Assembly: GCA_048941265.1 (NCBI GenBank)
Contig: JBHLNT010000024.1
Span: forward strand, 1 to 37,474
Direction of reading: 5' to 3'
DNA: 37,474 nt
DNA from: Promethearchaeota archaeon
GTDB lineage: Archaea; Asgardarchaeota; Lokiarchaeia; Sigyniarchaeales; SOKP01
Shown: piece by piece, positions 1 to 37,474 of the stretch
Layout of the letters: every line of letters begins with the position of its first letter
How positions within the stretch are numbered: the first letter of the stretch is position 1
Notes under the pieces: model-generated
Database searches by the model: none
Told to the model about the DNA's origin: nothing
Seen by the model: only the letters and a program-made list of their open reading frames with translations
Made by a program: the position numbers and the translations under genes

Positions 1-387
1 TTCAACTAGTTTACTAAATGTGCTGAAAAATTTCTCTGATAAGAATTCTTCGGTAAATGGCCAAGTTCCCATCAAGATATCTCCTGACTTTTTTTCATTT
101 CCAATCAAAAAACCTTTCCTTTTACCATCTTTTGATTTATAAAGGATGACAAAGTAGTAGTTGTAGGTAAGTAAAGAAGATTCTTTTCCCACTTTTATTA
201 CTTCTGATATATTTTGATAAGAAATTACATTTTGGTTTGATTTACTAATTTCTTTTAATTCTAAGATTAAATGGGAAGGAATATTTATTCTTTTATCAGA
301 TTTAAAACCTTTAAAAATTAAATGTAATTTAGTCTCATCTTTCTCTTTAATTCCTTTAAATATAACCTTATATATAGGAACACTCAT
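1..387 (-). CDS. Hypothetical protein, 3'-truncated by window edge (MSVPIYKVIFKGIKEKDETKLHL...KLVE)
   Basis: Manually translated: ATG at 387, open to base 1 (129 codons). Absent from the ORF track because it has no stop in the window. Divergent from the GTPase gene. Confidence 0.75.
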   Translation of the reverse strand, partial: MSVPIYKVIFKGIKEKDETKLHLIFKGFKSDKRINIPSHLILELKEISKSNQNVISYQNISEVIKVGKESSLLTYNYYFVILYKSKDGKRKGFLIGNEKKSGDILMGTWPFTEEFLSEKFFSTFSKLVE

Positions 388-613
388 ATTATTGAACTAA
401 ATGATTAGATACATTTGTATTTTATCTAGTTGCATAACATATATAGCATAAGATATATGACTAATGTATAATACTTGTTATAAAATCTTTAAATTCAATA
501 CTATTTAAATTGAAATTCAAAAATTCCACTCATAAATTTAACTTAAAAAAAAGATTTAAATTCAAATTTTTTGATATAATATGTAATATGATTTAAAGGG
601 GTAATAAAAAATT

Positions 614-1147
614 TTGCAGAGTTCATGGATTTTTAAAGTAATTGTAGCAGGTGCCGGCGGGGTTGGAAAAACAGCAATGATAACTCGCTATTGTACCGGA
701 AAATTTGAAGAAGGATATAAAATGACAATAGGTGCAGGATTCCATACAAAATCAGAAACTCTTGACACTGGAGAAGAAGTAAAGATGCAAATTTGGGATT
801 TTGCGGGAGAACGAAGATTTCGTGAACTATTACCTGATTATTGTAAGGGTGCTAGTGGTGCATTTATTTGTTTTGATATCACAGATTATGATACATTTAG
901 GCAAATACCAGAATGGTTGAAAATAATTCGCCAAAAAGCTGGCTTTATACCTATAATTCTTATGGGAATGAAATGGGATTTACCAAGTCATGAAACTGAT
1001 TATGATACTGCTAATGAATATGCTGAAAAAGCAAAGTGTAATCAATGCGTTTTTAGCTCGTCCAAGCAGGATATCAATATAAAAGAATCCTTTCAAGCTA
1101 TGGCGAAATGGCTAATATATTACGCCACAGAATTGGAAGAAAAATAA
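614..1147 (+). CDS. Rab/Ras-like small GTPase (Asgard type)
   Basis: G1 GAGGVGKT, G2 TIG, G3 WDFAGE, G4 MKWD, G5 SSK; FKVIVAG start and GASGAFICFDIT are Rab-like. No C-terminal Cys prenylation motif. TTG start. Confidence 0.92.
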   Translation: MQSSWIFKVIVAGAGGVGKTAMITRYCTGKFEEGYKMTIGAGFHTKSETLDTGEEVKMQIWDFAGERRFRELLPDYCKGASGAFICFDITDYDTFRQIPEWLKIIRQKAGFIPIILMGMKWDLPSHETDYDTANEYAEKAKCNQCVFSSSKQDINIKESFQAMAKWLIYYATELEEK

Positions 1148-1309
1148 AAATTCAACTTCTTCTTCTCTTTTCTCTAATAATTATCGTATTATGATCAATT
1201 CCAATTTTTGTAAGGAACGAACGAATTTAGAATAAATATAAACTTAAATCACAGCTAACCTTATTTAACAAAAAAAAACCCGTATTGTAAGATTTATCTT
1301 ATAGGGAAA

Positions 1310-1741
1310 TTAAATGATTTTTTCGCATTCAGTATTAATTAATTTAATAGTCTGGTTGAAATCTTGCCACCAATCCTGTCCTTGCTGAGCAACTAACATT
1401 GGTTCAATCTTTCGGGAATCAAGACATCTTATCTCATCTTTTTGAGCCTTAATTTTATCTTTCCATAATTGGCTGAATATATTTTGCAAATTTATTTTAA
1501 CTTTTTTTATTAATTCTTCATATGGCACCGAAACATCCTCTGTCTTCTGTAATTTCTGAAGTTGTTCAAACTTAATTCTTTCCTTTGCTTGGTTGAGGTC
1601 ATTGCAGTTAATTTCAATAGTAAAGGGATTTTCTTTACCATATTTACAGTGGTTTTGGATTTCACACTGACGACAATAACTCTCGAAACTTATCGAGTAA
1701 TCCTCCAGTCCAATTATAGAATAATGTAACACACCAGGCAT
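1310..1741 (-). CDS. Hypothetical protein with Cys cluster (CxxC-x5-C...C), possible metal binding
   Basis: Track ORF is 1310..1849. ATG at 1741 (MPGVLHYSIIG) is the more plausible start because the upstream part is AT-rich promoter-like sequence. Contains YCRQCEIQNHCKY. Confidence 0.6.
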   Translation of the reverse strand: MPGVLHYSIIGLEDYSISFESYCRQCEIQNHCKYGKENPFTIEINCNDLNQAKERIKFEQLQKLQKTEDVSVPYEELIKKVKINLQNIFSQLWKDKIKAQKDEIRCLDSRKIEPMLVAQQGQDWWQDFNQTIKLINTECEKII

Positions 1742-1896
1742 TAAAACAATCTTTTTACTTTTTATTAAAATTATATTCATATGATTATTAAAATTTAGGT
1801 ATGCTCTTGTCAAAAAATTTTTTAAACATTCAATCTTAGAATTATTCAATTTATACGATTTTTAATAATAATTAAAAAAGCAAATTTTTAATCAAA

Positions 1897-2003
1897 GCGA
1901 GAGTGGCTTAGCCTGGTATAGCGCACGGCTGATAACCGTGAGGTCGGGGGTTCGAAACAGAATGGGAATATCGCCCATTGCGAAAGGCCCCCCTTTCGCA
2001 CCA
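1897..2003 (+). tRNA. tRNA-Ile(GAT) with 30-nt intron at position 59/60 (1957..1986); CCA encoded
   Basis: Acceptor GCGAGAG/CTTTCGC. Anticodon arm CACGG-CTGATAA-CCGTG (GAT 1931-1933). T stem GGGGG/CCCCC. BHB: central helix TTCG/CGAA with 3-nt bulges AAA and AGG. Spliced T loop TTCGAAG; mature length 77 nt. Confidence 0.95.
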
Positions 2004-2079
2004 TTCTTGAGATTTCAAGATGAGCATGATTACTTTTTCATTACTTTTTTAATCCGATCTAACTATTATAAAATTATAG

Positions 2080-2688
2080 ATGAAAATAATTGTAATTTCT
2101 GGAACACCTGGTACGGGAAAAACATCTGTCTCAGAGATGATCGCTCAAATATACGATGCTAGAGTTGTGTCATTAAATGAGCCGAAAATTTTTAAAAAAT
2201 TTAAAATCAAATTTGATATTAAGCGAGAAACAGATGTAATTGATACGAATAAGTTACTCCCCCATGTTCTAAGTTTGATTCAGAATTACAAAAGCGAAAA
2301 CCCCAATTATCTTATAATCGAGGGTCATTTTTCTGATATAATACCTGAGGACTATATTGACTATGTAATCATATTAAGATGTGACCCTTACGTGTTAAAA
2401 AACCGGTTAGCAGAAAGGGGGTATGAATATGGAAAAATAATTGAAAATATACAAGCAGAAATTCTAGGAAATTGTGTGAATTATTTTGTTCAAAAAAACA
2501 TTAAGATTCCTCTATTTGAGATTAGTACTGACAATTTAACAATAGAATCGGTTGTAGATATTATTATGAAAAGTATTGTTAAAAACCAAAATGTCGATAA
2601 TTATGTAATTGGAAAAATTGATTGGCTAGAGAAATTATTTAGAGAGGATCGCTTAAATGATTTTTTTAATGAAAAAATAGCATTATAA
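2080..2688 (+). CDS. Adenylate kinase, AK6/Fap7 (hCINAP) family
   Basis: P-loop GTPGTGKT, hhhEGH motif (LIIEGH), ILRCDP..L..RL..RGY...KI.ENIQAEI. Confidence 0.9.
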   Translation: MKIIVISGTPGTGKTSVSEMIAQIYDARVVSLNEPKIFKKFKIKFDIKRETDVIDTNKLLPHVLSLIQNYKSENPNYLIIEGHFSDIIPEDYIDYVIILRCDPYVLKNRLAERGYEYGKIIENIQAEILGNCVNYFVQKNIKIPLFEISTDNLTIESVVDIIMKSIVKNQNVDNYVIGKIDWLEKLFREDRLNDFFNEKIAL

Positions 2689-2698
2689 AGGGTGTCAA

Positions 2699-4345
2699 AT
2701 GAAATACGAAATATTGGATATAGATGCTTTAGGGAGAGTTGGTAAATTAGAAATTAATAATAAACAAATGATTACTCCTACAATATTTCCTGTAGTCCAT
2801 CCATTTAAGAACATTGTCCCTCCATCAACATTGAAAAAAATTGGGGCTCAATGTATTTTCACAAATGCCTATATCATCTATCAAAAAGAGGAATTAAAAG
2901 AGGAGGTCAAAAACAAAAAGATCCATAATTTTCTGGGCTATAATGAGTTAATTGCCACGGATAGTGGAGCATTTCAGCAATATATGTACCATGATTCTGA
3001 ACTAAATGTAAGTCCAGAAGAGATTGAGCGCTTTCAAGAGGATATTGGCTCAGATTTCCCGGTCATTTTGGATCTACCCGTACAATTATACGACGAATAT
3101 AATGTTGCGAAACATAAAGTACTTGGCACGATTGAGAGGGCTAAAAATAATATCAAAAGAAGGACCACTACACGCTGTGAGTGGTTTGGTCCTATCCACG
3201 GCGCCCATTATCATGATCTTCTCAAATATTCTGCTGAAGAAATGAGTAAACTAGATTTTGGAATTTATGCGATAGGGGGATTAGTTAAAGCATTTTTGGA
3301 TTATAGATTTGACTTGACAATTAAAATTTTATTAAATGTAAAAAAACATATTATATCTAATAAACCATTACACATGTTCGGATTAGGGTTGCCACAATTT
3401 TTCTCATTAGCAGTAGCATGTGGATGTGATCTAATGGATTCGGCAGCTTACATTTTATATGCTAAAGAAAATCGATATTTCACCTTGTCAACGGGAACAA
3501 AACAATTAGATGAGTTGGAGGAGTTTCCTTGTTATTGTCCAATATGTTTAGAGTATACTCCGAAAGAACTAAAAAGCCTTGACAAAAAATTGAAAATCGA
3601 GTTATTAGCGAAACATAATTTATATCTTTCATTTTCTGAATTACGAACAATTCGACAAGCGATAAGAGAGGGTAATTTATGGGAGCTTGTAGAACAAAGA
3701 ATAAGGGCTCATCCAAATCTTGTAAAAGCAGCAAAAATTCTAAAGGACGAAAATTTACTGTTTGAAACATATGAAAAAATCTACAAGAAACACGGTAGAT
3801 TACTAACTGCACCCGAAAGTTCCTATAGACCATTAATCATGAGATTTCTTATTAGACTAGAGAATTACTATAGAGTTCCCAACACTGTAACTTTTTTACT
3901 GATCTTACCTGAGCTTGACGCTCGAATAGAGAGCTCTCCTACACTTCAAGAGTGGATGGAGAAATTAGATAAAAATAACATCGTATCCCGGGAAGAAATT
4001 CATATATTATTTAGCTCTCAATCTTTTGGATTAATCCCTTTTGAACTTATAAATACTTATCCAATGGGACAGTATGAATCGATCCTACCCTCAAATAATG
4101 AGGATATAATTTTTAACAAAACGATAAAAACGAGCATGAGCTTCCTAAACAATAATTCGGAACATTATCAAAAAGTAGGGATGGTAATTCCGAAGAGCTA
4201 TACCAATCAATTCGGGGAAAATGAACCATTTCTAACAAGTAAATTCATTCAAAGATTAAATTCAGTATTAAAAAACAAATTCAAATCAAATTTTCAAATA
4301 TCTCATAGTTTAGAAGAAATTTTACAATTTTTTAAAGGTGATTGA
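2699..4345 (+). CDS. tgtA: Archaeosine tRNA-guanine(15) transglycosylase (arcTGT), no PUA domain evident
   Basis: TDSGAFQ catalytic Asp, HMFGLG, GCDLMDSAAY, Zn site CYCPIC...HNL, IRQAIREGNLWELVEQR, FGLIPFEL..TYP. Confidence 0.92.
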   Translation: MKYEILDIDALGRVGKLEINNKQMITPTIFPVVHPFKNIVPPSTLKKIGAQCIFTNAYIIYQKEELKEEVKNKKIHNFLGYNELIATDSGAFQQYMYHDSELNVSPEEIERFQEDIGSDFPVILDLPVQLYDEYNVAKHKVLGTIERAKNNIKRRTTTRCEWFGPIHGAHYHDLLKYSAEEMSKLDFGIYAIGGLVKAFLDYRFDLTIKILLNVKKHIISNKPLHMFGLGLPQFFSLAVACGCDLMDSAAYILYAKENRYFTLSTGTKQLDELEEFPCYCPICLEYTPKELKSLDKKLKIELLAKHNLYLSFSELRTIRQAIREGNLWELVEQRIRAHPNLVKAAKILKDENLLFETYEKIYKKHGRLLTAPESSYRPLIMRFLIRLENYYRVPNTVTFLLILPELDARIESSPTLQEWMEKLDKNNIVSREEIHILFSSQSFGLIPFELINTYPMGQYESILPSNNEDIIFNKTIKTSMSFLNNNSEHYQKVGMVIPKSYTNQFGENEPFLTSKFIQRLNSVLKNKFKSNFQISHSLEEILQFFKGD

Positions 4346-4351
4346 TTTGTT

Positions 4352-4783
4352 ATGGTGATCTTAGATACCATTTATGCTTATGGGCATAAAAATATACTTT
4401 GTACGCATCAAACCACAATAGAGATTACAAAAGATACCTATCTTACAAAAAGAGGAAATTGCATTTTAGGAATTAGAGCCTCAAAAGCGTGTATAGACCT
4501 TAATACAACATTAAAAGAAAAAATAAAACAAGGAACAAAAATAAAAGTAATCATTACCCTTAATGATCTGACCGACATTTTTTATGGCTATGGTGATCCA
4601 AGATTGACATTATCAAGTAAAAAAGCTGTAATTTTTCGCAAGAGTAATTATTTATGTGATAGAACGATACTGATTAATTGCACGAAATCTTCAATCAATT
4701 TGGATAGAAATTTAGTCAAATCTATTAAAAATCAACAAAAAAAATTTAAAATATCTTTCGAAGTAAACGATTATAATGAGTGA
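4352..4783 (+). CDS. DUF371 family protein
   Basis: AYGHKNI..TH.TTIEITKD.YLT.RGNCILGI and IFRKS...DRT motifs. Confidence 0.85.
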   Translation: MVILDTIYAYGHKNILCTHQTTIEITKDTYLTKRGNCILGIRASKACIDLNTTLKEKIKQGTKIKVIITLNDLTDIFYGYGDPRLTLSSKKAVIFRKSNYLCDRTILINCTKSSINLDRNLVKSIKNQQKKFKISFEVNDYNE

Positions 4784-5924
4784 AAGACAGAAAAGGAAAA
4801 AATATCTTAAAATTGAGAAGATTAAAGGGCAAGAATTTTTAAAAATAATGAATAGAAAATTTAAAAATCGATCAGTTATCGATAAAAGATATAAAATATT
4901 AAAAGAAAAAGAAAATCTATTATTTCCGTTAATAGATAATGAGGAAAAAATTAATCTTCTTTTTAGATTAATAGAGGATAAATTTTCGTTTAAAATAATA
5001 TCAAAGATAGGAATTTATGATAAAAATTATAAATATAAAAATTTAAAAGAAGCATTAGAAAAGAAAATTCCACATAAATTTTTGAATTTAATTCCACATT
5101 CCTATGATATTGTCGGAAAGATTGTCATTCTTGAGTTTGATAACATTGAAGGATTAGAAGATCATGGATTTAACACAATTAAAGTAGAAGTAGCGAAAGT
5201 AATAACGGAGATTAATAAAAATGTTACTTCGGTATTTGAGAAAAAGAGTGATATCAAAGGGATTTATCGAATAAGAGAATTAAACCTTTTATATGGAGAG
5301 AATAAAACAGAAACAATCTATAGAGAAAATAAATGTATTTTCAAACTTGATGTGAACCAAACTTTCTTTACTCCACGATTAGTATATGAACGAAATAGGA
5401 TAGCAACTAGCAAAATTAAAAAGAATGAAGTAATTATTGATTTATTTGCAGGAGTTGGTCCATTTTCTATTCAAATTGCCAAAAATCATCAGGTAAAACT
5501 TCATGCTTTTGATATTAACCCTATTGCTTATAATTATTTAAAAGAAAACATTAGATTGAACAAATTGAAAGGTTCTATTACCCCACATAATATCGACATC
5601 AAATCTCTTTTAGATCCTTCTATTATCATTGGTTCTATGTTGAAAAACAAAGCAGATAGAATCATTATGAATTTGCCAGAAAAATCATTAGGTTTTATGG
5701 ATATTGCGTGCTTTTTAATGAAAAATTCCGGTGGAATTTTGCATAATTATCAGTTTTGTGAAAAGCCAAATTCAATCGAAAAGGCTAAGGATAAATTAAA
5801 ATATTCATTGGAAAAGCTTAATTGGTATATCCAAGAAATAATCACTTCTAAGATTGTGAAATCATATTCTCCTAAATCTGAGCTAATAGTACTCGATGCA
5901 AAAATAAAATCTCTGAATAATTAA
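4776..5924 (+). CDS. trm5: tRNA (guanine-37-N1)-methyltransferase, Trm5/Met-10+ family
   Basis: SYDIVGKI, FFTPRL..ER, SAM motif DLFAGVGPF, DINP, DRIIMNLP. Confidence 0.88.
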   Translation: MSERQKRKKYLKIEKIKGQEFLKIMNRKFKNRSVIDKRYKILKEKENLLFPLIDNEEKINLLFRLIEDKFSFKIISKIGIYDKNYKYKNLKEALEKKIPHKFLNLIPHSYDIVGKIVILEFDNIEGLEDHGFNTIKVEVAKVITEINKNVTSVFEKKSDIKGIYRIRELNLLYGENKTETIYRENKCIFKLDVNQTFFTPRLVYERNRIATSKIKKNEVIIDLFAGVGPFSIQIAKNHQVKLHAFDINPIAYNYLKENIRLNKLKGSITPHNIDIKSLLDPSIIIGSMLKNKADRIIMNLPEKSLGFMDIACFLMKNSGGILHNYQFCEKPNSIEKAKDKLKYSLEKLNWYIQEIITSKIVKSYSPKSELIVLDAKIKSLNN

Positions 5925-5963
5925 AAATAAAACCTTAGATGTGAAAATGATTTCTCATATGGT

Positions 5964-7085
5964 TTAATTTACTTTAACCCCTCTTATGAATGGTTCCATG
6001 ATTGCAGGTTTAAACAGATTAATCATTTCTAACACTTCAGTGTAAATCCCAAGTACTTCGTTTTCTCCAAGAAGAAGTCCTATTAAACACTTTGATGAAT
6101 CCACATTTAAGGCGATGAACTTTTTCTCACTATAATTTGTCAATTTACAATGATTTTTTAAATCCTGAACAACAAGATTTCCACTGGGATCATCTATTTT
6201 CGTACTTATATTTATTCTAACTTTTGCGGGGATTTCTTTAATCATGTTTATTAACTCAAATTTAATTATATCTTCTATTTCCGGTACTACTAACCGAATA
6301 TTAGATTTTCCCTGTGGTAATGTATGCTTTATAATATCAATGATACTTTCTACATTAAAAAGGATCTTGGTGCTTTCTATTAGTTCCTTACTAAGCTCTG
6401 CTGTTTCAATTTTTACTTTTTTTAATTCCTTCATTTTTCCTTGGGATGTTTGTAATTCACTCTCTAAGCTTCTAATTCGCTCTTCAAGTTTGCTCACTTC
6501 TTCTTTTGCTGAACTATCTTTTTCTCCCAACACGTTTCTTAAATTTTGAATAGTTTCCTCAAGCTCGTCTACATTTTTATCTTTTTTGACCAGTTTATCT
6601 ATTTGCATACTCTTACTAAGTAAATCACTACTTGATTGTTTGAATTTCTCCCGTAATTCTGCTATTTTTTGGTTATTTCGTTGGATTTCTAATTCCTTTT
6701 CTTTTAATTTCTGTAATATATCGTTTTTACTTTCTATAATCTCTGATTTTTCATTGAGTAACATCTCTTTATCATTTAGTAATTCTTCAATCTTTTTCTC
6801 TTTCAATTCTAATTTTTTTTCTAATTCCTTTATATTTCTCTCGGAAGATTCAATACTATCATTTAAAATCTCAATATTTTTTTTATTTGCTTCTAAATAT
6901 TTAATTTCAGTGTGAAGATTGCGAATTTCGCTATTTAGAATTGTTTCCTTATCGTTCGAATTTTTTAACTCTCCTTTTAATTCTGAAATAAGATCATCGC
7001 ATTTACTTAATTCAACTAGTAATTCTGATTTTTTTAGACTTCCCCTTTGCCTTTTTTTATTGTCATTCAACTTTTTTAAAAGCAC
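5964..7085 (-). CDS. Long coiled-coil protein with C-terminal globular (TrmB effector/PLD-like) domain
   Basis: About 240 aa of E/K/L heptads, then alpha/beta segment (KSNIRLVVPEI...KFIALNVDSSKCLIG). Start codon uncertain; domain call tentative. Confidence 0.55.
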   Translation of the reverse strand: MLLKKLNDNKKRQRGSLKKSELLVELSKCDDLISELKGELKNSNDKETILNSEIRNLHTEIKYLEANKKNIEILNDSIESSERNIKELEKKLELKEKKIEELLNDKEMLLNEKSEIIESKNDILQKLKEKELEIQRNNQKIAELREKFKQSSSDLLSKSMQIDKLVKKDKNVDELEETIQNLRNVLGEKDSSAKEEVSKLEERIRSLESELQTSQGKMKELKKVKIETAELSKELIESTKILFNVESIIDIIKHTLPQGKSNIRLVVPEIEDIIKFELINMIKEIPAKVRINISTKIDDPSGNLVVQDLKNHCKLTNYSEKKFIALNVDSSKCLIGLLLGENEVLGIYTEVLEMINLFKPAIMEPFIRGVKVN

Positions 7086-7608
7086 CTCTTTTTATCAATC
7101 TCTTGTAATCATCTATTATATTACATTATAATTATTTGTTATTATATATTTTGGCATTTACCGTATATATCAAGTGGGCATCATAAGTTTCTTCTTAATT
7201 CGTAACATTTAAGAATAATAGGGGTGGTCATCTATAAATCACTCATTTTTTCTCCTCATTACAAATATTATTTGCTGCTATGTTTTAATCTCATCCATAT
7301 TCATTATTCTCTCCCTATTATCTTTTTTAAAGTAGTACCTTTCTTTTCTCTTTGTTCCCTAAGCTCTTTCATATATATCTTCCTTTAATTTTTCTAAGTT
7401 TTTAATTTCATAGTACAAAAAACCTTCAAACACAAAAAAAATCCCCATAACTCATCCCAACCCTCCAGAAATACTCCCCAAAATATCGTATTACAAAATT
7501 TCCTCTCTATCATTGTATCATTATGAACTCTGAAAAAATTTTTAATCTAGAATGGATTTTACATTATAACATAAGTAAAAAAGTAAAAATGTACATTTAT
7601 AAACTTTA

Positions 7609-7739
7609 GGACCTATAGCCTAGCATGGGGGATTTTATCAAAAAAAACCGTGTACATAGGGCGTCGGACTTCTAATCCGAAAGTCGCAGGTTCGAAATGC
7701 TACGGAACAACTCCGAGCATGAAAATCCTGCTAGGTCCG
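7609..7739 (+). tRNA. tRNA-Arg(TCT) with two introns: 19/20 (7629..7655) and 59/60 (7697..7725)
   Basis: Acceptor GGACCTA/TAGGTCC. Anticodon arm TCGGA-CTTCTAA-TCCGA. T stem GCAGG/CCTGC. Both inserts sit in 3-4-3 BHB motifs. Removal gives D loop AGCATGGATA, T loop TTCGAAT and a 75-nt tRNA without encoded CCA. Confidence 0.93.
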
Positions 7740-7923
7740 CTCTTTATAGTACTTATTAGAGGAAATTACTTTTTTTGTCGCATGTTATGCTCTATATATT
7801 CTTAACAATTTAATAAATCATTAATATAATCACTTTAATAAAATAGATTCATTAATCTTTTTTAAGAGCAAAAGATTTTACATAAAGTCTTATGCTTAAT
7901 ACGGACAATACAGTGACCAAGCT

Positions 7924-8643
7924 GTGATTAAAAAGCGTGATTTTGTTCATCAAAATATAAAATATTCCTTTAATTGGAATTTAAAAAATCACAAAGAGAA
8001 ATTAACTCAACTAAATTCAAATCGAGAAGAATTTAAAAGATTAGGTAATTATCTTAAAAACATTTATCACGGTTCAATTCCTAATAATATCTTTAATACA
8101 AAAACTATAACTCGAGTTTCACAATTTAAAGTTAGAGGACTTAAAAATGGTTTTTTAAGAAGCTTTAGTAAGAGATTAATTAACGAGGGTAAAATTCAAA
8201 GATTTGATTCAAATTCTAAGCTACCTAACTTTGCTAAAAAAGTATATGAAATTTATCATCTTAATCAAATCAATAAGAATCCTGGCCATGAAACTATCCT
8301 AAAAAATATTTTAATCAAAGATAAAGACTCTATTGCCATTGAAGTTCCCATATGGAGTGTTAATAAAAATAAACATATTACAGGACATATTGATTTGATC
8401 CAAATCGAAAATGATGTCATAAAAATAATTGATTATAAACCAGAAGGTAATTTTCTTTTTTCACTTCCTCAAGTTGCAACCTATGGACTTTTACTTAAAA
8501 AGATAATTCACGTGGAGAACCTAACTTGTATTTCTTTCAATAAAAGCGCCGCATGGGAATATAATCCAGAAATATTATTAATTGATATAAAAAATCTTCT
8601 AAATTCAAAAAGAATACCTCGAATTTGGGAAGATTTTTTATAA
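7924..8643 (+). CDS. PD-(D/E)XK superfamily nuclease (RecB/Cas4-like motif set)
   Basis: IAIEVPI...GHIDLIQ...IKIIDYK...PQVATYG; no Cas4 Cys cluster. Confidence 0.78.
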   Translation: MIKKRDFVHQNIKYSFNWNLKNHKEKLTQLNSNREEFKRLGNYLKNIYHGSIPNNIFNTKTITRVSQFKVRGLKNGFLRSFSKRLINEGKIQRFDSNSKLPNFAKKVYEIYHLNQINKNPGHETILKNILIKDKDSIAIEVPIWSVNKNKHITGHIDLIQIENDVIKIIDYKPEGNFLFSLPQVATYGLLLKKIIHVENLTCISFNKSAAWEYNPEILLIDIKNLLNSKRIPRIWEDFL

Positions 8644-8658
8644 AAATAGTAAACTAAA

Positions 8659-8922
8659 TTATAGTTTTTTTCCCTTTTTTTCTGTCGGTTCAGGTTCTTC
8701 CTCTTTTTTTAAATACCCTTTAAAAATTAAAAAACATAAAATTAAAGCAAATAATTCAATAAGGACCCCTACCCCAGCGATAATCCATCCATTATAATTA
8801 TAGTGTCTAAGTAAAAATGCACATAGTAAGCCAGAAAAGGACAAAAGGAATAGAATTGAGCCCATAATTATCTGTGATGCAGAATCTATAAGATATTCTA
8901 TTTGACTTTTTATACTTGGCAT
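8659..8922 (-). CDS. Small membrane protein (2 predicted TM helices)
   Basis: Two hydrophobic stretches and a charged C-tail; ATG start. Confidence 0.7.
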   Translation of the reverse strand: MPSIKSQIEYLIDSASQIIMGSILFLLSFSGLLCAFLLRHYNYNGWIIAGVGVLIELFALILCFLIFKGYLKKEEEPEPTEKKGKKL

Positions 8923-9114
8923 TTTTACTAAAAACTCTTAAGATATGAATAGCGTTAATCTTTAAATAGATTAAATAATCATATTTTTAATATTTTTAGT
9001 ATTTTTCAAATATTTTTACTTAATATTCCTTAAAATTTTAGATTAATGAATTAAAAATTGTGTGAAAGTTTCATTTCAGATTAAACAAATTCCTTTTTTA
9101 AAATTTAAAAGTTC

Positions 9115-11505
9115 TTATCTTCCTTTGGATTTGAATTTAGTATAAAGTGCTTTATCTAAAATTTTACCGATTTTTATCGCGATTTGCTTAGCAATTTGAA
9201 ATCGTTCACCTTCAATCATACTATTAATTTCCTCTTGAGAAGGTGCATGATTTAATCTCTTTTCTAATTCTTTTTTAACAAGATCAATGATAATTACCTT
9301 TATCTTCTCGTTATTAGGGATATTAATATCGGAAAAAGCTCTTAATTTTTCCATGGCAAATTGAAAATATTCGATAAATGAATCAGTAGTATCTCTACCT
9401 AATTCACTATGCAATTTAATATTATCTGTAGCTGTTTTTGTATCTTTTTCCTGCCAATATAACTGAGTTGGATTAATTCCAGGGCTATTTATTCTCATTA
9501 AAGAAGAGGTTATCCTTCTCTCTATCCAATTAAGGGTACTTATCTCTTGTTTTTCACGTATCCTCTTCTTTTGCTCACTCTTAATTTTTTCTTTTTCCTC
9601 AATAATTTGTTCTACTTTTAATTTACGCAATACTTCAAATGCTTCAAATCTCTTAACTAAATCATATGCAATACAATAAGATACAGGAGATATAATATCT
9701 TGTTTTAATTTTAATGGTTTTATATCATCATAAATAGGACTTGTATTTTCTTTTAATTCAGAGATTCCTTCATTTATACTTAAATCTTTAATTCTAGCTA
9801 AGATGAAACCATTTACGAGGAAGGGTTGATTATCAGCATTAAATACTATTACTAACTCTTTTTGCCTTTTTAAAAGTCGATTTATAACTAATTCCTCAAG
9901 TTTTATTCTAACCCATTCCTCTGATTCGGTAGTTCCAGATATTTTTTTGAATGCCACAAGAAATAGCGCTTTATCGTTAGTAATTTTTAGGAACAATTCA
10001 ATAATTCTACTTATTTGTCTAATTATTTTAGTAAAAAGATAATAAAAGATATCCTTTACTAAATTATTTATTATATCATCAAAATTCAATAGTAATAACA
10101 ATTGAGAATAACTTTTTAATTGTAATTCTTGTAAAAACACTTTATCAATAATTTCTTTCTTTCGTACAAAATCTCTCAAATCATTTAATTTAATCCCATT
10201 TATTTCTTCTATATTTCTCCAAATCTCTTGAAGCTTGTCGTTTTCTAAATATAAAACTTCTTCTAAATTAAATTCAGAAAAATTATTGGAATCTTTTAAA
10301 AACTCATCTATATTAGAATAATCCAAATCACATATTGCTTTTTTTGTTAATAATAACAAATTTTTCCTTTCTGCATTCAATGACATGATATCAAATTTGT
10401 CAATATTATATCTTATCATACTTTTTTTAACTTTTTGAGCTAGTTCTTCATCCACATTTATTAAATGTAAGATATTATAGACTCCATATTTATTTAAAAT
10501 ATAAATTATTTCATTAAACCCACACTCATTTAAACTCTGCAAAAAGTAAATAAAATCATTTGGATTCGTCTTAAGCTTTTTAATTACTTCTGATTTTAGA
10601 AATTCTAAAACTTTTTTTTCAAATTGATCGTAATTTATCTTTTTATTTAGAGCATTGCTAATCTTATCAACCAATTGTATTTTTAAACTATTTGTCTCTA
10701 AAAATGTAGTTAAACCAGGAAGGGAAATTGGAAAACGATTAAAATTATATTCCATAATCTTTCGTTTAATCATTCTAACTGGCATATTTTGCATTTGTAG
10801 TTCTTTATACGATTTAAATTCAAAATTTACCTGTAATTGATTAATTAATCGATTTAATGTAGATAATTCTATAAATTTATCCTCCTTTTCCTCTCGCTCC
10901 AATTTTTTTTCAATTTCAATAGACAGGTCTTTAAACGCTGAGCTCTCTTCTAAAATATTAATTTTTATGTCATTTGAAAGCCCCATTAAATCCCCCATTA
11001 AATCATAGAAATAAAAAGGGGGATATTTTAATATAATCTCTAATAGATTTTGCTCAATAAAATTATCGATCTCATTAATTTTCTGGGTTTTTTGTAAATC
11101 ATTAAATAAAGATTTTGTATCATTAATTAAGAAGGAAATAATCTGGTTTTCCAAATTGATCGATCTTTTTAATATATCAATTTCTAATGTTAAAGAATCT
11201 TTTAATAATAAAGAAATTTCCTCGGATAATATTTTTTTTTCTAAAATTTCTAAATTTTTCGATGAATCAGTAGAGATATGACTAGCTTCCATACTATCTC
11301 TAACCCTAATCCCTAAATTGTGATATATATGAATAGCAGATGTAGCAATTAATAGATCTTTAAGTGTGGTTTCTTGACTAGTTAATTCAAATATCTTTTG
11401 TCGATCTGCCTCCCTTTTAAAATGATTGATGATAAGATCTACTGTTTGAAAAAATCTAAAAGTACTTTCTATAGCAGTTGTTTTTCTTTTAATTCCACTA
11501 ATCAT
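9115..11505 (-). CDS. Large hypothetical, mostly alpha-helical protein
   Basis: About 800-codon ORF. Start placed at ATG 11505 (MISGIKRK), which overlaps the upstream TGA (ATGA) and follows GGGTGA. Confidence 0.8.
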   Translation of the reverse strand: MISGIKRKTTAIESTFRFFQTVDLIINHFKREADRQKIFELTSQETTLKDLLIATSAIHIYHNLGIRVRDSMEASHISTDSSKNLEILEKKILSEEISLLLKDSLTLEIDILKRSINLENQIISFLINDTKSLFNDLQKTQKINEIDNFIEQNLLEIILKYPPFYFYDLMGDLMGLSNDIKINILEESSAFKDLSIEIEKKLEREEKEDKFIELSTLNRLINQLQVNFEFKSYKELQMQNMPVRMIKRKIMEYNFNRFPISLPGLTTFLETNSLKIQLVDKISNALNKKINYDQFEKKVLEFLKSEVIKKLKTNPNDFIYFLQSLNECGFNEIIYILNKYGVYNILHLINVDEELAQKVKKSMIRYNIDKFDIMSLNAERKNLLLLTKKAICDLDYSNIDEFLKDSNNFSEFNLEEVLYLENDKLQEIWRNIEEINGIKLNDLRDFVRKKEIIDKVFLQELQLKSYSQLLLLLNFDDIINNLVKDIFYYLFTKIIRQISRIIELFLKITNDKALFLVAFKKISGTTESEEWVRIKLEELVINRLLKRQKELVIVFNADNQPFLVNGFILARIKDLSINEGISELKENTSPIYDDIKPLKLKQDIISPVSYCIAYDLVKRFEAFEVLRKLKVEQIIEEKEKIKSEQKKRIREKQEISTLNWIERRITSSLMRINSPGINPTQLYWQEKDTKTATDNIKLHSELGRDTTDSFIEYFQFAMEKLRAFSDINIPNNEKIKVIIIDLVKKELEKRLNHAPSQEEINSMIEGERFQIAKQIAIKIGKILDKALYTKFKSKGR

Positions 11506-13805
11506 ATTTCTTTCACCCATTCTCGGTATACTTCTCGAAAATTATCGGATATATCGCTTTTAAAATTATTTGACCAAAATCTAAAATTAAATACATGAAA
11601 TAAATCCGCTTTAAATAACTCTCTTTCTTCATTAGTTAAATTATGTTTTAAAATTAATGAAAGCGGTCTAGGAATTAATTTAGAGAAGTATTTTAATTCC
11701 ATCTCTTTTAAATAATTATGAAATGTATCAGTCTCATCTAATTTAAGAAAGTTAATCGGTAGATGTTGTTCAAAATCAGGATTTAGTGTATCAATTTCTT
11801 TTTCTATGATTTTTTTAATATACTTTGGAAATTCCATTTTAATTTTATTACAAAATTCATATTGCTTAAAAAATTCTATTAAATAACTCTTTTCATCCAC
11901 ATTTGTTAATTGAGCAATATATCCGTCAAGAAACTTTAAAAACATCTCTGTCTGCTGTTCTTTACTTTCTCTATCCTCAAAATATTTAATAAAATCTCTA
12001 TAAATTTCTTCTAAAGACCATTGTTTATCGTCTGTTAATCTTAAAAATTTTTTCCCATAATCTTTAATCCAGTCTAAAATATATGTTTTCCAAACTAAGT
12101 TAATACCCCCTATCCTCTTCTCTAAAAATCTATGAAATCTGTTAGCAAATGTAACTGGATCAGATATTTCATCATCTGGTTCTTCTTTCAAGTAGCGATT
12201 AATAGTAGTATACCTCAAAAGATAACTTAAAAGATAATGTAATTCATTTGAAAATTTCTTAAATTTTTCAATGTGGATTTTAATAATATTTGGATCTTTT
12301 TCCATTAATACTTCTGCGAACGATACTAGATCACTAATATTTAATTCAATATTTTCAAAAAAATTTTCAAGGTTTTGATTTATTAAACTTTTAAATGCTT
12401 TTATTAAGTTTTTCTCGTTAAATTTAATGCTTTTAGACAATAATATTGGATTTATTTCTATTTGATTAAAAAGAAATGTATTAAATTTTTCCATAAACTT
12501 ATTTCCTAAATTTTTAGCAGGCTTTTGTTCCTTATCAAAAATCTCTTTTATTTTATTAATAAATTCTATTGTTAAGGTCTTTAATCTCCTTCGAGATAAA
12601 TATTTTGGTAAAGCTTTATTGATTGACTCTAAACTATTTTTAATCACTTCCAAGAAATAATAAATTACCGAATTTAAATCTATTACACGCAATTTTTCTT
12701 TTTGAATTATGGTATTTTTAATAGACTTAATTGCAATTTCACATATATCTTCGAAATTTTCGTTTTCAAGTTTGCCCTTCTCGATAAAAAATTGCTTATA
12801 TTTTTCTAAAAGTTCTGTTAAACTACCCATATCTCCCGAGCCAAGAAAATTCATAGAATATTCTATAAATTTATTTAAGAAACTTTCCAGATCCCCCAAA
12901 ATTTTATGTACCTCATTAATTACTCTCTCTGCAGTGTCTGGAATAGTTACAATTTTGATTTTTTCTTCAATATGAGTGATGAGATAAGATATTATTTCAT
13001 CTTGGGATTCGTCAATTGTTCCAGTATTCGCCAGATTTATAAGATTAGTTCCTAGTTTTAACGTATTCTCAATTACAAAGTTAGCACTTGGTTGAGATAT
13101 TGAAAATTTTAAATGATCGATCGCAGATTGTCTCTCGAATGGTGTATTTAACCTTTCGAATTTAGGATTTAAAATTTTAATTTCATAAGGTCTTTTATAC
13201 CATAAAATCTCGAATTTGGATTTTAATGAAGCGTCAATATTTAACATTTCTTTTTCTGTTGGAAGGGACACGCTTAAACCAACTAATTTTTTATTCCATT
13301 TATCTTCAATTAAGTCTCCAAAGAGTTTTTTACCAAATCGCGATGCAAATTTTTTAAATATTAGTACTTTTTCCTCTTTTACCAAATCAGGACGGTTGGT
13401 AAATTCCTCTACTTCGTAAAAGAGTTCACTAATTTTATTAATCTCATCCCTAGACTTATGAGTATTTAAAAATCCTGTCTCAGGTTTTAAAGCAAGGAGT
13501 AAACTTTCACAATCCTTATATTGACCCGGTATTAAAATCATAGACCTTGGATATATATTAATCTGAGCACTTTCATCTATATTATACAGCTCAAATTCAA
13601 TAGAAAAAACTTCAGATCCAGTATAATCCCTTAACATTGCATTATACATCCTCAAGAATTGTATAACTGACAAAGAAAGCTCATTTACTCTCTCTTTTGT
13701 TAATTTACCAGGGCCTATAACATCCCCTACAATTATATCATTTGGAGAGGAATACCCAAAAATTAATGAAAATTGATAATTAATTGACTCTCTAGTAGTT
13801 ATCAT
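11502..13805 (-). CDS. Large hypothetical protein
   Basis: Track ORF runs to 13856 (TTG); ATG at 13805 (MITTRESINYQF) preferred. No motif recognised. Confidence 0.8.
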   Translation of the reverse strand: MITTRESINYQFSLIFGYSSPNDIIVGDVIGPGKLTKERVNELSLSVIQFLRMYNAMLRDYTGSEVFSIEFELYNIDESAQINIYPRSMILIPGQYKDCESLLLALKPETGFLNTHKSRDEINKISELFYEVEEFTNRPDLVKEEKVLIFKKFASRFGKKLFGDLIEDKWNKKLVGLSVSLPTEKEMLNIDASLKSKFEILWYKRPYEIKILNPKFERLNTPFERQSAIDHLKFSISQPSANFVIENTLKLGTNLINLANTGTIDESQDEIISYLITHIEEKIKIVTIPDTAERVINEVHKILGDLESFLNKFIEYSMNFLGSGDMGSLTELLEKYKQFFIEKGKLENENFEDICEIAIKSIKNTIIQKEKLRVIDLNSVIYYFLEVIKNSLESINKALPKYLSRRRLKTLTIEFINKIKEIFDKEQKPAKNLGNKFMEKFNTFLFNQIEINPILLSKSIKFNEKNLIKAFKSLINQNLENFFENIELNISDLVSFAEVLMEKDPNIIKIHIEKFKKFSNELHYLLSYLLRYTTINRYLKEEPDDEISDPVTFANRFHRFLEKRIGGINLVWKTYILDWIKDYGKKFLRLTDDKQWSLEEIYRDFIKYFEDRESKEQQTEMFLKFLDGYIAQLTNVDEKSYLIEFFKQYEFCNKIKMEFPKYIKKIIEKEIDTLNPDFEQHLPINFLKLDETDTFHNYLKEMELKYFSKLIPRPLSLILKHNLTNEERELFKADLFHVFNFRFWSNNFKSDISDNFREVYREWVKEI

Positions 13806-14069
13806 TCTATCATTCTTGCATACTTTTATTTCTATTAAATTTTCAATAAATTTCAAAATATCTTTTGCTAACTACTATAAAAAAAATGGATTTGTATTTT
13901 AAACCTTTGTAAGTTTCAAAATAAACTATAAATTTAATTTTTTAAAATTAATCAAAATCAAATAAATAAGATTTTTAATATTAAATTTTATAATATTAAT
14001 AACGACTATTATTACTTAATTTTCATTCATATAAAATCTCTAAGGAAATTACTCAAAAGGTGATATAAC

Positions 14070-14474
14070 ATCCAGTTCGGAAGTGACCTTGGAATAGATC
14101 AATCTGATATTGAGAAGATTAGCCCACAAATTACGTTTATCACGTCTAATGCTGATATTGAGGCAATAGCATTAGTTTCACAAGAAGGGTATCAAATAGC
14201 GTTTAGTGCTTTACCACAATATCATGTTGATGGCGATCAATTTTGTGGGCTCGCATCAGCATTATTGATGACAGGGCGGTCAACAATTCAGAGTTTATTT
14301 CAAGAGGATTTAAGTGAAATCATAGTGCGGGCACAAGATGGGTATATTGTTATATCTAATGCAGGTAGGTTGGTGATTGTATGCGCAGGTACAATGATTG
14401 ATACTTTAATGAAAACTGTGAAAGTAATGAGAATCGCTGCGAAGAATTTATATAAGATTTTTGAAGGCAGATGA
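14070..14474 (+). CDS. Roadblock/LC7 domain protein (134 aa if started at ATC 14070)
   Basis: Frame is open upstream of the track start (14265) back to TGA 14061. It encodes DIEAIALVSQEGYQIAFSA...DGDQFCGLASALL, the first half of a roadblock fold. AGGTGA at 14058-14063 precedes ATC. Confidence 0.8.
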   Translation: MQFGSDLGIDQSDIEKISPQITFITSNADIEAIALVSQEGYQIAFSALPQYHVDGDQFCGLASALLMTGRSTIQSLFQEDLSEIIVRAQDGYIVISNAGRLVIVCAGTMIDTLMKTVKVMRIAAKNLYKIFEGR

Positions 14475-14549
14475 GCAAAATTTTCTGATAAAAATTAATT
14501 AACTTTTTAAATCTTGATATATAAATTTTCTTAATATTTTTCTATGATA

Positions 14550-14660
14550 TGGTTTAGCACTAATGGTACCTGTAAATAATTTGGCTTGGCGTTGGCAGTG
14601 GACTTGGCGTTGGCGATAACGCCTCTGCATTGGACTAAACCACGAAATCTTTCTTTTTTT
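14550..14660 (+). promoter_or_regulatory. Putative Trp-responsive attenuator leader (alternative helices plus U-tract)
   Basis: TGGTTTAG(14550-57)/CTAAACCA(14635-42); CTAATG/CATTGG; GGCGTT x2 versus AACGCC(14618-23); TCTTTCTTTTTTT 14648-14660; TATA-like TATATAAA at 14518-14525. Confidence 0.7.
14563..14619 (+). CDS. Trp-rich leader peptide MVPVNNLAWRWQWTWRWR
   Basis: ATG 14563, TAA 14617-14619; five TGG codons among the last ten; ends 171 nt upstream of trpB2 on the same strand. Confidence 0.85.
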   Translation: MVPVNNLAWRWQWTWRWR

Positions 14661-14790
14661 GAAAAAAATTCTTGAAAATTTGACATAATTTTATTAAAAT
14701 TATCAAATGTGCATTACTGATTTTGATTTCCAAAATTAAGATGAGACACATTTAAAATGTGCTTAAAAAAAATAAGATAAGGTAATTAAA

Positions 14791-16191
14791 ATGGTGGATT
14801 ATTTTAATTCTAGGATATTATTACAACCCAATGAGGTACCAAAGGAATGGATAAACATATTACCAGATTTACCATCTCCTATGACGCCCTTAGTTAATCC
14901 AATGGATGGGAAACCAGCACCACCAGAACTGGCATTTGCAATATTTCCAAAAGAGTGTGTCTTACAGGAAGTATCTCAAGAGCCACTAATTCCCATTCCT
15001 AATGAATTGAGGGAAATCTATGCAAAAACCTATAGACCAAGTCCACTCCATCGTGCATTAGGTTTAGAGAAAGAACTAGGAATAGAGGGAGAAAATATTC
15101 AGATCTATTATAAAAATGAGTCTTATTCTCCAACAGGTTCTCATAAACCTAATACTGCCATAGCTCAAGCCTTCTATGCCAAAAAAGATGGATTAGAGGA
15201 ATTAGTTACAGAAACAGGAGCTGGACAATGGGGCTCAGGGCTTGCTTATGGATGTAATTTATTTGGGCTTAAATGTACGGTCTATATGGTAAGAGCAAGC
15301 TTCGATCAAAAACCAGGCAGAAAGATTTTAATGAGGGCTTACGATGCTGAAGTTCATGCGAGTCCATCGAGATTTACTGAATCAGGAAAAGCATTTTTAG
15401 AAAAAGTTCCCAATCATCCTGGAAGTTTAGGAATAGCTATTTCAGAAGCTGTTGAGCATAGCATGAGAAGTGACAAAATAAGATATTCTCTTGGTAGTGT
15501 AGTGAATTTTGTTTTGCTGCACCAAACAATAGTGGGTCAAGAGGCAAAAATTCAACTAGATAAAATAGGGATTAAACCTGATATTGTAATTGGTTGCATG
15601 GGAGGAGGTTCTAATTTTTCGGGCTTAATGATTCCTTTTGCAAGAGATAAACTGCATGGAATTCTTCCAGATGTCGAAATTATCGGGGTAGAACCAAGAG
15701 CATGCCCAAGTGTTTGTAAAGGAGAGTATAGATGGGATTTTGGTGATACCTCCATGAAAGGTCCTATTGTAAAAATGCATACTTTGGGCCATACATTTAT
15801 TCCAAGTCCGATTCACGCAGGGGGCTTAAGATATCATGGTATAGCACCAATAATATCGATTTTACATAATAATCATATCATATCTTCTGCAATGCATCAT
15901 CAGAGGGAAGTTATTGAAGCCGGAATTCGATTTACAAAAGCTGAAGGAATAATCCCTGCTCCTGAAACTGCTCATGCAATAAAAGAAACAATAGATCAAG
16001 CATTAAAAGCAAAAGAAAATAATGAGAAAAAAGTAATCTTGTTTAATTTCAGTGGACATGGATTTTTAGATCTGTTAGCTTATAAAGAATACATGACTGG
16101 AGATTTAAAAGATTATGAATTACCCTCAGAAGATATTCTAAAAGCACTTTCCTCACCTGAAATGCCAAAAATAGATGAATCTCAATTTTAA
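14791..16191 (+). CDS. trpB2: Tryptophan synthase beta chain, TrpB2 type (PLP enzyme)
   Basis: YKNESYSPTGSHKPNTA (PLP lysine), TETGAGQWG, HPGSLGIAISEA, GGGSNF, IHAGGLRYHG, FNFSGHG; long N-terminus typical of TrpB2; no adjacent trpA. Confidence 0.95.
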   Translation: MVDYFNSRILLQPNEVPKEWINILPDLPSPMTPLVNPMDGKPAPPELAFAIFPKECVLQEVSQEPLIPIPNELREIYAKTYRPSPLHRALGLEKELGIEGENIQIYYKNESYSPTGSHKPNTAIAQAFYAKKDGLEELVTETGAGQWGSGLAYGCNLFGLKCTVYMVRASFDQKPGRKILMRAYDAEVHASPSRFTESGKAFLEKVPNHPGSLGIAISEAVEHSMRSDKIRYSLGSVVNFVLLHQTIVGQEAKIQLDKIGIKPDIVIGCMGGGSNFSGLMIPFARDKLHGILPDVEIIGVEPRACPSVCKGEYRWDFGDTSMKGPIVKMHTLGHTFIPSPIHAGGLRYHGIAPIISILHNNHIISSAMHHQREVIEAGIRFTKAEGIIPAPETAHAIKETIDQALKAKENNEKKVILFNFSGHGFLDLLAYKEYMTGDLKDYELPSEDILKALSSPEMPKIDESQF

Positions 16192-16197
16192 TTAATA

Positions 16198-16216
16198 TTT
16201 TTTTATTTTTTTTTTT
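16198..16216 (+). terminator. Oligo-T tract after trpB2
   Basis: T7-A-T11 run immediately after the stop codon, typical of archaeal terminators. Confidence 0.55.
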
Positions 16217-16293
16217 AACATTTCATATTTGAAGAAAATCTTAAAATTCAAGATAAAATTTAAATATTTATAATATAATGAGTCTGGTTTTTA

Positions 16294-17370
16294 TTGAATT
16301 TAATTTCTTTTATAATTCTGAGTTTCTTATACTTTTATGGATTAATAATGTTAAAGATTTCGTTTTTAGCAAAAAAAAATGGAGAAAAAAAAGCGTTTGT
16401 TAATAACATAACGATATCTTTAATTTTTATAGTATCTCTTACAATTAATTTTCTAATTGTTAGTTTTTTAACCCCGCATACTATAAATTTTATTGTCTTT
16501 CCATTTGATATATTTATGATTAGTTTTATTGTCACATTTTTACCTTTCTTTTATCTTTTAATATTAAAGGAAAAAAGAAAGACCAACCAATTAGAAGTAA
16601 TTGTACATTTAGCTTTAAAAGAATTGCCGTTAAAATATGATATTTATAGGAAATTAACCCATTTGGTTGTTTTAGCCATTATTCTATTTTACTTTACTCT
16701 TGGATTTTTAGTTAAAAATTTTTTCGTTTATCTTTTAAATTTTTTTCCCCCTATCATTTCAGATATTTTTTATTCTGTTTATTCAATCGAAAAAAATCCC
16801 ATGATTTTTACCCAGTATTTAGTAGTTTTTCTAGTAGGAATTTCATTAATCGGACTTCTTACTGCTGAATTCGTAAGAATTTTAAAACCCAAGCTATACC
16901 CTTTAAAACCTGTCAATCAAATATTAAGAGAAGAAGAATTACATATGAGATTAGGCCCTCAGATATCTACGGCTGTTGGATGTTTCTCAATAATTGTTTT
17001 ATATGGTTTATTTCAACCCATAGGACCTCTGATAATCTGTACATCAATGACAATGGCAATATTTGGTGATATAGCTTCTAATTTAATAGGAAGAACAGTT
17101 GGAAATAAATATAAATATATAAGGGGCACTAAAAAGACATATATAGGATTAATAGCTGGGATTATTGCTGCATTCTTCTCAGGAATAATTATTTTAATTC
17201 TTTTATGTGAATTTTACAATATAAGTCTCTTAGGTCTTATATTCTTACCATTAATAGGAGCAATAATCATTGGAATATTAGATTACGTAGATTTAGAAAT
17301 TGATGACAATCTAACATATGTTTTTGTGATATCAACGATATTGTTCTTTATATCCTTTCTAATATTATAA
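16294..17370 (+). CDS. CTP-dependent polyprenol/diacylglycerol kinase family membrane protein (dolichol/phytol kinase-like)
   Basis: RKLTHL, FGDIASNLIGR..G...KKTYIG, IDDNL motifs; multiple TM helices. Confidence 0.8.
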   Translation: MNLISFIILSFLYFYGLIMLKISFLAKKNGEKKAFVNNITISLIFIVSLTINFLIVSFLTPHTINFIVFPFDIFMISFIVTFLPFFYLLILKEKRKTNQLEVIVHLALKELPLKYDIYRKLTHLVVLAIILFYFTLGFLVKNFFVYLLNFFPPIISDIFYSVYSIEKNPMIFTQYLVVFLVGISLIGLLTAEFVRILKPKLYPLKPVNQILREEELHMRLGPQISTAVGCFSIIVLYGLFQPIGPLIICTSMTMAIFGDIASNLIGRTVGNKYKYIRGTKKTYIGLIAGIIAAFFSGIIILILLCEFYNISLLGLIFLPLIGAIIIGILDYVDLEIDDNLTYVFVISTILFFISFLIL

Positions 17371-17435
17371 AACACTATTTTATTAATCTACATAGCATAA
17401 ATTTTTTCAATTAATATTGTTTTATTAATAAGAAT

Positions 17436-17942
17436 ATGTCAGAAGATAAATTAAAAATTGAAAGAATTCATAAGGGTACGGTCATTGATCACATCGATGC
17501 CGGCTATGCATTAACTATCCTAAGCCTAACGGGCCTTGATGAATCACCTAATTTAATGACTATTGGTGTAAATGTTCCTTCAAAAAAATATAAAAAAAAA
17601 GATATCATTAAAATAGAAGGAGTTTTTTTGAATGAAACTCAAATGCAACAAATTTCTATACTGTCCCCAAATGCTACTATCTCTTTAATTGACGATTATA
17701 ATGTAATTAAGAAAATAAAAGTGAGACTTCCAAAAACGATTAAAAAGTTAATTTTATGCCAAAATACAACATGTATCGTTAATTCACAAAAAGAACCAAT
17801 CTCGAGTGAATTTTTAGTTCTAGAAGAAAAGCCATTGAAAATTCAGTGTGTGTATTGTGATAGAATCTATAAATTAGACGAAATTATTTTTGCTTCAAAG
17901 GAAAAAATAGAAAAAAAAGTTAAGCAAAGAATCCAGATATAA
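17436..17942 (+). CDS. pyrI: Aspartate carbamoyltransferase regulatory chain
   Basis: GTVIDHI, KKDIIKIE, SPNATI, Zn site CQNTTC...CVYCD. Confidence 0.95.
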   Translation: MSEDKLKIERIHKGTVIDHIDAGYALTILSLTGLDESPNLMTIGVNVPSKKYKKKDIIKIEGVFLNETQMQQISILSPNATISLIDDYNVIKKIKVRLPKTIKKLILCQNTTCIVNSQKEPISSEFLVLEEKPLKIQCVYCDRIYKLDEIIFASKEKIEKKVKQRIQI

Positions 17943-17948
17943 TTAATA

Positions 17949-18386
17949 TTAAGGTGTTTTTTGTAGCGTATACATAATTATCGCAACAATCATAAATAAA
18001 AAGAAATATATCCCAATACCTGGCATAATGATGTTTTTCCAGTTCCACTCTTCTTTATCATATTTATATCTGAAGATTATAAAACTGACAAAGAAAGGAA
18101 ATCCAAACCAAAAAGCTAACATCCAAATAAATAAAGGCCAACTTATTAATCCAAAAAATTGAACTCCTATAACCCCGCATAATGCCCCAGTTATCGCTCT
18201 CACCCAGTATAATTTTGTTTCTTTTTCTAGTTTAATTTCTAAAGCTTGTTCTTTTTCAGTTTTCACCTTCTTTTTATCCATTTGAATCTCTTCTGGAGAG
18301 AGTTCCTTTTGCCTCTCCTTAATTAATTTTGACCTTCTTTTTCTGACATCTATCTTTTTCTTCGCACGTTTTTTCTTAAACGCCAT
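17949..18386 (-). CDS. EMC6/Rab5ip-like 3-TM membrane protein with basic N-terminal extension
   Basis: LYWVRAITGALCGVIG...FGL..W..F; GIGIYFFLFMIVAIIMYTL end resembles EMC6 pattern. Confidence 0.6.
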   Translation of the reverse strand: MAFKKKRAKKKIDVRKRRSKLIKERQKELSPEEIQMDKKKVKTEKEQALEIKLEKETKLYWVRAITGALCGVIGVQFFGLISWPLFIWMLAFWFGFPFFVSFIIFRYKYDKEEWNWKNIIMPGIGIYFFLFMIVAIIMYTLQKTP

Positions 18387-18518
18387 GATGATTATTATAA
18401 ATAAATCGTATTATAAAATTATTATTATAATAATAGTAGATTCATTCTTATTTCAGATAATAATGGAATATAAAATGTTTATAATTTTAATAAATTATTT
18501 AATCTTGAATAAAAAGAA

Positions 18519-20576
18519 ATGACTAAGAAATATATAACATTTTCAAATTTCGATGTATATACCATAGTAAAAGAGTTAGATATAATTTTATCACAGGCTA
18601 AGATATTAAATGTTTATGAAATTGAAGATTTATTGATTTTGAAAATCAATACTAACCACGGTCGCAGAAATCTCATTATAAAAAATGATTCTAGGATAAA
18701 TCTAACTGATTTTGAATATCCTATTCCACAATATCCTTCACAATACATCATATCTATAAGGAAAATGCTAAGAAATAGACGAATCATCCACATCTCTCAA
18801 CACAATTTAGATAGAATTATTATTATTGAGTTAAATAATATTGATGGAGCGTCTTGGAAATTCATTATAGAACTTTTTAATAAGGGAAATTTCCTTCTTA
18901 TAGATGATCAGAAGATCATAAAAGTAGCAAAAAGATATAAAAAATTTAAAGAGAGAAATATATTACCCGGCAAAGAGTATCAATACCCTCAAACAAGAGG
19001 CGAAAATTTCTTAACAATAAATCAAGAAGAGTTTACACGGTTAATTAAAGATTCTGATTCTGAAATAGTAAGGATATTAGCTAGAAACATAAATATATCC
19101 GGTTTATATAGTGAAGAAATTTGTTGTAGAGCGGGAATTGAAAAAAATTCTCCAGGGAACATTTTAACTAATGCAGAAATAGAGGTTCTATTTAAATCAT
19201 TTAAAAATTTAAGAAATCAATTGCTTTTTGGAGAAATTAAAGCTCACCTTGTTAGGTTTGATAATGAAGAAATAGCAGTGCTTCCTTTTGAATTACAAAT
19301 ATTTCAAAAATTTCAAAAACAATATTATAACTCATTTAATGAAGCTGTAGACGAATATTATTCAAGGTTAGATTCCGAAAAGATTAGTACCCCTCAAGAT
19401 TTAAAAATTAATGAACAGCTAAAAGCAAATGAAAAAATTTTACAAAATCAACTTGATTATCTGGAAGAATTAAAATTAAAAAAAGAAAAATATTATCTGT
19501 ATGGTGATTTATTATACAAACACTTCAAATCTTTAGAGAATTTATTACATGTAATAGTTAACGCAAGATCGAAAGGATATTCATGGAGCCAAATAAATGA
19601 TAAATTAGAACAAGCAAAGCTCGATAATGTTGAAGGCTCCAAATTTTTCAAGAAAATAATCCCTGCTACAAAACAGCTTATGATAAATATAAATGATAAT
19701 GAATTTCATTTGGACTTAAAAATTAGTTTAGGAGAAAATGCTAATTTTATATATTCTAAAGGAAAAAAAGCAGATAAGAAAATTAAGGGGACAATTCAGG
19801 CGATTGAAAAGACTAAAGCCAAAATAGAAAAATTAACTAACAAGAAAGAATCAATTGATTTAGACATTAATTATTTAATTAAAAAACCAAAAAAAAAATG
19901 GTATGAAAAATTTAGATGGTTTAAATCATCAGATGGATTTTTAGTAATTGCTGGCAGAGATGCTACTTCAAATGAGATAATTTTCAAAAAATATTTAGAT
20001 TCATATGATGTTGTTTTTCATACAAATTTTCCAGGGTCTCCATTAGCGGTCATAAAAAACCAAAATAAGAAGGATATTCCTAAAACAACAATTCAAGAAG
20101 CGGCAGATTTTACCGCATGTTTTTCTAGAGCATGGAAAGAAACTTGGGGTATAGTTGAAGTTTTTTATGTTAATCCATCTCAAATTTCCAAAAGTCCCCC
20201 TGCAGGTGAATTTTTACCTAAAGGATCATTTATGATTACCGGTAAAAAGAACTTTATTAGGAATGCAAAAACAGAATTGGCAGTAGGATTAGAATTGGTA
20301 AAACTAAAAAGTGCATTAGACGAAGATGGTGATTACTTTTATCCTAAAATTGTCATTGGACCAAAAACCGCAATCGAAACTCATACGGATAAAAAAATTA
20401 TTTTAATTAAACCTTCTAAAACTGGTTTAACGAGTGGGAAATTGGCTAAAGAAATTAAAAAACATTTTATTAATAATGCTAACAATGAAAATAAAAAATA
20501 TATTAAATTATTGTCTTTGGATGATATTATCATAAATCTTCCAGCTGGACCATCAGTGATATTATCAAAAACTTAA
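18519..20576 (+). CDS. rqc2: Ribosome quality-control factor Rqc2/NEMF (NFACT family)
   Basis: HNLDRIIII (DR motif), IIELFNKGN, coiled coil, KWYEKFRWFKSSDGFLVIAGRDATSNE, QISKSPPAGEFLPKGSFMI.GKKN. Confidence 0.92.
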   Translation: MTKKYITFSNFDVYTIVKELDIILSQAKILNVYEIEDLLILKINTNHGRRNLIIKNDSRINLTDFEYPIPQYPSQYIISIRKMLRNRRIIHISQHNLDRIIIIELNNIDGASWKFIIELFNKGNFLLIDDQKIIKVAKRYKKFKERNILPGKEYQYPQTRGENFLTINQEEFTRLIKDSDSEIVRILARNINISGLYSEEICCRAGIEKNSPGNILTNAEIEVLFKSFKNLRNQLLFGEIKAHLVRFDNEEIAVLPFELQIFQKFQKQYYNSFNEAVDEYYSRLDSEKISTPQDLKINEQLKANEKILQNQLDYLEELKLKKEKYYLYGDLLYKHFKSLENLLHVIVNARSKGYSWSQINDKLEQAKLDNVEGSKFFKKIIPATKQLMININDNEFHLDLKISLGENANFIYSKGKKADKKIKGTIQAIEKTKAKIEKLTNKKESIDLDINYLIKKPKKKWYEKFRWFKSSDGFLVIAGRDATSNEIIFKKYLDSYDVVFHTNFPGSPLAVIKNQNKKDIPKTTIQEAADFTACFSRAWKETWGIVEVFYVNPSQISKSPPAGEFLPKGSFMITGKKNFIRNAKTELAVGLELVKLKSALDEDGDYFYPKIVIGPKTAIETHTDKKIILIKPSKTGLTSGKLAKEIKKHFINNANNENKKYIKLLSLDDIIINLPAGPSVILSKT

Positions 20577-21316
20577 ATTTTTTTTAACCATTGTTTAATA
20601 ATGGGAATATTTTTATAATTATCAAATAAAATACCATCAAGTCCCATTTTAATTAATTCTTTAATTTTTTCTAACGGATTTGAATAACCAATAAAATCCC
20701 AAGATAATATCGATATACTGTTCTTTTGGCAGATATTTATGAATCTTGAGTTTATTAAACCTGATCTTAAGCTAATAATATCAAAATTATAATTGATTTT
20801 TTTCTTTTTATACCCCAACTTCAATAATTCTGGTAATGTCAAACCAATTCCTTTTGTAATATTAAAACAAGTTTTAGTTTCTGGATAACTTTTTTTAATT
20901 AAATTTATTTCACTTAAAATTCTTCCACTAAAGATACAATCTTTAATTAAATCCATATCATTAATAATACGCATTGTATGGTTTCTCAGATTTGCTTCTT
21001 TTAATTCAATTATGAATTTAATTTTCCCTTTAAAGCTTTCTAAAACATCTGATAGGAGTGGAATGGTTTCATTATTCATTTTTGTTTTATATTTACTAAT
21101 TTCATCATAAGTAAGATTTTTTATTAAACCTGTTCCTTTTGTTGTTCTGTCAAGAGAAGCATCATGAATTATTACTAGTTTATCATCCTTTGTTTTACGA
21201 ACATCAAATTCAATATAGTCTGCTCCGTATTTTAAAGCTTTATTAAATGCACATTTTGTATTTTCATCTAAGATTCGTGTACCTCTATGACCTATACATA
21301 TGAAACTTCGATTCAT
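20573..21316 (-). CDS. Glycerophosphodiester phosphodiesterase
   Basis: IGHRG, ENT..AF, IEFDVRKTKD, IHD.SLDRTT, IIELK. Confidence 0.92.
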   Translation of the reverse strand: MNRSFICIGHRGTRILDENTKCAFNKALKYGADYIEFDVRKTKDDKLVIIHDASLDRTTKGTGLIKNLTYDEISKYKTKMNNETIPLLSDVLESFKGKIKFIIELKEANLRNHTMRIINDMDLIKDCIFSGRILSEINLIKKSYPETKTCFNITKGIGLTLPELLKLGYKKKKINYNFDIISLRSGLINSRFINICQKNSISILSWDFIGYSNPLEKIKELIKMGLDGILFDNYKNIPIIKQWLKKI

Positions 21317-21352
21317 TTTAATATTAGAACGATTTAAAAAATAATTTTTCTC

Positions 21353-21775
21353 TTAAATTTTGCTTTCTTGAATTAAATATAAGTAGATTAATAATAAACC
21401 AAGGCCAATTAGGGTAAAAATAAATACATATAGATTTTTCATGGTTTGCACTAAAGACAATCCGACTAGTAATAAAATTTCTTTTAGTCCAACAGGTTTC
21501 CCGGTTAATTCTTTATAATTTCCAAGGCTAATCGTCATGAAAAGAAAGCTTAATAAAATGAGACTTACTTTAATTGATACATCTAAAATGTCCCAATAAA
21601 TTCCACGATTCATAAAATACTTAATATATTCTGTGTTTAAAAAAAGTGATAATGTTAAAAATATCCCGGCCAAAATAGCTGAATTCTTTAAAGATTTTAA
21701 GATGCTACTCTCATCACTTTCAGAAATTCTTTTCGATTTCAAAGACCTTTTTGATTTTTTTTTAAATTTTGGCAT
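21353..21775 (-). CDS. Hypothetical membrane protein (about 4 TM)
   Basis: Hydrophobic segments; start overlaps the upstream stop (TAATG). Confidence 0.7.
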   Translation of the reverse strand: MPKFKKKSKRSLKSKRISESDESSILKSLKNSAILAGIFLTLSLFLNTEYIKYFMNRGIYWDILDVSIKVSLILLSFLFMTISLGNYKELTGKPVGLKEILLLVGLSLVQTMKNLYVFIFTLIGLGLLLIYLYLIQESKI

Positions 21776-22602
21776 TATTCTTTTATCCGACCTATTTTTT
21801 TCTTTATTATTAACACTTTATAGATATACAATCCATATAATGCCCCAATAGCCCCAAAAGCGATTATCACTAAGATAAAAACAACTTTTTTCCATAATGG
21901 CATCTCTTTGTGTTTCGGATACTTAATATCTATTAAAACAATACTTGTTTTTTCATTTAGGATATTATTATAATTATCATTTTCTCCATAAACTATCTTG
22001 AAAGCATATGAATCTCCGAACCCTAAATCAACATCTCGATCATCTTCCTCCGATGTATTGATGGGGATCTGAAATTCATAAATCATTTTATTTCCATGTA
22101 AATTTGCAGCACCGTCTCCATTATCCTCACTATCTCTAAAAAATATACCATTTATTAAATAAAAATCTCTATACCTATAATCCTCGTTAGGACCTCCTAG
22201 ATCATAAAATTGAACTAGTTTTGCATCATAAAAAGATGAATTACTTTCAGAATCACTTTCTGATATGATAATCGCTATAAACTCATTTGGGGAATGATTT
22301 TCTAGCTCAAACTGAATTGAAATATACAGGTTAGATTCATTTTGCATAACCCAGATTTCTGTAAGTATTCCTTTATCATCTGGATTTGTAGACTTTTTAG
22401 ATATTAATTGTATCTCTTCTTTTGTGGCATTTTCCCATTCTTTCTTGGATCTTTCAATATCGCCATCAATTACAGGAGCATATCCAAAATCGGGTTCAAT
22501 TTCTTCTGCCGCAGCATTCGCATTTATTATCACAAAATTCGCAAATAAAAACAAGAAAACAATATAAGTAATTGTTAATATGAAGACTTTTTGCTTTTTC
22601 AT
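21775..22602 (-). CDS. Secreted, C-terminally anchored protein with CBM9/DOMON-like domain
   Basis: Signal peptide ending ANA-A, APVIDGDI...EW, NLYISI, IYEFQIP; acidic; C-terminal TM followed by basic tail. Confidence 0.65.
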   Translation of the reverse strand: MKKQKVFILTITYIVFLFLFANFVIINANAAAEEIEPDFGYAPVIDGDIERSKKEWENATKEEIQLISKKSTNPDDKGILTEIWVMQNESNLYISIQFELENHSPNEFIAIIISESDSESNSSFYDAKLVQFYDLGGPNEDYRYRDFYLINGIFFRDSEDNGDGAANLHGNKMIYEFQIPINTSEEDDRDVDLGFGDSYAFKIVYGENDNYNNILNEKTSIVLIDIKYPKHKEMPLWKKVVFILVIIAFGAIGALYGLYIYKVLIIKKKIGRIKE

Positions 22603-22847
22603 GATAAAAGACCAATAAAATTTTAAAAATTTCTTATTTACATAATTTGACTTTAGAATTGATAATTTAATTTTAATTTAAAATTTTGTTATTAGATTTT
22701 GTTTAATTCAGTGGATAGAGAAATATTTATTTATTTGAATTATCTCAAAAAAAAGCAATTTTAAAATTTCTTTCTCGCGAGGATGGTGACTTTAACTTAA
22801 TAAATAATTTAAATCTCCAATTTTAAAATAAGGAAAGTTTCAGATGT

Positions 22848-23297
22848 TCAATGAAGATAATTTGGAAGTAAAATTATTACTTCAAATTTATTCAAATATG
22901 TAATAATATAATTTATAATTTGTTTAATCTCTCGTTTAGCTTCTGAATTAACTTGATTATATTCTACGAATGGTTTTGGTCCAACCGCAATAAGATGGCC
23001 TGATAAATCTTTTTCTCTTTTTATAAAAAGCCAAAACTTTTTTCCTTTTTCAGTATCTTTTATAAGAATAAGTATCCACGGATTTAAAGTCCAGTCAATT
23101 TCATCTGGACTGATTACTTTCTCAATGGCACTTTGTGTGAAATATTTTTTTGTCATATTAATAACTTTTATTAGTTTATTAAAATAACTCCTCTTAATCT
23201 TTAGATATCCTCCGAAATAGGATTTCGCATCGAATAATTCTAACTCTTTTTCGGAATTTAATTTGTCAAATTTTAAAAAGACTTTCCAAGGTTTCAT
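22848..23297 (-). CDS. Hypothetical protein
   Basis: 149-aa ATG ORF, co-oriented in the RNase P gene run. Confidence 0.75.
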   Translation of the reverse strand: MKPWKVFLKFDKLNSEKELELFDAKSYFGGYLKIKRSYFNKLIKVINMTKKYFTQSAIEKVISPDEIDWTLNPWILILIKDTEKGKKFWLFIKREKDLSGHLIAVGPKPFVEYNQVNSEAKREIKQIINYIITYLNKFEVIILLPNYLH

Positions 23298-23309
23298 TTT
23301 TGTTATTTT

Positions 23310-23747
23310 CTACGAATTGTTAAGACTGATTTCTTCAATTTTAATTTCTTTAAATATATTTTTTATTTTATCTAAAGAGGTTTTTAAATCTTTAGATTTC
23401 GCATCGGATAAATTGAGATTTAAATAACATTCATAAAATAATTGTTTGTGTTTCATTAAAAAACCACTACTATGGATAATCTCGTATCTTTTGAGAATTT
23501 TTGATAAAATATGAATCACCTGATCAGAGACTTTTTGCCCAGATAAACTTAATTTTATTATTTTTTTCCTGTATACGGGATATATAGTCAACTTCGCACA
23601 ATCTTTACTTGTGGATTGAATGATTAATAAAAACGGACTTTTTTTTAATCCAACCATGCTCGGGATAAGGATATTTAAGCTTATCTTTGACACATCAGTA
23701 TTTTCTCTACGTTGAATATATGCCTTAGTTAGGGATCTATCTCTCAT
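23310..23747 (-). CDS. Hypothetical protein, possible AbrB-like N-terminus plus ACT-like domain
   Basis: C-terminal beta-alpha-beta-beta-alpha-beta pattern (IIKLSLSG...ILSKILK.YEIIHSSG...FYECYL...EIKIEEI); overlaps pop5 end. Confidence 0.5.
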   Translation of the reverse strand: MRDRSLTKAYIQRRENTDVSKISLNILIPSMVGLKKSPFLLIIQSTSKDCAKLTIYPVYRKKIIKLSLSGQKVSDQVIHILSKILKRYEIIHSSGFLMKHKQLFYECYLNLNLSDAKSKDLKTSLDKIKNIFKEIKIEEISLNNS

Positions 23748-24093
23748 TTTTATCTATTAATTCTTTATTTTTTAAATTTTTAACATTTTTTATGGCTTTA
23801 ATAGTTCCAGAAGTTTTAATAGGTGAAAATATTAATTTTTTCCCTTTTATCTCCTTTATTAATGTTAATGCAGTTAATATAATTTCCTTTGTACTATTTG
23901 AACATCTGATAATGCCATAATTTTCTCCTAACTCTAATAACCATAAACCTGTTTTATTAGCTTCTCTCATACCAAAGTATCTCCAAATAGATTGCCAAAT
24001 AGATTTTAATATTTCTTGCTGGTCAATTTGAAAATCCTCCTCCTTTAAAATTTGGAAAAGAATATATCTCTGTTTCTCTATTTTTACCATCAT
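23737..24093 (-). CDS. rnp2: RNase P protein Pop5/Rpp14
   Basis: KQRYILF, GIIRCS, TSGTIKAIK motifs; follows Rpp30. Confidence 0.92.
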   Translation of the reverse strand: MMVKIEKQRYILFQILKEEDFQIDQQEILKSIWQSIWRYFGMREANKTGLWLLELGENYGIIRCSNSTKEIILTALTLIKEIKGKKLIFSPIKTSGTIKAIKNVKNLKNKELIDKNER

Positions 24094-24815
24094 ACCCCTC
24101 CATTTCTAATTAACCTAACTCCATTTTCTAGAATAGAGCGATCTTGTCTTTTTTCAATTCTTTTTAACAATCTTAAGGGATTCTCTTTAAAAACTCTTTT
24201 TACTTCACTTAATGGAATATCTAATAAAGTATAACAGATACTTATTAATGCTCTTGGGTGTCTAATATCAAATATTTCATTAAAATCTCCGCTGAGAATA
24301 TAATTGGCTTTCAAATTTCTAACTTTATGAATATATCGGTATAAATTTCTAAAATTTTTTGATTGGATTGACCTATTATTTACCATAATAGGAGATAAAG
24401 AAAATTCTATGAATGAATTATTTTGTTTGGCCAAGGATATTACTCCATTAGTGAGGGTTTTAATTATCTCTGGTTGAGAAAAGGATATTAAATCTATTCG
24501 AGAATCTCTTGCCGCATGAATTTGTATCTCTTTATTTGAAGTTTCCACTGATAAAATCTCGTTTTTAGTATTAAATCTTTTAATTTCTTTTTTAAAATCT
24601 CCTAAGTTTTCTGGTTTTAAATTATATCTATAGTAAATATTTATTTTTGTAATTTTTTTGATAAATGCTTTAATTTTCAAAGAGATCTTTTGGGAAATGT
24701 CTTTAGGTTCTAAAATTAGATTTCTTAAACCAAGCCTCTCACAAAGCTCTAATTTTTTCTTTATTTCGTCGAGATCATCAAAATTCACTCTTAACCTTGA
24801 TTCAAAATATGACAA
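24090..24815 (-). CDS. rnp3: RNase P protein Rpp30
   Basis: AARDSRIDLIS, LAKQNNSFIEFSLSP, YILSGD...DIRHP, ENP...GVRLI; adjacent to pop5. Confidence 0.9.
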   Translation of the reverse strand: MSYFESRLRVNFDDLDEIKKKLELCERLGLRNLILEPKDISQKISLKIKAFIKKITKINIYYRYNLKPENLGDFKKEIKRFNTKNEILSVETSNKEIQIHAARDSRIDLISFSQPEIIKTLTNGVISLAKQNNSFIEFSLSPIMVNNRSIQSKNFRNLYRYIHKVRNLKANYILSGDFNEIFDIRHPRALISICYTLLDIPLSEVKRVFKENPLRLLKRIEKRQDRSILENGVRLIRNGGV

Positions 24816-24941
24816 AGCAAAAAAACCATTAAAGAGTCAAATATTATTTATATATTAGCTTTAAGATTTGTAATTACTAATATAATAAAAAAATTTTATT
24901 ATAATTGAATATTTTACAAGTTAAATTTTTGAATATTATAC

Positions 24942-26240
24942 GTGGTACTCTTGGCTAAAAAAAGGACCTTATCAGAAATTACAAAAAGAATTGATAATAG
25001 GACTGCGATCGTTTTAACAGTTCAAGAGTTAATAGATCGTATAGGTGAAGGTGAAAAATTTAAATTTGAGGATATTGATGTCATAACAACCGCAACCAAA
25101 GGTCTTATGAGTGGAATAATGGGGGTATTTTCTTTTAGATTAACACCACCAAAAACCTTGCGTAAATTTACGGAAGTGAGCATCAATGGAATCCAAGCTT
25201 ACCCAGGTCCATGTCCTAATGAATATTTAGGAATTGTAGATCTCATAATTTATGGCACTGCGCAAAGTAAAACACTAAAAAATTACTGTGGGGGTTCACT
25301 TTTCAGAGAACTTGTTGAAGGTAAGATCATAAAAATTATTGGCAGAAGTAGCGAGGGAGAAACTGTCGAAAAGGAATTAACATTAGAAGATATGCAGTTT
25401 GCTAAATTAATGGGAACTAGACAAGCTATAAAAAATTATAATGCCATGATTAATTGTGAATCATATAAAGTTGACACTATTTTCTCCTGCCTTCCTTTCA
25501 AGGCAAATAAAACAGAAATCACTTTTTCAGGATGTGGGGCATTAAACCCTTTTCAAAATGACCCTGAATTTGAAACTTTCGGTGTTGGAACTCCAATATT
25601 AGTCAATGGAAGCAAGGGATATTTAATCGGTCCAGGAACGCGAAATTATGTCGAGAAACCTAACATGATGACGATTGCGAAAATGAATAATATGAAATCA
25701 GAATATATGGGTGCCTTTAAAACCTCTTATGGTTTAGAACCTATCTGTAGTATAGCAGTTCCGATTCCAATCCTAAATGAAAATGTATTTAATAATCTCG
25801 TAAAATCAGACAAAGATGTAAAACTAACGATTTTAAGTCTTGTAGGTCGCGAAAAAGTTGGAGAAGCAACCTACGGAGATGTATGGAATAACAACTTCCT
25901 TATGAAGTTTGATCCTAAAGCTTGTAAAAATTGTGAGGAGTGTAAGATTTTAGACATTTGTCCCACTAACGCATTTATTATTAAAAATAAAGTAATTTCT
26001 GCTATAGACAGGTCTCGTTGTTTTAACTGTGGAACTTGCGTTACATTGTGCTCAGATGCCTTTAAATTAGATTTGAAATCAATAAATTTTGAAGGTCAAG
26101 AAATTCCCATAGTATTAAGACAATCTGACAGATATGGGGCAATAAAGCTTGCGGAAGAGTTAAAATCTATGATTCTAAAAGCAGAATTTCCTCTGATGAC
26201 TCCAACAGGAAAATTAGATTTTGCCGAATTCGTAAAATAG
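24942..26240 (+). CDS. DUF39/homocysteine-biosynthesis-fold protein with 2[4Fe-4S] ferredoxin domain (methanogenesis marker 16-like)
   Basis: DVITTAT.G.MSG, GPCPNE.LG.VD, SGCG.LNPFQNDP, CKNCEEC....CP and CFNCGTC...C, LRQSDR. Confidence 0.78.
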   Translation: MVLLAKKRTLSEITKRIDNRTAIVLTVQELIDRIGEGEKFKFEDIDVITTATKGLMSGIMGVFSFRLTPPKTLRKFTEVSINGIQAYPGPCPNEYLGIVDLIIYGTAQSKTLKNYCGGSLFRELVEGKIIKIIGRSSEGETVEKELTLEDMQFAKLMGTRQAIKNYNAMINCESYKVDTIFSCLPFKANKTEITFSGCGALNPFQNDPEFETFGVGTPILVNGSKGYLIGPGTRNYVEKPNMMTIAKMNNMKSEYMGAFKTSYGLEPICSIAVPIPILNENVFNNLVKSDKDVKLTILSLVGREKVGEATYGDVWNNNFLMKFDPKACKNCEECKILDICPTNAFIIKNKVISAIDRSRCFNCGTCVTLCSDAFKLDLKSINFEGQEIPIVLRQSDRYGAIKLAEELKSMILKAEFPLMTPTGKLDFAEFVK

Positions 26241-26267
26241 AAAAAAAATTAGCTCTTTTTTTTAATT

Positions 26268-26711
26268 ATGTCCATTTTAAAATTAGAAAAATTCGATCAA
26301 ATAGGGATCTTGGTTCGAGATATTGAAAAAGCGGGAAAACTCTATGAAGGACTGTTGCATTTTGCGGCTCCCTTGAATATTGTCGAACAGAGTTCAACGG
26401 TGACATATAAAGAGGAGCAGGTTACATTTAAGATGAGAAAAATAATGCAAAATTTTGGCGGGAAACAATTGGAAATTGTTCAATTAATAGAATCCACTGG
26501 AAATCATTTATATAAAGAGTTCCTTGATGAAGGAAAGGAAGGCCTTCATCACTTAGGGTTTTATACTAAAAACGCAGATAAATTGATAGAACATTTTGAA
26601 AAAGAGTTTGGAATAAATGTCGCTCAAACTGGAAAAGCTGGAAAGGTTAATTTTTATTATTTAGATACGAAGATTACGCTTGGATTTTACCTCGAATTGA
26701 TTGCTTTTTAA
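26268..26711 (+). CDS. VOC/glyoxalase family (methylmalonyl-CoA epimerase-like)
   Basis: DQIGILVRDIEKA, QLEIVQ, EGLHHLGF, YLDT...GFYLELI. Confidence 0.85.
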   Translation: MSILKLEKFDQIGILVRDIEKAGKLYEGLLHFAAPLNIVEQSSTVTYKEEQVTFKMRKIMQNFGGKQLEIVQLIESTGNHLYKEFLDEGKEGLHHLGFYTKNADKLIEHFEKEFGINVAQTGKAGKVNFYYLDTKITLGFYLELIAF

Positions 26712-26794
26712 TTAAAATCCATGATATTAAACATTTCATGAGATATTTTCTCGTTTTAAAAATATTTATTTTTTATTCATAATAACATTTTAAT

Positions 26795-28534
26795 ATGGCA
26801 AAACAAAGTATAAATGGCGGAGATTTAGTGGTCAAGTGCTTATTAAAAGAAGGTGTTACCAAAATTTTCGGACTGGTTGGCGGAGAATTATTAAAGATAT
26901 ATGATGCCATAGAGCGCTGGGGTCGCGAAGAGAATATAGATACTGTTATGGTTAGGCATGAACAAGCAGCTGGTCATGCAGCTGATGCATGGGCTAGAGC
27001 GACAGGAGAGATTGGAGTATGTATGGGAACTGCGGGTCCAGGCGTTGCTCACTTAGTCCCGGCGATAGCAGCTGCGAACGCAGATTCCATCCCTATGTTA
27101 GTGATCGGAGCGCAAATAGCGAGAATGTTCGATGATTCGGGAATTCTTCAGGGAGGACTCGATCAGATGAAATTGATGGAACCAATCACTAAATTACAAG
27201 TATCTGTAGAAGAACCTTATGAGATCCCCCATGCTATTCAGAGATGTATTAGAACCGCTATGTCTGGAAGAAGAGGACCTGTATTTCTAGAATTTAGAGA
27301 AACCTCACTAGTAAGAGAAGCAAGTGCTGAAGATATAAAAAACATATTAGATCCCGGAAAATATAGACCTATTCAACCTCCAGGAGGAAACCCTGCCCTT
27401 ATTAAAAAAGTTGTCGAAATTTTAAAAGATGCGAAAAAACCTATAATCGTCGGGGGTGGTGGAGTTTTAGCATCAGAAGGTTCCGATGATCTGCAGAAAT
27501 TATCGGAAGTTTATATGATTCCAGCGGCTACCTCTATAAATGGACTTGGGGTAATTGGAAAAGATAAAAAGACATATATAGGTTCATATCTAACTGCTAC
27601 AGCATTTAGAACCGCTGCAACTGAAGCTGACGTAGTATTATCATTCGGATGTAAATGGGATTATTCTCTTCTTTATGGATCGCCCCCTGTTTGGAATCAA
27701 CAAATTCAAAAACTTATCCAAGTTGATATTGATCCCAGTGAAATCGGTAAAAATAGACCAGTTGAGATAGGCATTATTGGTGATGCAAAAACGGTAATTA
27801 ATCAATTAATTTCAGAAATGGAAGAATCTTTGCCTAAAGAAAAAATAACTGAATGGTCTGAATGGAATTCATACCTGCAAGCTCTTCATAAAAGTGATGA
27901 AGTTAATGTTCAAAAAATTTTTAAATCTAAAAAATTACCCATGAAACCCCAAAGACTTGCCCTTGAAGTACTTGATTTTTTACCAGAAGATACTCAAATT
28001 ATAGTTGATGGGGGAGATATCGCAGTTTTTACATTTGCATATATTAATCATAAACCACGTCCTCCAAGAAGCACATTTTTTCCATTATCAATGGGCCATT
28101 TAGGAGTCGGAATTCCTTATGCAATTGGTGTTAAAATGGCAAAACCAAATAAACCAGTTGTATGTATTAGTGGAGATGGTAGCTTTATGTTTAATTTACA
28201 GGAATTAGAGACTTTAGTAAGATTGAATCTCCCTGTTATTATAGTTATTGCTAATAATTGTGCCTGGGGAATGATCAAAAGCGTTCAAAAAGGAGTTTTT
28301 AATAAAAGATATTGTGATGTTGATTTACCTCCAACCGATTATTCTCTTATTGCTAAAAGTTTTGGTTGTTATGGAGAGAAAGTTGATAATCCTGAAGATC
28401 TGAGGGCTGCTCTACAACGCGCATTTGATTCAAAGAAACCAGCAGTAATTGATGTTGATATTGCCTTTGAGACACCCCCTTCTATGAATCTTATAAGATT
28501 ATATAAATTAAGCAAAGGATTGCTAGGAAAATAA
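26795..28534 (+). CDS. Thiamine-diphosphate enzyme (acetolactate synthase / 2-hydroxyacyl-CoA lyase family)
   Basis: VRHEQAAGHAADAWARATG, TAGPG, GRRGPVFLE, ThDP motif GDGSF...NNCAWG. Confidence 0.9.
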   Translation: MAKQSINGGDLVVKCLLKEGVTKIFGLVGGELLKIYDAIERWGREENIDTVMVRHEQAAGHAADAWARATGEIGVCMGTAGPGVAHLVPAIAAANADSIPMLVIGAQIARMFDDSGILQGGLDQMKLMEPITKLQVSVEEPYEIPHAIQRCIRTAMSGRRGPVFLEFRETSLVREASAEDIKNILDPGKYRPIQPPGGNPALIKKVVEILKDAKKPIIVGGGGVLASEGSDDLQKLSEVYMIPAATSINGLGVIGKDKKTYIGSYLTATAFRTAATEADVVLSFGCKWDYSLLYGSPPVWNQQIQKLIQVDIDPSEIGKNRPVEIGIIGDAKTVINQLISEMEESLPKEKITEWSEWNSYLQALHKSDEVNVQKIFKSKKLPMKPQRLALEVLDFLPEDTQIIVDGGDIAVFTFAYINHKPRPPRSTFFPLSMGHLGVGIPYAIGVKMAKPNKPVVCISGDGSFMFNLQELETLVRLNLPVIIVIANNCAWGMIKSVQKGVFNKRYCDVDLPPTDYSLIAKSFGCYGEKVDNPEDLRAALQRAFDSKKPAVIDVDIAFETPPSMNLIRLYKLSKGLLGK

Positions 28535-28656
28535 ACATAAACTTAAGTTACACTAAGTACATTAACCCGAATTTTTTTTCATTTTTTGGTTTAATAAAAA
28601 TATTATTTTTTGAGCTAATATTTTTTATTTAATAAAATTAAAAGAGGTAAAAAAAC

Positions 28657-29463
28657 ATGGAGAATGATAAGTTTTTAGAAGGTAAAGTCGCTTTAATTAC
28701 TGGCGCAGGAGGCGGATTTGGAAGAGAAATGGCAAAAATTTTCGCAAGTAGAGGAGCAAATTTGGTCATTAATGATATTAATATGGACGGCTTAGAGCAA
28801 ACCCGTGATATCATTCTAAAAGATTACAATGTTGAAACTCTCTTAGCGAAAGCCAATATAACTAATTCAGAAGAAGTAAATAATATGGCTGACAAAGTTT
28901 CAGAGAAATTTAATAATGTATTTTTATTAGTAAATAACGCTGGGATTGATGGGGGTTTATATACTTCACTTAAGGCTAAAGAAGAAATATATGATAAAGT
29001 TATGGCTGTAAACGTAAAAGGTGCATGGAACATAACAAAAGCTTTTTTTAAACAAATGAAACGTCAAAAACATTTTCAACCTATTAGAGGAAAAATTATT
29101 AATATTGCATCTTGTGCTGGAACGGAGAATGGTATAAATCCCTTAATCGGAGTTTATAGTGCAAGTAAGGCTGCACTTATCGCTTTTACTAAACTATGGG
29201 CTCTTGAATTAGGATCAAGTAATATAACTGTAAATGCTATTTCACCAGGTGTCTTCTTAACTCCTATATATAATAATGATCCTAAATTAATAAGACAATT
29301 CTTAGATACGCGCGGCGTAAAAATCCCGATTGATAGAATAGGTGAAGCTAAAGAAGTTGCTGATCTCGCACTATTTTTAGCATCTCATGCTGCCGATTAT
29401 ATCACAGGTCAAAATTTAATTCTAGATGGTGGAATGACTATCTCTATAAATAAATTAAAATAA
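28657..29463 (+). CDS. Short-chain dehydrogenase/reductase (FabG-like)
   Basis: TGAGGGFG, LVNNAG, YSASK, NAISPG, ITGQNLILDGG. Confidence 0.93.
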   Translation: MENDKFLEGKVALITGAGGGFGREMAKIFASRGANLVINDINMDGLEQTRDIILKDYNVETLLAKANITNSEEVNNMADKVSEKFNNVFLLVNNAGIDGGLYTSLKAKEEIYDKVMAVNVKGAWNITKAFFKQMKRQKHFQPIRGKIINIASCAGTENGINPLIGVYSASKAALIAFTKLWALELGSSNITVNAISPGVFLTPIYNNDPKLIRQFLDTRGVKIPIDRIGEAKEVADLALFLASHAADYITGQNLILDGGMTISINKLK

Positions 29464-29620
29464 TCAATTTAAAAAATGTTTTTTCATATTTTGATTTCCC
29501 TAATAGGCTTTTTATGATAAATAGAAATTATTTATATAAAAGAAATCTCACGATGGAACTAATTTTTAAAAATAAGCGCTATTTTGATATCAGAGATGGT
29601 TCTTAATTAGATAAACTGAA

Positions 29621-30205
29621 TTATTTACCTCTACCTTTATTAGCTCTAATAGAAGGTCTAGTTTTTTCAGAACCCCATCCTTTCTTATATAAGCCTCTGG
29701 CTTTCTTTCCTGCTGACGTCAGTCCCCTTGTGACTCTCTTTTTATGTGCAGATTGACCTATCCAATTTATATTTGGGTCTGATTTTATTACAGGATGAGC
29801 TGGATCAACCAATATAACTTCATAATACCAATTTTTGCCATCAGAATATACTTTATAAGAATTTAAGACTTGCATATTTGGAAATTTTCTCTGAGCTCTC
29901 TCCTCAGCAATCCACTTAAGATTTTTTCCCGTAGTATATTTTGAAACTCCCAGGGCTCGAGGTTTTCTGCCCCCTTTTGGTCTTATCTTATGCATTCCAC
30001 CTTTTCTTATTCTTGCACGAACCATAATATATCCTTGTTTAGCTTTATACCCTAAGGATCTAGCCCTATGAATTTTTGTCGGTCGTTCAATTCTTTCAAC
30101 AGAACGACCCTTTCTATATTCAATGCCACGATACCAGTGAGGTGTATTATATCCTGTTTCGTGAGTTTCAAAAGTCTCCTTTACAAATTTATATCCTGAT
30201 TTCAA
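29621..30205 (-). CDS. rpl15e: 50S ribosomal protein eL15
   Basis: ARSLGYKAKQG, IAEERA.RK.PN.QVLNSY, YEVILVDP.HP.I..DP, RGLTSAGKK.RGL. Confidence 0.97.
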   Translation of the reverse strand: MKSGYKFVKETFETHETGYNTPHWYRGIEYRKGRSVERIERPTKIHRARSLGYKAKQGYIMVRARIRKGGMHKIRPKGGRKPRALGVSKYTTGKNLKWIAEERAQRKFPNMQVLNSYKVYSDGKNWYYEVILVDPAHPVIKSDPNINWIGQSAHKKRVTRGLTSAGKKARGLYKKGWGSEKTRPSIRANKGRGK

Positions 30206-30279
30206 ATTTTAATACACTTATGTTTTGTAATATCTTTTTAAATTAACTAAACCTAAATAATTTTATTATTTTCATGAAT

Positions 30280-31207
30280 TTATAATAATTTTTTTAAATA
30301 GTCTGATATTTTTTCAACAATCATTATGCTTGCTTGGGTCTGGGTCTCCGCTGTCTGGCTTCCTATATGCGGAGTAAGAACTAAATTTTGTTCGCAACTG
30401 CATAAATCCATATTTTTCAGTGGTTCTTCCCTGTATACGTCAAGAGCAGCCCCGCCTATTTTTTTGTTTTTCAATGCCTTTATTAAAGCGGTTTCATCAA
30501 CAAGATTCCCCCTTGCTGTATTAATAAGAATTGCTTTTTTATTCATCAGACCTATTCTTCTTTCATCTATTGTATTTTCAGTTTGTACAGTAGAAGGTAT
30601 ATGCAATGAGATAATCTGAGATTCTTTTATTAATTCATCTACAGAAGGATAAACTCGATATCCCAAATTTATTGCCTTTTCTTTAACAGTTTCGTCAACA
30701 TCGTAAATACCAATATCCATTCCTATCACATCGCATATTTTTGCTACAGCTTGGCCAATATTACCGAATCCTATTAATCCTATTTTTTTTCCTTTTAAAA
30801 TATATCCCATATAATCGTTTTTACACCATTCACCACAATGCATAGTTTGATCTGCTTTTGAAATATGTCTTACTAGACTTAATATTAATCCTATTGTTAA
30901 TTCCGCAACGGATATCGAGGGTGCTTCGGGAGTATTTAATACCTTTATATTTAATTCTTCTGCCTTTTTCAGATCTATATTGTCTAATCCAACTCCTGCT
31001 CTCCCGATTACTTTAAGTTTTTTAGCATTTTCTAAAACTTCTGCGGTGAGCTTAGTTCTCGAACGAATGATTATTGCTTCATAATTTTCAATTTCATGCT
31101 TTAATTCTTCATTTGTTATAGTATATTTTTTCACAATCTTGAAACCGTTTTTTTGTAGGAGATCAATAGCTTCTTCTTGAAGTTTATCAGAAATTAATAT
31201 TCTCATA
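30280..31207 (-). CDS. D-2-hydroxyacid dehydrogenase / D-3-phosphoglycerate dehydrogenase (short form, no ACT)
   Basis: IGRAGVGLDNID, SVAE, GLIGFGNIG, INTARG, ALDVY.EEP, TPHIG; ATG at 31207 (MRILISD) preferred. Confidence 0.9.
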
Positions 31208-31294
31208 ATTCTTAACAAATAATTTTATTACTTTGAATTATTATTTCTAATTAATAAATACTTAAAGGTTTACTTATCAGTAGATGTCAATTAC

Positions 31295-31783
31295 TTGAGC
31301 GAAAAAAAGAATAAAGAAAAAAAAATGTTTAAAAGGGTCAAAATCAAGGAAAAGAATGGTTTATATGTTTCCTATGATAAGAAAGAATTAGAAAAATTTG
31401 TGCCTACCTTGATTTCTGAGATTTCTAATGAAAAAAAAACCTTAAAAATTGATTCTGTTGAAAAAGAAAGTCAAAATGCATCTGATAAGCGAGAAATGCT
31501 CCCCGAGGCCTGTAATTCAAATGAATTGATCGATCCTGGAGCAATTGATTTCATTCGTAGATGTACTACATATGAAGAGGCTTTCGAAATATTAGATTAT
31601 TTACTTAAAAGAAAAGAACTAACTAAAAGTGAATATGAAGAATTTAAGAGGAAATTATCACAAAAGGATGGATTAAAAAACCTCATTGAAGACAGCGGAG
31701 GTTTTAAAAAACCAGGTTATTATGTGGAAAAATATTATAAAAAAGAGTTTTATGATATAAAATCTAAAAATAAAAAAGTTTAA
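31295..31783 (+). CDS. DUF2095 family archaeal protein
   Basis: PGAIDFIRRC.T.EEA.EI.DYL.KR.E.T...K.PGYY. Confidence 0.8.
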   Translation: MSEKKNKEKKMFKRVKIKEKNGLYVSYDKKELEKFVPTLISEISNEKKTLKIDSVEKESQNASDKREMLPEACNSNELIDPGAIDFIRRCTTYEEAFEILDYLLKRKELTKSEYEEFKRKLSQKDGLKNLIEDSGGFKKPGYYVEKYYKKEFYDIKSKNKKV

Positions 31784-31785
31784 AT

Positions 31786-31862
31786 TTATATTGATGATGA
31801 AATTGTGACAAATTGAGTTACTGCTCATAGCTATGATGTTGTCGCCCCAATCTGAAATATAA
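31786..31862 (+). ncRNA. Box C/D guide sRNA; D guide predicts 2'-O-methylation of 23S G2251 (E. coli numbering)
   Basis: Terminal stem TTATATT/AATATAA; C ATGATGA 31794-31800; 12-nt spacer; D' TTGA 31813-16; C' ATGATGT 31833-39; 12-nt guide TGTCGCCCCAAT; D CTGA 31852-55. Confidence 0.88.
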
Positions 31863-31870
31863 GCTTAAAT

Positions 31871-32140
31871 TTATATCATTTTGTAATTATTTTTTCTTTC
31901 TAAATTTTTTTTGAAATTAAGCCCTTTTTCTTTTAAAAAATATTCATTATTTTGCTTCTCAATTAGATTTAAATCAATCAGAACGGGAATTCTCCCTTTG
32001 ATGCAAGAGAGCGGTATACCTGAAAACAATTTTATAGTTTCAATATCCTTAGCTCCGTGGTCAATTGCTAATAATATTTCAATTCCCATATTTCCTAGGA
32101 GATATTTCAAATCATCCAGGGTTTCTTCTTCTTTTGTCAT
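31871..32140 (-). CDS. Small winged-helix protein
   Basis: EILLAI...DIETIK..SGIP...IK.RI..L..LNLIEK....YFLKEKG pattern. Confidence 0.7.
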   Translation of the reverse strand: MTKEEETLDDLKYLLGNMGIEILLAIDHGAKDIETIKLFSGIPLSCIKGRIPVLIDLNLIEKQNNEYFLKEKGLNFKKNLERKNNYKMI

Positions 32141-32169
32141 TTATTACAAATTTTTTTTTCATGTTTCAA

Positions 32170-33036
32170 TTATTCTAAATTCGGCAAATGTTTAATTTCT
32201 GGTATAGAATTGCGGGTCATTATTGGAATCTTTGATAGTCTTCCTTTTGAATTATATTGCAAAAGAATAGCTTCTAATTCATTTACTAGCTCAATTATAT
32301 GTGGTGGTCTTTTTTTATCCCACGTTCTATAAAAATATAATATCTCATCCAAATTCTTGCCTAAATCTTTATTTAGTACCTCATCAATTTTTATAGTTGG
32401 CTTTAAGGGATAGTCAGAAAAGTCTATGTAAATTTTATAACATTGAGTGGGTGATATAGTTAAATAGATATGAAGTTTAAAAATGAAACCATCAATATAT
32501 TCAGTGGCAAATTTTTGCTTAATGTACTTCGCTTCGTTGTATAATATCTCATCTCGTTTATAAACAGATGGTCTTGTTGGATAAAAATCTCTTTTTATTG
32601 GATTTATTATAGACTTACTGCCTATATCCGTCTCTTTTTTTCTTGTATGATGAAGATATTTTGGAATAACTTCCCTTACAACCTTAGCAAAAGATCTAAA
32701 TTTTGAGAGGTCATTATATGTATAATTATTTAAGATGTTTGCGAAGACTTTCACAAAACTATTATATAATTCAATTAAAAGTTCTTCTGGTGGAAGGAAA
32801 TCCCTCTGATGCTGAAAGATTAATAATAAATTATCAAATACACCATAAAAATAACATTTTTCGTTAATCTCAAAATCAATAAATGAATTTGATTTTAGTT
32901 CTTTACTATTATTCATTATCTTTCCTAAAATATTTGATAATTCTTTCTGATTTATTTTAATATTTTCTTCTAAGTATTCTAAAAAAATAAGAGTATTTTC
33001 AACTTTATCTACTATAAAAACGGCCTGAGTACTCAA
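32170..33036 (-). CDS. Longin-like N-terminal domain fused to UEV/RWD (E2-like, no catalytic Cys) domain
   Basis: AVFIVDK..NTLIF...LLLIF...LL.ELYNSF...F......SKF.SF..VV (longin pattern); IDFSDYPLKPTIKI...TWD...PPHIIELVNEL (UBC-like pattern). Confidence 0.62.
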   Translation of the reverse strand: MSTQAVFIVDKVENTLIFLEYLEENIKINQKELSNILGKIMNNSKELKSNSFIDFEINEKCYFYGVFDNLLLIFQHQRDFLPPEELLIELYNSFVKVFANILNNYTYNDLSKFRSFAKVVREVIPKYLHHTRKKETDIGSKSIINPIKRDFYPTRPSVYKRDEILYNEAKYIKQKFATEYIDGFIFKLHIYLTISPTQCYKIYIDFSDYPLKPTIKIDEVLNKDLGKNLDEILYFYRTWDKKRPPHIIELVNELEAILLQYNSKGRLSKIPIMTRNSIPEIKHLPNLE

Positions 33037-33112
33037 TCTATAACTTTATTCTTAATTTAATTGATAGAATAAAATCTTCTAATAAAAAAAATGTTTTTAA
33101 TATTTCTCTATT

Positions 33113-34420
33113 TTATTTTTTCGATGTGTCTTTTTTGACACCTGAAGATAAATCTTCTAAAAATTTATTTATTTTTTCTTCTTTAGTTTTATGTAAATCT
33201 TCCTTATCTCGAATATCCCTTACTTCTTTAAAAATCTCTGCCATTTCTTCTTGTTGTTTCATTAATCTTGGACTATATTTGTTTGCAACAACTGGCTTTG
33301 ATTCTTTTGGCAATAATTTTCTTAAATATTCAGGAAAGGAAGTGGTTATTTGCAAATTAGTTTTTAAAACAATATACCTTTCATTATTAAATTTTAATTC
33401 TTCTATCACATTACATTTTTTCAAAAAATCTATAGTTTCAATTAAATTATCTAATGTTCTCTTGGATACTAATTTAGGTAATTGATCCCTACGTATTATT
33501 CCATCTCTTAATTCTGAAAGAATATTGTATTTTTTTGGATCTGAAATTATTTGAAATAAAATGAAAGAATCTTCTTCTAATTCTTCACTTTTCATTGTTT
33601 CATAATTACTAAAAAACTCCTGAACTTTTGGTAGAAGAAAATCAATCAGTTCTGGGGTTTCATCCCATATGTCAATTACACTATCAGGTGGAATCCTCTC
33701 AGCATTTACCTCCTTTAATAATAATACGTATTTTTCCACCCTCCCTATTTGATTAATAAAAATAAATTGCTTATTTACCAAAATTTCAACCACATTATTG
33801 AAGATCTTGTCAGAAAATTTTGAATTAAACCATTCGGCTAAACCTTCTAAAGTAATTGGCCCTTTTGATAACATTTTTAAAGTTAAGAAAATATGTTTTT
33901 CTTTTAAAAGAAATGCGATTTTTTCTTCTTCAGTTTTTTCTCTAGTTTGCTCAACTGTAGCCCAATATAATTCCTTTACCCATAATTTAATCAAAGCATT
34001 ATTCTTTGTTATATTATTTTTATCAATTTCGTCATCAAAACTATTTAAATCATTAGCATAAAAAGCTGTAAATATTTCTTCATTTGATTGTAATCTTTCG
34101 GAGAACTCATTAAATAAGATTAAAACATTTTGTTCCATATCCAAAGATGTTTGTTGCTCGAAAATGACAGATACCATAAGCATTTCTTTGTTACCTCTTG
34201 CCCAATCAGAATGAATTTCAAAATAATAGTTCATTGAATTGACATTTTCAAATGAATGAGTGAAAAAGCCTTCATTAAAAGTCTGATCCATAATATTAGC
34301 TATTCTTACAGACAAATCATTTTCTAACATGTTTTCTGGATAAGAATAAAATACTATTGGACCGATTTTTCGATGAAACCATGATAATGTAACAATTGTT
34401 TTCAAAAATCGCCTCTCCAA
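33113..34420 (-). CDS. uDENN/longin domain protein with C-terminal winged-helix repeats (NPRL2/FLCN-like)
   Basis: LSWFHRKIGPIVFYSYP and NYYFEIHSDWARGNKEMLMVSVI; two wHTH-like segments downstream. Confidence 0.65.
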   Translation of the reverse strand: MERRFLKTIVTLSWFHRKIGPIVFYSYPENMLENDLSVRIANIMDQTFNEGFFTHSFENVNSMNYYFEIHSDWARGNKEMLMVSVIFEQQTSLDMEQNVLILFNEFSERLQSNEEIFTAFYANDLNSFDDEIDKNNITKNNALIKLWVKELYWATVEQTREKTEEEKIAFLLKEKHIFLTLKMLSKGPITLEGLAEWFNSKFSDKIFNNVVEILVNKQFIFINQIGRVEKYVLLLKEVNAERIPPDSVIDIWDETPELIDFLLPKVQEFFSNYETMKSEELEEDSFILFQIISDPKKYNILSELRDGIIRRDQLPKLVSKRTLDNLIETIDFLKKCNVIEELKFNNERYIVLKTNLQITTSFPEYLRKLLPKESKPVVANKYSPRLMKQQEEMAEIFKEVRDIRDKEDLHKTKEEKINKFLEDLSSGVKKDTSKK

Positions 34421-34713
34421 TTATGGTTATTAAGATTGATTTAATAGAGCGGGCACTAATATATACTGTTTCTTAAAAGTATAAATTCATGTGGTATATA
34501 ATAATTCTCTATTATATATGTATGGATATGATAATAAAATTCCTTTTAATTTGTATATGCTTATCAAAAATTAATATTAAAGATTATATATTCTTAAAAA
34601 TAAATAAATTTATCTTATAAAATCTTCTAATATCAAAAGATTTCTAATGTAAGGAATCATTTATTAAAATTGAATTATCATGAACGAATAAATTAAAAGT
34701 TCTAAATAAAACG

Positions 34714-35466
34714 ATGTGTCCTATAAAGCTAGTGGGATTTGATCTTGATGATTGCCTTTTCGATTCAACTGGTTTGTCTGATAGGGCGAGAATTAAAGGA
34801 ATTGAAGCGATGATTGATTTAGGTCTAAATATTGATCGTGATAAAGCAATTAAAATAATCCATGAAATTGTAAAAGAATATGGTTCAAATTCCTCAAAAC
34901 ATTATAATTATTTCATTAGGAGATATAATCGACTTGAAAGTACAGAAGAAAAGATCTCATATTCATATCAATTTAAATACATCTCTGCCGCTGTTATGGC
35001 ATACCATAAAGAGAAAATTGATTCCATAAAGCTCTACGATGATGTTGAGCCGTGTTTGAAGAAATTAAAACAAATGTCGATTAAAACATCAATTATCACA
35101 GATGGACTTCCAATTAAGCAATATGAAAAAATTTTAAGATTAGGGATAGATCCACTAATAGATCTAACTGTTATTTCAGATGAGATTGGAATAAGAAAAC
35201 CTAATCCAAAACTTTTTGATCATGTTTTAAAAAGATTTGGTGTTTTGGGTCCAGAAACCATATATGTAGGCGATCGAATAGATAAAGACATTATCCCAGC
35301 ACTTCTAAATAATATAACTTCTGTCTATATACATCGAGGGGGAAAATACGATACATATAAGACAGGTATAAAGATACCAGAGGGGACAAAACCAGATTTT
35401 GAAATTTCTAATTTAAATGAGATTTTTGAGATCATAAATGAAATAAATCAAAAAGAAAAAAGTTAA
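34714..35466 (+). CDS. HAD-superfamily hydrolase (archaeal subfamily IA)
   Basis: FDLDDCL, IITDG, RKPNP, YVGDR..KDI. Confidence 0.92.
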   Translation: MCPIKLVGFDLDDCLFDSTGLSDRARIKGIEAMIDLGLNIDRDKAIKIIHEIVKEYGSNSSKHYNYFIRRYNRLESTEEKISYSYQFKYISAAVMAYHKEKIDSIKLYDDVEPCLKKLKQMSIKTSIITDGLPIKQYEKILRLGIDPLIDLTVISDEIGIRKPNPKLFDHVLKRFGVLGPETIYVGDRIDKDIIPALLNNITSVYIHRGGKYDTYKTGIKIPEGTKPDFEISNLNEIFEIINEINQKEKS

Positions 35467-35484
35467 GTTTTTATATTAATTATA

Positions 35485-36303
35485 ATGAAAGTTGCCTGTA
35501 TTCAACCAACAATTTGGGAAGATATCGAAAGAAGTTATTCTCACATTGAATTATTATTAAAGAACTTATTAAGCAAATTTAAAGATTGTGAAATAGCTTG
35601 TTTTCCTGAAAGATGGATCCCATTCACGAATAATATAGCTCAAAATATCCAAAAAGAGAGAGGAGATCACTATAATTTTGTAAAGAGCTTAGCCAGGAAA
35701 TATAAAATTAAGCTTTTATCTGGTGCAATATGGGAAAAACGGCAAACGCTTTCTAAACCATCTATTACATGCTATTATTTCAATGAAAAAGGCGAAGAAA
35801 TAGGAAGACAAGATAAGATACATCTCTACTCTTATGAACAGGGAATTTTCGAGCCAGGAAGGGAGTTAAATATTTTTAAATTAGATAAATCCAAGTTTGC
35901 AATCCTTATTTGTTTTGACATCGCTTTCTTTGAAACTCCTCGTTTAGCCATTGAAAACGGTGCTGATATTTTATTCACTCCCACATTAATTAGAGAGGAT
36001 GGCATGGAAAATTGGAAAATTTATTTGCAAGCTCGAGCTCTTGAAAATAGAATCCCTATAGCTGCCTGTAATCCAGTCGGAAAAATAATGGATAGAAAAT
36101 TTCTTGGAAATAGTAAAATAATATCATTTATCAATGGATTTGTATCACCCTCAAAATTGAGAATAATTGAGGGTCCTGTAGGTGAAAGTGGTTTTGTTTT
36201 TAATGATGTTGATTTAGAATTTCCTAAAAAATTGCGTAAAATTCGATTAAATGAAAAAGTGGAAAAACAAAATATCAATGTTAAGAGGTTTGATAATCAA
36301 TAA
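35485..36303 (+). CDS. Carbon-nitrogen hydrolase (nitrilase superfamily)
   Basis: Catalytic triad FPE, DKIHLY, ICFD; ARALEN. Confidence 0.92.
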   Translation: MKVACIQPTIWEDIERSYSHIELLLKNLLSKFKDCEIACFPERWIPFTNNIAQNIQKERGDHYNFVKSLARKYKIKLLSGAIWEKRQTLSKPSITCYYFNEKGEEIGRQDKIHLYSYEQGIFEPGRELNIFKLDKSKFAILICFDIAFFETPRLAIENGADILFTPTLIREDGMENWKIYLQARALENRIPIAACNPVGKIMDRKFLGNSKIISFINGFVSPSKLRIIEGPVGESGFVFNDVDLEFPKKLRKIRLNEKVEKQNINVKRFDNQ

Positions 36304-36450
36304 TTCTAATAAAATATGAATCTCTCTATTTTATTTAATATTAAATTGAAATGAATAATACTCTTCTCAGTTATTGTTAAATTTTTAATCCTATTAATAG
36401 TGTATTTATCTTAGAATTCTTTTAAACAGAATTTAATTTTACTTTTAATG

Positions 36451-36471
36451 ACCCCTCACTCTGTGAGGGGT
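36451..36471. repeat. Perfect 9-bp GC-rich inverted repeat ACCCCTCAC-TCT-GTGAGGGGT
   Basis: Read directly; isolated in an extremely AT-rich intergenic region. Confidence 0.85.
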
Positions 36472-36520
36472 TTAAATATATAGATAAAAAAAAAAATTAA
36501 AAAAAAAATTTAAAAGAAAA

Positions 36521-37474
36521 ATGATTAGTATATCTAAAAATAATAATGAATATGTAGGACCAAAAGCGATTTTTGATCCAAATTATATACCTCCTAAACT
36601 ATTATTCAGAAAAAAAGAAGAAAATTCATTATATTCAATTCTAAATGACTCAATAACAGATCAGTTTCCTCTTAATATCCTCTATCAAGGAATTGAAGGA
36701 ATTGGGAAAAAAGTAATTATAAATAAAGTTATAAAAGATTTAATTATAGACAATGCGAATTTATTACCTTCTCAGTTAATTTTTATAGACTGTAAGGAAA
36801 GGAATCTTGAAGAATTACTCTTTTCCCTCTTAACTGAGTTAAATAAATTCCCTAGCTTAAACTTTAATTTTAATTCCTTTCTCAACTCAAATATATCACA
36901 ATTATGGAATATTTTTAAATTAGCTAGCAAAAAAATTGATCAAAACCTCTTTTTAATTTTTAATAATATCGAATATATAAAACCGGATTTTTTTAAGAAA
37001 CTTCTATATTTTGGAAAAGAAATGAATCTTACAATAATTTCAACTGTAAATAAAATTTTAAGATCATCGACTCTAGATTATTTATCCGAATTTGACATAA
37101 AAAGAAAGCTCAACTATTTTACGTATCAAGAATTGAATTTAATTCTCCAAAATAGAGCATCTTTAACTTTTTCACATGAAATTGATAAAGAATTGATTCA
37201 ATTCATTACAGACCTAATTTTTGAACATTATGTTCCTGTTCCTGGAAAAGGAATTGAAATTATGAGAGAAATTTACCCATTTCTAAAAACTCAAGATAAT
37301 ATTGAATATTTTAAAATGTTAGAAATTTGTCAGAATCAATTTGATTCTTTTCAAATATCTGATGAATTTAATATGCTTAATTATATTTCTGAGGAAGATC
37401 TTTTAACGATTATTTTTTTAGATAATTTATCTAATACCTTTTCAAAAAAATCGCACTTTTATATTGATTTAAAA
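36521..37474 (+). CDS. Orc1/Cdc6-family AAA+ protein with degenerate ATPase motifs, 3'-truncated
   Basis: Manually translated from ATG 36521: IFDPNYIPPKLLFRKKE, GIEGIGKK, IDCKE, LFLIFNNIEYI, ISTVN, YFTYQELNLILQNRA. Confidence 0.8.
   Translation, partial: MISISKNNNEYVGPKAIFDPNYIPPKLLFRKKEENSLYSILNDSITDQFPLNILYQGIEGIGKKVIINKVIKDLIIDNANLLPSQLIFIDCKERNLEELLFSLLTELNKFPSLNFNFNSFLNSNISQLWNIFKLASKKIDQNLFLIFNNIEYIKPDFFKKLLYFGKEMNLTIISTVNKILRSSTLDYLSEFDIKRKLNYFTYQELNLILQNRASLTFSHEIDKELIQFITDLIFEHYVPVPGKGIEIMREIYPFLKTQDNIEYFKMLEICQNQFDSFQISDEFNMLNYISEEDLLTIIFLDNLSNTFSKKSHFYIDLK

Follow-up and report, generated by a model that had tools for sequence, protein, structure and literature searches.

A short open reading frame with alternating tryptophan codons lies upstream of trpB2, the gene for tryptophan synthase beta-2, in this Promethearchaeota archaeon. 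In our assessment it is quite probably translated and serves as a cis-acting sensor of charged tRNA-Trp for trpB2, working like the bacterial trpL leader peptide. The reading frame is conserved among relatives, it is enclosed by RNA pairings whose arms co-vary, it precedes three kinds of trp unit, and a TATA-like motif before it and a T-run after it are kept at characteristic positions. The original prediction of ribosome-mediated attenuation is thus supported by the recurrence of the leader, by its coding frame, by its RNA hairpins and by the conservation of the upstream TATA-like motif and the downstream T-run. From this arrangement we infer that the frame is translated, that ribosomes stall on it and that transcription terminates after it, together with the direction of control. 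Likewise, the leader is predicted to respond to Trp and to act probably on transcription rather than on translation.

The window, that is, the whole stretch of DNA that was analysed, is 37,474 nucleotides long. The features of the leader region within it are collected in Table 1. The upstream neighbour of the leader is a gene with a Roadblock/LC7 domain. The codons of the leader read ATG GTA CCT GTA AAT AAT TTG GCT TGG CGT TGG CAG TGG ACT TGG CGT TGG CGA TAA. The descriptive details of the locus in the original prediction were all correct on re-check. The 18-codon frame with five strictly alternating TGG codons was re-read from the window sequence and the ORF listing, and the gap of 171 nt between its stop codon and the trpB2 ATG at 14791 was confirmed on the sequence. 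The GC-rich island that had been described lies at 14583-14643, where the GC content is 0.574, compared with 0.17 and 0.19 in the flanking intergenic DNA. The contrast in Arg codons also holds. The leader uses CGT, CGT and CGA, whereas five neighbouring ORFs use AGA or AGG in 74 of 93 cases (80%). Trp makes up 5 of the 18 residues of the leader, and 14 of the 2582 residues (0.54%) of five neighbouring ORFs.

Table 1. Features of the trpB2 leader region, in window coordinates
Feature	Position	Strand	Remarks
Candidate BRE/TATA element of the leader transcript, AACTTTTTAAA	14501-14511	+	starts 62 nt before the leader ATG
P1 outer stem, 5' arm, UGGUUUAG-CA-CUAAUG	14550-14565	+	from the MFE of the own sequence; contains the leader start codon
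Leader ORF, MVPVNNLAWRWQWTWRWR followed by stop	14563-14619	+	ATG at 14563, TAA at 14617-14619
Leader Trp codons, TGG	14587, 14593, 14599, 14605, 14611 (span 14587-14613)	+	
P2 inner hairpin, GGCGUU / AACGCC	14606-14623	+	spans the last two Trp codons and the stop codon
P1 outer stem, 3' arm, CAUUGG-A-CUAAACCA	14628-14642	+	CAU pairs with the leader AUG
T-tract, TTTCTTTTTTT, candidate archaeal oligo-T termination signal	14650-14660	+	
P3 AU-rich spacer hairpin, UUUGACAUAAUUUUA / UAAAAUUAUCAAA	14679-14707	+	read from the sequence
P4 conserved block 2, hairpin or palindrome, GCAUUA..UUGAUUUCCAA..UAAUG	14712-14743	+	
P5 palindrome or hairpin, CACAU-UUAAA-AUGUG, around TTTAAAA	14747-14761	+	read from the sequences
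trpB2 (TrpB-like PLP enzyme), proposed regulated gene	14791-16191	+	NCBIfam, Pfam

The identity of the downstream gene as tryptophan synthase beta-2 was confirmed by the scores of its product against NCBIfam NF009057 (639.7 bits; cut-off 366) and TIGR01415 (589.9 bits; cut-off 518.85). The Pfam match is PALP. At the DNA level, the 126-nt leader element is single-copy in the 5.0 Mb of genome searched; the runner-up in that search is a 20-nt stretch of the leader on contig C307 (E = 0.08), which is described below. A known non-coding RNA, a T-box or the Rfam Trp_leader was rejected as the identity of the element, with 0 Rfam matches at gathering score in the whole window. The matches within 14400-14800 were all sub-threshold and belonged to unrelated families (at most 19.8 bits). 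ARAGORN found no tRNA in the whole window.

Leaders of this kind recur before trpB2 in related genomes. In a first sample, trpB2 orthologues were taken from 40 of 41 related genomes and 600 nt upstream was read at each. Within the own family, a short ORF with 3-6 Trp codons is present at 14 of 20 trpB2 loci and absent at six. Examples of the leader peptides are MATVNNWAWRWQWPWRWR, MSNLFNFAWQWRWRWI, MAALRIISWQWPWHWQ and MKLLILNGWHWHWRC. Other families of the same order have a longer ORF that ends in W-A-W or W-P-W at eight of nine evaluable trpB2 loci; its stop codon lies at or in a hairpin, 115-357 nt upstream of trpB2. The second, larger sample comprised one genome per species, with 58 Promethearchaeota trpB2 loci and 500 nt upstream of each. 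A short ORF with at least three Trp was found at 48 of the 58, a count that, like the others given here, carries kinship, as the relatives compared are not independent of one another. At these 48 loci the leader is on the same strand as trpB2, and 133-177 nt separate its stop codon from the trpB2 ATG. Of the ten other loci, N-masking prevents a verdict at one, a variant with two Trp is present at another and five show nothing. The remaining three, from the own genus, resemble deletions, and one of them (L150) keeps the 3' part of the element. At 22 control trpB2 loci (bacterial, Bathyarchaeota and Hadarchaeum), two incidental matches were obtained under a looser rule. The expectation that conserved Trp-rich short ORFs would be found before orthologous trpB2 and other trp genes is therefore borne out at the 48 trpB2 loci, and also by leaders before trpD-C-F, trpA-E-G and trpA.

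The ORF has the marks of a selected reading frame. Fifty-five distinct upstream regions with a leader, all selected for the presence of some start codon, were compared for this purpose. In the Trp frame, 49 of 55 have an ATG that precedes the first Trp by four or more codons and is not followed by a stop before it, whereas the two shifted frames give 0 and 1 of 55; the figure of 49 is partly circular because the set was pre-selected for a start codon, whereas the contrast with the shifted frames and the position of the stop are not circular. Within three codons of the last Trp, a stop codon follows in 51 of 55 when the Trp frame is read, and in 0 and 1 of 55 when the frame is shifted. Conservation thus extends to the start, the frame and the stop alike, as is typical of the attenuator class, in this set pre-selected for a start codon. 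The peptides are 12-28 residues long (median 17; 55 sequences) and contain three (11 sequences), four (31), five (12) or six (1) Trp residues. Of the 55 peptides, 53 are distinct, with Trp fixed, and strict W-x-W-x-W alternation is seen in 51. The residues between Trp are Gln (53), Pro (40), Arg (34), Cys (15), His (8), Ala (4), Leu (3), Thr (1) and Ser (1). Synonymous codon choice within the Trp run is constrained (CAG for Gln in 52 of 53 cases, CCT for Pro in 37 of 40 and CGT for Arg in 32 of 34). The codons between Trp mostly begin with C (138 of 159), which yields UGGC repeats. This synonymous constraint indicates that the Trp run is also an RNA sequence element, beyond a string of Trp codons.

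Two nested pairings were found in the predicted folds of the leader. The outer stem P1, around the whole ORF, is present in 13 of 14 single-sequence MFEs of family members. The inner hairpin P2 is present in all 14, with arm sequences that are changed in some genera. Examples of the P1 arms in different genera are GGUUUAG/CUAAACC, AAUAGUCC/GGACUAUU and AUAUCCUAU/AUAGGAUA; those of P2 are GGCGUU/AACGCC, GCGCG/CGCGC and GUGUUUU/AAAACAC. The C, A and T of the CAT in the P1 3' arm are among the nearly invariant columns of alignment A1. The P1 5' arm possibly also includes a ribosome-binding site, GGU. In an arm-swap test, each 5' arm was paired with its own 3' arm or with the 3' arms of other genomes in 500 permutations. 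For P1, the mean was −8.44 kcal mol−1 with the own arm and −6.44 ± 0.30 kcal mol−1 with swapped arms, and for P2 the values were −10.84 and −9.74 ± 0.26 kcal mol−1; 0 of 500 permutations were as low in either case, for sequences that were pre-selected for a start codon and that come from relatives, and hence are not independent. P1 is weak in one subgroup (−1.9 to −4.9 kcal mol−1 in 3 of 11 example duplexes), in which the first codons AUGGCAACUG pair instead with CAGUGGCC of the Trp run.

The evidence for this structure is comparative, because the fold of the own + strand is no better than that of its shuffles (z = −0.89; 39 of 200 shuffles fold as well). The minus strand gave z = −2.13 against its own shuffles. 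RNAalifold on plain MAFFT alignments (A1 and A2) found almost nothing and did not recover the stems because the 5' arms were unaligned; single-sequence folds and the arm-swap test were used instead. The pairings account for the unusual Arg codons of the leader, since GGCGUU (14606-14611) pairs with AACGCC (14618-14623). They also account for the fixed synonymous sites in the Trp run, through pairings of the P2 type and between AUGGCAACUG and CAGUGGCC. Several competing pairings were seen: the start region can pair with the Trp run or with CAUUGG, and the final Trp codons can pair with the arm after the stop codon. The folds did not resolve clearly into a terminator helix and an antiterminator helix that exclude each other, and no co-varying antiterminator was found among them.

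TATA-like motifs are most frequent at 50-69 nt from the leader ATG on its upstream side, with 30 of 55 and 22 of 55 sequences in the two 10-nt bins. Near trpB2, no bin within 130 nt of the ATG is above 8 of 55. These are looser positional counts, which were used instead of a strict regular expression that matched only 15 of 55. We take the element AACTTTTTAAA at 14501-14511 to be the probable promoter of the leader transcript. Within 50 nt after the leader, a T-run of at least five is present in 45 of 55 sequences, and an A-run of at least five, the strand-symmetric control, is present in 6 of 55. The distance from the leader stop codon to the T-run has a median of 32 nt (interquartile range 31-39). 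In archaea, oligo-T tracts cause RNA polymerase to terminate without the need for a hairpin, and transcription is coupled to translation. Transcription would thus be expected to terminate at the T-tract of the leader.

The following course of events is proposed. RNA synthesis would start from the promoter about 60 nt upstream, and the first 110 nt would fold into a long hairpin, in which P1 joins the 5' UTR and the AUG to the segment after the ORF and P2 encloses the final Trp codons together with the stop codon. With an ample supply of Trp, the ribosome would clear the ORF fast, the hairpin would close with the AUG hidden, and RNA polymerase would stop at the T-tract. When tRNA-Trp is scarce, the ribosome would stall on the five alternating UGG codons (14587-14613) within the hairpin. 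It would then cover P2 and hold P1 open while RNA polymerase crosses the T-tract some 30-40 nt further on. With the hairpin kept open, transcription would continue into trpB2. We favor control of termination as the output because the ORF is wholly inside the closing hairpin and its Trp codons are at the 3' end, by P2 and the 3' arm. The stalled ribosome itself would be the antiterminator, so that a separate antiterminator helix is not needed.

Leaders of this kind are found before other trp genes as well. A covariance model (R1) of the segment from the Trp run to the 3' arm (alignment A3) was searched against the 41 relatives. It matched the trpB2 leaders and sites about 3 kb upstream of TrpB1. 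The leaders MTTELRYFWRWQWPWRA, MATENNCFWSWQWPWRWQ, MHAYKFKLGWQWPWRFE and MSTVKLIYFRWQWLWRA precede Pfam-confirmed TrpD, TrpC and TrpF genes, and MNGKGKYTRFLPITWFWAWRWRA precedes a TrpD gene (Pfam). A leader of a different type, MNNKKEHHCFYKITWFWDWPWHA (..ITWFWDWPWHA), precedes TrpA-TrpE-TrpG (Pfam). The sites matched by R1 include one degenerate form with two Trp. Five weaker R1 matches (L093, L094, L095, L100 and L101) are inside coding regions and were rejected as false positives. TrpB1 is located within operons, with the operon leader about 3 kb upstream; directly upstream of TrpB1, no leader was found within the flanks of the 18 loci examined. In a phylum-wide search of 151 genomes, R1 gave matches at E ≤0.001 in 21 of 25 own-family genomes and in 0-1 of each other family. 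The model is too sequence-specific and thus misses the shorter W-x-W forms of other families in the order, which were found by eye. Sixteen further matches from the phylum-wide search were read, and 15 of these are upstream of trpB2 homologues. One genome has two trpB2 copies, each with its own leader. The weakest match (L196) has no leader and no downstream ORF. As in the leader-peptide attenuator class, the short ORF carries the cognate codons and stands before genes of the same pathway on the same strand.

The own genome contains three such leaders, located before trpB2, before trpA (contig C147) and at the end of contig C307. A genome-wide scan (5.0 Mb) for intergenic ATG ORFs of 8-32 codons, with at least four identical residues in eight and at most 400 nt before a long ORF, returned exactly two matches of the Trp type, the trpB2 leader and the trpA leader. 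No His-type leader was found in this genome by the same scan. The second leader, MTELNKNCDFYKITWFWIWRWHA followed by a stop codon, is 143 nt before trpA (PF00290, 255 bits) on C147, a contig that opens with the C-terminus of TrpB1. The third, MSTVKLFYFRWQWPWRA followed by a stop codon, came from a six-frame scan and is 51 nt from the end of C307. Its peptide differs in two residues from that of the leader before trpD-trpC-trpF in a congeneric genome, and beyond the leader the DNA of the two loci agrees up to the end of C307. IGPS and Chorismate_bind gave no match in the own genome, which we do not read as absence, as the assembly is 91% complete and the C307 leader is 51 nt from a contig end. 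A truncated trpA duplicate retains a copy of the leader in which two TGG codons have become TAG and TGA. In this single case, the decayed copy shows the pattern expected of relaxed selection on the reading frame. We suggest tentatively, with somewhat less than even confidence, that Promethearchaeota run their whole Trp regulon (trpB2, trpD-C-F-B and trpA-E-G), and perhaps other genes too, by ribosome-mediated attenuation that evolved independently of bacterial attenuators, with the ORF nested in the terminator hairpin and the stalled ribosome as the antiterminator.

The spacer between the leader and trpB2 is itself structured. MFEs of relatives contain AU-rich spacer hairpins analogous to P3, with different sequences. 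In the P4 helix of block 2, 87.1% of cells are paired (53 sequences), compared with 26-60% when the partner is slid. Pair 30-57 is UA in 40 sequences, UG in seven, CG in five and AU in one, with none unpaired, and pair 28-59 is unpaired in 10 of the 53. Block 2 also follows trpD-type leaders. It is kept at trpB2 loci without a leader, which indicates that trpB2 can be expressed without one. Judged from its sequence, block 2 could be either an RNA helix of the leader transcript or a DNA operator or promoter. P5 reads CACATCTTAAGATGTG or TCACC..GGTGA in relatives and may be a 5'-UTR hairpin or a promoter or operator; in the own sequence, the TTTAAAA at 14752-14758 might serve as a further TATA element. 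A protein might use the palindromes at 14712-14761 as its operator, and protein and RNA layers of control may therefore coexist.

Metatranscriptome contigs (X15-X18) of close relatives, 90-95% alike, lie on trpB2 only, with none on the leader; such contigs cannot show transcript starts or ends, and a small leader RNA would be missed. Two RNA contigs, from two studies, end at 14764 and 14776, which is 3 and 15 nt downstream of P5. One further run, probably DNA, continues to 14695. The contig ends hint weakly at a separate 5' end or a processing site just before trpB2. They also lean slightly toward a trpB2 transcription start downstream of the leader.

The main alternative to termination retains the sensing by stalling on the UGG run and places the output after transcription, in the downstream block. 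The 5' UTR (P3, P4 and P5) would be remodelled, with consequences for trpB2 initiation, processing or stability. About 170 nt of conserved, partly paired sequence does separate the leader from trpB2. The AUUGGA after the ORF is complementary to UCCAAU in block 2, with GCAUU in both (read by eye), and the RNA contig ends near 14764-14776 could mark a processing site. However, this long-range pairing comes without demonstrated co-variation, the trpA-type leader has a different downstream region that lacks block 2, and the strand-specific T-run at a fixed distance after the stop codon fits termination. We consider a post-transcriptional output unlikely. A different proposal dispenses with the ribosome. 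The UGGC repeats, spaced every 6 nt, would be a binding array for a TRAP-like RNA-binding protein or for tRNA-Trp, and the ORF would be incidental. TRAP of Bacillus binds triplet repeats with short spacers, and the strong constraint on the synonymous positions between the Trp codons, with their preference for C, would suit such an array. Much of this constraint is nevertheless accounted for by two pairings, one between CAGUGGCC and AUGGCAACUG and the other between the final Trp codons and the arm after the stop codon. Only the Trp frame retains the ATG, the open frame and a stop codon within three codons of the end of the run, and the repeat spacing is always exactly 3 nt (strict alternation in 51 of 55). 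No T-box or other Rfam match was obtained, and TrpBP/TRAP (MtrB; PF02081) was not found in the own genome (91% complete) by a search that does find it in Bacillus subtilis. A binding array is thus very unlikely.

The leader could also be a free-standing small gene or sRNA. Its Trp-rich peptide, or an RNA of about 110 nt, would act in trans, and trpB2 would have its own promoter in the 14747-14761 palindrome under a DNA-binding repressor. The unit has its own TATA-like motif and T-run, some genomes have block 2 and the palindrome but no leader, and the RNA contigs end just upstream of trpB2. Bacterial attenuator products are also described as acting in trans (peTrpL and rnTrpL, in the accessible parts of PMC7298713 and PMC6614838). 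Nonetheless, in every case the leader shares the strand of a trp gene that begins a fixed 133-177 nt further on, and it accompanies three kinds of trp unit. The peptide is unconserved apart from Trp (53 distinct among 55), and most relatives have no TATA-like motif between the leader and trpB2. We give a free-standing unit very little credence. Finally, the run is a TGGCNT hexamer repeat whose copy number varies among relatives, so a chance ORF in a tandem repeat was considered. The comparative data contradict this: the ORF is conserved across genera, its start and stop are specific to one frame, it is associated exclusively with trp genes and it is absent from the control loci. The probability of a chance ORF is negligible.

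Regulation in cis by a translated leader, the reading we prefer, places the element beside several known systems. With trpL (Rfam Trp_leader) and the his, leu, thr, phe and pheST attenuators it shares a short ORF rich in codons for the amino acid of the pathway. It also shares with bacterial leader-peptide attenuators a structured 5' leader, a hairpin followed by a U/T tract and the proposed stalling logic. Leader-peptide attenuation is a textbook bacterial mechanism, in which the ribosome must follow RNA polymerase closely. Unlike trpL, the Asgard leader has an archaeal host, an archaeal-type promoter and a different type of terminator, and it matches no Rfam family. Its 3-6 Trp codons are in strict W-x-W alternation rather than in the tandem WW of bacterial trpL. 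The whole ORF is within the closing hairpin, and no four-segment terminator/antiterminator layout was found. The best reading is that the Asgard element functions like trpL-type attenuators yet belongs to no curated RNA family.

TRAP/mtrB attenuation of Bacillus trp shares with it a repeated triplet with short spacers in a trp leader RNA. In the Asgard leader, the triplet is UGG, not GAG/UAG, it is in frame within an ORF, and the search of the genome for the TrpBP family was negative. Archaeal control of trp genes, as described in PMC6737238, is exerted by the repressor TrpY of Methanothermobacter and the activator Tar of Thermococcus, both DNA-binding proteins that act at promoters. They belong to the same pathway and the same domain of life, whereas the Asgard element is an RNA leader that is probably translated. 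Mycobacterial polycysteine attenuators, as presented in the available part of bioRxiv 10.1101/834739, likewise use a short ORF rich in one residue as a sensor for the operon of its own pathway; they differ in being bacterial, in having a leaderless short ORF and in sensing another amino acid. No report of an archaeal leader-peptide attenuator was found in full-text searches of the main texts of openly available papers.

If the proposed mechanism is true, the leader directly reports the coupling of transcription and translation in the prokaryotes most closely related to eukaryotes. A conserved Trp leader in Asgard archaea would be the first natural cis-regulatory read-out of this coupling in archaea. 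It would also offer a handle on archaeal termination at oligo-T tracts and a simple reporter of amino-acid starvation in organisms for which genetic work is very difficult. The leader exposes small ORFs that have been left unannotated in these MAGs.

A short ORF with a run of Leu codons was observed before leucyl-tRNA synthetase. It has 25 codons and ends in VLLLLLL before the stop codon (CTA and five TTA), and a strong hairpin comes next. It was not seen at 21 of the 26 leucyl-tRNA synthetase loci read. Five loci have it about 195 nt before the gene: that of the own genome, three from congeneric genomes and one from a genome outside the genus. This Leu-run leader suggests that the attenuation principle may extend to other genes.

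The window's own genome carries two further Trp leaders, one before trpA and the other on contig C307, where only 51 nt separate it from the contig end. In a genome of the same genus, the counterpart of the C307 leader differs at two residues and precedes trpD-trpC-trpF. Contig C147 starts with the C-terminus of a TrpB1, and the genome's own trp operon therefore probably lies in an assembly gap. The same contig holds a truncated trpA duplicate (118 residues). Upstream of this duplicate, the leader copy no longer retains its ATG context, and two of its TGG codons have become stop codons.

Features in the window and on contigs C41, C147 and C307 of the same genome (loci L200, L201 and L002, respectively)
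Feature	Position	Strand	Remark
Large ORFs, 801 aa and 784 aa	window 9115-13856	-	near trpB2
Roadblock/LC7 domain gene	window 14067-14474	+	PF03259, 31.6 bits; directly upstream
Palindrome or hairpin pair	window 14712-14761		between leader and trpB2
358-aa ORF	window 16294-17370	+	adjoins trpB2
trpA	C147, L201:197-1033	-	
Second Trp leader, MTELNKNCDFYKITWFWIWRWHA*	L201:1176-1247	-	before trpA
Truncated trpA duplicate	L201:3330-3686	-	
Third Trp leader, MSTVKLFYFRWQWPWRA*	C307:52-108 (L002)	-	
LeuRS (leucyl-tRNA synthetase)	L200:346-3124	-	Pfam confirmed
Leu-run sORF, MISNNNMKNSLSLQILSKVLLLLLL*	C41:3320-3397 (L200:3320-3397)	-	196 nt upstream of LeuRS

The spacer between the leader and trpB2 holds two conserved palindromes or hairpins. 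The pair is also found in relatives that have no leader and downstream of trpD-type leaders. It may form a helix in the RNA or act at the DNA level as an operator/promoter. In many relatives, the trpB2 leader region is preceded by a gene whose C-terminal end matches that of the Roadblock/LC7 gene, thus indicating conserved synteny. The 801-, 784- and 358-aa ORFs beside trpB2 matched no Pfam family at E ≤ 0.001.

A Leu-run sORF was found 193-199 nt before leuS in five of the 26 loci read; these five come from the window's genome, three genomes of its genus and one of another genus. It may serve as a Leu leader for leuS; alternatively, it may be an AT-rich microsatellite common to close relatives. 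The C-terminal run of the sORF on C41 is encoded by CTA and five TTA codons, and a strong hairpin follows this sORF.

Follow-up and report, generated by a model that had tools for sequence, protein, structure and literature searches.

The window, a stretch of 37,474 nucleotides corresponding to contig C189 of a Promethearchaeota assembly (5.0 Mb in 361 contigs, 30.5% G+C, 91% complete), carries a short reading frame packed with Trp codons, a U-rich tract, a hairpin designated HP2 and, 3' of this leader, trpB2, a gene for a TrpB-like PLP enzyme whose match to NF009057 reached 639.7 bits (cut-off 366). Among the trpB2 matches listed, which were mostly bacterial, two Promethearchaeota loci were usable, and the best loci from Promethearchaeota MAGs showed 76% and 72% identity. 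NFACT, PyrI and an orthologue of aCPSF1/FttA (870 bits) are also encoded in the genome, and no match to trpD above the cut-off was found in this 91% complete assembly. Upstream of the leader, the frame 14064-14474 (+) is open for 137 codons, with its first ATG, GTG or TTG only at 14265. A ribosome-binding-like word, AAGGTGA, stands at the start of this frame, and a non-canonical start codon is therefore possible. The upstream gene is syntenic in relatives, and a 69-aa part of its frame had no Pfam match. The features of the locus are collected in Table 1.

Table 1. Positions of leader, hairpin and gene features within the window.
Feature	Position	Strand	Description and basis
BRE/TATA-like box AACTTTTTAAAT	14501..14512	+	Putative leader promoter; TATA-like words peak across 35 loci
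Closing stem, 5' arm	14550..14565	+	TGGTTTAG (14550-57) and CTAATG (14560-65), including the AUG; own-versus-foreign arm test
Leader ORF	14563..14619	+	Peptide MVPVNNLAWRWQWTWRWR, then stop (14617-19); Trp codons start at 14587, 14593, 14599, 14605 and 14611
Two copies of CTTGGCGTTGGC	14585-96, 14603-14	+	Alternative 5' strands of the inner hairpin
Inner hairpin GGCGTT/AACGCC	14606..14623	+	Stop codon in the loop; repeat analysis and covariation
Closing stem, 3' arm	14628..14642	+	CATTGG (14628-33) and CTAAACCA (14635-42); own-versus-foreign arm test
U-rich tract TCTTTCTTTTTTT	14648..14660	+	A7 next at 14662-68; sequence, and enrichment in 35 loci
HP2	14705..14753	+	Apical loop 14726-30 within conserved TTGATTTCCAA; MFE -12.0, z -2.58
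TATA-like TTTAAAA	14751..14757	+	Possible second (trpB2) promoter, directly past HP2; most loci have an A/T box in this position
trpB2	14791..16191	+	NF009057 profile match

TATA-like words were clustered 65-50 nt 5' of the leader AUG, where 41 of the 98 words found across 35 loci fell into two 5-nt bins. With the usual archaeal spacing between box and start, the transcript probably begins near 14535, about 15 nt 5' of the 5' arm of the closing stem. The A/T box past HP2 holds a constant position 34-40 nt 5' of the gene start codon, and a separate trpB2 promoter may lie near 14751-57. RNA contigs came from one metatranscriptome that contained 5% of the sampled words and covered parts of trpB2, with 14402-14758 outside its coverage; the RNA contig of a relative begins at 14776, a boundary of a kind that cannot show a transcript start.

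The Trp-codon reading frame and the genes that follow it

Trp accounts for five of the 18 codons of the leader ORF, compared with 1.16% of residues in long ORFs. The ORF was present in all 35 matches used from R1, a covariance model of the leader element, with two to six Trp codons each. The distance from AUG to the first Trp codon was eight codons in 18 of the 35 leaders, and the stop codon followed the last Trp codon by one or two codons in 33 of them. The peptide core WQW is almost invariant (TGGCAGTGG), the N-terminus is conserved no further than Met-Ala-Thr, and the residues around the Trp codons vary. Between the Trp codons, leaders favour codons that are rare in the genome: Arg is encoded by CGT 38 times, CGA 8, CGC 6 and AGA 0 times, compared with 51% AGA and 11% CGT genome-wide, and Gln by CAG 30 times and CAA 6 times, compared with 80% CAA genome-wide. 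This codon choice points to selection at the RNA level. A genome-wide search for Trp-rich short frames returned mostly matches lying out of frame within genes. The sequence comparisons support the view that the leader is a real, conserved Trp-codon ORF preceding trp genes.

R1 matched 30 of 61 related genomes, including 27 of 36 in the same family; elsewhere it matched 2 of 24, both with E above 0.2. Among trpB2 loci of the same family, a Trp-rich short ORF lay 136-256 nt upstream in 14 of 20 and was lacking in six. The gene after the leader is trpB2 in most loci, trpD-trpC-trpF-trpB in three genomes (G014, G041 and G018) and trpE in another (G009). In three further genomes (G024, G012 and G003), an ORF of 80-87 aa follows the leader, and each of the three encodes TrpB1 about 3 kb further on; the ORF of G024 is followed by trpD, C, F, B, A and E. 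An ORF of 80-87 aa between HP2 and trpD (L130:1744-1983, L132:1109-1369(-) and L137:1733-1987) had no NCBIfam match. This genome has three copies of the leader, namely the one in the window, one that runs off a contig end (C307:3-120) and one before a TrpA-like gene (C147:1128-1240). Since the element precedes trpB2, the trpD operon, trpE and trpA across loci, its genomic contexts make it a cis element of a Trp regulon.

A variant leader, MTELNKNCDFYKITWFWIWRWHA, lacking HP2, was observed before trpA or trpE at C147 ~1128-1250 (minus), L139 and L144; its U-rich tract forms the 5' strand of an inverted repeat, AGAATTTCTCTT ... AAGAGAATTCT. Three loci of the same genus (L004, L005 and L006) have lost the leader ORF while keeping HP2 and trpB2 and are natural attenuator deletions; L005 keeps a remnant of the post-stop arm (AACGCCTCTTTCATTGG).

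Nested helices, the U-rich tract and a second hairpin

The preliminary description had proposed one long leader hairpin with a perfectly paired outer stem. Its two arms, TGGTTTAG and CTAAACCA, are indeed 100% complementary over 8 nt, and the adjoining duplex CTAATG/CATTGG has six pairs, one of them U-G, and spans the AUG. In a 36-row model-fitted alignment, changes on both sides were found in six of six pairs of the outermost helix, and the AUG helix was only 49.8% paired, its register differing among loci. Since this alignment leans towards its model and the outer arms shift in register, an alignment-free test was added, in which each 5' arm was combined with its own 3' arm and with those of other loci and the duplex energies were compared. 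The own arms gave -11.65 kcal/mol and the foreign arms -8.26 kcal/mol, a difference reached in 0 of 20000 permutations (n = 35), a count that, like the other permutation counts given here, overstates independence because the relatives are kin. An outer duplex of -9 kcal/mol or below was predicted without alignment in 25 of 35 loci and was weak in the other 10; at least 2 nt of the start codon were paired in 14 of the 25. In most loci, the 3' arm begins 7-13 nt past the stop codon. In the window, the 3' arm region GCATTGGACT (14627-14636) is a 90% copy of GCAGTGGACT (14595-14604) in the Trp run, so that masking of the 3' arm allows the start-codon arm to pair with the Trp run.

Within this stem, either GGCGTT (14588-93 and 14606-11) is 100% complementary to AACGCC (14618-23), a segment overlapping the TAA stop codon, and GCAG (14595-98) and CTGC (14625-28) are both in place to extend the inner hairpin. 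A duplicated arm had also been described, and the repeat is there, with a length of 12 nt, one base longer than originally given. Of the two copies, the distal one paired with a probability of 0.70 and the proximal one with 0.30. A second partner at -5 kcal/mol or below was found in 24 of 35 leaders. An exact duplicate is confined to leaders with five or six Trp codons and one leader with four; the duplicated arm is not general, and is a by-product of the repeated UGG-CGU-UGG. The inner helix (helix 3) was 83.9% paired in the 36-row model alignment, with changes on both sides in three pairs. Own and foreign energies were -10.36 and -9.74 kcal/mol for the inner hairpin (p 0.017, n = 35), and -9.73 and -8.59 for the Trp run with the post-stop arm (0 of 2000 permutations, 29 loci).

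The minimum free energy structure of this leader is the nested hairpin, at -28.9 kcal/mol (RNAfold; z -1.14). As 28 of 200 shuffled sequences folded equally well, the fold energy of the single sequence is not beyond chance. Across relatives, 65.7% of cells in the 36-row model alignment were paired, compared with 58.5% after shuffling (0 of 500) and 36-52% with slid partners, and the covariation score was 0.233, compared with 0.145 in shuffled alignments (0 of 500). With the outer arms out of register, RNAalifold on the model alignment (A3) recovered no more than the 4-bp core of the inner hairpin. In addition, a scan of segment pairs was performed, with ten segments in 29 loci and pairs involving any segment shorter than 5 nt skipped. 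The only three helices it recovered, given with their own-versus-foreign differences, were the 5' arm with the 3' arm (-3.59 kcal/mol), the two strands of HP2 (-3.46) and the Trp run with the post-stop arm (-1.14), each with 0 of 2000 permutations. Among these 29 loci, mutually exclusive terminator and antiterminator helices (1:2, 2:3 and 3:4) were not found, and only nested helices covaried besides the one downstream hairpin, in agreement with the earlier remark that no classical 2:3 antiterminator is evident. Conservation and covariation among homologues had been named as the check on the helices, and both the outer and the inner helices covary across relatives. These comparisons support a nested-hairpin architecture without an antiterminator, in which the ribosome-free leader folds into a single nested hairpin around the ORF, often covering its AUG as well, and is followed by a U-rich tract.

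The end of the outer stem and the T-rich run are 5 nt apart, as previously stated. This 13-nt pyrimidine tract contains a U7 run at 14654-60. Runs of at least five T at +21..+60 after the stop codon were found in 20 of 35 loci and were lacking in 15, compared with 30.5% of background windows; runs of at least four T occurred in 31 of 35 loci, compared with 56% of background, and runs of at least five A in four of 35. The T fraction at +31..+60 was 0.50-0.54 in the 35 loci, compared with a background of 0.39, and in 19 of them a T-rich octamer begins no more than 6 nt from the predicted 3' arm. A bacterial-type terminator scan returned no terminator-like sites, a result that is uninformative for an archaeon. 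The U run is not directly preceded by a GC-rich hairpin; 5 nt separate the stem from the T-rich run, and the loop of the stem contains the whole ORF. Archaeal terminators are described as U-tracts that do not strictly need a hairpin (PMC8716108). That the hairpin promotes termination is an assumption.

HP2 was analysed in 31 sequences aligned with MAFFT and not fitted to any structure. Paired cells made up 89.0%, compared with 79.3% after shuffling (0 of 500) and 23-51% in slid controls, and nine of 13 pairs had changes on both sides; column 16/47, for example, holds AU 18, GC 8, GU 2, UA 1 and UG 1 times. Read on the sense strand, G-U combinations were counted 18 times and A-C combinations five times, and the apical loop is the most conserved part. 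The HP2 model R2 matched 14699-14770 at 76.4 bits, as a single copy in this genome, and had matches in 23 of 40 genomes (22 of 24 within the family, 0 of 15 outside). HP2 is present once per genome, G018 with its three copies being the exception. Its place is always next to the main leader or at a trpB2 whose leader has been lost, and it sits 86-110 nt past the leader stop codon. The pattern of substitutions argues for an RNA helix and not for half-sites read by a protein. Because HP2 covaries as sense-strand RNA and keeps a set distance from the leader, the comparison also argues that leader, HP2 and gene are parts of one transcript. HP2 is a candidate new structured RNA, tied to one locus per genome. 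The CCAA of its loop and the UUGG of the Trp-codon run are complementary.

A weak own-versus-foreign difference of -1.03 kcal/mol (p 0.001, for one of up to 45 segment pairs) was seen for the U region with the HP2 5' strand, and this pairing is weak in the window (-2.8 kcal/mol). In L122, L145 and L116, a segment within or beyond the U-rich zone forms a duplex of -9.6 to -11.2 kcal/mol with the basal 5' strand of HP2. Such pairing of the U region may act as a competitor structure to HP2. An alternative CACAU/AUGUG hairpin past HP2 was not supported, with 45.2% of cells paired compared with 43.0% after shuffling.

A proposed route from tryptophan supply to trpB2 expression

We propose, with confidence about evenly divided between acceptance and doubt, that this leader of a Loki-type Asgard archaeon is a ribosome-gated tryptophan attenuator without an antiterminator. 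The ORF, the three helices, the U-richness, the association with trp genes and the lack of a competing helix are shown by the analysis; that the leader senses tryptophan is likely, and we infer the termination step, every kinetic step and the role of HP2. Transcription would start near 14535 from the promoter about 55 nt before the AUG, and a ribosome would load on the AUG before the 3' arm is made and translate the 18-codon ORF. When charged tRNA-Trp is ample, the ribosome would reach the stop codon and depart, and the RNA would close as one nested hairpin, with the stop codon in the loop of the inner stem and with the outer stem linking the 5' UTR and AUG to the 15 nt that follow the stop codon. 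The closed hairpin would hide the AUG and so prevent reloading, and, with the U-rich tract about 5 nt beyond it, polymerase would stop there, alone or with aCPSF1/FttA. When charged tRNA-Trp is scarce, the ribosome would linger at one of the five Trp codons, which together span about one footprint, melting the inner stem and keeping the outer stem open either by its own bulk or by way of a second ribosome detained on the AUG. Polymerase would then pass through the U-tract into HP2 and trpB2. The ribosome itself would thus take the part of the antiterminator.

Ribosome positions were simulated on the transcript from 14536 to 14647 by forbidding pairing within a 28-nt footprint. The preliminary description had held that a ribosome stalled on the Trp codons prevents the fold or blocks aCPSF1/FttA loading. 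The masking did not bear out the first of these for the outer stem, whose 8-bp helix stayed at a probability of 0.94-0.97 with the footprint on any Trp codon or on the stop codon and was lost only with the ribosome on the AUG. The inner hairpin was lost with the footprint from the third Trp codon onward, and no alternative partner for the outer stem emerged from the masking. A stalled ribosome cannot block the outer stem by competition for pairs and would therefore have to act by bulk, topology or a queued second ribosome. At late Trp codons, its leading edge would lie about 5 nt from the 3' arm, and the eight-codon spacing between AUG and first Trp codon would be compatible with such queuing once the ribosome has reached the second or third Trp codon. 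With a ribosome at the first Trp codons, both arms would be free as polymerase nears the U-tract, and without a bulk effect starvation would then cause termination, the wrong sign. That a stalled ribosome prevents the fold and that the fold causes termination is plausible in this model and has the right sign, and is unexplained by pairing alone.

We regard two other arrangements as improbable, to a similar degree. The locus could consist of two units, with the leader as a self-terminated small gene or sRNA, trpB2 transcribed from its own promoter at 14751-57 and HP2 serving as a palindromic DNA operator. Protein regulators of archaeal trp genes, such as TrpY, exist; the A/T box keeps its place past HP2, HP2 and trpB2 persist where the leader is deleted, and the RNA contig beginning at 14776 gives a weak hint in the same direction. 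An operator would not account for HP2 stems that vary yet stay complementary around a loop that is most conserved, for G-U exceeding A-C by 18 to 5 on the sense strand, or for a hairpin kept at a set distance from the leader once per genome, and the Trp-codon run would be left without an output. In the other arrangement, the ribosome senses Trp and the state of the hairpin sets mRNA stability, processing or the translation of trpB2, possibly by way of HP2 or of a pairing between the U-tract and the A-rich stretch that precedes the ribosome-binding site. The U-richness extends over a broad zone, with a T content of 0.44-0.54 over +31..+110 and no single sharp tract, and the full-length minimum free energy structure pairs the U-tract with the A-rich stretch at ~14765-14777; this pair of regions, however, gave no own-versus-foreign signal among the top pairs. 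The signal of -1.03 kcal/mol (p 0.001) between the U region and the HP2 5' strand speaks weakly for such an output, but the pairing reaches only -2.8 kcal/mol in this window, and the CACAU/AUGUG hairpin was unsupported (45.2% compared with 43.0% shuffled). Mycobacterial poly-Cys leader ORFs have been reported as attenuators of operon expression (10.1101/834739), which fits an output of this kind.

The Trp codons would not be hunger sensors at all if W-Q-W-P-W-R-W were a nascent arrest peptide sensing free tryptophan, as in TnaC, or a functional Trp/Arg-rich peptide. The nearly invariant WQW core and a stop codon close behind the Trp run would suit such a peptide, but the linked genes are biosynthetic and must be induced on starvation, leaders carry anywhere from 2 to 6 Trp codons with varying neighbouring residues, the rare codons point to constraints on the RNA, and the N-terminus is unconserved past Met-Ala-Thr. 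We consider this very unlikely, far more so than either of the preceding arrangements. The ribosome-gated attenuator also allows a bolder form, which we put forward tentatively and hold to be rather less probable than the attenuator as such: a two-part archaeal device without a bacterial counterpart, in which the stem from start codon to post-stop region forms only when free of ribosomes, so that the leader locks itself and dwell time gates the U-tract/FttA site, with HP2, whose invariant loop is complementary to the UUGG in the Trp-codon run, as a further checkpoint or factor-binding site.

Comparison with known attenuators and terminators

Leader-peptide attenuation is a textbook bacterial mechanism that relies on coupled transcription and translation. 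The leader shares with trpL (RF00513) a short Trp-codon ORF on the same strand just upstream of genes for Trp synthesis, a stop codon beside RNA helices followed by a U-rich tract, and the use of ribosome position as a report of charged tRNA-Trp. In contrast to trpL, with its two tandem Trp codons, it is archaeal (Asgard) and has five alternating ones; its helices are nested, the outermost joining the 5' UTR and AUG to the post-stop region; it has neither a conserved 2:3 antiterminator nor a GC-rich hairpin against the U run; and it is followed by the extra hairpin HP2. No Rfam family, RF00513 included, matched at the gathering thresholds, and the best matches at E<=10 were unrelated, with E of at least 0.5. 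In the bacterial pyrBI leader, where the ribosome itself blocks a terminator hairpin, the ORF extends across the terminator, and read-through results from a ribosome that follows closely. As there, no antiterminator helix is involved here and ribosome occupancy would decide the state of the hairpin, whereas the present ORF ends within the hairpin, so that a stalled ribosome would have to hold it open.

Bacterial trpB2 loci likewise have short upstream frames that end in runs of Trp codons (WWW or WWWW in L056, L063 and L066); these leaders differ in being bacterial and in having tandem Trp codons, and were compared by their ORFs alone. Frames ending in WWW, WWWW or WPW before bacterial trpB2 in L056, L063, L066 and L073 are presumably classical attenuators. 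In the mycobacterial short poly-Cys ORFs, too, an ORF packed with one amino acid controls downstream biosynthetic genes, although those ORFs are reported to be bacterial, Cys-sensing and leaderless (10.1101/834739). Arrest peptides of the TnaC type are conserved, stall at their stop codon in response to free Trp and precede catabolic genes; here the downstream genes are biosynthetic, and the peptide varies outside the Trp run.

On the side of termination, the U7 run in a 13-nt pyrimidine tract and the encoded FttA orthologue may correspond to archaeal U-tract termination with aCPSF1 (FttA), for which a run of at least 4-7 U is expected at the transcript 3' end, with the difference that the terminators described need no upstream hairpin (PMC8716108). 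In the literature searched, no description of ribosome control of an archaeal U-tract/FttA site was found, and full-text searches, including reviews searched for 'attenuation', returned no report of an archaeal leader-peptide attenuator. A conserved, covarying Trp leader in Asgard archaea offers a defined 250-nt element for asking whether archaeal ribosomes steer polymerase and how a U-tract/FttA terminator responds to upstream RNA structure. A switch without an antiterminator would show a simpler way to build an attenuator and, if the bolder form is true, the archaeal lineage closest to eukaryotes has translation-coupled control of transcription. Set beside these systems, the leader has the look of a tryptophan gauge read by ribosomes, a kind of device so far described for bacteria alone, but built differently.

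Follow-up and report, generated by a model that had tools for sequence, protein, structure and literature searches.

Methylation of the nucleotide equivalent to Escherichia coli G2251 in the P-loop of 23S rRNA (Gm2251) is carried out by RlmB in E. coli and is guided by snoRNAs in yeast, human and Arabidopsis (PMC11542601, available text). The same text assigns yeast 25S Gm2619, human 28S Gm4196 and Arabidopsis Gm2620 to the guides snR67, SNORD31 (U31) and plant U31, respectively. In three of seven archaea, C/D sRNAs have been predicted to act on alignment position G2520, the equivalent of G2251, and the supplementary table of the same study contains Sac-sR110 of Sulfolobus acidocaldarius, a C/D box sRNA found by RNA-seq with its target given as 'NP' (Dennis et al. 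2015, PMC4644070, available parts). Gm1950 of Haloarcula marismortui is equated with E. coli Gm2251 in Table 1 of PMC11542601 and G1950 with E. coli position 1909 in PMC2584109; because the available parts of these two sources equate it differently, we do not use the haloarchaeal modification as a precedent. Among titles and abstract openings, we found no description of a C/D sRNA from Asgard archaea, and the available portions of PMC8339473 and PMC7994747 contain no mention of Asgard C/D sRNAs.

Here, we describe a 77-nt locus in a 37,474-nt stretch of DNA of a Promethearchaeota archaeon of the class Lokiarchaeia (the whole stretch, positions 1 to 37,474 of contig JBHLNT010000024.1 in assembly GCA_048941265.1, is referred to as the window), which very probably encodes a dual-guide box C/D sRNA with G2251 as one of its two predicted targets. 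The predicted target nucleotide of its D guide is the E. coli G2251 equivalent and is thus the same as that of snR67, SNORD31 and plant U31, and also the same as that modified in bacteria by RlmB, a stand-alone SPOUT enzyme (PMC11542601, available text); unlike the window RNA, RlmB acts as a protein alone, without a guide RNA. The archaeal G2520 sRNAs share the machinery, the targeting rule and the target with the window RNA, as far as the available parts of Dennis et al. (PMC4644070) describe them. They come from thermophiles possessing tens to hundreds of such RNAs, whereas in the mesophile-like 5-Mb Lokiarchaeial genome our motif scans found one canonical member.

Likeness to the eukaryotic guides extends to the guide string itself. 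In weak Rfam alignments of snoU31b and snR67 to the window RNA, the string UUGUCGCCCCA is common to both sides, including in snoU31b the U that forms a wobble pair with G2256; the scores lie far below the gathering thresholds (16.2 against 37 bits for snoU31b, RF01285, and 12.4 against 55 bits for snR67, RF01177). The string common to snoU31b may simply be forced by an invariant target. Differences are also clear: in U31b, this guide precedes D' and not D as in the window RNA, and the eukaryotic snoRNAs act in a nucleolar context. The second target of snR67 is U2724, not helix 89.

Results

Anatomy of the RNA and its genomic setting

The original prediction placed an intergenic box C/D sRNA of 77 nt at 31786..31862 on the forward strand, and every element of such an RNA is present there. 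The terminal stem consists of a 5' strand, TTATATT (31786..31792), and a 3' strand, AATATAA (31856..31862), which form 7 bp and close the C/D K-turn. A bulged G (31793) lies between the 5' strand and the C box AUGAUGA (ATGATGA in the DNA, 31794..31800), which is followed by the 12-nt D' guide AATTGTGACAAA (RNA AAUUGUGACAAA, 31801..31812), for which U2460 in helix 89 of 23S rRNA is the predicted target at D'+5, and by the D' box UUGA (TTGA, 31813..31816). The D' box adjoins an internal stem-loop (31817..31831) that closes the C'/D' K-turn; its strands GUUA and UAGC (GTTA at 31817-31820 and TAGC at 31828-31831, one of the pairs being G.U) enclose the loop CUGCUCA. After a TAT bulge (31832..31834), the A and T of which also begin the C' box, come the C' box itself, AUGAUGU (ATGATGT, 31833..31839), as read from the sequence and from the alignment of homologues; the 12-nt D guide TGTCGCCCCAAT (RNA UGUCGCCCCAAU, 31840..31851), which places C31847 at D+5 with G2251 of the P-loop as its predicted target; and the D box CUGA (CTGA, 31852..31855). 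All of these elements lie on the forward strand. The two K-turn bulges of the prediction, GAT (G31793 with the first A and T of the C box) and TAT, are both present, and the two guides are, as had been counted, exactly 12 nt long.

In an alignment of 42 homologues, the C and D boxes and the GA of the D' box are invariant; the window's D' UUGA and C' AUGAUGU are box variants that retain the GA dinucleotides. The locus thus combines the features by which archaeal box C/D sRNAs are recognized, namely the C/D and C'/D' boxes, spacers of approximately 12 nt, a terminal helix, a guide-target match at +5 (with the 23S rRNA of relatives) and the presence of genes for L7Ae, Nop5 and fibrillarin in the genome. 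The terminal stem can be extended past a 2-nt mismatch by TTTAA/TTAAA (31780-31784 and 31865-31869); the 5' part of this extension includes the stop codon of the upstream gene, and relatives of genus g2 have a similar extension of approximately 12 bp, which could be a processing helix or merely AT-rich palindromy.

The sRNA is preceded on the forward strand by a DUF2095 gene (PF09868, E 7.5e-11; 31295..31783), the TAA of which occupies 31781-31783, so that, as predicted, the stem begins 2 nt after the stop codon. Downstream, a convergent ORF of 89 aa (31871..32140, reverse strand) gives a weak winged-helix match (PF14947, E 1.9e-4) below the curated cut-off. The order of the DUF2095 gene (same strand), the sRNA and a convergent small ORF is the same in all 30 loci for which flanks are available. 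This synteny and the 2-nt spacing are compatible with processing of the sRNA from the 3' end of the DUF2095 mRNA, as the original prediction suggested; we infer both expression and co-transcription, such that the sRNA gene would probably be transcribed together with the DUF2095 gene and then trimmed to the stem. By eye, no archaeal TATA element was found at a fixed distance upstream, an inspection that is uninformative because of the AT-richness of the region. A low-complexity 51-aa ORF (31673-31828, reverse strand), which looks spurious, lies antisense to the 3' end of DUF2095 and the 5' half of the sRNA.

Chance occurrence, conservation and stem covariation

Three motif scans of increasing laxity, applied to both strands of the 5.0-Mb genome (361 contigs), each returned 31786-31862 as the sole match, and the same three scans of the reversed genome returned none; a fourth, looser scan gave two matches against one in the reversed genome. 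No Rfam family reached its gathering threshold anywhere in the window, and permissive thresholds yielded only weak C/D-box matches. With blastn, close copies were found in most genomes of the family. The alignment of homologues comprises 42 distinct sequences from 10 genera; in it the boxes are constant, GUCGCCCCA at the heart of the D guide is nearly invariant, and the flanks, stems and spacer ends vary.

Both stems are maintained by compensatory change. In the 42 homologues, 94.4% of stem cells are paired, as against 32-43% when the partners are slid by 1-3 columns. In a covariation test to which the two stems had been supplied beforehand and for which 500 shuffles served as the control, 11 of the 12 stem pairs show changes on both sides, and none of the 500 shuffles reaches the observed values. 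Compensatory changes occur in all seven pairs of the terminal stem; in the internal stem (helix 2), both partners have changed in four of the five pairs, and the paired share of cells is 97.1%.

A covariance model derived from the aligned homologues and run on 141 sampled genomes of the class found one copy each in 113 of them; by family, the matches amount to 99 of 117 genomes in f1, 12 of 13 in f2, one of two in f7 and none of eight in f4, f5 and f6 together. Among 117 other genomes of the phylum, it gave two weak matches, one in G175, which is treated below, and one in G170, which was rejected as it resembles coding sequence and has no guide. One further locus, L159 in genome G076, contains a stretch of N within its internal loop, its D spacer does not resemble the P-loop complement, and it is possibly a decayed copy.

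Predicted pairing of the D guide with the 23S P-loop

The window's assembly contains neither a 23S nor a 16S rRNA gene, and the pairing was therefore read against the 23S rRNA of relatives; the string that the original prediction had proposed for checking the P-loop was GTTGGGGCGACA. Positions were numbered by ungapped comparison with the annotated rrlH gene of E. coli K-12, and a blastn search with an archaeal 23S segment against E. coli genomes gave no match. On rrlH, the D+5 rule places C31847 opposite the second G of UGGGGC, which is 2251, exactly as predicted. The accompanying expectation that the rRNA would carry U2248 and A2256 is not supported: all 29 readable 23S genes of the family, including those of four genomes of the same genus, have C2248 and G2256 (CUGGGGCGGC, GGCUGGGGCGGCU), and in one of these four, G001, the D guide is identical to that of the window. 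When contigs from four metagenome runs that contain DNA of the organism, one of them its possible source, were compared with the G001 23S gene, no variant amounting to 5% of depth or more appeared at the P-loop or the helix-89 site; this evidence from the P-loop is weak because many organisms contribute to the contigs. A P-loop reading CTGGGGCGG with mismatches to the guide, which the original prediction had named as speaking against it, is literally what the relatives' genes contain, but G2251 as the target is not refuted by this finding.

With the same-genus 23S sequence GCUGGGGCGGCU, the D guide pairs at positions N3-N11, giving 9 bp (eight Watson-Crick pairs and one G.U); U at N10 forms the wobble with G2256, and N2 (A.C) and N12 (U.U) remain unpaired. 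For this guide by itself, other rRNA sites rival the P-loop: by an ad hoc score, one non-conserved site in G003 ranks above it and two others tie with it. Taken alone, the match between the D guide and the P-loop is not statistically striking.

Support for this target comes from the covariation of guide and rRNA in relatives. We collected 70 sRNA sequences and parsed 67 of them (those of G076, G017 and G043 were left out), and 29 of the 67 come from genomes with their own 23S gene. In these 29, the paired run covering N5 spans 9 bp in 22 genomes, 10 bp in one, 8 bp in four and 5 bp in two. In family f2, where the rRNA has G2248, the guide has C at N2 in all six genomes and a C-G pair results; two f1 genomes, of two genera, have G at N2 opposite C2248, and the remaining 21 of the 29 have the A.C mismatch. 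In G024, the guide bases at N10-N12 are G, A and C opposite that genome's own C2256, U2257 and G2258, and every C-to-U change in the D guide lies opposite G. Changes in the guide thus accompany those of the rRNA at 2248 and 2256-2258, and this pattern argues for the predicted P-loop target. In 67 of the 70 sequences, the D guide retains its register to box D. Against the P-loop count the internal mismatches of the G024 and G065 guides to their own 23S rRNA, the A or U that G035 and G039 carry within the otherwise invariant CCCC of the guide (a 23S gene was not found for either genome), the D guide of G076, which is unlike the P-loop complement, and one extra base before box D in G017 and G043, which would shift the target to G2250. 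The A at N2 (31850 in the window) opposite C2248 is kept in most f1 genomes, in f7 and in the distant G175, although G or C does occur at this position where it is able to pair.

Predicted pairing of the D' guide with helix 89

The original prediction had given no target for the D' guide. Among rRNA sites, it fits the 5' strand of helix 89 best: N2-N10 pair without interruption (9 bp) with GUUGUCACGAGU of same-genus 23S rRNA, so that U2460 falls at D'+5. This 9-bp pairing to helix 89 is present in G001, whose D' guide is that of the window, and in G065 the pairing extends over 10 bp. Changes on the two sides again correspond: G024 has G at N3 opposite C2458 and A at both N7 and N8 opposite U2462 and U2463, and where genus g11 of family f2 has A2464 and G2465 opposite guide U and C (with a C-G pair at N10), f1 has G2464 and A2465 opposite U and U. 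This covariation supports U2460 as the putative target, more weakly than for the P-loop. In many genomes, uninterrupted pairing is limited to 6-8 bp and ends at a mismatch at N8. For no organism did we find methylation of a U2460 equivalent reported.

Many homologues of genus g2 (L024, L028 and L033-L046) have four to five extra bases between the D' guide and its box, often with a second xxGA; the D' spacers of 15-17 nt that result in many g2 genomes would break the +5 rule. In two Asgard 23S genes, the peptidyl-transferase core contains insertions a little upstream of helix 89. In the gene of G001 (L083, 1366-1500), insertions of approximately 95 nt and 31 nt surround a CCCCGGGG-GUAAC motif, and metagenome contigs join across the region (joint 1365 to 1501); in the gene of G184 (L173, about 1621-1722), approximately 100 nt are inserted after GGGGAUAA. 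These insertions are possibly rRNA introns.

The same pair of guides in swapped order

The second weak match outside the class, in G175 from another Asgard order, is a real C/D sRNA, with its P-loop guide at D' and its helix-89 guide at D. The 23S gene of G175 itself was not found, and that of a congener was used for the pairing: the D' spacer forms 10 bp with the congener's P-loop, again with A at N2 opposite C2248, and the D spacer forms 11 bp with its helix 89, with U2460 at +5.

A similar arrangement appears in Sac-sR110, the sequence of which we paired by eye with rows of the S. acidocaldarius 23S sequence (available parts of PMC4644070). Like the window RNA, it is a dual guide with G2251 at +5 and U2460 of helix 89 at +5; unlike the window RNA, it uses its D' spacer for the P-loop and its D spacer for helix 89, and its D'-C' linker is short and has no stem. 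This likeness comes from the by-eye pairing and not from the covariance model. The guide order of Sac-sR110 is reversed in the window and throughout the class. The occurrence of both guides in G175 and Sac-sR110 indicates that the target pair is older than the class, with a guide order that differs by lineage.

Predicted protein partners and sRNA repertoire

The genome carries genes for fibrillarin (261.8 bits), Nop5 (212 bits) and L7Ae (81.5 bits), all scoring above the curated cut-offs. Apart from the locus described here, the motif scans of this 5.0-Mb, 91% complete genome revealed no canonical box C/D sRNA; degenerate sRNAs would escape such scans. A snoscan-like search for further sRNAs, requiring a C box, then CTGA and then at least 9 Watson-Crick bp to rRNA, retained 14 of 244 candidates in the genome and three of 41 in the reversed genome; there was no enrichment, and none of those retained was sRNA-like. 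The C/D sRNA repertoire of the genome may be very small.

Discussion

We consider it highly likely, from its anatomy and its covariation with rRNA in relatives, that the 77-nt gene encodes an archaeal dual-guide box C/D sRNA whose D guide is directed to G2251 and whose D' guide is directed to U2460. The D guide most likely directs formation of Gm2251, and the D' guide probably directs that of Um2460. By the mechanism of this class of RNA, L7Ae would bind the terminal C/D and the internal C'/D' K-turns, Nop5 and fibrillarin would next assemble on the RNA, and each 12-nt spacer would pair with nascent 23S rRNA; fibrillarin would then methylate the 2'-OH of the nucleotide facing guide base five, counted upstream from D or D'. 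In this way, the D guide would select G2251 in the P-loop (helix 80) and the D' guide U2460 in the 5' strand of helix 89. We infer RNP assembly and both methylations from the RNA elements, the guide-target covariation and the protein genes described above. G2251 and U2460 both belong to domain V and to the peptidyl-transferase centre, with about 210 nt between them, and the RNA may therefore additionally keep the two helices in contact while folding proceeds.

Taken further, this last point leads to a different emphasis, in which the RNA is chiefly an assembly chaperone that pairs helices 80 and 89 simultaneously and methylation is secondary, or absent at one site at least. The position of the two targets, separated by 209 nt within one domain, fits this role, as do the retention of the target pair even where the guide positions are swapped, the tolerance of the conserved N2 mismatch and the 15-17-nt D' spacers of many g2 genomes, which keep a pairing element while losing the +5 geometry. 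However, both spacers in the window have exactly the 12 nt that methylation geometry requires, 67 of 70 sRNA sequences preserve the register to box D, and G2251 is methylated in bacteria and eukaryotes (PMC11542601, available text). A chiefly chaperoning RNA is in our opinion unlikely, and the two roles are in any case compatible with each other. That the 31786-31862 motif is a chance box-like pattern in AT-rich intergenic DNA and not a gene is hardly credible: although no Rfam family matches at gathering thresholds, the element occurs as one syntenic copy in each of 113 out of 141 class genomes, its boxes are invariant amid variable flanks, and both stems show compensatory changes.

The remaining alternatives concern what the D guide recognizes. 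Its true target could be another RNA (a tRNA, an mRNA or another ncRNA) with the P-loop match being incidental, since by our own estimate a fixed-register 9-bp match is expected by chance roughly 0.1-0.5 times in approximately 5 kb of rRNA, and one rRNA site scored above the P-loop and two tied with it. These competing rRNA sites are not conserved between relatives, whereas the covariation with the P-loop stem is specific; moreover, the genome contains no other exact complement of the 11-mer, the 17 sites with one mismatch are near the control level (18 observed in all against 12), and the best matches to tRNAs, among the 26 (an incomplete set) predicted by aragorn contig by contig, have at least two core mismatches. 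We regard another target as very unlikely. The proposal of the original prediction that the D guide is fully complementary because the 23S rRNA carries a compensatory U2248-A2256 pair in helix 80, reading CUGGGGCGG, draws on the exact complement of the guide being UUGGGGCGACA and on the window's own 23S rRNA, which is missing from the assembly and so is not directly readable. It is highly improbable given the C2248 and G2256 of all 29 family genes, four of the same genus among them, and the identical D guide of G001; the metagenome contigs likewise contain no variant at the P-loop amounting to 5% of depth or more, N10 is C in G065 and G175, which fits G2256 and not A, and the sole exact TTGGGGCGACA in the genome is the antisense strand of the sRNA gene itself.

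With a dual methylation guide as the preferred reading, the swapped order in other lineages raises the matter of its origin. The modules of the window RNA and of the swapped forms are identical in circular order, and this, along with the unusual stem by which the internal K-turn is closed in the window's family, suggests, as a speculation, circular permutation. The former internal C'/D' pair would have become the termini, the former terminal stem would survive as the covarying internal stem, and the P-loop guide would have moved from D' to D. The window RNA would then be the Lokiarchaeial form of an ancient dual guide for G2251 and U2460, common to Sac-sR110 and another Asgard order, with its modules circularly permuted; it might, in addition, be the genome's last remaining canonical C/D sRNA and the archaeal counterpart of eukaryotic snR67/SNORD31. 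We put forward this fuller history tentatively, as a possible but doubtful one.

In kind, the RNA is an ordinary archaeal methylation guide and a new example of a well-known RNA type. Eukaryotes have their closest known relatives in the Asgard archaea, and the locus provides a conserved C/D sRNA as a concrete Asgard case, with two targets open to testing in the ribosomal catalytic centre, one of which is the nucleotide guided by eukaryotic snR67/SNORD31. The covariation between guides and targets shows the extent to which a guide can drift, with the conserved A.C mismatch at N2 being tolerated, and the swapped guide order across lineages offers a case for studying the rearrangement of guide RNAs.
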